Notes under the pieces: generated by a model
Told to the model about the DNA's origin: nothing
The model's database searches: none
What the model saw: only the letters and a program-made list of their open reading frames with translations
Virus record (IMG/VR): IMGVR_UViG_3300034341_000032
Coordinates: 1 to 33,789 of that record
Length of the DNA stretch: 33,789 nt
DNA from: a virus
Lineage: Duplodnaviria; Caudoviricetes
Reading direction: 5' to 3' (one strand)
Program-made: the position numbers and the translations under genes
Shown: piece by piece, positions 1 to 33,789 of the stretch
Numbering within the stretch: the stretch's first letter is position 1
How the letters are laid out: the number at the start of each line of letters is the position of its first letter

Positions 1-356
1 CATTTCAGCCTGATGTATTGCCTTTAGAATACAAAATAGATGATGACTTGTCAGAAGAAGGATTTGTTACAAGAAGCTCATCACTGCAAACATTCCAATA
101 CATTGCTCATTACGTTGATGATGATGGTCAACTTAGAATGATCCCAGACAAAAACGGTAGTCCAATATTTATAGGCACAGAGTTGGCTTATGAAGACATT
201 GCCAACATAAGAAAAGCGCAATCACAAGATGAAATGTACGATGCTAATAAAAAGACATTAAGAAAAATAGAAATAGACAGAAAAACTAAAGCTCGTATTG
301 AAAGAAATATTAAAGCTTTAAGTAATATACCGTCACCATTTAAGGGTGATGATTAA
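1..356 (+). CDS. C-terminal fragment of an internal virion protein, probably the gene starting at 31844
   Basis: Frame is open from base 3 to TAA at 354-356, and the stop overlaps the next ATG (TAATG). No upstream start context in the window. Gene order matches the gene running off the window end. Confidence 0.6.
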   Translation, partial: FQPDVLPLEYKIDDDLSEEGFVTRSSSLQTFQYIAHYVDDDGQLRMIPDKNGSPIFIGTELAYEDIANIRKAQSQDEMYDANKKTLRKIEIDRKTKARIERNIKALSNIPSPFKGDD

Positions 357-3300
357 TGGGAATTAACCCTTGGGAATCAACGCAAGCAACTTTTGTTGAA
401 TCTGATGTGTCTAAAAGGCGGTCGTTGCAGCGCGTAGAGCAGCCTGAGTTTTTTGCTGACACTGTGCCAGCGGCTCTTGGTTATCAATACCTACCTATGT
501 TTGAGGCTGTTAGAAATGCAGTTAAACACGGAACAGAAGTTCAACAGGGTTACAATGCTCTTGATGACGTAGATGGATATGAAGAGTACAAACACCATTT
601 AATGAATGCTGTTAGCGAAGATCATATGCGTGATCTTAAAATGCAGCTTGATGAAAACAAAAAACGCAGACAGGTTTTAGCTGACTCATCATTCTGGGCT
701 AACTTGGGTGCTGGTATCTTTGATCCAATTAACTTAGTTGCTTTGCCTTTTGGTGGCGCAGCCGCTACTGTTGGTCGGCAGTTTTTGCGTACTGGTGCTG
801 GCGTAGGTGTTACACAGGCTGGCTTAGAGGTGGCTCGTGCGCCGTTTGATCCACTATCTACACCATCAGAAATAGCCACAAACATAGGTTCCGCTTTTGT
901 TATTGGCGGTGCTATTGGAAGTCTTGTGTCTATACCAGCTAGACGCAGAGGCGCAGCAATAAAGAAAACTGAAACTCAAGTAACCGAGTTTGCAAATGAA
1001 GTAGGTGGCATTACACCTGACCAAATTAGAAACATTAACAATCCAGACTACAGAACTTTTAAAGATAAAAAACAAAGTGAATTAAATAATTTTGAAAAAA
1101 TATTCCCAAAAGAACGTGATCTATTAGAATCTAAATTACAAAAAGCTAAAGAAAAAGCAAATGCGCTTTTTAAGAAAGCAAGTGATCTGCGTGAGCAAGT
1201 CAAAAAGAATCCAGCATTAAAAGCTAAAAACAGTGTTTTATATAAAAAAGCAAAAGAACAATATGATGCGGCTAATGTTCAAGTAAAAATGCTTGAGACA
1301 GCAACTGCACAGAAAAAAGTTGATGTTGAAAAAGTAAAAGAAGAACAGCTATTTCGTAGGGTTGAAGAAGTAAAAGACATTGGCGGCGATGTTTCAAAGC
1401 CGTTTGATTTTGCAGATAACTTCTTTACAGATTCTTGGGCTTTTAAAGGTGTTACCACAGGCTTTAAAAGAGTTTTGCAAGACAAAGAAATACCACAAAG
1501 CGTTAAAAGCACTATGGTAAGATTAGCTGGTGATGCTGGTATGCTGTTTAAAATGAATCAAATGGGTTTTGCTACACCAAAATCTGTTTATCAATACGCT
1601 CAAACAAGAAACGGTGAGTGGCTACAAGTATACACTAAGATGCTAACACAGTTTGGTGAGCATAGTGGCAAAGGTGTTACTCAAGTTGGTGATGTAAATC
1701 TTTCAAACATTGATGGCTCATTCTCTGCATATCTAAAAGAAGTTAATCGCAAATACATAAATGGCGAAGAAGCTTCCACAACAGCAGAGAAAGAATCAAT
1801 ACAAGCGTTACATAAATTTTATAAGACTTGGGAAGACAGGCTTGTAGAGCAAGGCATTATTGGCAGCATAAAATCTATTGAAGCCAAGATGGACAACATT
1901 AGGTTTAAAATACAACGAAAAGAAAAAACATTACTTGATGCTCAAATTAAAATAATTGAAAAAGCATTTAGCTCAGAAGAAGCAAGGCGATGGACTAGCA
2001 AACTTAGAAGAAAAAAAATTAATCAAGGTGATGTTGTGAGACTGGTTAAATCACCACTAACTGGTGAGTTGCCAAAGGGTGTTCCTGATTATCTTATTGA
2101 CGTTATAAATGATTCTAATACTAGATTAAGTGCGCTTGAAGATCAGTTGTATGAACTTGAGTTTAGTATGCTTGTGGCTAAAGAAGAAAGAACACTGCCG
2201 CAAAACGAAGAGTTAATGTTTCCTCGCTATTGGAATAGAGATCAAATACGCGAAAAGAGACAAGAATTTGCTGCAATATTAAAAGAGCATTACAAAGAAA
2301 ACCCTTACATCTATGAACGCAATGAAGCTGCCTTTGCAGAACGGCGAATTAGAAACATATCTGAATTAACTGACGCAGAAATACAAGCGCAGTTTGGTGA
2401 AGAATTTAATATGGTTCGTATTACGTCTAACTTTAGGCGCGTGCAAGATGGCCCTATTGGTCAGCAAGGCGGCGGTTCGCTTGGTATGTTTGTGCGTTAT
2501 GCTGATGATGGAAGACAGGAAGTGTATTTAGATAGCACTGGAATTTATCAATATTACAACGAGATAGCAGAAGCTATGAAAAATCCATCTAAAGCTTTTA
2601 AAGACTTAGATGCTACACGCTCAAAAACTTCAGAAGATTATGCCCACAGAAAATTTGTAATGCGTAACTGGAGCTTTTTTCAAACCTTTAATGATTTTCA
2701 AGATTTTGTTTTGTTTCACGAGTTGCATCACAACAAATTTAATCGGCGATCAATGGGTGTTAAGACACAAGCAGATCAGCTTAGAATGGAAAATGCTACA
2801 GACAGGGCTGCTCTTGCATTTCTTAAAGAAAAATTACCAGAGATACGAGAAGGTCAGCCGGTGTACTTTAAGCGCAGGCTTGATGTTGAAGACGAGCGTA
2901 TGCTCAACAAACGCGTTGAAGACACGATAGATAATATACTGGGATTGGCTGATACTGCTAATGACATGAATGCTTATTATGGTGCTGGCAAATCTAAGCA
3001 TATGCGTCATAGATCATTAGACATTCCAAATGCAAAAGTTTTTGATTTTATTCAGAATGATCCACTTGCTGTAATGAGAGCGTACACAACTCGCGTTGCG
3101 CCACAGTATGAGTTTTCTAAAATGTTTGGTGGCAAATCAGTAGATGAGGTCTTAGATGACATTGACACTGATATGGCTGGCAAGCCTATAGAAAAAATAA
3201 ATGCAGCTAGAAAAGACTTTTTGCATTTATATGACCGCGTTGTAGGCACAGTATTGCGTGAGCCGCATTCATGGGATCAACGTACAGCTACTGTGCTAAG

Positions 3301-4564
3301 AGATTTTGCACAACTTAACTACCTTGGCTCTGCTGGTTTTTCTACATTGCCTGACTTTGCAAAAATTATGATGGAACATGAACTTAAAGATGTGTTTAAG
3401 ACTTTGTTCGCAACAATTTCTGATTCTCGTATACGCATGTCAGCTATGGAAGGTAAGTATGCTGGTGAAATAGCAGAGATTATATCAGGCGATGCTCATA
3501 TGCGTCTTGTAGATGACGTAAGTAACAATCCTTTTAATGAAGGAACGTATGATAAATACATGAGCAAGCTTAAGTGGGGTTTTTATCAAGCCAACTTGCT
3601 TGCGCCTATGACTAACATTATGAAAAAAATGGATGCAATTGTTCGCGGTCATTCATTAATACAAATGTCTATGCGTCTTGCTGGAAGCGGTAAGAAAGCA
3701 ACTAAGTTTGAGGTTGAGTATCTTGCTCGATATGGAATCGACAAAGCAAAGGCCAAACGCATTCGTGAGCTTGTTGATAGTAAAGTTATTGACCAAACTG
3801 AAGGTGGGCTATACTTACCAAGCACAGAAAAATGGCCTGTAGAATATGATGATCTAAAACTAGAATTTCGCAGTTCGCTTAACAGTGGCATTATGAATAC
3901 TATTCTTATGGGTACACCAGCAGATAAACCAAACATCGTTGATGGTGTAGTTTATGTGCCTTATCGCATAGCCAGACAGTTTGGCGGCAAGGAAGACCCT
4001 AAGTATCGCGGCTATACACGCATAGAAAATGGATTGCTTGGCTTACCGTTTCAGTTCTACTCATATACATTGGCAGCGGTAAACAAAATTACAGCTTCAT
4101 ACGCTACAGGTCAGGCAAGAAACAGAGCAGTAGCATTGGCTGCATCTATGGGTTTGGCATATATGGGCTTAGAGCTAAAGAACCCTGATTTTGTTATGGA
4201 TGAAATGGCAATAGAAGATAAAATTGCACGTTCTTTTGATATGTCTGGTATGGCTGCTTTGTATTCAGATGGTCTTTACACAGCAATGCATACATCAATG
4301 GCATTGGGTGGGCCTGACATATCTATGGGTTTAATTCAGCCAAAATTTCCACAGAAAGAAAACATTGCCGATGCAGCAGTTGGCGTATTAGGCGCAGGCC
4401 CAAGTATAGGATTAGATATTACAAGGGGCGTTGGTGAGTTTGTAAGTGGTAATTATGGTGAAGGCGCGAAACAAACTATGCGTTCCATGCCGTTAGCTAG
4501 ATTATGGCTATGGAAAGATTTTATGAATGAAGCTAGTAATGCATTTACTGCAAAGCGTTATTAA
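356..4564 (+). CDS. Large internal virion (ejection) protein, T7 gp16 position, with an internal HExxH domain
   Basis: 1402 aa, lying after the tail-tube and internal proteins and before the fibres. DPINLVALPFGG motif with Gly/Ala-rich hydrophobic stretches, C-terminal QFYSY motif, and FHELHH at ~2714-2731. Confidence 0.75.
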   Translation: MGINPWESTQATFVESDVSKRRSLQRVEQPEFFADTVPAALGYQYLPMFEAVRNAVKHGTEVQQGYNALDDVDGYEEYKHHLMNAVSEDHMRDLKMQLDENKKRRQVLADSSFWANLGAGIFDPINLVALPFGGAAATVGRQFLRTGAGVGVTQAGLEVARAPFDPLSTPSEIATNIGSAFVIGGAIGSLVSIPARRRGAAIKKTETQVTEFANEVGGITPDQIRNINNPDYRTFKDKKQSELNNFEKIFPKERDLLESKLQKAKEKANALFKKASDLREQVKKNPALKAKNSVLYKKAKEQYDAANVQVKMLETATAQKKVDVEKVKEEQLFRRVEEVKDIGGDVSKPFDFADNFFTDSWAFKGVTTGFKRVLQDKEIPQSVKSTMVRLAGDAGMLFKMNQMGFATPKSVYQYAQTRNGEWLQVYTKMLTQFGEHSGKGVTQVGDVNLSNIDGSFSAYLKEVNRKYINGEEASTTAEKESIQALHKFYKTWEDRLVEQGIIGSIKSIEAKMDNIRFKIQRKEKTLLDAQIKIIEKAFSSEEARRWTSKLRRKKINQGDVVRLVKSPLTGELPKGVPDYLIDVINDSNTRLSALEDQLYELEFSMLVAKEERTLPQNEELMFPRYWNRDQIREKRQEFAAILKEHYKENPYIYERNEAAFAERRIRNISELTDAEIQAQFGEEFNMVRITSNFRRVQDGPIGQQGGGSLGMFVRYADDGRQEVYLDSTGIYQYYNEIAEAMKNPSKAFKDLDATRSKTSEDYAHRKFVMRNWSFFQTFNDFQDFVLFHELHHNKFNRRSMGVKTQADQLRMENATDRAALAFLKEKLPEIREGQPVYFKRRLDVEDERMLNKRVEDTIDNILGLADTANDMNAYYGAGKSKHMRHRSLDIPNAKVFDFIQNDPLAVMRAYTTRVAPQYEFSKMFGGKSVDEVLDDIDTDMAGKPIEKINAARKDFLHLYDRVVGTVLREPHSWDQRTATVLRDFAQLNYLGSAGFSTLPDFAKIMMEHELKDVFKTLFATISDSRIRMSAMEGKYAGEIAEIISGDAHMRLVDDVSNNPFNEGTYDKYMSKLKWGFYQANLLAPMTNIMKKMDAIVRGHSLIQMSMRLAGSGKKATKFEVEYLARYGIDKAKAKRIRELVDSKVIDQTEGGLYLPSTEKWPVEYDDLKLEFRSSLNSGIMNTILMGTPADKPNIVDGVVYVPYRIARQFGGKEDPKYRGYTRIENGLLGLPFQFYSYTLAAVNKITASYATGQARNRAVALAASMGLAYMGLELKNPDFVMDEMAIEDKIARSFDMSGMAALYSDGLYTAMHTSMALGGPDISMGLIQPKFPQKENIADAAVGVLGAGPSIGLDITRGVGEFVSGNYGEGAKQTMRSMPLARLWLWKDFMNEASNAFTAKRY

Positions 4565-4600
4565 TTGTGCGTTGAGCATTTTGTTAAATAGGAGTAGGGT
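4565..4600 (+). promoter_or_regulatory. Putative late promoter (TTGTGCGTTG motif)
   Basis: TTGTGCGTTG at 4565-4574 with TTGAGC-17bp-TAGGGT. The motif recurs upstream of other late units at 19852, 23976 and 27257. Confidence 0.6.
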
Positions 4601-4606
4601 TTTGGC

Positions 4607-5851
4607 ATGACAATTAACATAGCTGATAACACACCACGAGTGTCATACACGGTAGGGCAAGGAGTTACACAAACTTCTTTTGCAGTTTCGTTTGAGTTTT
4701 TTGCTAGTGCTGATCTAAACGTATACGTTGATGGAACTAAAAAAAGCATTAGTAGTCATTACACTGTAAGTGGAGGTAACGGTTCTACTGGTGCAGTTGC
4801 TATATCGGTAACTGGAATATCTGGCGGCAGCACAGTTGTTATAACTAGAAGCATTGCTCTTGAAAGAACTACTGACTTTCCACCATCTGGTGCGTTTCAA
4901 ATAAATTCTTTAAATACAGAGCTTGATAGGATTACAGCAATTCAAGCTGACCTTGATGATGAAACACAAAGATCGCTTAGACTTTCAGATGAAGATGCTG
5001 CTGTAACAATGACCTTGCCGCTAAAAGCAGCAAGAGTTGGTACTGTTCTTGGCTTTAATGCATCAACAGGTGCGCCAGAAGCAGGGCCAACAATAGCAAG
5101 TGTTGGCACACTATCTGCAAATTCAGCTAACATTAATACTGTAGCTGGTATTTCAGCCAATGTAACAACGGTAGCTGGAATTTCTGCTAATACAACAACA
5201 GTAGCTGGCATATCAGGAAACGTAACTACAGTAGCAGGTATTTCAAGTGCCGTTACTACAGTAGCAAATAACGCTAGCGCAGTTAGTGGGGCTAGTGCTA
5301 ACGCAACTTTAGCTGCAAATTACGCAACAAAAATAGATGGTGCTGTACCTGCTACATCAGATTTTTCTGCAAAAGCACAGGCTGTTGGTGGCACCGGCGT
5401 TACTAGCGTTACTGGTTCAGCTAGAGAATGGGCATTAGGTGGCGGGAGCAGCCCTAATGCAACAGTTCATGTTGATACTAGTGATGAGTATTCAGCTAAA
5501 GGTTATGCTGTTGGTGCATTAGATCGTGGTCAATCTACTGGCAAACATTCAGCAAAAGATTGGGCAACCTATACCAGCGGTACGGTAGATGGTTCTGGTT
5601 ATTCGGCTAAATATTGGGCTGAACAAGCAGCAGCATCAGCAGATTCTTTTGACGATAGATACCTTGGCCCAAAATCTAGCGATCCAACTGTAGATAATGA
5701 TGGTGATGCTTTAAATGCTGGTGATTTATATTATTCTACAAGCTCGTCAATTATGAAAGTCTACAATGGCACTGCTTGGGAAGCAGTGGCAACAAGCACA
5801 ACTGGACTTGCATCAAATGGCTTTAGCATTGCAATGTCAATTGCCCTCTGA
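4607..5851 (+). CDS. Tail fibre/adaptor with T7 gp17-like N-terminal anchor
   Basis: N-terminus YTVGQGVTQTSFAVSFEFF..DLNVYVDG..LNTELDR is typical of the podovirus fibre anchor; contains 10-aa repeats. Confidence 0.8.
   Translation: MTINIADNTPRVSYTVGQGVTQTSFAVSFEFFASADLNVYVDGTKKSISSHYTVSGGNGSTGAVAISVTGISGGSTVVITRSIALERTTDFPPSGAFQINSLNTELDRITAIQADLDDETQRSLRLSDEDAAVTMTLPLKAARVGTVLGFNASTGAPEAGPTIASVGTLSANSANINTVAGISANVTTVAGISANTTTVAGISGNVTTVAGISSAVTTVANNASAVSGASANATLAANYATKIDGAVPATSDFSAKAQAVGGTGVTSVTGSAREWALGGGSSPNATVHVDTSDEYSAKGYAVGALDRGQSTGKHSAKDWATYTSGTVDGSGYSAKYWAEQAAASADSFDDRYLGPKSSDPTVDNDGDALNAGDLYYSTSSSIMKVYNGTAWEAVATSTTGLASNGFSIAMSIAL
5128..5265 (+). repeat. ~4.5 degenerate 30-bp tandem repeats encoding (N)VTTVAGISA units
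   Basis: NINTVAGISA NVTTVAGISA NTTTVAGISG NVTTVAGISS AVTTVA; DNA GTAGC(T/A)GG recurs at 30-bp period. Confidence 0.85.
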
Positions 5852-5863
5852 TCGGAGATTTAA

Positions 5864-6538
5864 ATGGCACAAAATTTTAGAAGATACAGAGTAACAGGGG
5901 TCGGAACAACTGCTGCTGATATTCCAGACGGTTCAGACTTTGACAGTTACGATACGCTAGTCGGCATACACATGGCTAACACAAGCGCAAATGCAATAAC
6001 GGCATCTGCTTTTATGACTAGCGATACTTCGGCTGGTGACAACATTGGGGCTGATTATGAATTTGCAGTTACGGTGGCTGGTGGTGCTTTTGTTTTAGAT
6101 ACAGTAAGCAAGCCAGCGATTACTATATACAAAGGATTTACATATACTTTTGATGTTAGTAACGCTAGTAACGCCACCCATGTTTTGCGGTTTGCAACTC
6201 AAGCTGATGGAGCAAATTCAAGCGGATACACAACTGGTGTAACAGCAACAGGAACTGCGGGTCAAGCTGGTGCAAAGGTTGTAATTGTAACGACAAGCGC
6301 AACCCCAACAACTTTGTATTATTATTGTACGGCTCACACTGGAATGGGTAACACAGCTACCGTTTCTGATGTTCATTATCTTATTAAAGACGCAAGCATT
6401 CCTTCTGGATCGGCTCTCCAAATTTTGGATGGTGGTGCAAAGATTGTGGTGCAATCTGGTGACAGGTTGTTTGTTCAGTCAAGCGTAGCTGGCTCACTTG
6501 ATTGTTGGGTTAGTGCGGTCGATGCAATTAGCAGTTAG
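5864..6538 (+). CDS. Tail-associated protein with cupredoxin/plastocyanin-like domain
   Basis: GGAG RBS. GFTYTFDVS..NATHVLRF..LYYYCTAHTGMG gives an H...CxxHxxM ligand pattern. Confidence 0.6.
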   Translation: MAQNFRRYRVTGVGTTAADIPDGSDFDSYDTLVGIHMANTSANAITASAFMTSDTSAGDNIGADYEFAVTVAGGAFVLDTVSKPAITIYKGFTYTFDVSNASNATHVLRFATQADGANSSGYTTGVTATGTAGQAGAKVVIVTTSATPTTLYYYCTAHTGMGNTATVSDVHYLIKDASIPSGSALQILDGGAKIVVQSGDRLFVQSSVAGSLDCWVSAVDAISS

Positions 6539-6545
6539 GTGACAC

Positions 6546-7388
6546 ATGGGATATGTAGGTAATCCACAAGCAACGGCATTTAGCAGCAAACCAGCTAAAC
6601 AAGATTTAACTGGTGCGTCTGGCACTAGCTTGACGCTCTCTCATGCTGTTGCAAATTCGGAAAGCATTTCATTATTTATTAATAATGTTCGGCAAGAGCC
6701 TACAACTGCATACTCAGTGTCAGGCACAGCGGTAACACTTACTGGTTCTGTAATAGCGTCCGATGACATATATGTAATTTACAACTCATTGGCTTTGCAA
6801 GAAATCGTGCCGCCTGATGGGTCTGTTAGCACAGCCAAGATAGCCGATGGTTCTGTAACTGCCGCCAAGTTAGCGGCTGGCGCAGCGTTTGCTGCTGGTA
6901 TGGTTATGCCTACTGCAAGCGCAAGTGCGCCTTCTGGTTGGTTAATGGCTTACGGTCAGGCGGTCAGTAGATCAACCTATGCTGATTTGTTTACTGCAAT
7001 TGGAACTACTTATGGCGTAGGTGACGGTTCATCTACATTTAACCTTCCTGACCTTCGTGGGCGAGTTATTGCTGGTCAAGATGATATGGGTGGTACATCT
7101 GCTAATCGTCTTACAGATCAATCAGGTGGATTGAACGGAGATACTCTTGGTGACACTGGTGGTACGGAAACGCATCAACTTACTGTCGCTGAGATGGCAG
7201 CACACAGACACGGTTTGGGGGTGCAAGACACTTCTGGTCAAAATGATTACCTCGCTGGTTCAAACAATAATTATGGATTTCAAGTCACTTCAAACTCAAC
7301 TTATGCCTCAACAACCTCTGTGGGTAGCGATACAGCACACAACAACGTGCAACCTACGATTATTCTCAACTACATCATCAAGACATAG
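6546..7388 (+). CDS. Tail fibre protein with tail-collar domain
   Basis: APSGWLMAYGQAVSRSTYADLFTAIGTTYGVGDGSSTFNLPDLRGRV and HNNVQPTIILNYIIK are phage tail collar signatures. Confidence 0.85.
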   Translation: MGYVGNPQATAFSSKPAKQDLTGASGTSLTLSHAVANSESISLFINNVRQEPTTAYSVSGTAVTLTGSVIASDDIYVIYNSLALQEIVPPDGSVSTAKIADGSVTAAKLAAGAAFAAGMVMPTASASAPSGWLMAYGQAVSRSTYADLFTAIGTTYGVGDGSSTFNLPDLRGRVIAGQDDMGGTSANRLTDQSGGLNGDTLGDTGGTETHQLTVAEMAAHRHGLGVQDTSGQNDYLAGSNNNYGFQVTSNSTYASTTSVGSDTAHNNVQPTIILNYIIKT

Positions 7389-7397
7389 GAAACAGAC

Positions 7398-8423
7398 ATG
7401 GCTTTATCTAAAATATTACCAGCCAGTCAATCGCAGTTTGCTGGTGCGAGGAATCTGATTATCAACGGTGCGATGCAGGTTGACCAACGGAACAGCGGTT
7501 CCTCTGTCTCTGCGCCTACCAATACATACACACTTGACCGTTTAAACACGTATCAAAGTGGTGCTGGTGCGTACAGCGTACAGCAACAGACTTCCGTAAC
7601 TCCTGTAGGATTTGGTTTTGCTGCAAAAATTAACGTAGACACCGTAGATTCTTCCATAGCGGCTGGTGACTACTACATGCTCACCTATAATTTTGAAGGT
7701 CACGACACAGCGCAACTGGAATTTGGTACTTCAAGTGCAAAAACAGTTACGCTGTCCTTTTATGTTCGTTCTAGTCTAACAGGAACATTTAGTGGTGCAA
7801 TCAATAATAACGCTTCTAACAGAGCATATACATTTGAGTACACTATTGATTCTGCAAACACTTGGGAACGCAAGACAATCACAGTTGCGGGAGACCAGTC
7901 TGGAACTTGGGTAGGAGCAGTCAACACAAAGTCAATAAAAATTAGGTGGGCTTTTGCAATGGGTTCCACTTATGCCAACACGGCTGGCTCTTGGGCAGCG
8001 GGTGATTACTACGGTACATCTAATCAAGTTAATCTTATGGCTACCTTAAATAATACATTCTACATCACAGGCGTACAGTTTGAAGTCGGAGATGTAGCCA
8101 CGCCGTTTGAGCATGAGGACATAGGAACTACGGTACGCAAGTGTCAGCGGTACTTTTTTAAATGGGATGAAACTGTTTCTGGCGATGGGGCATTATGGGG
8201 TGCGCAGGTAGTTGCTTTGGGTACTAACTATGTAAGAACTCCTGTTTTCTTCCCTGTCAGAATGAGAACAACCCCATCAGCATCAGGTGTTACATATAAT
8301 AGCTCATCAGGGACAGTTAGCGTACAATTATTAACTCCGAACGGAGCAACGCTTTTTGCTAACGCAACGCTGGGAGGTAGCGGATACTTCAATGGAAATT
8401 GGGCGATGAGTGCGGAGCTTTAA
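7398..8423 (+). CDS. Tail fibre / receptor-binding protein
   Basis: RNLIINGAMQVDQR...ITGVQFEVGDVATPFEHE...CQRYF pattern, common in marine phage fibre genes. Confidence 0.7.
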   Translation: MALSKILPASQSQFAGARNLIINGAMQVDQRNSGSSVSAPTNTYTLDRLNTYQSGAGAYSVQQQTSVTPVGFGFAAKINVDTVDSSIAAGDYYMLTYNFEGHDTAQLEFGTSSAKTVTLSFYVRSSLTGTFSGAINNNASNRAYTFEYTIDSANTWERKTITVAGDQSGTWVGAVNTKSIKIRWAFAMGSTYANTAGSWAAGDYYGTSNQVNLMATLNNTFYITGVQFEVGDVATPFEHEDIGTTVRKCQRYFFKWDETVSGDGALWGAQVVALGTNYVRTPVFFPVRMRTTPSASGVTYNSSSGTVSVQLLTPNGATLFANATLGGSGYFNGNWAMSAEL

Positions 8424-8424
8424 T

Positions 8425-8610
8425 ATGGAAAAGATGAATATAACATCGGCGCAATACCAAGACCCTGAGGGGAATGGCAGACACTACATTATTAAAGCCA
8501 CCATCAACGGCACTGAAATGTTTGTACCCCTTGACCCAGATAACACAGAATACGCAGAAATATTACGCCAAGTAGCGGCTGGCGAACTAACAATAGAGGA
8601 GGCTGACTAA
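8425..8610 (+). CDS. Small fibre-associated protein (possible chaperone)
   Basis: GGAG at 8414-8417, ATG 8425; VPLDPDNTEYAEIL..GELTIEEAD; directly follows the fibre gene. Confidence 0.6.
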   Translation: MEKMNITSAQYQDPEGNGRHYIIKATINGTEMFVPLDPDNTEYAEILRQVAAGELTIEEAD

Positions 8611-9458
8611 TGCCTTATATTGGAACGCAGCCAACGACAGGTGTATTTACTGAATTAGATGCGCTTACTGCATCAGCCACGGCTGACTATGCTCTCACTT
8701 TAAATGGCGCAGCATACAACCCAGCAACAGTTAACAACCTTCTGGTTAGCATCAATGGTGTTATCCAAGCTGGCTCTACGATGAGCTTATCAGGTAGCAC
8801 ACTGACGGTGGGTGCTACTCTGTCATCCTCTGATGTTATAGATTTTGTTAGGGTGTTTGGTTCTGTCGGCACTGTGTCTACACCTACTGATGGCTCAGTT
8901 ACTACAGCCAAGCTAGGTAACAATGCTGTTACGGATGCTAAGTTAGCTACCAGCTTAGACTTATCTGGCAAAACATTGACAATGCCAGCGGGTTCTATTG
9001 TACAAACACAGACGCTTGTTTATGAATCAAAAAACGCTCAAACTCAGGTATCTACAAACAGTACAACTAGCGCACAGATGGGTGCTGGAACTGCTCATGG
9101 AGTAGTAGAATTAGCAATAACACCTAAATTCTCAAATAGTAAAATACTCATTACATTGAACTCAAGTATGGGGTTTGTAAATAATGCGTCAGAACTTGTT
9201 TGGGAGTTGTATAGAAACTCAACTGGAATACTTGTAAGTTCAGAAGCTCTTGGAACGCCTAATTACTTCGGATGGATGTATTCTTATGCGTCAGGTGGCG
9301 CACAATATCGGACACTGTATGCAAGTCATGTAGATACCCCAAATACAACTTCTACGATAACCTACAAACCTTATCATTTAAGAAAAAGTGGCTCTGAATG
9401 TTACTCGCTTCACTGGGGGTCGCAAATGGTTATGACGCTTACAGAAATAAAGGTATAG
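8610..9458 (+). CDS. Tail fibre-like protein
   Basis: MPYIG N-terminus and DGSVTTAKL repeat are paralogous to the 6546 gene; ITPKFSNSKILI...MTLTEIK C-terminal domain. Confidence 0.65.
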   Translation: MPYIGTQPTTGVFTELDALTASATADYALTLNGAAYNPATVNNLLVSINGVIQAGSTMSLSGSTLTVGATLSSSDVIDFVRVFGSVGTVSTPTDGSVTTAKLGNNAVTDAKLATSLDLSGKTLTMPAGSIVQTQTLVYESKNAQTQVSTNSTTSAQMGAGTAHGVVELAITPKFSNSKILITLNSSMGFVNNASELVWELYRNSTGILVSSEALGTPNYFGWMYSYASGGAQYRTLYASHVDTPNTTSTITYKPYHLRKSGSECYSLHWGSQMVMTLTEIKV

Positions 9459-9467
9459 GAGACAGAT

Positions 9468-9965
9468 ATGGCATTAACAAAACTAAACAATCAGTCTCTT
9501 AGCGCAGTTACGGCAACGGGTATTCCTATTCGTAGCGGTAGTGTGTTGCAAGTTGTAAACAATACTAATGGAGTTAATCAAACAATAACTGGCTCAACTT
9601 CGACTGAATTTACAAACATTGCAACAACAATAACACCAACAGTAACAGGGTCTAAAATCTACGTTATTGTAAATCTTTCGTTAGGAAGCAATTACGGTGG
9701 TTCTGATTGGTATGTCACAAGATTGTACCGAGATTCTACTTCAAATCAAATAGGGAATAGGCAAGACATTTATTTTAATGAACGATATGAAATGATTGGC
9801 CCTAAACTTATGCATAACATTTTTGACCCACTCGCAACAACGGCTGGAACTTCTCGTACTTATAAAATTTATGGCTCTGGATCAGTTTCGGGTGCAAATC
9901 TACAGGTCAATTGGTCTAACAATAATACAGAATCATCAATGACTTTGATGGAAATCGCTGGGTAA
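9468..9965 (+). CDS. Fibre-associated beta-domain protein
   Basis: AGGAG RBS. MALTKL..GSVLQVV..ITPT..SKIYV..SSMTLMEIAG, similar to the C-terminal domain of the preceding gene. Confidence 0.6.
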   Translation: MALTKLNNQSLSAVTATGIPIRSGSVLQVVNNTNGVNQTITGSTSTEFTNIATTITPTVTGSKIYVIVNLSLGSNYGGSDWYVTRLYRDSTSNQIGNRQDIYFNERYEMIGPKLMHNIFDPLATTAGTSRTYKIYGSGSVSGANLQVNWSNNNTESSMTLMEIAG

Positions 9966-9968
9966 TAA

Positions 9969-10463
9969 ATGGTAGTTGCTGAAGTTCTTACTGGCATCAG
10001 TCTTGTTAAAGCCTCAGTTGATTTTATTAAATCTAATATCTCAACATGCAAAGACATAGGGCAGATAGCTAGCCAGATAGATGATTTGTTCACTGGTGAA
10101 AAACAGGTACAGCAAGCTAGAGCCAAGAAATCTGGCAGTAGTTTAGGCGATCAGTTTGGTGTTGATACTGTAGCTAAAGAAATGATTGACGCTAGGCTGG
10201 CTGCTGAACAGCTACAAGAAGTAGCGACTATGGTTGATATGCGCTTTGGTCATGGCACTTGGGCTGGCATTATAGCTGAGAGAGCCAAGCGTATCCAAGA
10301 GGCTAAAGAAGCAGAGGCTGTAGCCAGACGAAAGAAGATACAAAAGGATAGAGAGTTTGAGGAGATGATGAAGCAAGCTGTCCTTGTTGGAGCTATCATT
10401 CTTATAGCGGTAGGCTTGTTTGTTTTCCTGATGGTCAGTGTAGCAAAGGCGTTTGTAATATGA
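9969..10463 (+). CDS. Hypothetical membrane-anchored protein
   Basis: 164 aa, helical, with a C-terminal hydrophobic segment; precedes the lysis cluster. Confidence 0.7.
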   Translation: MVVAEVLTGISLVKASVDFIKSNISTCKDIGQIASQIDDLFTGEKQVQQARAKKSGSSLGDQFGVDTVAKEMIDARLAAEQLQEVATMVDMRFGHGTWAGIIAERAKRIQEAKEAEAVARRKKIQKDREFEEMMKQAVLVGAIILIAVGLFVFLMVSVAKAFVI

Positions 10464-10672
10464 TCAGTGTTGAGCAGTTTCTTAAATGGAAAGTTTTGCC
10501 AAGATGTATGATGCTTGCATCTACAGTTATGTCTTGGCGGTGTGCTGAATGGTTCATGGAATTGGATGCACCTACTGCCAGTCAGTCAGCGTTTGTATCT
10601 GTAGTTATGGGCGTAATGACAGGTGTGTTTGGCATTTGGATGGGGCATGAGCATAAAGGTGAAACCAAATGA
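10460..10672 (+). CDS. Small two-TM membrane protein (holin-like candidate)
   Basis: 70 aa, two hydrophobic segments, ATGA overlaps on both sides. Confidence 0.55.
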   Translation: MISVEQFLKWKVLPRCMMLASTVMSWRCAEWFMELDAPTASQSAFVSVVMGVMTGVFGIWMGHEHKGETK

Positions 10673-10959
10673 AGAACGCAGCTACAAGACTGAACGAGGC
10701 TAGTGAGGTTACAATCCCACTACGCAATCTTATCAGCATGATTGCTTTTACTGGTGTGTCTGTCTGGGTTTACTTTGGATTGGTGGAACGCATTGCTTTT
10801 CTTGAACATAACCTTGAGTTGACTATGCAAGAAGTAGAAGAAAACGATAACTGGATTGATGAGTTTGAGCCGCCAAAGTCTGTGCAAGATACGGTTGCAA
10901 GGGTTCACGATTTAGAGATTGAAATAGCTAGAATAAAACTAATGTTAGAGGCTAAGTAA
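10669..10959 (+). CDS. Single-TM coiled-coil protein in lysis cluster
   Basis: TM segment LISMIAFTGVSVWVYFGLV followed by a heptad-like acidic tail; translationally coupled. Confidence 0.6.
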   Translation: MKNAATRLNEASEVTIPLRNLISMIAFTGVSVWVYFGLVERIAFLEHNLELTMQEVEENDNWIDEFEPPKSVQDTVARVHDLEIEIARIKLMLEAK

Positions 10960-11324
10960 TGATACAAGCATTGATTGGGCCGATTGCATCATTAGCTGGC
11001 AGCTGGATGGAATCAAAAGTTGAGCAGACTAAAGCTAAAGGTAGGGTTGCTTTGGCAAAGGCTGATGCTGAAGCTGAGTTGATGAAGCATGAAGCTGGTT
11101 GGGAAAAAATTATGGCTAAGTCCAGCGACAATAGCTGGAAAGACGAAGCATGGACTATTTTGTTTATAGCTATAATTGCTATGTGCTTCATTCCCTTTAC
11201 TCAGCCCTATGTTGAGCGTGGCTTTACAGCTTTAGATGCTACACCTGATTGGTTTCAGTACGCAGTTTATGCTTCAATAGCCGCAAGCTTTGGATTGCGC
11301 AGCTTAAAGGGTATAAAGAAATGA
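10959..11324 (+). CDS. Putative holin (3TM, GTA-holin-like)
   Basis: SWKDEAWTILF...PDWFQY...IAASFGLR with basic C-terminus; immediately upstream of the endolysin. Confidence 0.65.
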   Translation: MIQALIGPIASLAGSWMESKVEQTKAKGRVALAKADAEAELMKHEAGWEKIMAKSSDNSWKDEAWTILFIAIIAMCFIPFTQPYVERGFTALDATPDWFQYAVYASIAASFGLRSLKGIKK

Positions 11325-11770
11325 AACTATCAGAGCATTTTAGTCTTGAGGAAATGACCAAAAGCCAGACAGCTTTGCGGCGTAACCTTCCTAATACGCC
11401 CTCAGAAGCTCAGACAGAGGCGTTAGTTCTTTTGTGTGAGAATGTACTAGAGCCAGTGCGAAGCCACTTCAGCATACCTTTTACGCCCAGCAGTGGCTAT
11501 CGCAGTGCCGAGCTTTGTGTTGCGATAGGTAGTTCTGTGTCTAGTCAGCATGCAAAAGGTGAAGCTGCTGACTTTGAGGTGCCATCTATATCTAATCTTG
11601 AGTTGTGTACTTGGATTATTAACAACCTAGATTTCGATCAGATTATTCTTGAGTGTTATACTGGTGGTAATACAGGATGGGTACACTGTAGCTACAAGGC
11701 AGAAGGTAATCGTAAAGAAGTTCTCACATACGATAAAGAGAATGGTTATCGTAAAGGCTTGCTAACTTAA
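11321..11770 (+). CDS. Endolysin, peptidase M15A family
   Basis: MKLSEHFSLEEM..SGYRS..SQHAKGEAAD..WVHCS gives HxxxxxxD plus H zinc ligands. Start set at ATG 11321 (ATGA overlap). Confidence 0.9.
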   Translation: MKLSEHFSLEEMTKSQTALRRNLPNTPSEAQTEALVLLCENVLEPVRSHFSIPFTPSSGYRSAELCVAIGSSVSSQHAKGEAADFEVPSISNLELCTWIINNLDFDQIILECYTGGNTGWVHCSYKAEGNRKEVLTYDKENGYRKGLLT

Positions 11771-11807
11771 AATGGGCCAGCCGTAATTTGGGAAACGACT
11801 GACCCAC
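11769..11807 (-). terminator. Hairpin/terminator ending the early operon
   Basis: 13-bp stem 11772-11784/11795-11807 has three C.A mismatches on + that are G.U pairs on -; followed by a short U run on -. Confidence 0.65.
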
Positions 11808-11835
11808 TAGCAGGTGGAGAACTAATCAACCTGCT
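11769..11835 (-). ncRNA. Candidate 3'-UTR sRNA with anti-RBS loop
   Basis: AGCAGGU[UGAUUAGUUCUCC]ACCUGCU; the loop is the exact complement of GGAGAACUAA found at early-gene RBSs. Confidence 0.5.
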
Positions 11836-12303
11836 TTAAAATGGTACATCTTCATTTGGCTCTGCGCTAGTTTTTTCTGTTTCTAATTTCATTAAGTCAC
11901 TAGCTGATATAGATTTTAAACCACTGGTTTCGTCTTTGATGTTGTCGCCAAACTCAGGTATCTCATCGTCTATTGGTTTAGGCTTGTATTCTGATACCTG
12001 CAAAGACATGTAAGCATTGTCATCTTTCATCTCTTTCCAAGATGCAATCTTCCAGTCTTGATGCAGCCCATCAAGTGGGCCACTGTAGTCGGGTGCTTTC
12101 TCATTGCCCCTCTTGTCGTTAGGAAATAAGCATCCTATCTTTTGGAATACTTCGATGCGCTTCTTGCCATCTCTGGACTCAGCCATGATGAGTGCTACTT
12201 GTCCGTCTTCTCCCATAACATTAAGCTTGCCTTGTAGTATAAGCTGTTGCTCGGGAAAAGGTTTGAAGGCTGCGCCTCTGTTGGTGTTGTCATATTCAGT
12301 CAT
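11836..12303 (-). CDS. Putative single-stranded DNA-binding protein (DUF736-like)
   Basis: KAPDYSG motif, acidic tail ending EDVPF, downstream of exonuclease and ERF; AAGGAGAAC RBS. Confidence 0.6.
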   Translation of the reverse strand: MTEYDNTNRGAAFKPFPEQQLILQGKLNVMGEDGQVALIMAESRDGKKRIEVFQKIGCLFPNDKRGNEKAPDYSGPLDGLHQDWKIASWKEMKDDNAYMSLQVSEYKPKPIDDEIPEFGDNIKDETSGLKSISASDLMKLETEKTSAEPNEDVPF

Positions 12304-12424
12304 TGCTGTTCTCCTTTTTTGTACGCTCTTGTAAGAGCCATAATATTTTTTCTACCTTATGCTCAAGGTTAGTGAGTCTGATTTTTATTTCTTCTAAATG
12401 TAAAACAAACTTTGAAGAAAACAT
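12296..12424 (-). CDS. Small hypothetical protein (42 aa; not in ORF track)
   Basis: MFSSKFVLHLEEIKIRLTNLEHKVEKILWLLQERTKKENSND; TAATG-coupled to the upstream gene and fills the gap exactly. Confidence 0.6.
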   Translation of the reverse strand: MFSSKFVLHLEEIKIRLTNLEHKVEKILWLLQERTKKENSND

Positions 12425-12633
12425 TAGTCAGCCCTCCATATCCTATGATGGTTAAGGTTCTCTCTTCTTGTAGCAATTTTTATATCCCATGCTTTTGCAG
12501 CCTGTCTTATAGCTGCAACAAAGCCAGTACCAATAACGATGCTGTCTCCTTTCTTCATACGTTTTAAGATACTGTACTTTGATCCATATCCATTTGGCAT
12601 GGGTACGCCTTTTTCAATTTGATATTGTTCCAT
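12424..12633 (-). CDS. Small basic putative DNA-binding protein
   Basis: MEQYQIEKGVPMP..KY..MKKGDSI..RIWR, a common small phage family; TAATG coupling with erf. Confidence 0.65.
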   Translation of the reverse strand: MEQYQIEKGVPMPNGYGSKYSILKRMKKGDSIVIGTGFVAAIRQAAKAWDIKIATRRENLNHHRIWRAD

Positions 12634-13088
12634 TACCACTTCTCCTCTGGTGGCAACCTACCATCGTCATCAAGCTTAACGCTCTTGACCTTTGTTACCT
12701 TAGGGTTGGGCATGCTAGCTGAGTTACCGTCATCATCTTCTGATGGTAGTCCGAATGCAGACTGTAAGCCATAGCGTTTAGCATATGTGATACCGCTGCC
12801 CATCTTCTGTGGATCAGTAGGGTCTTTGACTAGGACAGGTGTGCGTCCAGTTATATACTCGCCCGACTCATGCATAACAATTGTAGTTACAAAGATGTGA
12901 TGCTCATTAAAGTCAACAGGCTGTGTAAATGTAAGGCCACACTTGCCAGCCTCCACTCTGACAGTCTCAATAACTTCTTCAAGACTAGCATAGTTTGATT
13001 TGAAGAATGGATTTTTTGCAGTCTTCTTAGCTGCTGCTCCAGTGTTGTGAAACTGGATAAGTGCTTTGGTTATGTTCTTTAGTTCCAT
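12633..13088 (-). CDS. erf: ERF-family ssDNA annealing recombinase
   Basis: KNPFFKSNYASLE...PQKMGSGITYAKRYGL..GLPSEDDDG signature. Confidence 0.92.
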   Translation of the reverse strand: MELKNITKALIQFHNTGAAAKKTAKNPFFKSNYASLEEVIETVRVEAGKCGLTFTQPVDFNEHHIFVTTIVMHESGEYITGRTPVLVKDPTDPQKMGSGITYAKRYGLQSAFGLPSEDDDGNSASMPNPKVTKVKSVKLDDDGRLPPEEKW

Positions 13089-13089
13089 T

Positions 13090-13911
13090 TTAGTTCTCCT
13101 TGACTGTGATGCGTAATGATCCGCGCTTGTCGCGTTTGATGGCTAGAAGATCACAGTATACTTCTCGCTCATCGTCACCAACCATAGCTTTGAGGTCAGA
13201 CTTGGCTGACTCAAATAGCTTTGCTGATTTCTCTTGTTCAATGTAGTCATGGCATCGGCTGATAAATTCGTTGTCGGCTGATGCATCTCGTTTGACTAGG
13301 CCATCGACCTTGATCTTATCTATAGATACAGGTGGCACTTCGTTGTCACCGAAAGGGCGGGTGTCCTCAGTGACATGCCTCCAGAACTCGGTGATGTGTA
13401 CCTTCATCTTGTTGATGTAGTCCCAATCTTTCTGTACATATACAGCAGCCCACTTGCGGTTGCCAAAGATTACAGATAGATAGCAGCCCTTGGCTTGATG
13501 TAGCCACATGTAGAACTGCATCTGTGGCATGTACATACTCAAACAATTTTCCATATTGTTTGTTTCGTATGTATGCTTGCACTCAATGATCTCGTCAGTA
13601 AATTTTCTGTCCATCATAATGTGACCATCGACTTGACCCTTGAGAGGCACACCTTCCCAGTTCATCTCTGCTGTAAGACCATTACCTTCGCCTTTGTGCA
13701 TGACATGCTGTACTGTTTCAGTGTCAGTGAACATCTGTTTATCAAACCAACGCTTGTTAAAGTGTTCAGTCTCTGAGCCTAGTTGTACTGCTAAATTATC
13801 TGAAAGATCATCAGGCTGTTTCTTGCCTGTCTTCTCTTCCCACAAGGCAACCCAATCGCCTCGCATAATGCGGTTCATATCTGAGCCGCCTAAAAATCCT
13901 AGTCTGTTCAT
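13090..13911 (-). CDS. YqaJ-like (lambda exonuclease family) recombination nuclease
   Basis: RLGFLGGSD..LWEEKTG..G..E..VDG..IIECK..Y.PQMQFYM motifs; adjacent to erf. Confidence 0.9.
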   Translation of the reverse strand: MNRLGFLGGSDMNRIMRGDWVALWEEKTGKKQPDDLSDNLAVQLGSETEHFNKRWFDKQMFTDTETVQHVMHKGEGNGLTAEMNWEGVPLKGQVDGHIMMDRKFTDEIIECKHTYETNNMENCLSMYMPQMQFYMWLHQAKGCYLSVIFGNRKWAAVYVQKDWDYINKMKVHITEFWRHVTEDTRPFGDNEVPPVSIDKIKVDGLVKRDASADNEFISRCHDYIEQEKSAKLFESAKSDLKAMVGDDEREVYCDLLAIKRDKRGSLRITVKEN

Positions 13912-13931
13912 AGTAGTTCTCCTTTTGATTT

Positions 13932-13960
13932 ATTATACTGCAACTATGCAGTTAGATCAA
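13932..13960 (-). promoter_or_regulatory. Sigma70 promoter with operator dyad in spacer
   Basis: TTGATC-17bp-TATAAT on -; ACTGCA-N4-TGCAGT dyad at 13937-13952. Confidence 0.8.
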
Positions 13961-14570
13961 GCTTCTTTTGTTGTAGTGATGAGAGCATTAACTCTCTACG
14001 TCTGAGTCTCCACTTGATATGCTTGTGAAACTCTGAGTATGCAGGCCAGAAAGTGGTAGTCTCGGATACCTGCTTGATTGCATACTTAACTATGTCTGCT
14101 GGATACACTGACAGTTCATTAGCTATAGCTTGTATTCGCATTGCATGATCGTCTGATGACTCACCTGCTGGCTTCACCACCAGCGCAGCCAGCAGCGTGA
14201 GGTCATCGACTAACATTTCTTTAGGCATGGGAACCATAGCTTGCATAACTGTAGCTATACATTTGTTTACATCATCGACCGATGTTGATTCTATTCTGTA
14301 GCCACTGACAATAATATCTACGCCATCATCCTTGAAGCTACTGCGACTAATCTCTACTACCTTGCAGCCTGTTGTGCATTCTAGCGAAGTGAGAAGCAGA
14401 CTGTCGACTCTGGCTGGATTGTTTACCTGTAGCATTCGATCCAGACCTGCCTGTATTTGATCGCCACTCAATATGATTTGAACACCAGTATCTGTAGGCT
14501 CTGTCGAAGGACGCAAATTTTTTGCCTGTTGCTTGATGGTAGTTAACGAACTTATCTGCTTGAGCGACAT
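13944..14570 (-). CDS. Replication accessory protein (lambda P / G39P-like position and motif); start uncertain
   Basis: Follows the initiator; LSVYPADIVKYAIKQV..FWPAYSEF resembles the FxPxxxE motif of phage helicase loader or inhibitor proteins. Confidence 0.5.
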   Translation of the reverse strand: MSLKQISSLTTIKQQAKNLRPSTEPTDTGVQIILSGDQIQAGLDRMLQVNNPARVDSLLLTSLECTTGCKVVEISRSSFKDDGVDIIVSGYRIESTSVDDVNKCIATVMQAMVPMPKEMLVDDLTLLAALVVKPAGESSDDHAMRIQAIANELSVYPADIVKYAIKQVSETTTFWPAYSEFHKHIKWRLRRRELMLSSLQQKKLDLTA

Positions 14571-15009
14571 GATCTATAGCCTCCTTGTGTTTAGCATCTA
14601 TGGATTTGCAAAGGTCATCGCTTGGAACCCATCCATCCGGAACCTGACCCTTTGTATTCTTTGTTTCCTTATTGGTTATTGATAGGTTAGTGTTGCTGTC
14701 TGCAACAGAGGTGTTGCTGTCTGCAATAGGGGTGTTGCAGTGTGCAATATCTTTTGGGAATATTATGTAGCGTGTTGACTTGCCTGTGTGTCCACGATCT
14801 CTAGTTAGATAGCCGTGATCTTCCAGCCAGTGCAGCTTGCGCGTTACTGTAGCTACAGACATAGCAGTACGTTGTGATAGTCGGCTGAGACTAGGCCAGC
14901 ATAGGTGCTTGTCTTCATCTGCATGATCTGCAAGCACAACCATTAGCCATTTTGCATAGCAGTCAGGTATCTCTGACTTGATTGCCCTCGCCATTAGTAG
15001 GAATGCCAT
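14347..15009 (-). CDS. Lambda O-like replication initiator (N-terminal wHTH, HTH_36-like)
   Basis: AKWLMVVLADHAD...CWPSLSRLS..MSVATVTRKLHWLE..GYL; central iterons; F.NYH..G....FDRAYRYW C-terminal motif; AAGGAGAACTA RBS. Confidence 0.85.
   Translation of the reverse strand: MAFLLMARAIKSEIPDCYAKWLMVVLADHADEDKHLCWPSLSRLSQRTAMSVATVTRKLHWLEDHGYLTRDRGHTGKSTRYIIFPKDIAHCNTPIADSNTSVADSNTNLSITNKETKNTKGQVPDGWVPSDDLCKSIDAKHKEAIDHVAQADKFVNYHQATGKKFASFDRAYRYWCSNHIEWRSNTGRSGSNATGKQSSQSRQSASHFARMHNRLQGSRD
14690..14752. repeat. Three 21-bp iterons; putative replication origin
   Basis: GTGTTGCTGTCTGCAACAGAG / GTGTTGCTGTCTGCAATAGGG / GTGTTGCAGTGTGCAATATCT, each with a TTGC-N5-GCAA dyad, next to a T-rich tract at 14651-14685. 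Confidence 0.8.
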
Positions 15010-15334
15010 CGTAGTTCTCCTTCAATAATGGTGCTATCTTTTCTTCAAAGACATCACCATCAAAGATGATTAGTGTTTTGGGTTTACCTTCCCTGCGCTT
15101 GTAGAACAGCACATCTCTAACTACAGTAAAGGGATTGGGAAAGTTTGATTTGTCTCGGTACTTTACTTCAACCACCAAGGCGTTTTGTCCGACTTGCCAG
15201 ATGATGTCTCCGCTATACTCGCCTCCCAACGCTCCGCTGAGAGGTTGCCTCTTCGCTTTGAACCCGAGCTTTTGTAACCACTTGACGAATGTTCGCTCAT
15301 GGTAGTCTCCTTTTGCGCGACTCTTGCTTGCCAT
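14963..15334 (-). CDS. Hjc-like PD-(D/E)XK Holliday junction resolvase
   Basis: SRAKG..HER....L...G..A.R.PLSGA....GDI....VEVK signature. Confidence 0.85.
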   Translation of the reverse strand: MASKSRAKGDYHERTFVKWLQKLGFKAKRQPLSGALGGEYSGDIIWQVGQNALVVEVKYRDKSNFPNPFTVVRDVLFYKRREGKPKTLIIFDGDVFEEKIAPLLKENYDGIPTNGEGNQVRDT

Positions 15335-15507
15335 GTGTCTGCCTCATAACAATCAATACAGATTGTGTGATAGGTTGGTGGTTTTTCTGTAGCTAATATG
15401 CATACAAACCAAGGGGTCTTATCATTGCAAGCATCGCATGGGTATGCTTCACCTACTTTATCGTAGAGTCTTTTTTTTATGGACTTTGATCGTAAGGCCA
15501 AGTGCAT
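15163..15507 (-). CDS. Small zinc-finger protein (CxxC...CxxC)
   Basis: CDAC...CIDC; fills the gap between HTH and resolvase genes, and its 3' half overlaps the resolvase. Confidence 0.55.
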   Translation of the reverse strand: MHLALRSKSIKKRLYDKVGEAYPCDACNDKTPWFVCILATEKPPTYHTICIDCYEADTWQARVAQKETTMSEHSSSGYKSSGSKRRGNLSAERWEASIAETSSGKSDKTPWWLK

Positions 15508-15721
15508 CTAACCAACATGCAAACAAGAATCCAGATGGTACTCGTTTGTGTTGCTCCCATTTGTGTATTAAAGATTCAGCGCATCCAATTTTGTAAGCTA
15601 AATTTTTCTGAGTCAACTTTTGTTTTGTTCGATGAACAACAAGTTGACCGATAACATACTGATATGTATCAGTAACTTCAGTCTCTACTTTGTAGTGCTG
15701 AAAGTTTTTCAATAGCTTCAC
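15458..15721 (-). CDS. XRE-family HTH protein
   Basis: R.KQKLTQKNLAYKIGCAESLIHKWEQHKRVPS.....W.DALG is an HTH_3 pattern. Confidence 0.85.
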   Translation of the reverse strand: MKLLKNFQHYKVETEVTDTYQYVIGQLVVHRTKQKLTQKNLAYKIGCAESLIHKWEQHKRVPSGFLFACWLDALGLTIKVHKKKTLR

Positions 15722-15872
15722 TAACTTTATTGGCTGTATCGTAGCGTAAATCTTTGCCTAATCTTGCACGATAAAAGGTAGAGTCAGGCACTCCGGCACA
15801 AGCAAAAGCATCCTTGAGTTTGATATGTAAGTGCGCTGACTTGTCTACTAATTGTTCCATGTATGTAATCAT
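15678..15872 (-). CDS. Small Cro-like HTH regulator
   Basis: 64 aa; LKDAFACAGVPDSTFYRARLG..L..DTANKV HTH-like; directly behind an operator-containing promoter. Confidence 0.65.
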   Translation of the reverse strand: MITYMEQLVDKSAHLHIKLKDAFACAGVPDSTFYRARLGKDLRYDTANKVSEAIEKLSALQSRD

Positions 15873-15878
15873 GCAGCC

Positions 15879-15908
15879 AATATGCTTGCAAGATTGCAGT
15901 TATGTCAA
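15879..15908 (-). promoter_or_regulatory. Sigma70 promoter with operator; probably leaderless transcript
   Basis: TTGACA-18bp-CATATT on -, TGCA-N4-TGCA at 15887-15898; ATG 6 nt after the -10, no SD. Confidence 0.7.
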
Positions 15909-15911
15909 TGG

Positions 15912-16160
15912 TCAAAATTCTGTAGACCCTTTCTCGTATTCACCAAGGCTTGACCAGCCACCAACTACATGTGTTTCTCTGGGATAGTAGTGACCAGTGT
16001 CTTCTTCAACAACATCATCAGCGAATGCATTGTCAGGAAGCATTGCGTTATTTAATTGCCAACCTTTTTTATTACGCTCAAGTTCTATGTTGTATCCATA
16101 GTTGATGCTTGATAGCGGCTTGTCTTCTTCGCGTTGGTATCTACCGTTTCTAGGCATCAT
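15912..16160 (-). CDS. Hypothetical acidic protein
   Basis: 82 aa in operon context, overlapping the upstream stop, with a purine-rich RBS. Confidence 0.6.
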   Translation of the reverse strand: MMPRNGRYQREEDKPLSSINYGYNIELERNKKGWQLNNAMLPDNAFADDVVEEDTGHYYPRETHVVGGWSSLGEYEKGSTEF

Positions 16161-16509
16161 CTTCTTCCTTGTAAAAATCTTTGCCCCACATTATAAGCTG
16201 GCCTCTACCAGACTTACCTTTTCTTTTGCGATGATCAACAACTATCAACCCTTTTTCTTTTAATGATTTAAACCTAGCTGTAACTGTGCTGTATCTAAGG
16301 TGATCCAACCTATCTAATACGTCATCCATAATGCAGCCACTGTCAGTGAATGTGCAAATAGCATAGTAAACTTTTTTCTCCATGCGAGTGACATCAAGTG
16401 AATCAGCAGCATCATGGCTAGTGCTTGGGTCACGGCTGCGGGCTAGCTTAAATGCTGGCGTGTCAAACAAATCGTCAGCTATTTTTTGTCCTTGTTCTAT
16501 AACATTCAT
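16150..16509 (-). CDS. Winged-HTH DNA-binding protein
   Basis: ARSRDPSTSHDAA..STVTARF..L..KGLI..RKGKSGR.Q..W pattern; AAGGAGAACTAAC RBS. Confidence 0.7.
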   Translation of the reverse strand: MNVIEQGQKIADDLFDTPAFKLARSRDPSTSHDAADSLDVTRMEKKVYYAICTFTDSGCIMDDVLDRLDHLRYSTVTARFKSLKEKGLIVVDHRKRKGKSGRGQLIMWGKDFYKEEDDA

Positions 16510-16510
16510 G

Positions 16511-16861
16511 TTAGTTCTCCTTGTTAGAACATGTTGGATTATGAATCTTCATATCCCACCACATATTTTTTAATTTGCCTGTGTCTATGACAGGCGTTTT
16601 TGATTGGCATTCAGACTCGATAATAATTTTACCACTTGCTGTTTCAAAATCAGTCATCATATTCAATGCTGTTTCGATAGCATCGCCTTCATCTTCAGCG
16701 TACACAACTTTGTAAACTGTGTACTGCGTCATCCATTTGAGATCATCACCTTTGCAATGAGTGCAAGTATCTTGTTCAGAATACATATAATTGTTGCATT
16801 CTCTGCATTTAAGAAACTCTTCGACTGTGCGTCTGCCAGTTATATTAGTACGGAATATCAT
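16511..16861 (-). CDS. Hypothetical protein with CxxC-x10-CxxC
   Basis: CREC...CTHC; contiguous in the operon. Confidence 0.55.
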   Translation of the reverse strand: MIFRTNITGRRTVEEFLKCRECNNYMYSEQDTCTHCKGDDLKWMTQYTVYKVVYAEDEGDAIETALNMMTDFETASGKIIIESECQSKTPVIDTGKLKNMWWDMKIHNPTCSNKEN

Positions 16862-17051
16862 CGTTCAAATCCTGTGGTGGGTGGGCTGCTTCCCATGCTG
16901 CTGTCGCACGTTCAATAAACTTTTGCTTTTTGAAGCGTGGATTTGTAGCTGCAAGATCATCAGCCATAGTTAAGATTGCAGTAGGCCAAGGTAGCAGTGG
17001 TGCTACCTTGTCTGCGAGATACTCAAAGTGTCTTTGTTGCATCAGTGGCAT
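16845..17051 (-). CDS. Hypothetical small protein (NPRF motif)
   Basis: AAGGAG RBS, TAATG coupling; RHFEYLA...LAATNPRFKKQKF. Confidence 0.7.
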   Translation of the reverse strand: MPLMQQRHFEYLADKVAPLLPWPTAILTMADDLAATNPRFKKQKFIERATAAWEAAHPPQDLNDDIPY

Positions 17052-17263
17052 TACTTTATCTCCTTCAAAGGTGGACGATATGATTGATCTTCGTTTGCAT
17101 CACGATCAAGAACCTCAGTATATGTGTCATACACTTTGTCGATAGCCCACTTGCATTGGCTAATGGTGGTGGCAAACTCAGACTGTTCGTCATGGCAACG
17201 ATCGTGAAGCAAATCAATAATTTGTTTAGCTTCAGTGATCTGATTGATGAATGATATCTTCAT
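17051..17263 (-). CDS. Hypothetical protein (70 aa)
   Basis: Start reassigned to ATG 17263 behind AAGGAGAACTAAC. Confidence 0.7.
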   Translation of the reverse strand: MKISFINQITEAKQIIDLLHDRCHDEQSEFATTISQCKWAIDKVYDTYTEVLDRDANEDQSYRPPLKEIK

Positions 17264-17337
17264 GTTAGTTCTCCTTGTTAATGAATCAGTGAGCGACACC
17301 GCCCCTCGTATCGGGCGGGGGCGGTGACGCGAAACGA

Positions 17338-18222
17338 TTATGATGTTAGTGGTGAAGCAACATGCCAGCTATTTAGTTTGAATACTTTGGCTAACTGATT
17401 CTGACGCAGACGTTGCGTGTTAGCTGGTGAATTAGATTCGTCTGTATGACTAGCCCAGTAGGTGCATGCATTGTACAATGCCCACTTGTTACCACCTAGC
17501 TTGGCTTTATCTGCATACCAGTAGCCCATCAGTCGCTCAAGCTGACGCTCATTCCATTTGAATGTGCTTGTCTTGTTGGGTGTGCGGCAAATGGCATGCT
17601 TGAAGAATCGTTCAGCCATATCATTATCTACGCTGGTTGACATCCAAGATTTGTATACATCTTTTGTATTTAGAAATGCCTCAAGCCCTGCTTGTATCTT
17701 GGCTGCACTGCCTTCTACATTGACATTGGTTGTGTGCTTTGCCCATGTATTAGCTACAGTGTCAGCATGTGTGCATCCATTGAGACACCATAAGCGCAAG
17801 CCGAATGCTGATTGCTGGAATGCCCAGCTACTATCGTATGAGTTAAAGAACTGCACGCGGAACCTTACATAGTCACCGACTGCTGGCTCCATTACTAGGT
17901 CAGCGAAGTCGATAGTGCCGCGCAGCTTGGCACCGTTATCAAAGATTTCAATTTTTGTATTGTAATCTTTAGATACATTCGACTGGCTAACAGCATCCAT
18001 GACTGAGTTAACTACATCGTCATGCTTGATTGCTTTGTACTTAGAGCCATGAACACCAAGCACTTCATTAGTATCTGTGCGTACAATGCAGCGAGCCATT
18101 GACTCAGGTACATTGTGATAGGTTGGGTCATTGTCTTTGATTGCTGCCAAGTTCCAAGTCTCTACTGGAAAAGACCAGCAATCTTCTACTAGGCTGTTGC
18201 CTATAACAGTTACTCCATCCAT
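17338..18222 (-). CDS. DUF932 (LGT_TIGR03299-like) protein
   Basis: VRTDTNEVLGV....Y...NSYDSS...RLWCLNG...KHT...GNKWALYNA.T...H motifs. Confidence 0.85.
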   Translation of the reverse strand: MDGVTVIGNSLVEDCWSFPVETWNLAAIKDNDPTYHNVPESMARCIVRTDTNEVLGVHGSKYKAIKHDDVVNSVMDAVSQSNVSKDYNTKIEIFDNGAKLRGTIDFADLVMEPAVGDYVRFRVQFFNSYDSSWAFQQSAFGLRLWCLNGCTHADTVANTWAKHTTNVNVEGSAAKIQAGLEAFLNTKDVYKSWMSTSVDNDMAERFFKHAICRTPNKTSTFKWNERQLERLMGYWYADKAKLGGNKWALYNACTYWASHTDESNSPANTQRLRQNQLAKVFKLNSWHVASPLTS

Positions 18223-18234
18223 TGTTAGTTCTCC

Positions 18235-18393
18235 TTATGAATGATGGCGCAGTATTACGCCGCTGATTATCACAACTAATGAGAACATCAGTAATGTGAT
18301 ATGAATGTAGAATCCTGCGTCAGTCACAGGATTCAATGCTGAACATATGATTGTCATCATAAATCCAATTCCGATTAAACTATTTGCGATCAT
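18235..18393 (-). CDS. Small two-TM membrane protein (52 aa)
   Basis: Start ATG 18393 behind AAGGAGAACTAAC; two hydrophobic segments. Confidence 0.7.
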   Translation of the reverse strand: MIANSLIGIGFMMTIICSALNPVTDAGFYIHITLLMFSLVVIISGVILRHHS

Positions 18394-18408
18394 GTTAGTT
18401 CTCCTTGT

Positions 18409-18450
18409 TGCATACTTGCAGTATAAACTATGTATTGCAGAGTGCAATAC
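18409..18450 (-). promoter_or_regulatory. Sigma70 promoter with operator dyads
   Basis: TTGCAC-16bp-TATACT on -; TGCA-N4-TGCA at 18409-18420; perfect dyad GTATTGCA-GAG-TGCAATAC at 18432-18450. Confidence 0.65.
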
Positions 18451-18624
18451 CTAATATTCAATATGTATGCCGTGGCGTGTGATGCTGCAATCATCATTGC
18501 ATTCATTATCAATTTGCTTTTGCTCATAGCAGCTATAGCAATACATATCATCTGCTTCTGGGCAATACACTGATGCGTTGCGTTGATCGCAAGTCGCGCA
18601 TTTACTCCGTCTAGTATAAAGCAT
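18451..18624 (-). CDS. Cys-rich B-box-like zinc-finger protein (57 aa; not in ORF track)
   Basis: GAAGGAG RBS; MLYTRRSKCATCDQRNASVYCPEADDMYCYSCYEQKQIDNECNDDCSITRHGIHIEY. Confidence 0.7.
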   Translation of the reverse strand: MLYTRRSKCATCDQRNASVYCPEADDMYCYSCYEQKQIDNECNDDCSITRHGIHIEY

Positions 18625-18781
18625 TTACATCTCCTTCACGGTTCCATTTCAGATACTGAAAGTTGGAATCGAATTTTCAAACACGAATTGTTTAAAGTCT
18701 GCCGCGCAAGTACTCAGCCGTGGCGTGTTCCCCCTGCGGGGTGCGGGGGGAGCGACTAGCGACACCCGCTGGATGGAACAT

Positions 18782-18813
18782 AAAAAAAGCTCCGCAGCCG
18801 AAGCTGCGAAGCT
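18782..18813 (-). terminator. Rho-independent terminator
   Basis: On -: AGCUUCGCAGC-UUCG-GCUGCGGAGCU followed by a U run; cUUCGg tetraloop; just after the stop at 18828. Confidence 0.92.
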
Positions 18814-18827
18814 GATGTGTCAGTTAC

Positions 18828-19244
18828 CTATGCTGACTTCTTCTTGAGTTGCTTGTACTGTGCGTCCAGTGCATCCATTGCACTCGCTGCTGCGGCTGAC
18901 TTCTGATGCTCATCAGGAAATAACTGCTGCGAACACTCGGTTAACAGTTGCTTTAGCAGTTCGTTGCATTCCAACTGTGTCTGCTGCCATTCGATGTCGC
19001 GGTTACGCTGTAGAATCTTGTCGTTATCAAGGACAACACCATGTTCTTTGTGTTCGATGTAGTCGTTAAGATTCTCATCTTGCAACTGCTCAATCTTCTT
19101 GTTCTTTGAGTTCGTGTTCCAGTCAACATCATTGATGAACTTGGTCACAAAATACTGAAGTGTTGATTGGTGTGTACGATCAGAAAGTGTGAAGACACGA
19201 TTGAGGTCTTGTGCGAAACCGTTTTTGTTTGATTGCTTAGTCAT
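18828..19244 (-). CDS. First early gene, helical/coiled-coil hypothetical protein (138 aa)
   Basis: Start ATG 19244 behind AAAGGAGAACTAA; has its own terminator. Confidence 0.8.
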   Translation of the reverse strand: MTKQSNKNGFAQDLNRVFTLSDRTHQSTLQYFVTKFINDVDWNTNSKNKKIEQLQDENLNDYIEHKEHGVVLDNDKILQRNRDIEWQQTQLECNELLKQLLTECSQQLFPDEHQKSAAAASAMDALDAQYKQLKKKSA

Positions 19245-19845
19245 CTTAGTTCTCCTTTGTGATACCGAGACCCTTCTCGGCTTATGCCCCATCCAGATCA
19301 TGGCTGTTATCAAAAGGCAAGTCAGGCTCGGGCGGCATTGGATGATCGCCTACAGCCCGCTTGCGCGATAGCGCATGATAAGCGCGGGCTGTTAGTCAGC
19401 TTATGAACAGATCGCCTCTATGCGATATGAGCATAAGCTGGCGTGGCGACCACCAATGGGCGAGACTTGCCTTTGGATGGCAGTTATGATGTGGATAATG
19501 GGGCTTGCCGAGAGGGGATCGGTATCTAGCAAACAAAGGAGAACGCGTAGATGACTTGCAATCAATTTACAAAAACGAGTGTAGCGCGAGGCATCAAGCG
19601 TGGCTTCACAATAGCTGATCCTTTCATTGGTGCTGTGTATTGGTGAAAATACCCATGTGTATTGAGCGTGTTTCATGCGCGATGTAACGTCCGTCAGTGA
19701 TGGGATCAACAGATCACATCTCTGTCGCAACGGCCATCTGGCGCATGAGTATGCCACGCTCATTGCCTTGTTGCTGCGATGTGTTGCAACGAGACAGTCG
19801 ATGCTACCCTTAGCAATCGACAAGCTAGTGGTTAGTGGCTAGGTG
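19145..19845 (+). other. Large strand-specific folded element (ncRNA or ssDNA structure)
   Basis: Imperfect inverted repeat 19145-19330/19461-19646 enclosing a two-hairpin Y, plus further hairpins to ~19845. Substitution mismatches in the aligned core are G.U or purine-purine on +. Confidence 0.8.
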
Positions 19846-19851
19846 TGTAAA

Positions 19852-19889
19852 TTGTGCGGTTGACAAGCCGAGAATAATTGACTGATAGT
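19852..19889 (+). promoter_or_regulatory. Putative late promoter for terS
   Basis: TTGTGCGG followed by consensus TTGACA at 19860-19865; variant of the TTGTGCGTTG motif; weak -10. Confidence 0.55.
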
Positions 19890-19913
19890 GGGGGGGGACA
19901 CACGGGGGGGCAG

Positions 19914-20285
19914 ATGACCGAGATTGTGAAGCTTACCGATAAACAGACTGCATTGGTGGATACACTTGTAGCAACAGGCTGTAGCATAACAGAAGCAGCA
20001 AAGCTTGCTGGGTACGCTGATGGCGAGTCCGGTAGAGTAAGTGCTAGCAAGGCTTTGCGGACAGGACATGTCCAGCAGTACATGATGCAACGGATAGGTG
20101 AGAGTATGGGTCTCAATGCTACGGTGGCTGCGGCTAAGATGCTGAACTTAGCAAGAGGAGCCAAGAGTGAGTACGTTCAGCTAGAAGCTAGTAAAGATAT
20201 CTTGGACAGGGCTGGCTTCAAGGCTCCGGACAAGCACATGCATTTGCATAAGGGTGATATTAGTGTCAGTATAGACTTGAGCTAG
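19914..20285 (+). CDS. terS: Terminase small subunit
   Basis: KLTDKQTALV..CSITEAAKLAGY HTH and SEYVQLEASKDILDRAG motif; first gene of the late arm. Start reassigned to ATG 19914. Confidence 0.8.
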   Translation: MTEIVKLTDKQTALVDTLVATGCSITEAAKLAGYADGESGRVSASKALRTGHVQQYMMQRIGESMGLNATVAAAKMLNLARGAKSEYVQLEASKDILDRAGFKAPDKHMHLHKGDISVSIDLS

Positions 20286-20426
20286 ATTCGCAATGCGAAT
20301 CGTTGCTCTGCGTGGGTGGGGTCCAAAAAAGAGGGCACGTGAATGGCAAGGTGTCCCTAACTCACATGATAGTTAAAAAAAGCTCGCAAGGTTTAGATTT
20401 ATTTTTTTTAGTCAGAGGTTCGTCTT

Positions 20427-20681
20427 ATGTGTGTAAGTAGTGGTGGTAGCGGGGCTAGTACAGATTATAAGGACACCAGTGAAGAGCCTATCGTTAGCAA
20501 GTACGAACTTACTGTTGAGCAGAAGAAAGAAAACAAGCGTCGCAAAAGCTTACTTGCTTCCAAGAAAAAGAAGTCTGGCGGTGATGGTGGTGATAACACA
20601 GACCTTGGTGCTGGCAGTAGCGGCAATTGGAATAGTGGACTTTCAACGCCTACTGCGAGTAGTGGAAACGTAATCACATGA
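20427..20681 (+). CDS. Small Gly/Lys-rich protein (MC-start)
   Basis: GAGG RBS; ATGA coupling to the next gene. Confidence 0.65.
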   Translation: MCVSSGGSGASTDYKDTSEEPIVSKYELTVEQKKENKRRKSLLASKKKKSGGDGGDNTDLGAGSSGNWNSGLSTPTASSGNVIT

Positions 20682-21019
20682 GCAAGACAGCAGCATGGCA
20701 GAGAAAAGAAGGTCAGAACCCAGCAGGTGGGTTGAACGCTGCCGGACGCGCATCTTACAAGGCACAAACAGGCGGCACACTCAAAGCCCCAGTGAAGGGC
20801 GGCGCAGACACGCCGCAGAAACTGAGGCGCAAAGGAAGTTTCTTGACACGCATGGGTTCCGCGAAGGGGCCACTAAAGGATGAGAAGGGCAGACCTACTC
20901 GTTTAAAGAAGGCATTGGTTGCGTGGGGTCACAGTGGTGACAAGGCTAGTGCTGTTTCAAAGGGTCGCTCACTTCTGAAGCGTTACCAGAACACAAAGAA
21001 AAGGAAAGCCAATGCCTAA
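20678..21019 (+). CDS. Highly basic phage protein (DUF6321-like)
   Basis: AWQRKEGQNPAGGLNAAGRASY..LKAPVK..RRKGSFLTRM..KGRPTRL..AL..W. Confidence 0.7.
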   Translation: MSKTAAWQRKEGQNPAGGLNAAGRASYKAQTGGTLKAPVKGGADTPQKLRRKGSFLTRMGSAKGPLKDEKGRPTRLKKALVAWGHSGDKASAVSKGRSLLKRYQNTKKRKANA

Positions 21020-21164
21020 TGTCGCTGGAAAAAGTTACGCCTACAATGCTGCTGGTAAGAAGAAAGCAAAGAAAGCCGCGCAGAGTTTACTCACTAAGCA
21101 ACAGAGAACGCTTCCGAAGGCTATCCAAGCCAGCATCGTTAAAAAGAAGATGGAGAAGGCATAA
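21012..21164 (+). CDS. Small Lys-rich protein (50 aa; not in ORF track)
   Basis: AAGGA RBS; MPNVAGKSYAYNAAGKKKAKKAAQSLLTKQQRTLPKAIQASIVKKKMEKA; TAATG coupling downstream. Confidence 0.75.
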   Translation: MPNVAGKSYAYNAAGKKKAKKAAQSLLTKQQRTLPKAIQASIVKKKMEKA

Positions 21165-21625
21165 TGGCTGACAAAGAATCACAGAAAAAAGGCGCGATCA
21201 AACCGTCTACTTTGTTAAAAACAGGCGGCACAAAAGATGGCGAAGGCAAAGACAATCCTACAGCCGGATTAGCTAAAAAATTATTTGCTGTAGAAACTCA
21301 GGCAGCAAAAGATTATGGAGTTTATAACAGCCCTGATTACGCTGGCTGGCGTAAAAGAAACAATCTTTCTAATACAAGTGGCGTTGGCGAAAAAGCAGAC
21401 AAGCTTCAAAAACAATTAGCGTCTAAAAATGTATCTATGTCCGATATAAATGCTGCAAACGCATTTATAAAAAAATGGCACACGCCCTTAGTTGGGTTAG
21501 ATAAGACTCGCGCAAAATCATTTAAAGAAGAGTCGGCAAAAGCAAAAAGAAAAATGCCATTCTCAAGCTCAATGGCTTTAGTTAATGTTGCTGCGAAAAA
21601 AGCAAGAGATGCTGCGAGGAAATAA
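21164..21625 (+). CDS. Lys/Ala-rich hypothetical protein
   Basis: 153 aa, TAATG-coupled at both ends. Confidence 0.7.
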   Translation: MADKESQKKGAIKPSTLLKTGGTKDGEGKDNPTAGLAKKLFAVETQAAKDYGVYNSPDYAGWRKRNNLSNTSGVGEKADKLQKQLASKNVSMSDINAANAFIKKWHTPLVGLDKTRAKSFKEESAKAKRKMPFSSSMALVNVAAKKARDAARK

Positions 21626-21867
21626 TGACTAAGTATCAAAAACATGACGGTTCAGTCTATGAAGGCCCAGTTCTTGTTATGCCTGATGGACGCATTAAGT
21701 CTGGGGCTACACTAACTGCTGACTCTGTTCGCTTGTTTCCAGTGCCAGAGCGTTCACGAGATGCAGATGGTGGCTTTCAATCTGATGACCCTTCTACGCC
21801 AGAAATCAATGAAGCTTGGGAAGGTGGCAAAGCACCAATCAAAAAGAAAAGCAGAAAGAAAAAGTAA
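21625..21867 (+). CDS. Hypothetical protein with DDPSTPxxNEAW motif
   Basis: 80 aa, coupled at both ends, GAGGA RBS. Confidence 0.7.
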   Translation: MTKYQKHDGSVYEGPVLVMPDGRIKSGATLTADSVRLFPVPERSRDADGGFQSDDPSTPEINEAWEGGKAPIKKKSRKKK

Positions 21868-22034
21868 TGGCAGTTAATGCAGCGGGTAATTATACCAAGC
21901 CAACTATGCGTAAGTCTTTATTCAATCGCATCAAGGCTGGGAGCAAAGGCGGTTCAAGCGGTCAATGGTCTGCGCGTAAGGCTCAAATGCTTGCCAAAGC
22001 TTACAAAGCCAAAGGCGGGGGTTACACTTCGTGA
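21867..22034 (+). CDS. Basic protein, N-terminal half of DUF5872-like family (55 aa)
   Basis: NYTKPTMRK..IKAGSKGG..GQWSARKAQMLAK.YK..GGGY; start reassigned to 21867 (TAATG). Confidence 0.75.
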   Translation: MAVNAAGNYTKPTMRKSLFNRIKAGSKGGSSGQWSARKAQMLAKAYKAKGGGYTS

Positions 22035-22276
22035 AGAAGCCACAAAAATCTTTGATGAATTGGACAAAGCAAAAGTGGCGTACCAAGTCAGGTAAGCCAT
22101 CTACTCAAGGCTCAAAGGCCACTGGTGAGCGTTACTTGCCTGCCGCTGCTATAAAAGCTATGTCTAGCTCTCAGTATGCAGCGTCTTCCAAGAAGAAACG
22201 TGAAGACAAGTCAAAGGGCAAACAGTTTTCCAAGCAGCCTAAAGCCGCTGCTGCAATAGCAAAGAAATACAGATGA
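22031..22276 (+). CDS. Basic protein, C-terminal half of DUF5872-like family
   Basis: QKSL..WTKQKWRTKSGK..TGERYLP..AI; GTGA overlap. Confidence 0.75.
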   Translation: MKKPQKSLMNWTKQKWRTKSGKPSTQGSKATGERYLPAAAIKAMSSSQYAASSKKKREDKSKGKQFSKQPKAAAAIAKKYR

Positions 22277-22467
22277 GTTTTCTGCACACACTCAAAGTAG
22301 AAGAGCGTGACCTACTTCGCAAAATAGTGAAGAAAGTACACCTTGTTCACCACCCAGAAGAATTTTGTAATGACCGCGAGGCTGATAAAGTTATAACCAC
22401 AATTGGCCCAGAGGTTGTTGAACGCATGATTAAGTTCGGTAAGGACAACAAGGTTGACCAACTTTAA
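22273..22467 (+). CDS. Hypothetical protein preceding terL
   Basis: 64 aa, ATGA coupling. Confidence 0.7.
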   Translation: MSFLHTLKVEERDLLRKIVKKVHLVHHPEEFCNDREADKVITTIGPEVVERMIKFGKDNKVDQL

Positions 22468-23974
22468 TTACAAGCCTGACGGCAATGTGTTAAAACAATT
22501 TATGAAAGATGATAATTTCTTTCGTGGCATTCGTGGGCCAGTGGGTTCTGGTAAATCTGTTGGTTGTTGTGTCGAGGTGTTTCGCAGAGCCTTGATGCAA
22601 GAAAAAAACAAAGCTGGTTTACGCCGCAGCCGATGGGCAATTATTAGAAACACTAACCCACAATTGAGAACAACCACTATAAAAACTTGGCTTGACTGGT
22701 TTCCAGAAGAAGAGTGGGGCAAGTTTATGTGGTCGGTTCCATACACTCACTGGATTAAACAGGGTGATCTGGAACTAGAAGTAATCTTCCTAGCACTCGA
22801 TAGGCCCGAAGATGTCAAAAAGTTACTCTCCCTTGAACTCACTGGCATCTGGATTAATGAGGCTAGGGAGATACCTAAATCAATTATTGACGCATGTACT
22901 ATGCGTGTTGGTCGTTTCCCTTCTATGCGTGATGGTGGGCCTAGTTGGTCTGGGGTCATCGCTGATACTAATGCTCCTGAGGAAGATCACTGGTGGCCTA
23001 TCATGTCTGGTGAAGTTCCTGTGCCGGATCATATTCCGGTAGAGCAAGCGCGTATGCTTGTTAAGCCTGACAACTGGACATTTTATGTGCAACCATCTGG
23101 CATGATAGAAGAAACAGACAAGAATGGCTCTGTGCTTGATTATAAAGAAAATAAAAAAGCAGAAAACTGCAAGAACATGCTGAAGACTTATTACCCTAAT
23201 TTAATTAGGGGTAAGACAAAAAGCTGGATTGATGTATATGTAATGAATAAACTTGGCTCAATCCAAGAGGGCAAGCCAGTGTATCAAAGCTTTGTAAGCG
23301 AAACACACATAGCGACAGAAGAAATACCCATCGCTCATGGCGTTCCTTTGTACATTGGAATTGACTTTGGCCTTACGCCTGCCGCTGTGTTTGGGCAAAA
23401 AGTTAGAGGCAGATGGTTAATCCAATCAGAGATTGTAGCTATTGATATGGGGATTGTAAGGTTTGCAGAAGTGCTGCGCCAAGAGATTGCCACTAGATTT
23501 TCAAACCTAGATGTAAAAATATTTGGTGATCCGGCTGGTGACTTTCGCGCACAGACCGATGAAAGTACACCTTTTCAGATACTTAGGGGTGCTGGGCTAA
23601 GAGCAACACCTGCTCCAAGCAATTCTGTTGACCTTCGTCTTGAGGCTGTAGCTTCTTCATTGAACAAAATGGTTGAAGGCAAGCCAGCATTTTTAATTGA
23701 TAGACGTTGCCCAACACTTATTAAAGGCTTTGAAGGCGGGTATTGCTATCGGCGAATGCAAGTTTCTGGCGAACGATTTGATGACAAGCCTGATAAAAAC
23801 ATGTACTCACATATACATGACGCTCTTCAATATCTAATGCTTGGTGCTGGTGAGGGCAGAGCTTTAATATCTGGGCAAAAACCTTTAAGGGCATTCAATG
23901 CGAAGTCTGAATTTGATGTGTTTGCAAGAAAGCCAAAGCAGCAAAAGCGTCAAGGTCTTTGGGCAAGAATGTAA
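22454..23974 (+). CDS. terL: Terminase large subunit
   Basis: Walker A GPVGSGKS, Walker B IWINEARE, DTNAP, nuclease GIDFG, GDPAG and HIHDALQY; TTG start with AAGGA RBS. Confidence 0.93.
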   Translation: MTNFNYKPDGNVLKQFMKDDNFFRGIRGPVGSGKSVGCCVEVFRRALMQEKNKAGLRRSRWAIIRNTNPQLRTTTIKTWLDWFPEEEWGKFMWSVPYTHWIKQGDLELEVIFLALDRPEDVKKLLSLELTGIWINEAREIPKSIIDACTMRVGRFPSMRDGGPSWSGVIADTNAPEEDHWWPIMSGEVPVPDHIPVEQARMLVKPDNWTFYVQPSGMIEETDKNGSVLDYKENKKAENCKNMLKTYYPNLIRGKTKSWIDVYVMNKLGSIQEGKPVYQSFVSETHIATEEIPIAHGVPLYIGIDFGLTPAAVFGQKVRGRWLIQSEIVAIDMGIVRFAEVLRQEIATRFSNLDVKIFGDPAGDFRAQTDESTPFQILRGAGLRATPAPSNSVDLRLEAVASSLNKMVEGKPAFLIDRRCPTLIKGFEGGYCYRRMQVSGERFDDKPDKNMYSHIHDALQYLMLGAGEGRALISGQKPLRAFNAKSEFDVFARKPKQQKRQGLWARM

Positions 23975-23975
23975 A

Positions 23976-24012
23976 TTGTGCGTTGCGTTAATTGGTTAAT
24001 TGTGTTTATGCA
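23976..24012 (+). promoter_or_regulatory. Putative late promoter (TTGTGCGTTG)
   Basis: Exact motif at 23976-23985 in the intergenic gap, followed by an AT-rich spacer. Confidence 0.6.
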
Positions 24013-24039
24013 TAAATGATCTAATACAAGGAGATTAAC

Positions 24040-24252
24040 ATGTGTTTAGGTGGTGGCGGTAGCAAGCCCAAAGAAGACCCTGTTGTAAAACAAGAGCAAG
24101 AGTCTCAAAAAGCAGAAGAAACTCAGCAGAAAAAAGTTCGCAAGCAAGAAGCTTTATCTGATACTTTAACAACAATGCGTGGTGGTCGAGGTCGGCGTTC
24201 ACTAATTAAAAGTGGCAGCGGTGGCATGGGCTTTTATAACGAGTATCTATAA
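24040..24252 (+). CDS. Small virion protein preceding portal (T7 gp7.3-like position)
   Basis: AAGGAG RBS; MCLGGGG..GRRSLI; coupled to the portal gene. Confidence 0.7.
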   Translation: MCLGGGGSKPKEDPVVKQEQESQKAEETQQKKVRKQEALSDTLTTMRGGRGRRSLIKSGSGGMGFYNEYL

Positions 24253-25829
24253 TGATAGTTAGCAATGATTCGCAGAATGGCGTGTATGAAGGCGAAAAAA
24301 CTGCCCTCAAATATTTAAAGAAATATGAAAACGCCAAATCGCAACGCGAAAACTTTTTGCCGTTGTTTGAGGAATGCTATGAATATGCATTACCTCAACG
24401 CGAATCATTTTATGCAGAGTCAGTAGGGCAAAGAAGAGATGATAAAATCTTTGATGAAACGGCAGTTGTTGGCGTTCAAGAATTTGCTTCGCGCTTGCAG
24501 TCAGGCTTGGTTCCTAATTTTGCTAGATGGGCGGATTTTACTGCGGGGTCTGAAGTTCCGGTTGAAGAAAAAGATGAAGTTAATAATCAGCTTGATGAAG
24601 TCACGGATTATGTCTTTGAGGTTATACAAAATTCAAACTTTGGTCAGGAAGTTCACGAATCGTTTATGGACTTGGCGGTAGGCACAGGTGTCCTGTGCGC
24701 TATGGAAGGCGATGCAGTTAATCCTGTAATGTTTTCTGCAATACCATTGCCGCATGTAGTTCTTGATACTGGCCCTGACGATCAGGTGGATCATGTTTAT
24801 CGTGAGCGTTCTGTGCGTAACTCAGACATTCCTGTAATGTATCCAAAGGCAAGCCTTTCAGATAAAATATTACAAAGAATTAAAAATAATCCAGATGAAC
24901 GTACTAAGATATTAGAAGTTGTTTGTCGTGATTACTCAGTAGTAAATCAAAAAGCATTCTTCTTTTATGCAATAGAAACAAACACTAAGCAGATAATTAA
25001 AGAAGAAAAATACACTGGCATTGGTTCTAATCCGTTTATTTGTTTCCGATGGTCTAAAGTATCTGGTGAAATTTATGGGCGTGGCCCATTGATGAATGCC
25101 TTAAGTGCAATTAAAACTACCAACTTGACTATTGAGTTAATCCTTGAGAATGCACAAATGGCAATCTCAGGCATTTACCAGATGGATGATGACGGTGTTA
25201 TTAACCCAGATACTATTAATCTTGTTCCCGGAACGGTCATACCAAAAGCCGCTGGCTCCATGGGTTTGCAGCCTGTTCAAGCTGCTGGGTCTTTTGATGT
25301 TGCTAACCTTGTTCTTAGTGATATGCGTTTGAATATTAAACGTGCATTATATAATGATATGCTTGGCAATCCTGATAAAACACCAGCGTCTGCAACAGAA
25401 ATAGCAGAACGTATGGCTGATTTATCTAGGCGTATTGGCTCTGCATTTGGAAGATTGCAAGCAGAACTCGTGCAGCCTGTGCTGCAACGTGTTGTTTATA
25501 TTCTAAAAAAACAAGGACGCATTGAACTGCCTACAATGAACGGTAGAGAAGTAAAGGTTCGTTCTGTTTCACCTCTTGCACAGGCGCAAGCTAATCAAGA
25601 TATTTCCTCCGTAGCTAGATTTCTTGAACTTGTGCAAGGCAGATTTGGCCCAGAGCTTACAAACATTTTAATTAACTCAGAAGAAACTGCGGCATATCTA
25701 GCCAAGAAGTTTGGTGTGCCTGACACTCTTATTCGTGATCTTGAAGAGCGTCAGCGTATAGTTCAGAAGGCGCAGCAAATGGCACAGCAACAACAAATGC
25801 AAGGAGGCCCGCCAATTGATCAAGGATAG
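24252..25829 (+). CDS. Portal (head-tail connector, T7 gp8-like)
   Basis: 525 aa; IFDETA..ASRLQSGL.P..DLAVGTG..RWSK..GEIYGRGP..SATEI.ER..GRLQAE..SPLAQAQ. Confidence 0.92.
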   Translation: MIVSNDSQNGVYEGEKTALKYLKKYENAKSQRENFLPLFEECYEYALPQRESFYAESVGQRRDDKIFDETAVVGVQEFASRLQSGLVPNFARWADFTAGSEVPVEEKDEVNNQLDEVTDYVFEVIQNSNFGQEVHESFMDLAVGTGVLCAMEGDAVNPVMFSAIPLPHVVLDTGPDDQVDHVYRERSVRNSDIPVMYPKASLSDKILQRIKNNPDERTKILEVVCRDYSVVNQKAFFFYAIETNTKQIIKEEKYTGIGSNPFICFRWSKVSGEIYGRGPLMNALSAIKTTNLTIELILENAQMAISGIYQMDDDGVINPDTINLVPGTVIPKAAGSMGLQPVQAAGSFDVANLVLSDMRLNIKRALYNDMLGNPDKTPASATEIAERMADLSRRIGSAFGRLQAELVQPVLQRVVYILKKQGRIELPTMNGREVKVRSVSPLAQAQANQDISSVARFLELVQGRFGPELTNILINSEETAAYLAKKFGVPDTLIRDLEERQRIVQKAQQMAQQQQMQGGPPIDQG

Positions 25830-26085
25830 GGAGTTTCTAGCCCTTGATGGATTTCGCCGTGATAAGAGTGAAGACACAAAGATAAACTTAAACATAGCTA
25901 CACTATTCAATACAGATGCAGGGCGATCTGTATTAAAGTATTTACGTTCCATAACAATTGAACAGGTTAATGGTGCTGGCGTTTCTGACGCTGAACTGCG
26001 CCATATGGAAGGACAGCGATATATCGTTGGCCTCATTGAAACTCGTATGCAACATGCACACAAAAACAAAGAGGTTAAGACATGA
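25816..26085 (+). CDS. Bbp19-like small protein
   Basis: LFNTDAGRSVLKYL...EGQRYIV..I pattern; sits between portal and scaffold. Confidence 0.7.
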   Translation: MIKDREFLALDGFRRDKSEDTKINLNIATLFNTDAGRSVLKYLRSITIEQVNGAGVSDAELRHMEGQRYIVGLIETRMQHAHKNKEVKT

Positions 26086-26807
26086 ACGAAGAAGCACAGG
26101 TAGAAGATTCCGGCGTAGTCACTGAAGGTGGCGATCCATTGCTGCAAACAGATGAGCAGGCTCGTCCAGATTGGTTGCCGGAAAAATTTAAAACAGCAGA
26201 GGATTTGGTAAACTCATATACAAGCCTTGAAGGGAAGCTTGGTCAAAAAGACGAAGACATCCGCAATGCTGTTATTGAAGAGCTTAGTAATGAAGCATTT
26301 GCTAATCGTCCAGAAACTGCTGGTGACTATCAGTTGCCGGAAACAATTGACGATGAAATGGCTACTGATAATGAACTTCTTAAATGGTGGTCTAATACTG
26401 CATTTGAAAATGGATATAGCCAAGAGCAGTTTGAGGAAGGCATCAATATGTATGCTGAGGCTCTTAACGCTAATGTTCCTGATTATGATGCAGAGGTTTC
26501 TAAGCTTGGTGACAATGCCGAAGCTAGGCAAGAAGCCGCAAGCTTATTTGCTAATCAGTTTTTTGAAGAGCAGCATCTTTCAGCTATTGAACGCATGTGT
26601 GAAACCGCTGATGGTATTGAAGCACTAGAGTTTATGATGCAATCAATGCAGCAAGGTGGGCCATCTATTGACGGTCAAGCTGTAGCTACTGTTACTCAAG
26701 ATCAATTAAATCAAATGATGTTAGACCCTCGGTATCACGACCCAGTTAAACGAGATCAAACATTCATTGCTGAAGTAGATGCTGGCTTCAAGCGTTTATA
26801 TGGATAA
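26082..26807 (+). CDS. Capsid scaffolding protein
   Basis: Very acidic; RPDWLPEKF..L..SY..LE.KLG and M.DPRY..D..F...V...F motifs as in T7 gp9. Confidence 0.85.
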   Translation: MNEEAQVEDSGVVTEGGDPLLQTDEQARPDWLPEKFKTAEDLVNSYTSLEGKLGQKDEDIRNAVIEELSNEAFANRPETAGDYQLPETIDDEMATDNELLKWWSNTAFENGYSQEQFEEGINMYAEALNANVPDYDAEVSKLGDNAEARQEAASLFANQFFEEQHLSAIERMCETADGIEALEFMMQSMQQGGPSIDGQAVATVTQDQLNQMMLDPRYHDPVKRDQTFIAEVDAGFKRLYG

Positions 26808-27318
26808 GGAAGTTGGACGCATTGGGCGGTTGTCATTAGTAGAAGCTAGCTTAAATCACGCTAGAATGATCGCTGACAGCCTTAGAATGCATGACGCTAG
26901 AGAATGCCTCATATATGGCTTAACGCCGTTAGAAGCTCTTATAGAGCCGTTTACGGTAAAAGACAGCAGAACCTATGCTATAAAATTTAACGAAACTGTT
27001 ATAGCTATGTGCGGAACTGTGCCTGTTTCAGAGGGTGTTGGCAGAGTTTGGATGCTCGGTACTGGGGGTGTTAATGAAAACTATCGCATTTTTTTGCGTG
27101 GCTGCAAACCAGCAATAGATATATTGCAGGGAGAATATGAGGTTGTAGAAAACTTTGTTCCACAAGATCATGTTGACACAATTATGTGGCTAACATGGTG
27201 TGGTTTTATATTTGATGAAGAGGTCTATAATATTCACGGTCACAACATGATGCGTTTTGTGCGTTGCAGAGAAAGAAAAAATAATGTTTATTACCTAGAA
27301 CGGCCTGTAATGCATTGA
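26800..27318 (+). CDS. GNAT-fold DUF2833 / T7 gp13-like protein
   Basis: LR..D.REC..G..P..AL..AMCG..GRVWMLGT..ENFV....I.WL.WCGF; start ATG 26800. Confidence 0.7.
   Translation: MDKEVGRIGRLSLVEASLNHARMIADSLRMHDARECLIYGLTPLEALIEPFTVKDSRTYAIKFNETVIAMCGTVPVSEGVGRVWMLGTGGVNENYRIFLRGCKPAIDILQGEYEVVENFVPQDHVDTIMWLTWCGFIFDEEVYNIHGHNMMRFVRCRERKNNVYYLERPVMH
27257..27295 (+). promoter_or_regulatory. Putative late promoter for major capsid gene
   Basis: Exact TTGTGCGTTG at 27257-27266, ~150 nt before the capsid start. Confidence 0.55.
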
Positions 27319-27406
27319 GCGACCCATACGGACAATCGCATTGAAAGTGAAAAACAGACAACCGCAGTAAGTATATCAACCTTAATCCTATGAAGAGGAC
27401 TGTAAA

Positions 27407-28219
27407 ATGGCGAATACAATTGACACCGCCTTTATTAAACAGTTTGAATCAGAGGTTCACATGGCTTATCAGCGCATGGGTTCTAAACTGCGGAACACTG
27501 TGCGTACTGTATCAAGCGTCCGTGGGAACACTGTTCGATTCCAAAAAATCGGAACAGGCTCTGCTTCAACTAAATCACGAAACGGTATGGTAACTCCAAT
27601 GGAGTTGGCACACACTAACGTAGAAGCAACAATGTCTGATTTCTATGCTGCCGAGTATATCGACAAGCTAGATGAATTGAAGACAAACATTGATGAGCGT
27701 CAAGCTGTAGCAAAATCTGCTGCTGCTGCTCTTGGTCGCAAGACTGATGAGATTCTTATCACTGCTATGGATGCTGGTGCAAACTCAACTCAAATTAGCG
27801 CAACTGGTGCTGCTCTTACAAAAGCAAACCTGTTAACCCTTTTTGAAACATTTGGTTCAGCTAACATCCCAGAAGATGGCGGGCGTTATCTTGCGATGCA
27901 CCCTGCTGGTTATGCTGACTTGTTCAACATTACTGAGTTTGCTTCAAGTGACTTTGTTGGTGAGCAAAACCTACCATTTGCTGGCGGCATGACAATGAAA
28001 GAGTTTCTTGGTTTCAAGATTTTCTCTACATCAGCCGTTACTGCCGGTAAGAATATGGCGTATCACACATCATCTATAGGACTTGGTATTGGTGCAGATG
28101 TTACAACTGAACTAAACTATGTCCCAGAACGTGTGTCACACCTTGCAACCTCAATGATGTCCATGGGTTCTATTGTTATTGATGACAATGGTATCTATGA
28201 AGTCCTTGACAACAACTAG
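27407..28219 (+). CDS. Major capsid protein
   Basis: AFIKQFESEV..AYQ..GSKLR..EYIDKLDELK..AAALGRKTDE.I..FLGF; GAGGA RBS; follows the scaffold. Confidence 0.9.
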   Translation: MANTIDTAFIKQFESEVHMAYQRMGSKLRNTVRTVSSVRGNTVRFQKIGTGSASTKSRNGMVTPMELAHTNVEATMSDFYAAEYIDKLDELKTNIDERQAVAKSAAAALGRKTDEILITAMDAGANSTQISATGAALTKANLLTLFETFGSANIPEDGGRYLAMHPAGYADLFNITEFASSDFVGEQNLPFAGGMTMKEFLGFKIFSTSAVTAGKNMAYHTSSIGLGIGADVTTELNYVPERVSHLATSMMSMGSIVIDDNGIYEVLDNN

Positions 28220-28230
28220 GAGGATTAGAC

Positions 28231-28494
28231 ATGGCATACGCAGCATCTGGTCTTAATCGTCTTGCAGGGGCGTCTAATGGCAACCTGTGGTTTTATACTA
28301 CCGCAGACGCTATTGCTACTGTGAACACAGCAGGTTACTTTAATAACGCAGCAAACATGCTTAATGTTCGCGATGTTATTATTGTAGCTGACACAAACAC
28401 ACCAACAACAAGTTTTGTTAGTGTGCTTTCTAATACTGGTTCTGTTGTAGATGTATCTAATGGTACAGCTATAGCTGAAACAGACTCAGACTAA
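28231..28494 (+). CDS. Putative capsid decoration protein
   Basis: AGGAGG RBS; W.Y.T.D....V..AGYFN....L...DVI; directly after the capsid gene. Confidence 0.6.
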   Translation: MAYAASGLNRLAGASNGNLWFYTTADAIATVNTAGYFNNAANMLNVRDVIIVADTNTPTTSFVSVLSNTGSVVDVSNGTAIAETDSD

Positions 28495-28541
28495 AGGAGT
28501 AGGGGAGGTTAAGTTCACCCACTTACCTCCCCTAACCACAC
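28494..28541 (+). promoter_or_regulatory. Stem-loop between SD and start codon (split RBS / mRNA step-down hairpin)
   Basis: AAGGAG 28494-28499, perfect 10-bp stem 28500-28509/28525-28534, then 7 nt and ATG 28542. Confidence 0.6.
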
Positions 28542-29135
28542 ATGGCACTTATAAGCACAACGGCTAATTCGCCAATTGATATTTGCAGTCGGGCATTAAT
28601 TCTAATTGGTGCCGACCCAATTACTTCATTTGATGATGGAAATACAGAAGCTTTGGTTGCTGTTAATATGTATGAAGATGTTGCTAGGGCATCTTTAGTA
28701 AACTCTCGTTGGAGATTTGCTACAAACCAAGCTGTTTTAAATTTATTAACTGCTGCTCCTACTGGCAGATATGATCGCGCCTATCAACTTCCAAGTGATA
28801 CCCTTATGCTTCACGCTGTTACAGTGAGCGATCTACCTATTGATTATCAAATTTATGGAAACAAAGTTTTTTCAGATACTGATCCGTCAGATATTGTAGT
28901 TGCTGATTATACTTTTAGAGCAGAGGAGCAAGACTGGCCCTCTTATTTTACAATTGCTGTTGAGTATTCTTTGGCAGTTGTATTCGCCACATCAATTGCG
29001 AGAGACTCTACACTTGCAGCACTAATGCAAAGCCAAGGCCAAAACGCTATGGCAAAAGCAAGAAGCCTAGACTCACAGCAGCAGACTTCAAGAAAGCTTA
29101 CAACATCTAGGTTTATTGCCGAAAGGCGCAGTTAA
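28542..29135 (+). CDS. Tail tubular protein A (adaptor, T7 gp11-like)
   Basis: IDICSRALILIGA.PI.SF..W.FA..YQLPSD; position after the capsid genes. Confidence 0.88.
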   Translation: MALISTTANSPIDICSRALILIGADPITSFDDGNTEALVAVNMYEDVARASLVNSRWRFATNQAVLNLLTAAPTGRYDRAYQLPSDTLMLHAVTVSDLPIDYQIYGNKVFSDTDPSDIVVADYTFRAEEQDWPSYFTIAVEYSLAVVFATSIARDSTLAALMQSQGQNAMAKARSLDSQQQTSRKLTTSRFIAERRS

Positions 29136-31399
29136 TGGCTAGAGTCAGGGTTCCTATTACCAACTTCCAGTATGGTGAAGTTAGCCCATCTCTTGTGTCC
29201 AGAACAGATACAAAAGTTTATTCAAACTCTGCAAAATCTGTTGAAAACTTTTTTCTTAGAAACGAAGGCGGTTTGCTAAAACGCTTTGGTACTAAGCGTA
29301 TTTATGAGTTTGACACAACACTAGACACAAATAAATTTCAGCAACACAGGATTGTCCCTTTTATTTTTTCTGATGATGAGCGTTATGTAATTTCACTTGA
29401 GCATCAAAAAATTAGATGTTTCCAAATTAATCCTACTACTGGTGCCATTTCTTTAGTAGCTACTGTAACACAAGATGTTGATAGTGCCGCCCTGCCTATT
29501 ACTCACGATATCTTGCATGAGATTACATTTGCTCAATCAGGCGATGTAATGTTTCTCGCTCATAATACGTTTATGATTCGCAAGTTAGTGCGTACTAGCT
29601 TAACAGCTTTTCAAGTTGAGACTTATCAATTTGCTGAAAGCGCAGATGGGTACAGAGTTAATCAACCTTACTACCCTTTCCAAGATTTAACAGTAACCCT
29701 TAACCCCTCAGCCTCAACAGGAAATGGAATCACATTAACCACTAGCGCAAGCTATTTTGACACAACAGGAACGCAATCAGGTGGTAATTACGCCAGTTCT
29801 AAGCATATTGGCATTGTTTTGCGTTATCACGATAACGAAGTTTTGATTACTTCTGTTCAATCAGCAACACAAGCAACAGGAAATATTACTAATGAGTTGC
29901 TTGTTCATCTTGATGTCGATGCTCTTGAAACTACGGAAGGTATAGCTGATGTTGAGATGACCTTTCCTTTGCATGGATTATCTACAGGTGACTCAATTGT
30001 AATTTCAGAAGCTGGTGCTGTAGGCGGGATTGCTAGAAATCAAATTAATGGGACTAGATCAGTACAGGAAATTATTGATGAAAATGTAATTGTGTTTACA
30101 GCAGGGGCAAACGCGTCTAGCTCTACTGTAGGTGGCGGCTCACCAAAGGTAGTGACACATGCGCCAACAACACAATGGAGCGAACAGTCTTACTCTGCAT
30201 TACGCGGCTTTCCAGCAGCGGTAGCATTCCACGAAAATAGATTATGGTTTGGTGGCACTATCTCACAACCTGACGGATTGTGGGGCAGTAAAAGTTCTGA
30301 GTATTTTAACTTCGATGTAGGTGACGCTGAAGATAATGACGCTCTTGATTTAACTGCTAGTATTGGTGAGATTAACTCAATACGTCATATTGTATCTAAC
30401 CGTGATCTACAGGTGTTTACATCAACATCAGAGTTTTATATTCCATCATTTGTTGAAAAACCTATTACAGCAACTAATGCTCGTATTAAAAGGCAGACAC
30501 CATTTGGCGCAAGTTATGTAAAGCCATTTTCGTTTGATGGCGCAACTATGTATGTACAGAAACATGGCTCTGTTGTGCGTGAGTTTGTTTATTCAGATGC
30601 AGAAGGTGCGTATGTTGCTAATGGCATTAGTCAGCTTTCATCGCATTTAATTAACAACCCAATTCAAATGTCTGTGCTTAATGGCGCAATCAATCGTCCA
30701 GAATCATATGCTTTCTTTGTAAATCAAGATGGTGAGATTGCATTGCTTACATCTAACAGGGCTGAAGAACGTGCTGGCTGGGCTAAGTTTACCACCAAAG
30801 GCAAGTTCCATTCTATTTGCACTGTTGATGATCGCGTATTTCTTGTAGGCCTGTATGATACTGGCGCAGGCACACAAAAATATATTCTCACAGAATTTGA
30901 TTCTAATTTAAATTTAGATTTTTCTGATACGTTTACTGGTGTTGCTGGTGTGTTTAATGTATCTGCTCATTTCCAAAATGGTGCTGTAGTTGATGTAGTT
31001 GATGATACAGATTACATAGGCCAGTTTACTGTAGCTGGTGGGAATGTTGATGTGTCTGCTGTATCAGAAATAACAAGTGCAGAAATTGGTTATTCATTTA
31101 CTGTAAGCGCAGAAACATTACCTATTGATGCCAATGTTCAAGGTGGCCCATTAACTGGAAATCCTCGCTCTGTTAACAGGGTAATACTTGATGTGCTAGA
31201 TACTTTATCTCTTACGGTAAATGGTAAACAACTTGTGATTCGGCGTGTTGGTGACGATTTAAGTTTGGATCGTGTAGCAATCCAAGGCAAACAAGAGTTT
31301 CGTTTGCTTGGTTACAGCAAAGACCCAACAATTAAAATAACTCAAAGCGCACCGTTGTCATTACAAATCAATGGGATTATTGCAGAGGTGTCATTCTAA
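29135..31399 (+). CDS. Tail tubular protein B (nozzle, T7 gp12 / P22 gp10-like)
   Basis: TNFQYGEVSP.L..R.D..Y..GGL.KR.GT; AQSGDVMF; GFP..V.FHENRLWFGG; 754 aa. Confidence 0.9.
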   Translation: MARVRVPITNFQYGEVSPSLVSRTDTKVYSNSAKSVENFFLRNEGGLLKRFGTKRIYEFDTTLDTNKFQQHRIVPFIFSDDERYVISLEHQKIRCFQINPTTGAISLVATVTQDVDSAALPITHDILHEITFAQSGDVMFLAHNTFMIRKLVRTSLTAFQVETYQFAESADGYRVNQPYYPFQDLTVTLNPSASTGNGITLTTSASYFDTTGTQSGGNYASSKHIGIVLRYHDNEVLITSVQSATQATGNITNELLVHLDVDALETTEGIADVEMTFPLHGLSTGDSIVISEAGAVGGIARNQINGTRSVQEIIDENVIVFTAGANASSSTVGGGSPKVVTHAPTTQWSEQSYSALRGFPAAVAFHENRLWFGGTISQPDGLWGSKSSEYFNFDVGDAEDNDALDLTASIGEINSIRHIVSNRDLQVFTSTSEFYIPSFVEKPITATNARIKRQTPFGASYVKPFSFDGATMYVQKHGSVVREFVYSDAEGAYVANGISQLSSHLINNPIQMSVLNGAINRPESYAFFVNQDGEIALLTSNRAEERAGWAKFTTKGKFHSICTVDDRVFLVGLYDTGAGTQKYILTEFDSNLNLDFSDTFTGVAGVFNVSAHFQNGAVVDVVDDTDYIGQFTVAGGNVDVSAVSEITSAEIGYSFTVSAETLPIDANVQGGPLTGNPRSVNRVILDVLDTLSLTVNGKQLVIRRVGDDLSLDRVAIQGKQEFRLLGYSKDPTIKITQSAPLSLQINGIIAEVSF

Positions 31400-31836
31400 T
31401 GTTTCAATTACTAGGTACAGCATTTAGCGCATTTGCTTCTATTCAAGCTGGTCAAGCTCAAAGAAGGGCTGAAGAAGCGCAAGCTTTACAGTATGAGCAA
31501 GAAAAACGTCAGAATGAGATTGAGACTTTGCAGCGTCACAATGACCGTCTTGCATCTTATGATTCAGCTAGAGCAGCTAACCTTGCTTGGTTTACTTTTG
31601 CTGGCAGAGATATAACCAGTGATCGCTCTGTTAAAGCTTTCTTAGATAAGCAGCGTGAAGTTGCGTTTACTGATGTGTCTCGTTCTGACAAGCAGGGTTA
31701 TGCTGAAGGATCACAACTTGCTATGCAGGCACAAGTAGCAAGGCAGCGCGGTCGTGCCGCTTCTACTGCTGGTATGATTAAAGGGTTTTCAACTATCGCA
31801 AGCGGTTTGCACAACTACAATTTGACGAAAGTGTAG
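31399..31836 (+). CDS. Internal virion protein (T7 gp14-like position)
   Basis: Ala/Gln-rich, 145 aa, after the nozzle, TAATG-coupled. Confidence 0.65.
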   Translation: MFQLLGTAFSAFASIQAGQAQRRAEEAQALQYEQEKRQNEIETLQRHNDRLASYDSARAANLAWFTFAGRDITSDRSVKAFLDKQREVAFTDVSRSDKQGYAEGSQLAMQAQVARQRGRAASTAGMIKGFSTIASGLHNYNLTKV

Positions 31837-31843
31837 ATGTGAT

Positions 31844-33789
31844 ATGGCAGTAATTAAAGAAAAACAACAGTTTAGAAACTCACGCATAGGCGTAGTTCGC
31901 ATGGATACTGGCGAAAGTCAGATGTGGCAAACTGTTGCGTCTGCTGCTGACTCCTTAACTCAGCAAGCTTTTAAGCAGGCCTCTGTAGAGGCGCAGAACA
32001 AAGGCAAGGAGTTTGCAGAATCTGTTGGCGAGGAGTCATTAAGAACAATCGACCCAGCTACAGGCAAACCTCAGGCGTTTAAAGCACCAACAAGCTTTGG
32101 AACTATTGCTCAAGCCGCTTATGAGGAAACTCTAGATCGCAGATACATACGCACTGTTGATAGAGAAATAAGAGACAAGGCAAATGAGACTTATCTTAAA
32201 TATGAGTTTGATCCGCAAGGTGTAGAAAAATACTCACAGGTTATGGAAGACTATGTTGGCGGCATGACCAAGAACGCTGACAAGCGTTTTGAGGGAATTG
32301 TTCGTGACACAGGCGCAGCTTACATTGCCAGCACAAAATTCAATCTTATGCAAAAGCGCAACCTTAGAATCAAAGAGGCAGAGCAAATTGCACAAAGAGA
32401 TGACGCAAAAGACAATGCCTCATTTATTGAATCTATGGCTGAAAATGTAAACTGGAGCCTGCCGGATTCACAAGGCCACAGAGATGTTGAAGACATGTAC
32501 ATGGAAGGGGTTGCTGGTCAAAGAGCAGCAAATGTTGCTGGTTTAATTTCTGATGCTCAATTTGAGGCAAACGTAGGTGTAATGCGTAGAGCATTGCCTA
32601 AAGCAATACTGTCAAAGATGATTAACTTTGATGCTGTGTATGAAAAAGAAGATGGCAGCACAGTTCAAATAAACTCTGATGTAGCCCTTTCTATAGAAAA
32701 CTCACTAAAAACTAATAGGGTTCTTGATGAAGTGCCTACAGCTTTGAAGCCTCAAGTTCAAAGAATACTTGATTCAGAAGCTTACGACAAAGATCGTGAC
32801 AATATAAGTCGCCATGTTACAGCACTAAGAACAAACTTAAGCCTCAAAGAAGCAGACGCTGTTAAGCTAACAGCATTTCAACAGACAGTTCTTAATGTTG
32901 CAGATGAAACTTTTGTTGTTGACACAAATGACTCACAAGTAAAAAAAGCTGGCGATGTTTTAATAGCAAATGAAGTTGACGGTTTAGACCCAGCAAATCC
33001 TAACATGGTTCCTTATTTTACAAGCGAAGAGTCTACAAAAGAAGATGCGCCTTGGAAAATTATGGTTGCCGGAAAAGGTATTATAACTGAAGGCATGGAG
33101 TTAACATTAAAAAGACTTTATAGACTTGAAGGAATGACCAAAGAACAGATAGAAATTGGTTTAAGTCATTATGATTATTTAGCTAATGTAAATATTGCAG
33201 GTTCTACTGTTAACAAAACATTAGACACAACTTTGTCAAATGATGAAAACGCATTTTTACGCACACTAAGTTATGTAACTAGAGTTGGCGGTTCTGAAAA
33301 CATTGTTGAGTTTGCGGCTAAGTTAAAAGAAAACATGCAGAATACATCGGCTGTAAATGACAGAGTTAAATCAGTTCTTGGTGATGGCAGCGACAAGTCA
33401 GCTAACGATCTTTTAAATGCTTATCTTCAAGGCGATAACGACATAAATGAATCAACTGCGTTTGGAACTGATTATCAAATGGTTGAAACTGTAAAGCCGT
33501 ATGTAAAACATTTAATTATGTCTGGCGTTGGCAAAGAAGATTTAAACGAACAGTTAAATCAAATGTTTGAAACATCTTACATTGATACTGTTGGTGTTGT
33601 TGTTGATAGATACAATTCACAAATAGATAAGTCTATGTTTGCATTGCCAAGATTGTTGCCAGACTATGCGGAAAGGCAAGCTTTCTATGGTAATGCTACA
33701 GAATTAGTGCAAACTTTAAGCGGTCAAGATTTTGTAATGCGTGAAAAAGGTCAGTACTTAGGCATTGAAAAAGATCGACAGATAAAGCT
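31844..33789 (+). CDS. Internal virion protein (T7 gp15-like position), truncated at window end; not in ORF track
   Basis: ATG 31844 (MAVIKEKQQFRNSRIGVVRMD...), 7 nt after the previous stop. The frame appears to run off the end without a stop, which explains its absence from the ORF track. Confidence 0.8.
   Translation, partial: MAVIKEKQQFRNSRIGVVRMDTGESQMWQTVASAADSLTQQAFKQASVEAQNKGKEFAESVGEESLRTIDPATGKPQAFKAPTSFGTIAQAAYEETLDRRYIRTVDREIRDKANETYLKYEFDPQGVEKYSQVMEDYVGGMTKNADKRFEGIVRDTGAAYIASTKFNLMQKRNLRIKEAEQIAQRDDAKDNASFIESMAENVNWSLPDSQGHRDVEDMYMEGVAGQRAANVAGLISDAQFEANVGVMRRALPKAILSKMINFDAVYEKEDGSTVQINSDVALSIENSLKTNRVLDEVPTALKPQVQRILDSEAYDKDRDNISRHVTALRTNLSLKEADAVKLTAFQQTVLNVADETFVVDTNDSQVKKAGDVLIANEVDGLDPANPNMVPYFTSEESTKEDAPWKIMVAGKGIITEGMELTLKRLYRLEGMTKEQIEIGLSHYDYLANVNIAGSTVNKTLDTTLSNDENAFLRTLSYVTRVGGSENIVEFAAKLKENMQNTSAVNDRVKSVLGDGSDKSANDLLNAYLQGDNDINESTAFGTDYQMVETVKPYVKHLIMSGVGKEDLNEQLNQMFETSYIDTVGVVVDRYNSQIDKSMFALPRLLPDYAERQAFYGNATELVQTLSGQDFVMREKGQYLGIEKDRQIK

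Follow-up and report, generated by a model that had tools for sequence, protein, structure and literature searches.

What is the function of a hairpin at the end of a phage early gene block when its loop is the exact antisense of a ribosome-binding site (RBS) shared by a set of early genes? The question is raised by the record of an uncultured marine phage, which has 33,789 bases, is estimated to be complete and was analyzed here over its whole length (the window). Its head and tail genes are of the podovirus type and lie on the + strand. The early block lies on the - strand and includes genes for a DUF932 protein, a replication initiator, a resolvase, a RecE/YqaJ-like exonuclease, an ERF annealing protein and an SSB. 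By terminase, the closest annotated phage is Pelagibacter phage Hodr (66%). A host search in binned genomes gave 9 hits, 6 titled Alphaproteobacteria or a family within and 2 titled archaea; a bin is not a proven host, and the host is perhaps an alphaproteobacterium. Positions 20427-22467, located between the genes for the small and the large terminase, contain a series of short, lysine-rich ORFs.

Two hairpins follow the SSB gene

The end of the early block contains the following features:

11836..12303, - strand: SSB-like gene (phrog_18154), directly upstream of the element; 7-nt match at its RBS; 0/43 lineages match their own seed
11809..11835, - strand: hairpin 1, 7-bp stem and 13-nt loop, starting directly after the SSB stop
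11816..11825, - strand: seed UUAGUUCUCC, the complement of the RBS tag, co-varying with the tag
11769..11808, - strand: hairpin 2 with a short U-run, 12-14 bp including 3 G.U
11321..11770, + strand: peptidase M15 endolysin gene, convergent; a context gene, not constant across the family

The initial annotation had placed this element next to the last early gene and had taken the - strand as the one that folds. Both statements held: hairpin 1 begins right after the SSB stop, and the - strand of 11755-11845 folds into two hairpins with -33.1 kcal/mol and a z score of -5.4, compared with an unremarkable z of -1.4 for the + strand. The G.U pairs of hairpin 2 agree with this orientation; hairpin 1 forms on the + strand too. 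The loops of the hairpins are UGAUUAGUUCUCC and UUCCCAAAUU, the latter belonging to hairpin 2. The U run reported after the second hairpin is indeed present, but it is weak in the window, with 4 U, two of which are paired in the stem. A simple terminator scan with a loop limit of 8 nt listed neither hairpin. Judged from its sequence, hairpin 2 is likely a terminator or a protective 3' stem. As a seed in its own right, its loop was rejected in the window, because its best duplex (-7.0 kcal/mol) was against no tagged site.

In 11 close relatives, the 7 pairs of hairpin 1 were 100% paired, 3 of them with double changes, and both stems together were 99.5% paired, with double changes at 4 pairs. 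All 5 stem changes that affected a single side leave a G.U pair if the early strand folds, and C.A if the late strand does. In more distant lineages, the stems of hairpin 1 differ. A search of window positions 11000-20500 with Rfam 15 at E<=1 returned only one hit, to a snoRNA model, far below threshold and outside the element; at the gathering score, 12 loci of relatives returned one tRNA only. A tRNA gene lies at L140:1752-1822 in a related phage.

The loop is antisense to a private RBS tag

The tag GGAGAACTA(A) was found at early-gene starts in six exact and two 9-nt copies:

19246..19255, - strand: tag at the first early gene (gene 1; 138 aa, start 19244); no family match; weak co-variation, 4/10 lineages match
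18395..18404, - strand: tag at a 52-aa gene (start 18393); sequence match
18225..18234, - strand: tag at the DUF932 gene (start 18222); 17/23 lineages match their own seed
17265..17274, - strand: tag at a 70-aa gene (start 17263); no more than 3/18 lineages match
16511..16520, - strand: tag at a 119-aa gene (start 16509; phrog_1123, function unknown); 12/18 lineages match
15012..15020, - strand: 9-nt tag at the replication initiator gene (start 15009); 13/19 lineages match
13914..13922, - strand: 9-nt tag at the RecE/YqaJ-like exonuclease gene (start 13911); 35/43 lineages match, 2 mismatch
13090..13099, - strand: tag at the ERF annealing-protein gene (start 13088), containing the RecE stop codon; as the gene after RecE, 24/43 lineages match

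On the - strand there are exactly 6 copies of GGAGAACTAA; the + strand has a single one, at 11816-11825. With at most one mismatch, 10 matches were found, compared with a shuffle mean of 1.75, and none of 100 shuffles reached 10. The core GGAGAAC occurs nine times on the - strand, each time just upstream of an early-gene ATG, and twice on the + strand, once in the element and once at 19538 within a separate long fold-back. Only a single inverted 9-mer copy of the tag exists, and this is the loop of the hairpin after the SSB stop. The claim that this loop is the exact antisense of the early RBS tag was thus confirmed, with six full copies, 9-nt copies at the RecE-like and initiator genes, and a 7-nt copy at SSB.

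The predicted loop duplex reached -14.3 kcal/mol, against -7.8 kcal/mol for a generic anti-Shine-Dalgarno (anti-SD) pairing, and the target sites were already open, with opening energies of 0.6-1.9 kcal/mol. When 53 curated starts were ranked by loop duplex plus opening energy, the top 11 were all early; the opening energies were computed from 70 nt upstream only and hence ignore the fold-back over gene 1. A Watson-Crick match of 9-10 nt to the seed was found at 8 of the 20 curated early-strand starts. The proposal that most early genes are targets was therefore overstated: the tag marks a subset of particular genes, to which SSB and the resolvase do not belong.

The fold-back just mentioned is a rod-like imperfect palindrome of about 325 nt (19236-19560) that separates the first early gene from the gene for the small terminase, with z scores of -12.8 on the - strand and -15.2 on the + strand. 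It pairs the RBS and start of gene 1 with 19535-19556. All 22 distinct leaders, the window included, folded at -120 to -169 kcal/mol (for the relatives, energies without a shuffle control), and in all 22 at least 3 of the 4 SD bases were paired to a co-varying partner. Several mismatches favor the + (template) strand. The structure may be a single-stranded-DNA promoter or origin of the Frpo/sso kind, or give an antisense RNA.

Other signals were noted in the early block. A terminator-like stem follows gene 1 on the - strand at 18788-18813, next to a GC-rich hairpin region (18725-18813 as a whole), and downstream of the DUF932 gene (17300-17335, - strand) lies another GC-rich hairpin, this one lacking a U-run. 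All three TGCA-N4-TGCA palindromes of the window (13939-13950, 15887-15898 and 18409-18420) lie just upstream of early genes, two of them inside sigma-70-like hits, and their number is at chance level (2.5 expected). Their placement suggests operators of an HTH protein. One promoter-like site may drive a unit of RecE, ERF, SSB and the element:

13932..13960, - strand: promoter-like site upstream of RecE; consensus match only, in a region whose 18 hits compare with 18.8 expected

Loop and tag change together among relatives

Relatives were collected in six protein-based scans, with the best 80 loci at most from each. The 275 loci of the first four scans were analyzed together with the window and Hodr, and grouping by SSB identity (75%) and seed sequence gave 68 groups, of which 63 had both RecE-like and SSB genes. 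A GTTCT(CC/CT/TC) seed was present at most 50 nt from the SSB stop in 37 of these 63 sampled lineages, and in 43 lineages of this marine phage group once the new ones were added. On the window's side of the tree, hairpins with differing stems present the seed in their loop; a second clade has it 5' of the hairpins. Its mean unpaired probability was 0.63 across unrelated stems, and in L155 it was almost fully paired. The asymmetry in folding was modest: the early strand had the better fold in 27 of 37 lineages, or in 24 when judged by z. After the terminator-like stem, at least 5 U were found in the next 8 nt in 27 of 40 lineages. The element had originally been assigned to the convergence of the lysis and SSB genes. 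However, a same-strand (early) ORF comes next downstream in 30 of 40 lineages; the lysis convergence is therefore incidental, and the element goes instead with the end of the SSB unit. It keeps this place at the unit end in L014, where an additional gene lies between it and SSB.

The seed core served to find the element; the base adjacent to it, used here as the predictor, did not. A lineage was testable if it had at least 3 GGAGAAC sites. In 30 of the 32 testable lineages (A 16, T 8 and C 6), the base that most often follows GGAGAAC was the one predicted from the base 5' of the seed, compared with a mean of 12.4 and a maximum of 23 in 100,000 shuffles; the misses were L110 and L192. By site, 152 of 186 matched, against 66 expected. 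The co-variation of loop and early RBS foreseen for related genomes was thus found. Too few sites were available in five lineages with the seed (L125, L176, L147, L153 and L154), which were left out; L147 has the seed and 0/7 tagged sites, and the one site of L176 mismatches its seed.

Because the lineages are related and partly split by seed, a tree check was run. Nine changes were needed for the loop base and nine for the RBS base. Independent pairs on well-supported branches numbered just 3-4 per base, none in the opposite direction (p 0.125-0.5). Two runs of 200,000 simulations in which the RBS base evolved independently on the tree gave at most 25 matches. Co-variation was seen at positions +8 and +9 but not at +10 (p 0.09). 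Six of the 12 new lineages from the last two scans had seeds, with 4 matches, 1 tie and 1 miss, a weak replication because A, the common state, was the prediction for five of these six. Sister lineages can differ in tag, such as the window (T) and L231 (C). In seven lineages, C-to-U changes of the seed core keep G.U pairing with GGAG. L361, without the standard seed, carries the tag GGAGAGA at 9 of 15 sites, matching a TCTCTCC loop. After the SSB stop of L145, L174 and L361, both loops are anti-SD-like, and early RBSs of the GGAGAGA and GGAGAAT types fit them.

The seed was absent from 26 of the 63 lineages and is therefore not essential family-wide. Hodr, the nearest cultured relative, has a C/U-rich loop near the SSB end, with a clear tag match absent. 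In a test of own versus foreign pairing, the mean rank was 0.26 with the seed and 0.53 without it; the latter value indicates that an alternative seed within the first 75 nt is lacking from most seedless lineages (L169 and L057 are exceptions). A candidate second seed, GCCTCA loops facing GAGGC-type RBSs, was rejected: such a site occurred in 2 of 6 lineages with the loop versus 19 of 51 without. In the clade whose seed lies 5' of the hairpins (L148, L153, L165, L172, L182, L202 and their kin), the terminator is repeatedly preceded by a short AACTG-like motif, which may be a site for processing or protein binding.

A fixed set of early genes carries the tag

The tag was present at 189 of 390 SD sites in lineages with the seed versus 13 of 183 in those without, and at 167 of 334 sites on the early strand versus 0 of 73 on the late strand. 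Among orthologues, a match to the lineage's own seed was common at RecE-like (35/43), the gene after RecE (24/43), DUF932 (17/23), the initiator (13/19) and the 119-aa gene (12/18). It was rare at gene 1 (4/10), a 208-aa gene (6/25), the 70-aa gene (3/18) and a 68-aa gene (3/34), nearly absent from the resolvase (1/39) and absent from SSB (0/43); the SSB RBS often lies inside the coding sequence of the upstream gene, and coding could also limit its tag. The tag at the ERF start overlaps the RecE stop, which reads KEN-stop in 8 of 9 T lineages and is read through in 6 of 8 C lineages. The read-through in most C-type lineages suggests that the tag base is held by pairing and not by coding.

A candidate small RNA and its alternatives

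The sequences compared establish the complementarity, the early-strand fold, the repeated joint change of loop and tag, and the gene-specific tagging, and on this basis the element is real, conserved and co-evolving. Since loop and tag change together between lineages, the element is likely a small RNA that would turn the tagged genes down together. That the loop and tag RNAs pair with each other is very probable; that a stable 3' RNA acts in trans and blocks 30S binding at the tagged early RBSs is, in our judgment, likely, with less certainty. The two hairpins after SSB would form the probable 3' end of the early transcript, whose 3' fragment would be released, or survive, as an RNA of about 65-90 nt. 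The exposed loop would then pair in trans with the tagged RBSs of a fixed set of early genes, and the pairing would block their translation. As early RNA accumulates, this could give negative feedback on the initiator, RecE-like, ERF and DUF932 genes, during which SSB and the Holliday junction resolvase would stay on. A search of public RNA data gave six runs of small share, all in the form of contigs, and contigs of relatives covered the element in X2/X3 (11528-11834) and X5 (11731-11853). These contigs run into the endolysin gene and carry neither strand nor ends, and therefore give no evidence on the element's transcript.

All co-variation results would fit equally well if the 3' UTR of the intact polycistronic mRNA folded in cis onto one tagged RBS at a time, without a free small RNA, and the element probably shares a transcript with RecE and ERF. 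We nevertheless consider pairing in cis unlikely: 6-9 tagged sites share a single seed, co-variation with the seed extends to sites about 6 kb away (DUF932, 17/23), and gene 1 comes with a terminator-like site of its own (18788-18813). Experiments excluded pairing in cis for OppZ, as described in PMC7398697. A different job for the same RNA, compatible with repression in trans, would be superinfection exclusion: accumulated RNA would silence the early genes of a second phage with the same tag, and the repeated T/C/A switches would have let phages escape into new immunity groups. The at least nine switches of an otherwise arbitrary base would be expected from this, as would sister lineages with different tags (window T versus L231 C), and the heteroimmunity of P1 and P7 through c4 is a precedent (accounts in PMC5320573 and PMC12197685). 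As the main job it is nonetheless quite improbable, because a one-base change still leaves the 7-bp core pairing, drift with compensation explains the switches too, and the 43 ORFs scanned include no integrase and so give no sign of a lysogen to protect.

Very unlikely, by comparison with repression in trans, is the possibility that the tag copy on the + strand serves in the late transcript as a decoy for a tag-binding protein, or that the tag and its inverted copy are DNA operators. Hairpin 1 does form on the + strand, and the T4 proteins RegB and RegA control early SD sequences (as treated in PMC3014915). However, the + strand copy breaks GGAG in 7 lineages while the RBSs keep it, the one-sided stem changes would give G.U in an early-strand RNA and C.A in a late-strand one, and protein specificity would need at least nine switches. 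The lysis-transcript decoy offered earlier as an alternative is thus weakened by the G.U seed variants and by the same-strand genes downstream (30/40). We see equally little likelihood that pairing directs cleavage or stabilization of tagged mRNAs instead of simply blocking ribosomes. Co-variation fits either sign of the effect, but the duplex spans the SD sequence and the spacer to the start codon, and target sites that are open already (0.6-1.9 kcal/mol) leave nothing to activate. Finally, the element might be no more than two ordinary terminators in a row without a regulatory role, with recombination or gene conversion keeping the copy of the tag in the loop similar; the phage encodes RecE and ERF, and 27 of 40 lineages have a terminator-like hairpin 2. 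This reading is extremely improbable: ten bases are a short tract for gene conversion, unrelated stems all the same leave the seed unpaired (mean unpaired probability, 0.63), and G.U variants and the exemption of particular genes are unexpected under homogenization.

Relation to known systems

OppZ and CarZ of Vibrio cholerae are autoregulatory small RNAs derived from 3' UTRs (PMC7398697). As in their case, an RNA from the 3' end of an operon would pair with initiation regions of its own transcript, and discoordinate control is possible, as described there. The element lies between the stop codon and the predicted terminator of its own operon and is complementary to initiation regions of that operon (RecE-like, 35/43; next gene, 24/43). 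In contrast, OppZ and CarZ are host encoded and dependent on Hfq and RNase E, with one described pairing site each according to the same account, whereas the phage element has one seed for 6-9 RBSs with a private tag. In the c4 RNA of P1 and P7, loops of a phage RNA also pair with its own RBS region, and loop and target change jointly; c4 differs in being a three-stem, RNase P-processed RNA with two loops that act on an antirepressor operon (both as described in PMC5320573 and PMC12197685). Instead of three stem-loops with a' and b' loops, the element has two hairpins and one co-varying seed, many target genes, no lysogeny module found and no Rfam match. The cuckoo RNAs (alpha-r14/RSs0680) and RNAIII of Staphylococcus aureus, as presented in PMC4615179, share with it adjacent hairpins, variable stems and C-rich anti-SD loops; hairpin-2 loops were C-rich in 18 of 40 lineages. 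Of the cuckoo definition given there, the element has the 2-4 adjacent hairpins with variable stems, but its loops are those given above and not the motif CCUCCUCCC in each. It also differs in that its seed is a phage-specific extension into the spacer between SD and AUG and co-varies with its own RBSs.

To our knowledge, known phage antisense RNAs act on one operon. Shut-off of early translation by phages is known through proteins, namely T4 RegB and RegA (in the account of PMC3014915). RegB resembles the element in early shut-off via GGAG Shine-Dalgarno sequences, and differs as a protein nuclease with a generic motif from an RNA seed with a co-evolving tag (same source). No paper on a phage RNA aimed at a shared RBS tag appeared in the literature searched, which included few subscription journals and in which the supplements of PMC10690425 could hold the motif unnamed. 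What appears new among anti-RBS small RNAs, on comparative grounds, is thus a private tag on multiple genes.

A similar architecture is that of the Cluster K mycobacteriophages, whose non-structural genes have a private extended RBS, the SAS, with one unexplained inverted copy in K1; in the account of Pope et al. (2011), its RNA or protein partner was left open (PMC3203893). In Anaya and Angelica, two of four phage stretches and both K1, the inverted SAS forms an unpaired hairpin loop on the strand of the SAS genes, at the apex of a long GC-rich hairpin (L286:11871 and L287:11635, respectively); the copy lies between genes in Anaya and falls within the annotated gp92 in Angelica. No inverted SAS was found in the right ends (about 8 kb) of TM4 and Pixie. 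The SAS and the marine tag differ in sequence and host: the window tag does not fit the 13-bp SAS consensus and is a different motif in a similar architecture.

The comparative data point to one small RNA that addresses chosen genes through a co-evolving RBS barcode. To the broader statement we give about even credence: phages write a private barcode into chosen early RBSs, one loop RNA reads it, the barcode is rewritten in each lineage and may double as an immunity code against related phages, and the same design would explain the Cluster K SAS. It offers a candidate answer to the 2011 question of what binds the SAS, testable in phages growing on Mycobacterium smegmatis, and the T, C and A types suggest natural orthogonal seed/RBS pairs for synthetic control. 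If true, it would represent a general, undescribed layer of phage translational control.

Follow-up and report, generated by a model that had tools for sequence, protein, structure and literature searches.

A fold-back that tracks the first early gene in polymerase-less marine podophages and may act as a folded single strand of DNA

Why should a tailed phage carry, between its first early gene and its terminase promoter, a diverged inverted copy of the start of that gene? The question is raised by a viral DNA of 33,789 bases (the window, meaning the whole stretch that was analysed), the record of which is classed as 100% complete and which holds terminase, portal and capsid genes. The T7-like head and internal-virion genes and the terminase lie on the + strand and a block of early genes on the - strand, the latter including an O-like replication initiator, a Holliday junction resolvase, a YqaJ/RecE-like exonuclease, Erf and an SSB. 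Neither a polymerase or primase family nor a transfer (conjugation) family was detected among the 29 and 27 proteins scanned, which represent part of the window's ORFs; a virion-type RNA polymerase was likewise not found among these proteins, the largest ORF (1402 aa) matching an internal virion protein. The nearest cultured relative is Pelagibacter phage EXVC031P Hodr (OQ414635.1; TerL 66%, TerS 63%, capsid 54%). OQ414635.1, titled Hodr, bears Baldr locus tags and OQ414636.1, titled Baldr, bears Hodr tags (L100 and L107 in our set), and the two names may be swapped between the GenBank records. The genome matches are MAG contigs with mixed labels. The features that frame the element are as follows (counts refer to the related loci and clusters described below):

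18780..18813, - strand: intrinsic terminator of gene 1, an RNA-type control hairpin with a C(UUCG)G loop
18828..19244, - strand: gene 1, the first early gene, 138 aa, with the SD AAGGAG and the C-terminus KKSA
19178..19323, + strand: left arm, template of the presumed promoter zone, the leader, the RBS and the first 22 codons of gene 1
19352..19392, + strand: ear 1, tip TGCGC-GATA-GCGCA, seen in folds
19365-19372, + strand: tip of ear 1, GCGATAGC, a measured DNA mini-hairpin with a Tm of 71 C (PMC13037366, Table 1)
19395..19442, + strand: ear 2, seen in folds; dispensable, missing in L027 and L030
19464..19620, + strand: right arm, a gapped and diverged mirror of the coding-strand sequence, with only a 31-codon frame
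19676..19745, + strand: stem module AACGTCCGTCA...CGCAACGG with variable flanking helices, in 15 loci of 4 clusters
19860..19889, + strand: promoter-like site of terS, TTGACA-18-GATAGT; TTGACA in 36 of 41 clusters
19890..19910, + strand: double G-run G8-ACACAC-G7 that directly follows the -10 of terS; shared by 65 of 110 loci (34 clusters)
19914..20285, + strand: terminase small subunit (terS)

The element occupies the space between gene 1 and the promoter-like site of terS. Of the pairing originally predicted (19145-19330 with 19461-19646), a strand-neutral alignment retains the core, 19178-19323 with 19464-19620, whereas the outer part (19145-19177 with 19621-19646) is weak, appearing partly in the DNA minimum-energy fold and being absent from the DNA centroid and the RNA fold. 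The BLAST self-match spans 19178-19620, and the arms are only about 70% alike. Their columns comprise 120 Watson-Crick and 8 G·T pairs and no A·C, and of the mismatches 11 are purine-purine and 2 pyrimidine-pyrimidine; all eight transitions of the core are thus G·T on the + strand, as had been proposed from a hand alignment, and the accompanying statement that the other substitutions are purine-purine applies to 11 of 13. Whichever strand is folded, as RNA or as DNA, 19140-19650 gives a long two-eared rod, and both ears (19352-19392 with its GATA tip, and 19395-19442) are present as described. All four folds lie below every shuffle (z -15.2 to -17.7). Energies are lower on the + strand (RNA -271 versus -222, DNA -150 versus -128 kcal/mol), a preference that the z-scores do not share, so that the case for a preferred strand rests on the types of mismatch.

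This is the sole strong local fold-back of the window (score 129.5; runner-up 36). A misassembly, judged unlikely at the outset, can be dismissed: a single contig from another study (run X3) covers 16406-20352, and hence the entire element, with 2 differences. Contigs of run X1 break at 19896/19898, inside the double G-run. The DNA runs (4 of the 15 holders) revealed no ends or strand-change joints in their contigs, which may not show them. No pairing was detected between 19625-19870 and the rest of gene 1 (24.0 versus 23.2 shuffled), and a profile of local folding over 120 nt marked out no single-stranded zone.

Is the mirror peculiar to this genome? Related loci were fetched by gene 1 (19), by terS (80), by the terS of Hodr (80) and from genomes (20), and 149 loci were analysed (the window, Hodr, L020-L099, L108-L113 and L128-L188). 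Distinct loci with an identifiable gene 1 number 110, the others being duplicates or lacking upstream DNA or an anchor, and these form 56 clusters below 50% amino acid identity in gene 1. For each, the segment that starts 100 nt before gene 1 and extends 70 nt into it was matched downstream, with a score of at least 60 taken as a mirror. By this measure 41 of the 56 clusters have a structure comparable to that of the window, against 4 of 3080 cross-phage pairs, and each mirror thus follows its own gene. Double-sided changes are found in 33 of 73 consensus pairs among ten close relatives. The fold-back is real, selected and clade-wide in these polymerase-less marine podophages, cultured Hodr included. 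No comparable fold-back was found in HTVC010P, Baldr, MEP301, Vibrio 1.138.O, SI2 or 6.4 kb of BcepC6B (best score 50.5 versus 129.5).

The boundaries of the mirror are informative. On the inner side it begins 44-100 nt before the ATG (median 81, within a search range of at most 100); on the outer side it usually reaches 50-100 nt into the ORF. The whole gene is mirrored in 17 loci (7 clusters), and long non-coding mirrors run on beyond the stop codon by about 35-70 nt and end at the terminator. A gene-covering mirror is missing in 15 of the 56 clusters, and in at least 5 of 15 loci examined (2 without a gene call) the rod is confined to the promoter zone (L033, L040, L043, L081 and L084). The number and sequence of the ears vary freely among relatives. 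Arms, ears and gene 1 also recombine as modules, L021 combining a gene of the L024 type with a mirror of the window type, which pairs less well. A second architecture, in which 500-1000 nt are nearly all small hairpins, was observed in L033, L040, L043, L052, L056, L081, L084 and L085; in several of these a rod with the conserved ACACA...GTGTGTGT spans the promoter zone, and in the intergenic regions of L033 and L040 both strands fold equally.

In at least two lineages, a whole-gene duplex was gained with another gene, terS, as the partner. Hodr has a short non-coding mirror; beyond it, the terS promoter and about 250 nt of the terS ORF carry on the match, opposite the remainder of the gene-1 ORF (L100:4140-5300). 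Gene 1 of Hodr scores 175 against its own terS region (cross-phage maximum 60; synonymous shuffles 61+-10), and that of the unrelated, GC-rich L094 scores 173 (cross-phage maximum 58; synonymous shuffles 42+-10); L035, L038 and L039 reach 90-102. The excess is kept when terS coding DNA alone is considered (L100 93.5 versus 46+-12, L094 111 versus 32+-4, L130 108.5 versus 36+-8), and the resemblance recurs in L128-L130, L136, L140 and L145. Most loci are at background, including the window (37). In Hodr and L094 the partner on the terS side takes in promoter DNA that lies ahead of the terS transcript. It is unlikely that arm-to-arm conversion produced this complementarity.

Which strand folds? 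Across the 41 clusters, G·T exceeds A·C by 238 to 56, in 33 clusters against 4 (sign test p 1e-6; the clusters share ancestry, so that such p-values overstate independence). G·A likewise exceeds C·T (189 versus 65) and G·G exceeds C·C (45 versus 8), and this asymmetry among transversions is not expected from deamination alone. The bias favours folding of the + strand, which is the template of gene 1. This reading is weakened by three observations: A·A is rarer than T·T (48 versus 80), contrary to the purine trend; only 17 of 28 AT-rich loci have more G·T than A·C, and 8 show the reverse; and Hodr folds equally on both strands, slightly better on the - strand (-236.9 versus -244.0). Selection on a folded + strand, as first proposed, is consequently backed by the clade-wide mismatch bias, and finds little echo in the AT-rich loci and none in Hodr.

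The tips of the hairpins bear on whether the folded strand is DNA or RNA. Perfect small hairpins between gene 1 and terS were counted in the 110 loci, with no energy model, and compared with shuffles. On the + strand, c(GNA)g occurs in 18 distinct contexts in 23 of the 110 loci (2.0 in shuffles), c(GNYA)g in 6 (1.0), c(GNRA)g in 5 (1.8) and c(UUCG)g in 0. Terminators of gene 1, which served as control RNA hairpins on the - strand, show c(UUCG)g in 10 contexts and 25 of 106 loci. Flanking late and early genes contain c(GNA)g near chance, and the c(GNA)g result is the same on a 36-locus set. Hairpins of the types GCGNAGC and GCGNNAGC are DNA mini-hairpins that are far less stable as RNA: GCGAAGC melts at 76.5 C and GCGATAGC at 71 C, r(GCGAAAGC) at only 39 C (PMC13037366). 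Such tips occur at ssDNA origins, at the G4, ST-1 and ssiA priming sites and at N4 promoters (PMC13037366). At the position of the ear-1 tip, relatives have GCGAAGC or GCGACAGC. Because the + strand tips are C(GNA)G and the terminators are capped by the RNA-type C(UUCG)G, a DNA-type fold is favoured; the - strand also shows c(GNA)g in 9 contexts (5 loci; 2.4 in shuffles), which weakens the argument for the + strand. From these patterns it can be inferred fairly well that the + strand is what folds, and that it does so as DNA and not as RNA; a DNA-level fold of the + strand is, in our judgement, probable.

How might a folded + strand serve the phage? In the simplest account, favoured by strand, loops, boundaries and the co-option of terS, more than 1 kb of the + strand would be single-stranded at times and would fold, so that the mirror in the right arm becomes a surrogate coding (non-template) strand of gene 1. 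Host RNA polymerase could then transcribe gene 1 from the folded + strand with the real coding strand missing, the mirror serving both promoter binding and RNA displacement. We see about even chances that the co-evolving mirror lets + strand ssDNA form a stand-in duplex for transcription of gene 1 by the host polymerase. The account is supported by loci that keep a rod over the promoter zone only, by long mirrors that end at the terminator and by the 17 loci that mirror the entire gene. With more reserve, we suggest that the clade might pass an obligatory stage with more than 1 kb of ssDNA and might have evolved a self-duplexing transcription unit from promoter to terminator; some lineages would then have bent the protein sequence of gene 1 to pair with the terminase gene. 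Against the transcription reading stand the 15 of 56 clusters that lack a gene-covering mirror and the background terS score of the window (37). A single-stranded + strand DNA structure was one of two options offered originally, and its general form is supported by DNA-type tips, mismatch bias and bounds running from promoter zone to terminator, while the specific arguments from a better -10 and from priming fare worse.

The -10 argument held that the right arm supplies a better hexamer (TATGAT, 19485-19490) than the genomic copy (CATGAT). The pair is not conserved, L030 having TGTGAT/CGTGAT, and the better -10 lies in the right arm in 10 clusters and in the genomic copy in 13, with 15 ties (38 clusters). 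That the mirror's -10 is not generally better weakens the transcription reading. A PWM gives 19 versus 15, which is not significant; hexamers with at least 5/6 matches number 10 versus 5 in the promoter zone and 5 versus 9 in the ORF control, and a -10 count of 37 versus 15 was not dereplicated and had no control. The right arm also holds a bulged GATAAT (19494-19499), which the genomic copy lacks. In the mirrors of the window, L027, L030 and L045, the bulged GATAAT is followed by a G-run, resembling the terS site, and sits about 7 nt before a small 5' hairpin; ATAAT bulges occur in the AT-rich members L112, L156 and L170. Promoter reconstitution by the mirror is suggested by these motifs. The SD together with the start codon is kept by the mirror in only 14 of 38 clusters.

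Where would the single strand come from? Two features elsewhere in the early block bear on this question:

12633..13911, - strand: the annealing protein Erf and a YqaJ/RecE-like exonuclease, by which the phage itself might generate 3' single-stranded tails
14690..14747, no strand assigned: three 16-bp iterons in the O-like initiator gene (14347-15009), adjoining an AT-rich tract

The single strand could be a 3' tail left by 5'->3' resection of the - strand that starts where the genome has a free end beyond terS, the resecting enzyme being either a host AddAB/RecBCD-type nuclease at entry or the phage exonuclease. Resection at the terS-side end is favoured because the 3' end of the + strand lies there, the early genes point away from it, and the phage has its own exonuclease and Erf; we offer it as a tentative proposal by analogy. 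Early genes likewise point away from the entering end in T7. Both the packaging mode, which was not found in print in the literature searched, and the entering end are assumed here from general knowledge. RecBCD leaves a long 3' tail after Chi (PMC9836394). A Chi-like motif, GNTGGTGG, was considered and set aside: its + strand bias downstream of terS (52 versus 4) is that of the coding strand, and the intergenic count is 4 versus 2. The lack of a primase, which the original prediction had invoked, creates no special need for priming, as an O-like initiator with three iterons is present. By its layout, with iterons in the initiator gene as in lambda, 14690-14747 is likely to be a lambda-like replication origin, 4.5 kb from the fold-back. 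A 208-aa ORF of no family (13944-14570) lies downstream of the initiator gene and overlaps it by 224 nt.

The product of gene 1 would, on the surrogate-strand account, be a short-lived establishment factor made even after loss of the coding strand. A profile of 37 sequences retrieves 124 representatives at 50% identity. The AlphaFold model is all-helical, with a long helical hairpin and flanking helices (pLDDT 90.6). No PHROG or Pfam family was assigned (2 marginal matches among the 72 of 124 profile matches scanned), no PDB sequence match fell below E 0.09, the Atlas gave no match, and fold searches returned no significant match, only generic coiled coils and helical hairpins. The C-terminus is A or AS in 32 of 40 mirror-bearing clusters; terminal A or AS recalls ClpXP degrons, and such ends fit a transient product. 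A Gam-type DNA-mimic nuclease inhibitor finds no support: the median net charge of -0.5 (40 clusters) argues against it, and the fold matches are generic. That gene 1 is not acidic, unlike Gam-type mimics, also weakens the proposed role.

The same fold could instead be RNA, as the second original option of a large antisense transcript would have it. A + strand RNA, antisense through gene 1 and continuing into the mirror, might keep its antisense arm shielded by the mirror until gene-1 mRNA displaces it. The mismatch bias suits RNA equally, with G·U in place of G·T; the spacer between SD and ATG, where positions -4 and -3 are unpaired in 20-22 of 36, could act as a toehold; the scarcity of SD and start codons in the mirrors looks as if they were transcribed yet untranslated; and contigs from RNA runs cover the region. 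These contigs (X16, X17, X18 and X20; 4 of 5 RNA-labelled rows) are scattered, of low depth and with no strand assigned, and the arm depth of 1-8 in X16 and X17 is not readable as expression. Several observations disfavour the RNA: the loops are GNA or GNYA and never UUCG; no Rfam family was found, with 3 matches of Rfam 15 in 18200-20500 (E 0.69-4.8, all far below the gathering threshold) and 0 in 10 related loci; the outer boundary shifts from inside the ORF to the terminator; and TTGACA, present at terS in 36 of 41 clusters, precedes the left arm in 0 of 41, which is a weak test since gene 1 has one upstream in only 6 of 41. We regard an antisense RNA as unlikely.

Nor need a folded DNA strand be transcribed. 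It might serve replication or end protection, as an ssi/sso-type priming site, by self-priming or as a nuclease-resistant cap, with gene 1 merely covered, and such a function would share the loop and strand evidence. Mini-hairpins mark ssDNA priming sites and bind SSB poorly (PMC13037366), Frpo-type promoters can also prime (PMC12672017), and the intergenic DNA of the second architecture is a dense field of hairpins. Moreover, of 41 contigs truncated on the upstream side, 12 stop less than about 250 nt ahead of terS, and the X1 breaks lie close by; this cluster may mark a genome end or merely a variable border, and contig breaks also come from variable-DNA borders and G-runs. Priming, however, requires neither an arm of 450-600 bp that extends to the terminator nor a coding sequence adapted to terS, and the lambda-like origin lies elsewhere. 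We consider this reading improbable as well.

A translational lock, in which a - strand mRNA starting right of the mirror folds back and buries the gene-1 RBS, would suit a mirror that ends where the RNA ends, the well-paired SD and the slightly better - strand fold of Hodr. Yet the - strand would have to hold 238 A·C against 56 G·U and 45 C·C against 8 G·G in the 41 clusters, TTGACA is found right of the mirror on the - strand in 1 of 41, stable tips are mostly on the other strand, and the leader of Hodr would be antisense to terS, which leaves the lock only a slim chance. Least probable is an inverted duplication that has no function and whose arms stay similar through template switching or arm-to-arm conversion. 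The mosaic arms swapped between relatives (L021) and the slight strand bias of AT-rich mirrors might speak for it; it is contradicted by the strand-biased mismatches, by arms only about 70% alike, by boundaries fixed to the transcription unit and by the complementarity of two functional coding sequences that conversion would damage.

Returning to the surrogate strand, the nearest precedent in action comes from plasmids. Frpo/ssi ssDNA promoters of the F and IncI1 leading regions (classes 1-3) use a folded single strand as a surrogate non-template strand (PMC12672017, PMC11541004; Masai and Arai 1997 as cited there). The phage loci share with them a large imperfect stem-loop of the template strand just upstream of an early gene, a 3' arm that would stand in for the non-template strand, and the same polarity of arm, promoter zone and gene. 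They differ in belonging to a tailed phage, the scanned proteins of which include no transfer functions, rather than to a conjugative leading region, in arms of up to 600 bp that reach into or across the ORF, and in that the partner can be another gene. For the -35/-10 reconstitution of Frpo/ssi, the phages offer suggestive bulges (window, L030 and L045; L112, L156 and L170), against the 10 versus 13 clusters above. Blastn of 19140-19900 against 72,556 plasmids gave one 31-nt match (E 0.7) and no similarity to Frpo/ssi. The element is likely to be Frpo-like in action, by analogy, and not a member of the Frpo family.

Other systems share single traits. N4 vRNAP promoters and the ssi mini-hairpins of G4, ST-1, alpha3 and RSF1010 (PMC13037366) have C(GNA)G or C(GNNA)G tips on the functional strand, and GNA-capped template-strand hairpins as in N4 were found in the clade, the window tip GCGATAGC being the GNNA form; theirs, however, have stems of only some 5-8 bp and are recognised by a phage polymerase or a primase, whereas the structure here spans 0.4-1.3 kb and the scanned proteins gave neither an RNA polymerase nor a primase. 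In hok fbi and IS10 RNA-OUT, a sequence complementary to RBS and start adjoins the RBS, as in the phage element, which differs in favouring the template strand, in its DNA-type tips and in a mirror that includes promoter-zone DNA. Parvoviral termini form Y- or T-shaped hairpins, and the rod of the window is similarly capped by two ears; this likeness, drawn early on, proved superficial, in that the element lies inside the record and is crossed by contigs (which do not show virion ends), relatives have altered ears or lack them, and there is no mirrored genome. No tailed-phage description of such an element, in Hodr or elsewhere, was found in a literature search of main texts and few subscription journals, in keeping with the earlier impression that no equivalent was described for this phage type.

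Tailed phages are assumed to begin transcription on duplex DNA. If the surrogate-strand account is true, their cycle would include a single-stranded step, so far unrecognised, during entry or at an end that has been processed, and gene expression could be kept after a host nuclease removes one strand. Two protein-coding sequences evolving toward complementarity at the DNA level would be an unusual constraint. The clade is large, with terS-pattern matches in about 1400 IMG/VR stretches, and cultured Hodr has the extreme form, which makes the idea directly testable.

Several further elements were observed. The AACGTCCGTCA...CGCAACGG stem, with covarying flanks, recurs about 190-330 nt upstream of terS in several subgroups and has a GCGAAGC tip in L256; it is possibly a protein-binding site on the folded strand, and its remaining pattern matches sit in unrelated genes and look like chance. 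The double G-run is a candidate G-quadruplex, R-loop or packaging signal. The terS promoters have a perfect TTGACA and a degenerate -10 of which only the second-position A is constant, as in alphaproteobacterial promoters. A GC-rich branched hairpin at 18719-18775, between the gene-1 terminator and the next early gene, contains GCGACTAGC, which is also a side branch in the mirrors of L021, L023, L024, L034 and L087. Finally, the early genes have a long leader motif in common (TTAGTTCTCCTT on the + strand, AAGGAGAACTAA on the - strand), with at least 6 copies between 12303 and 19261.
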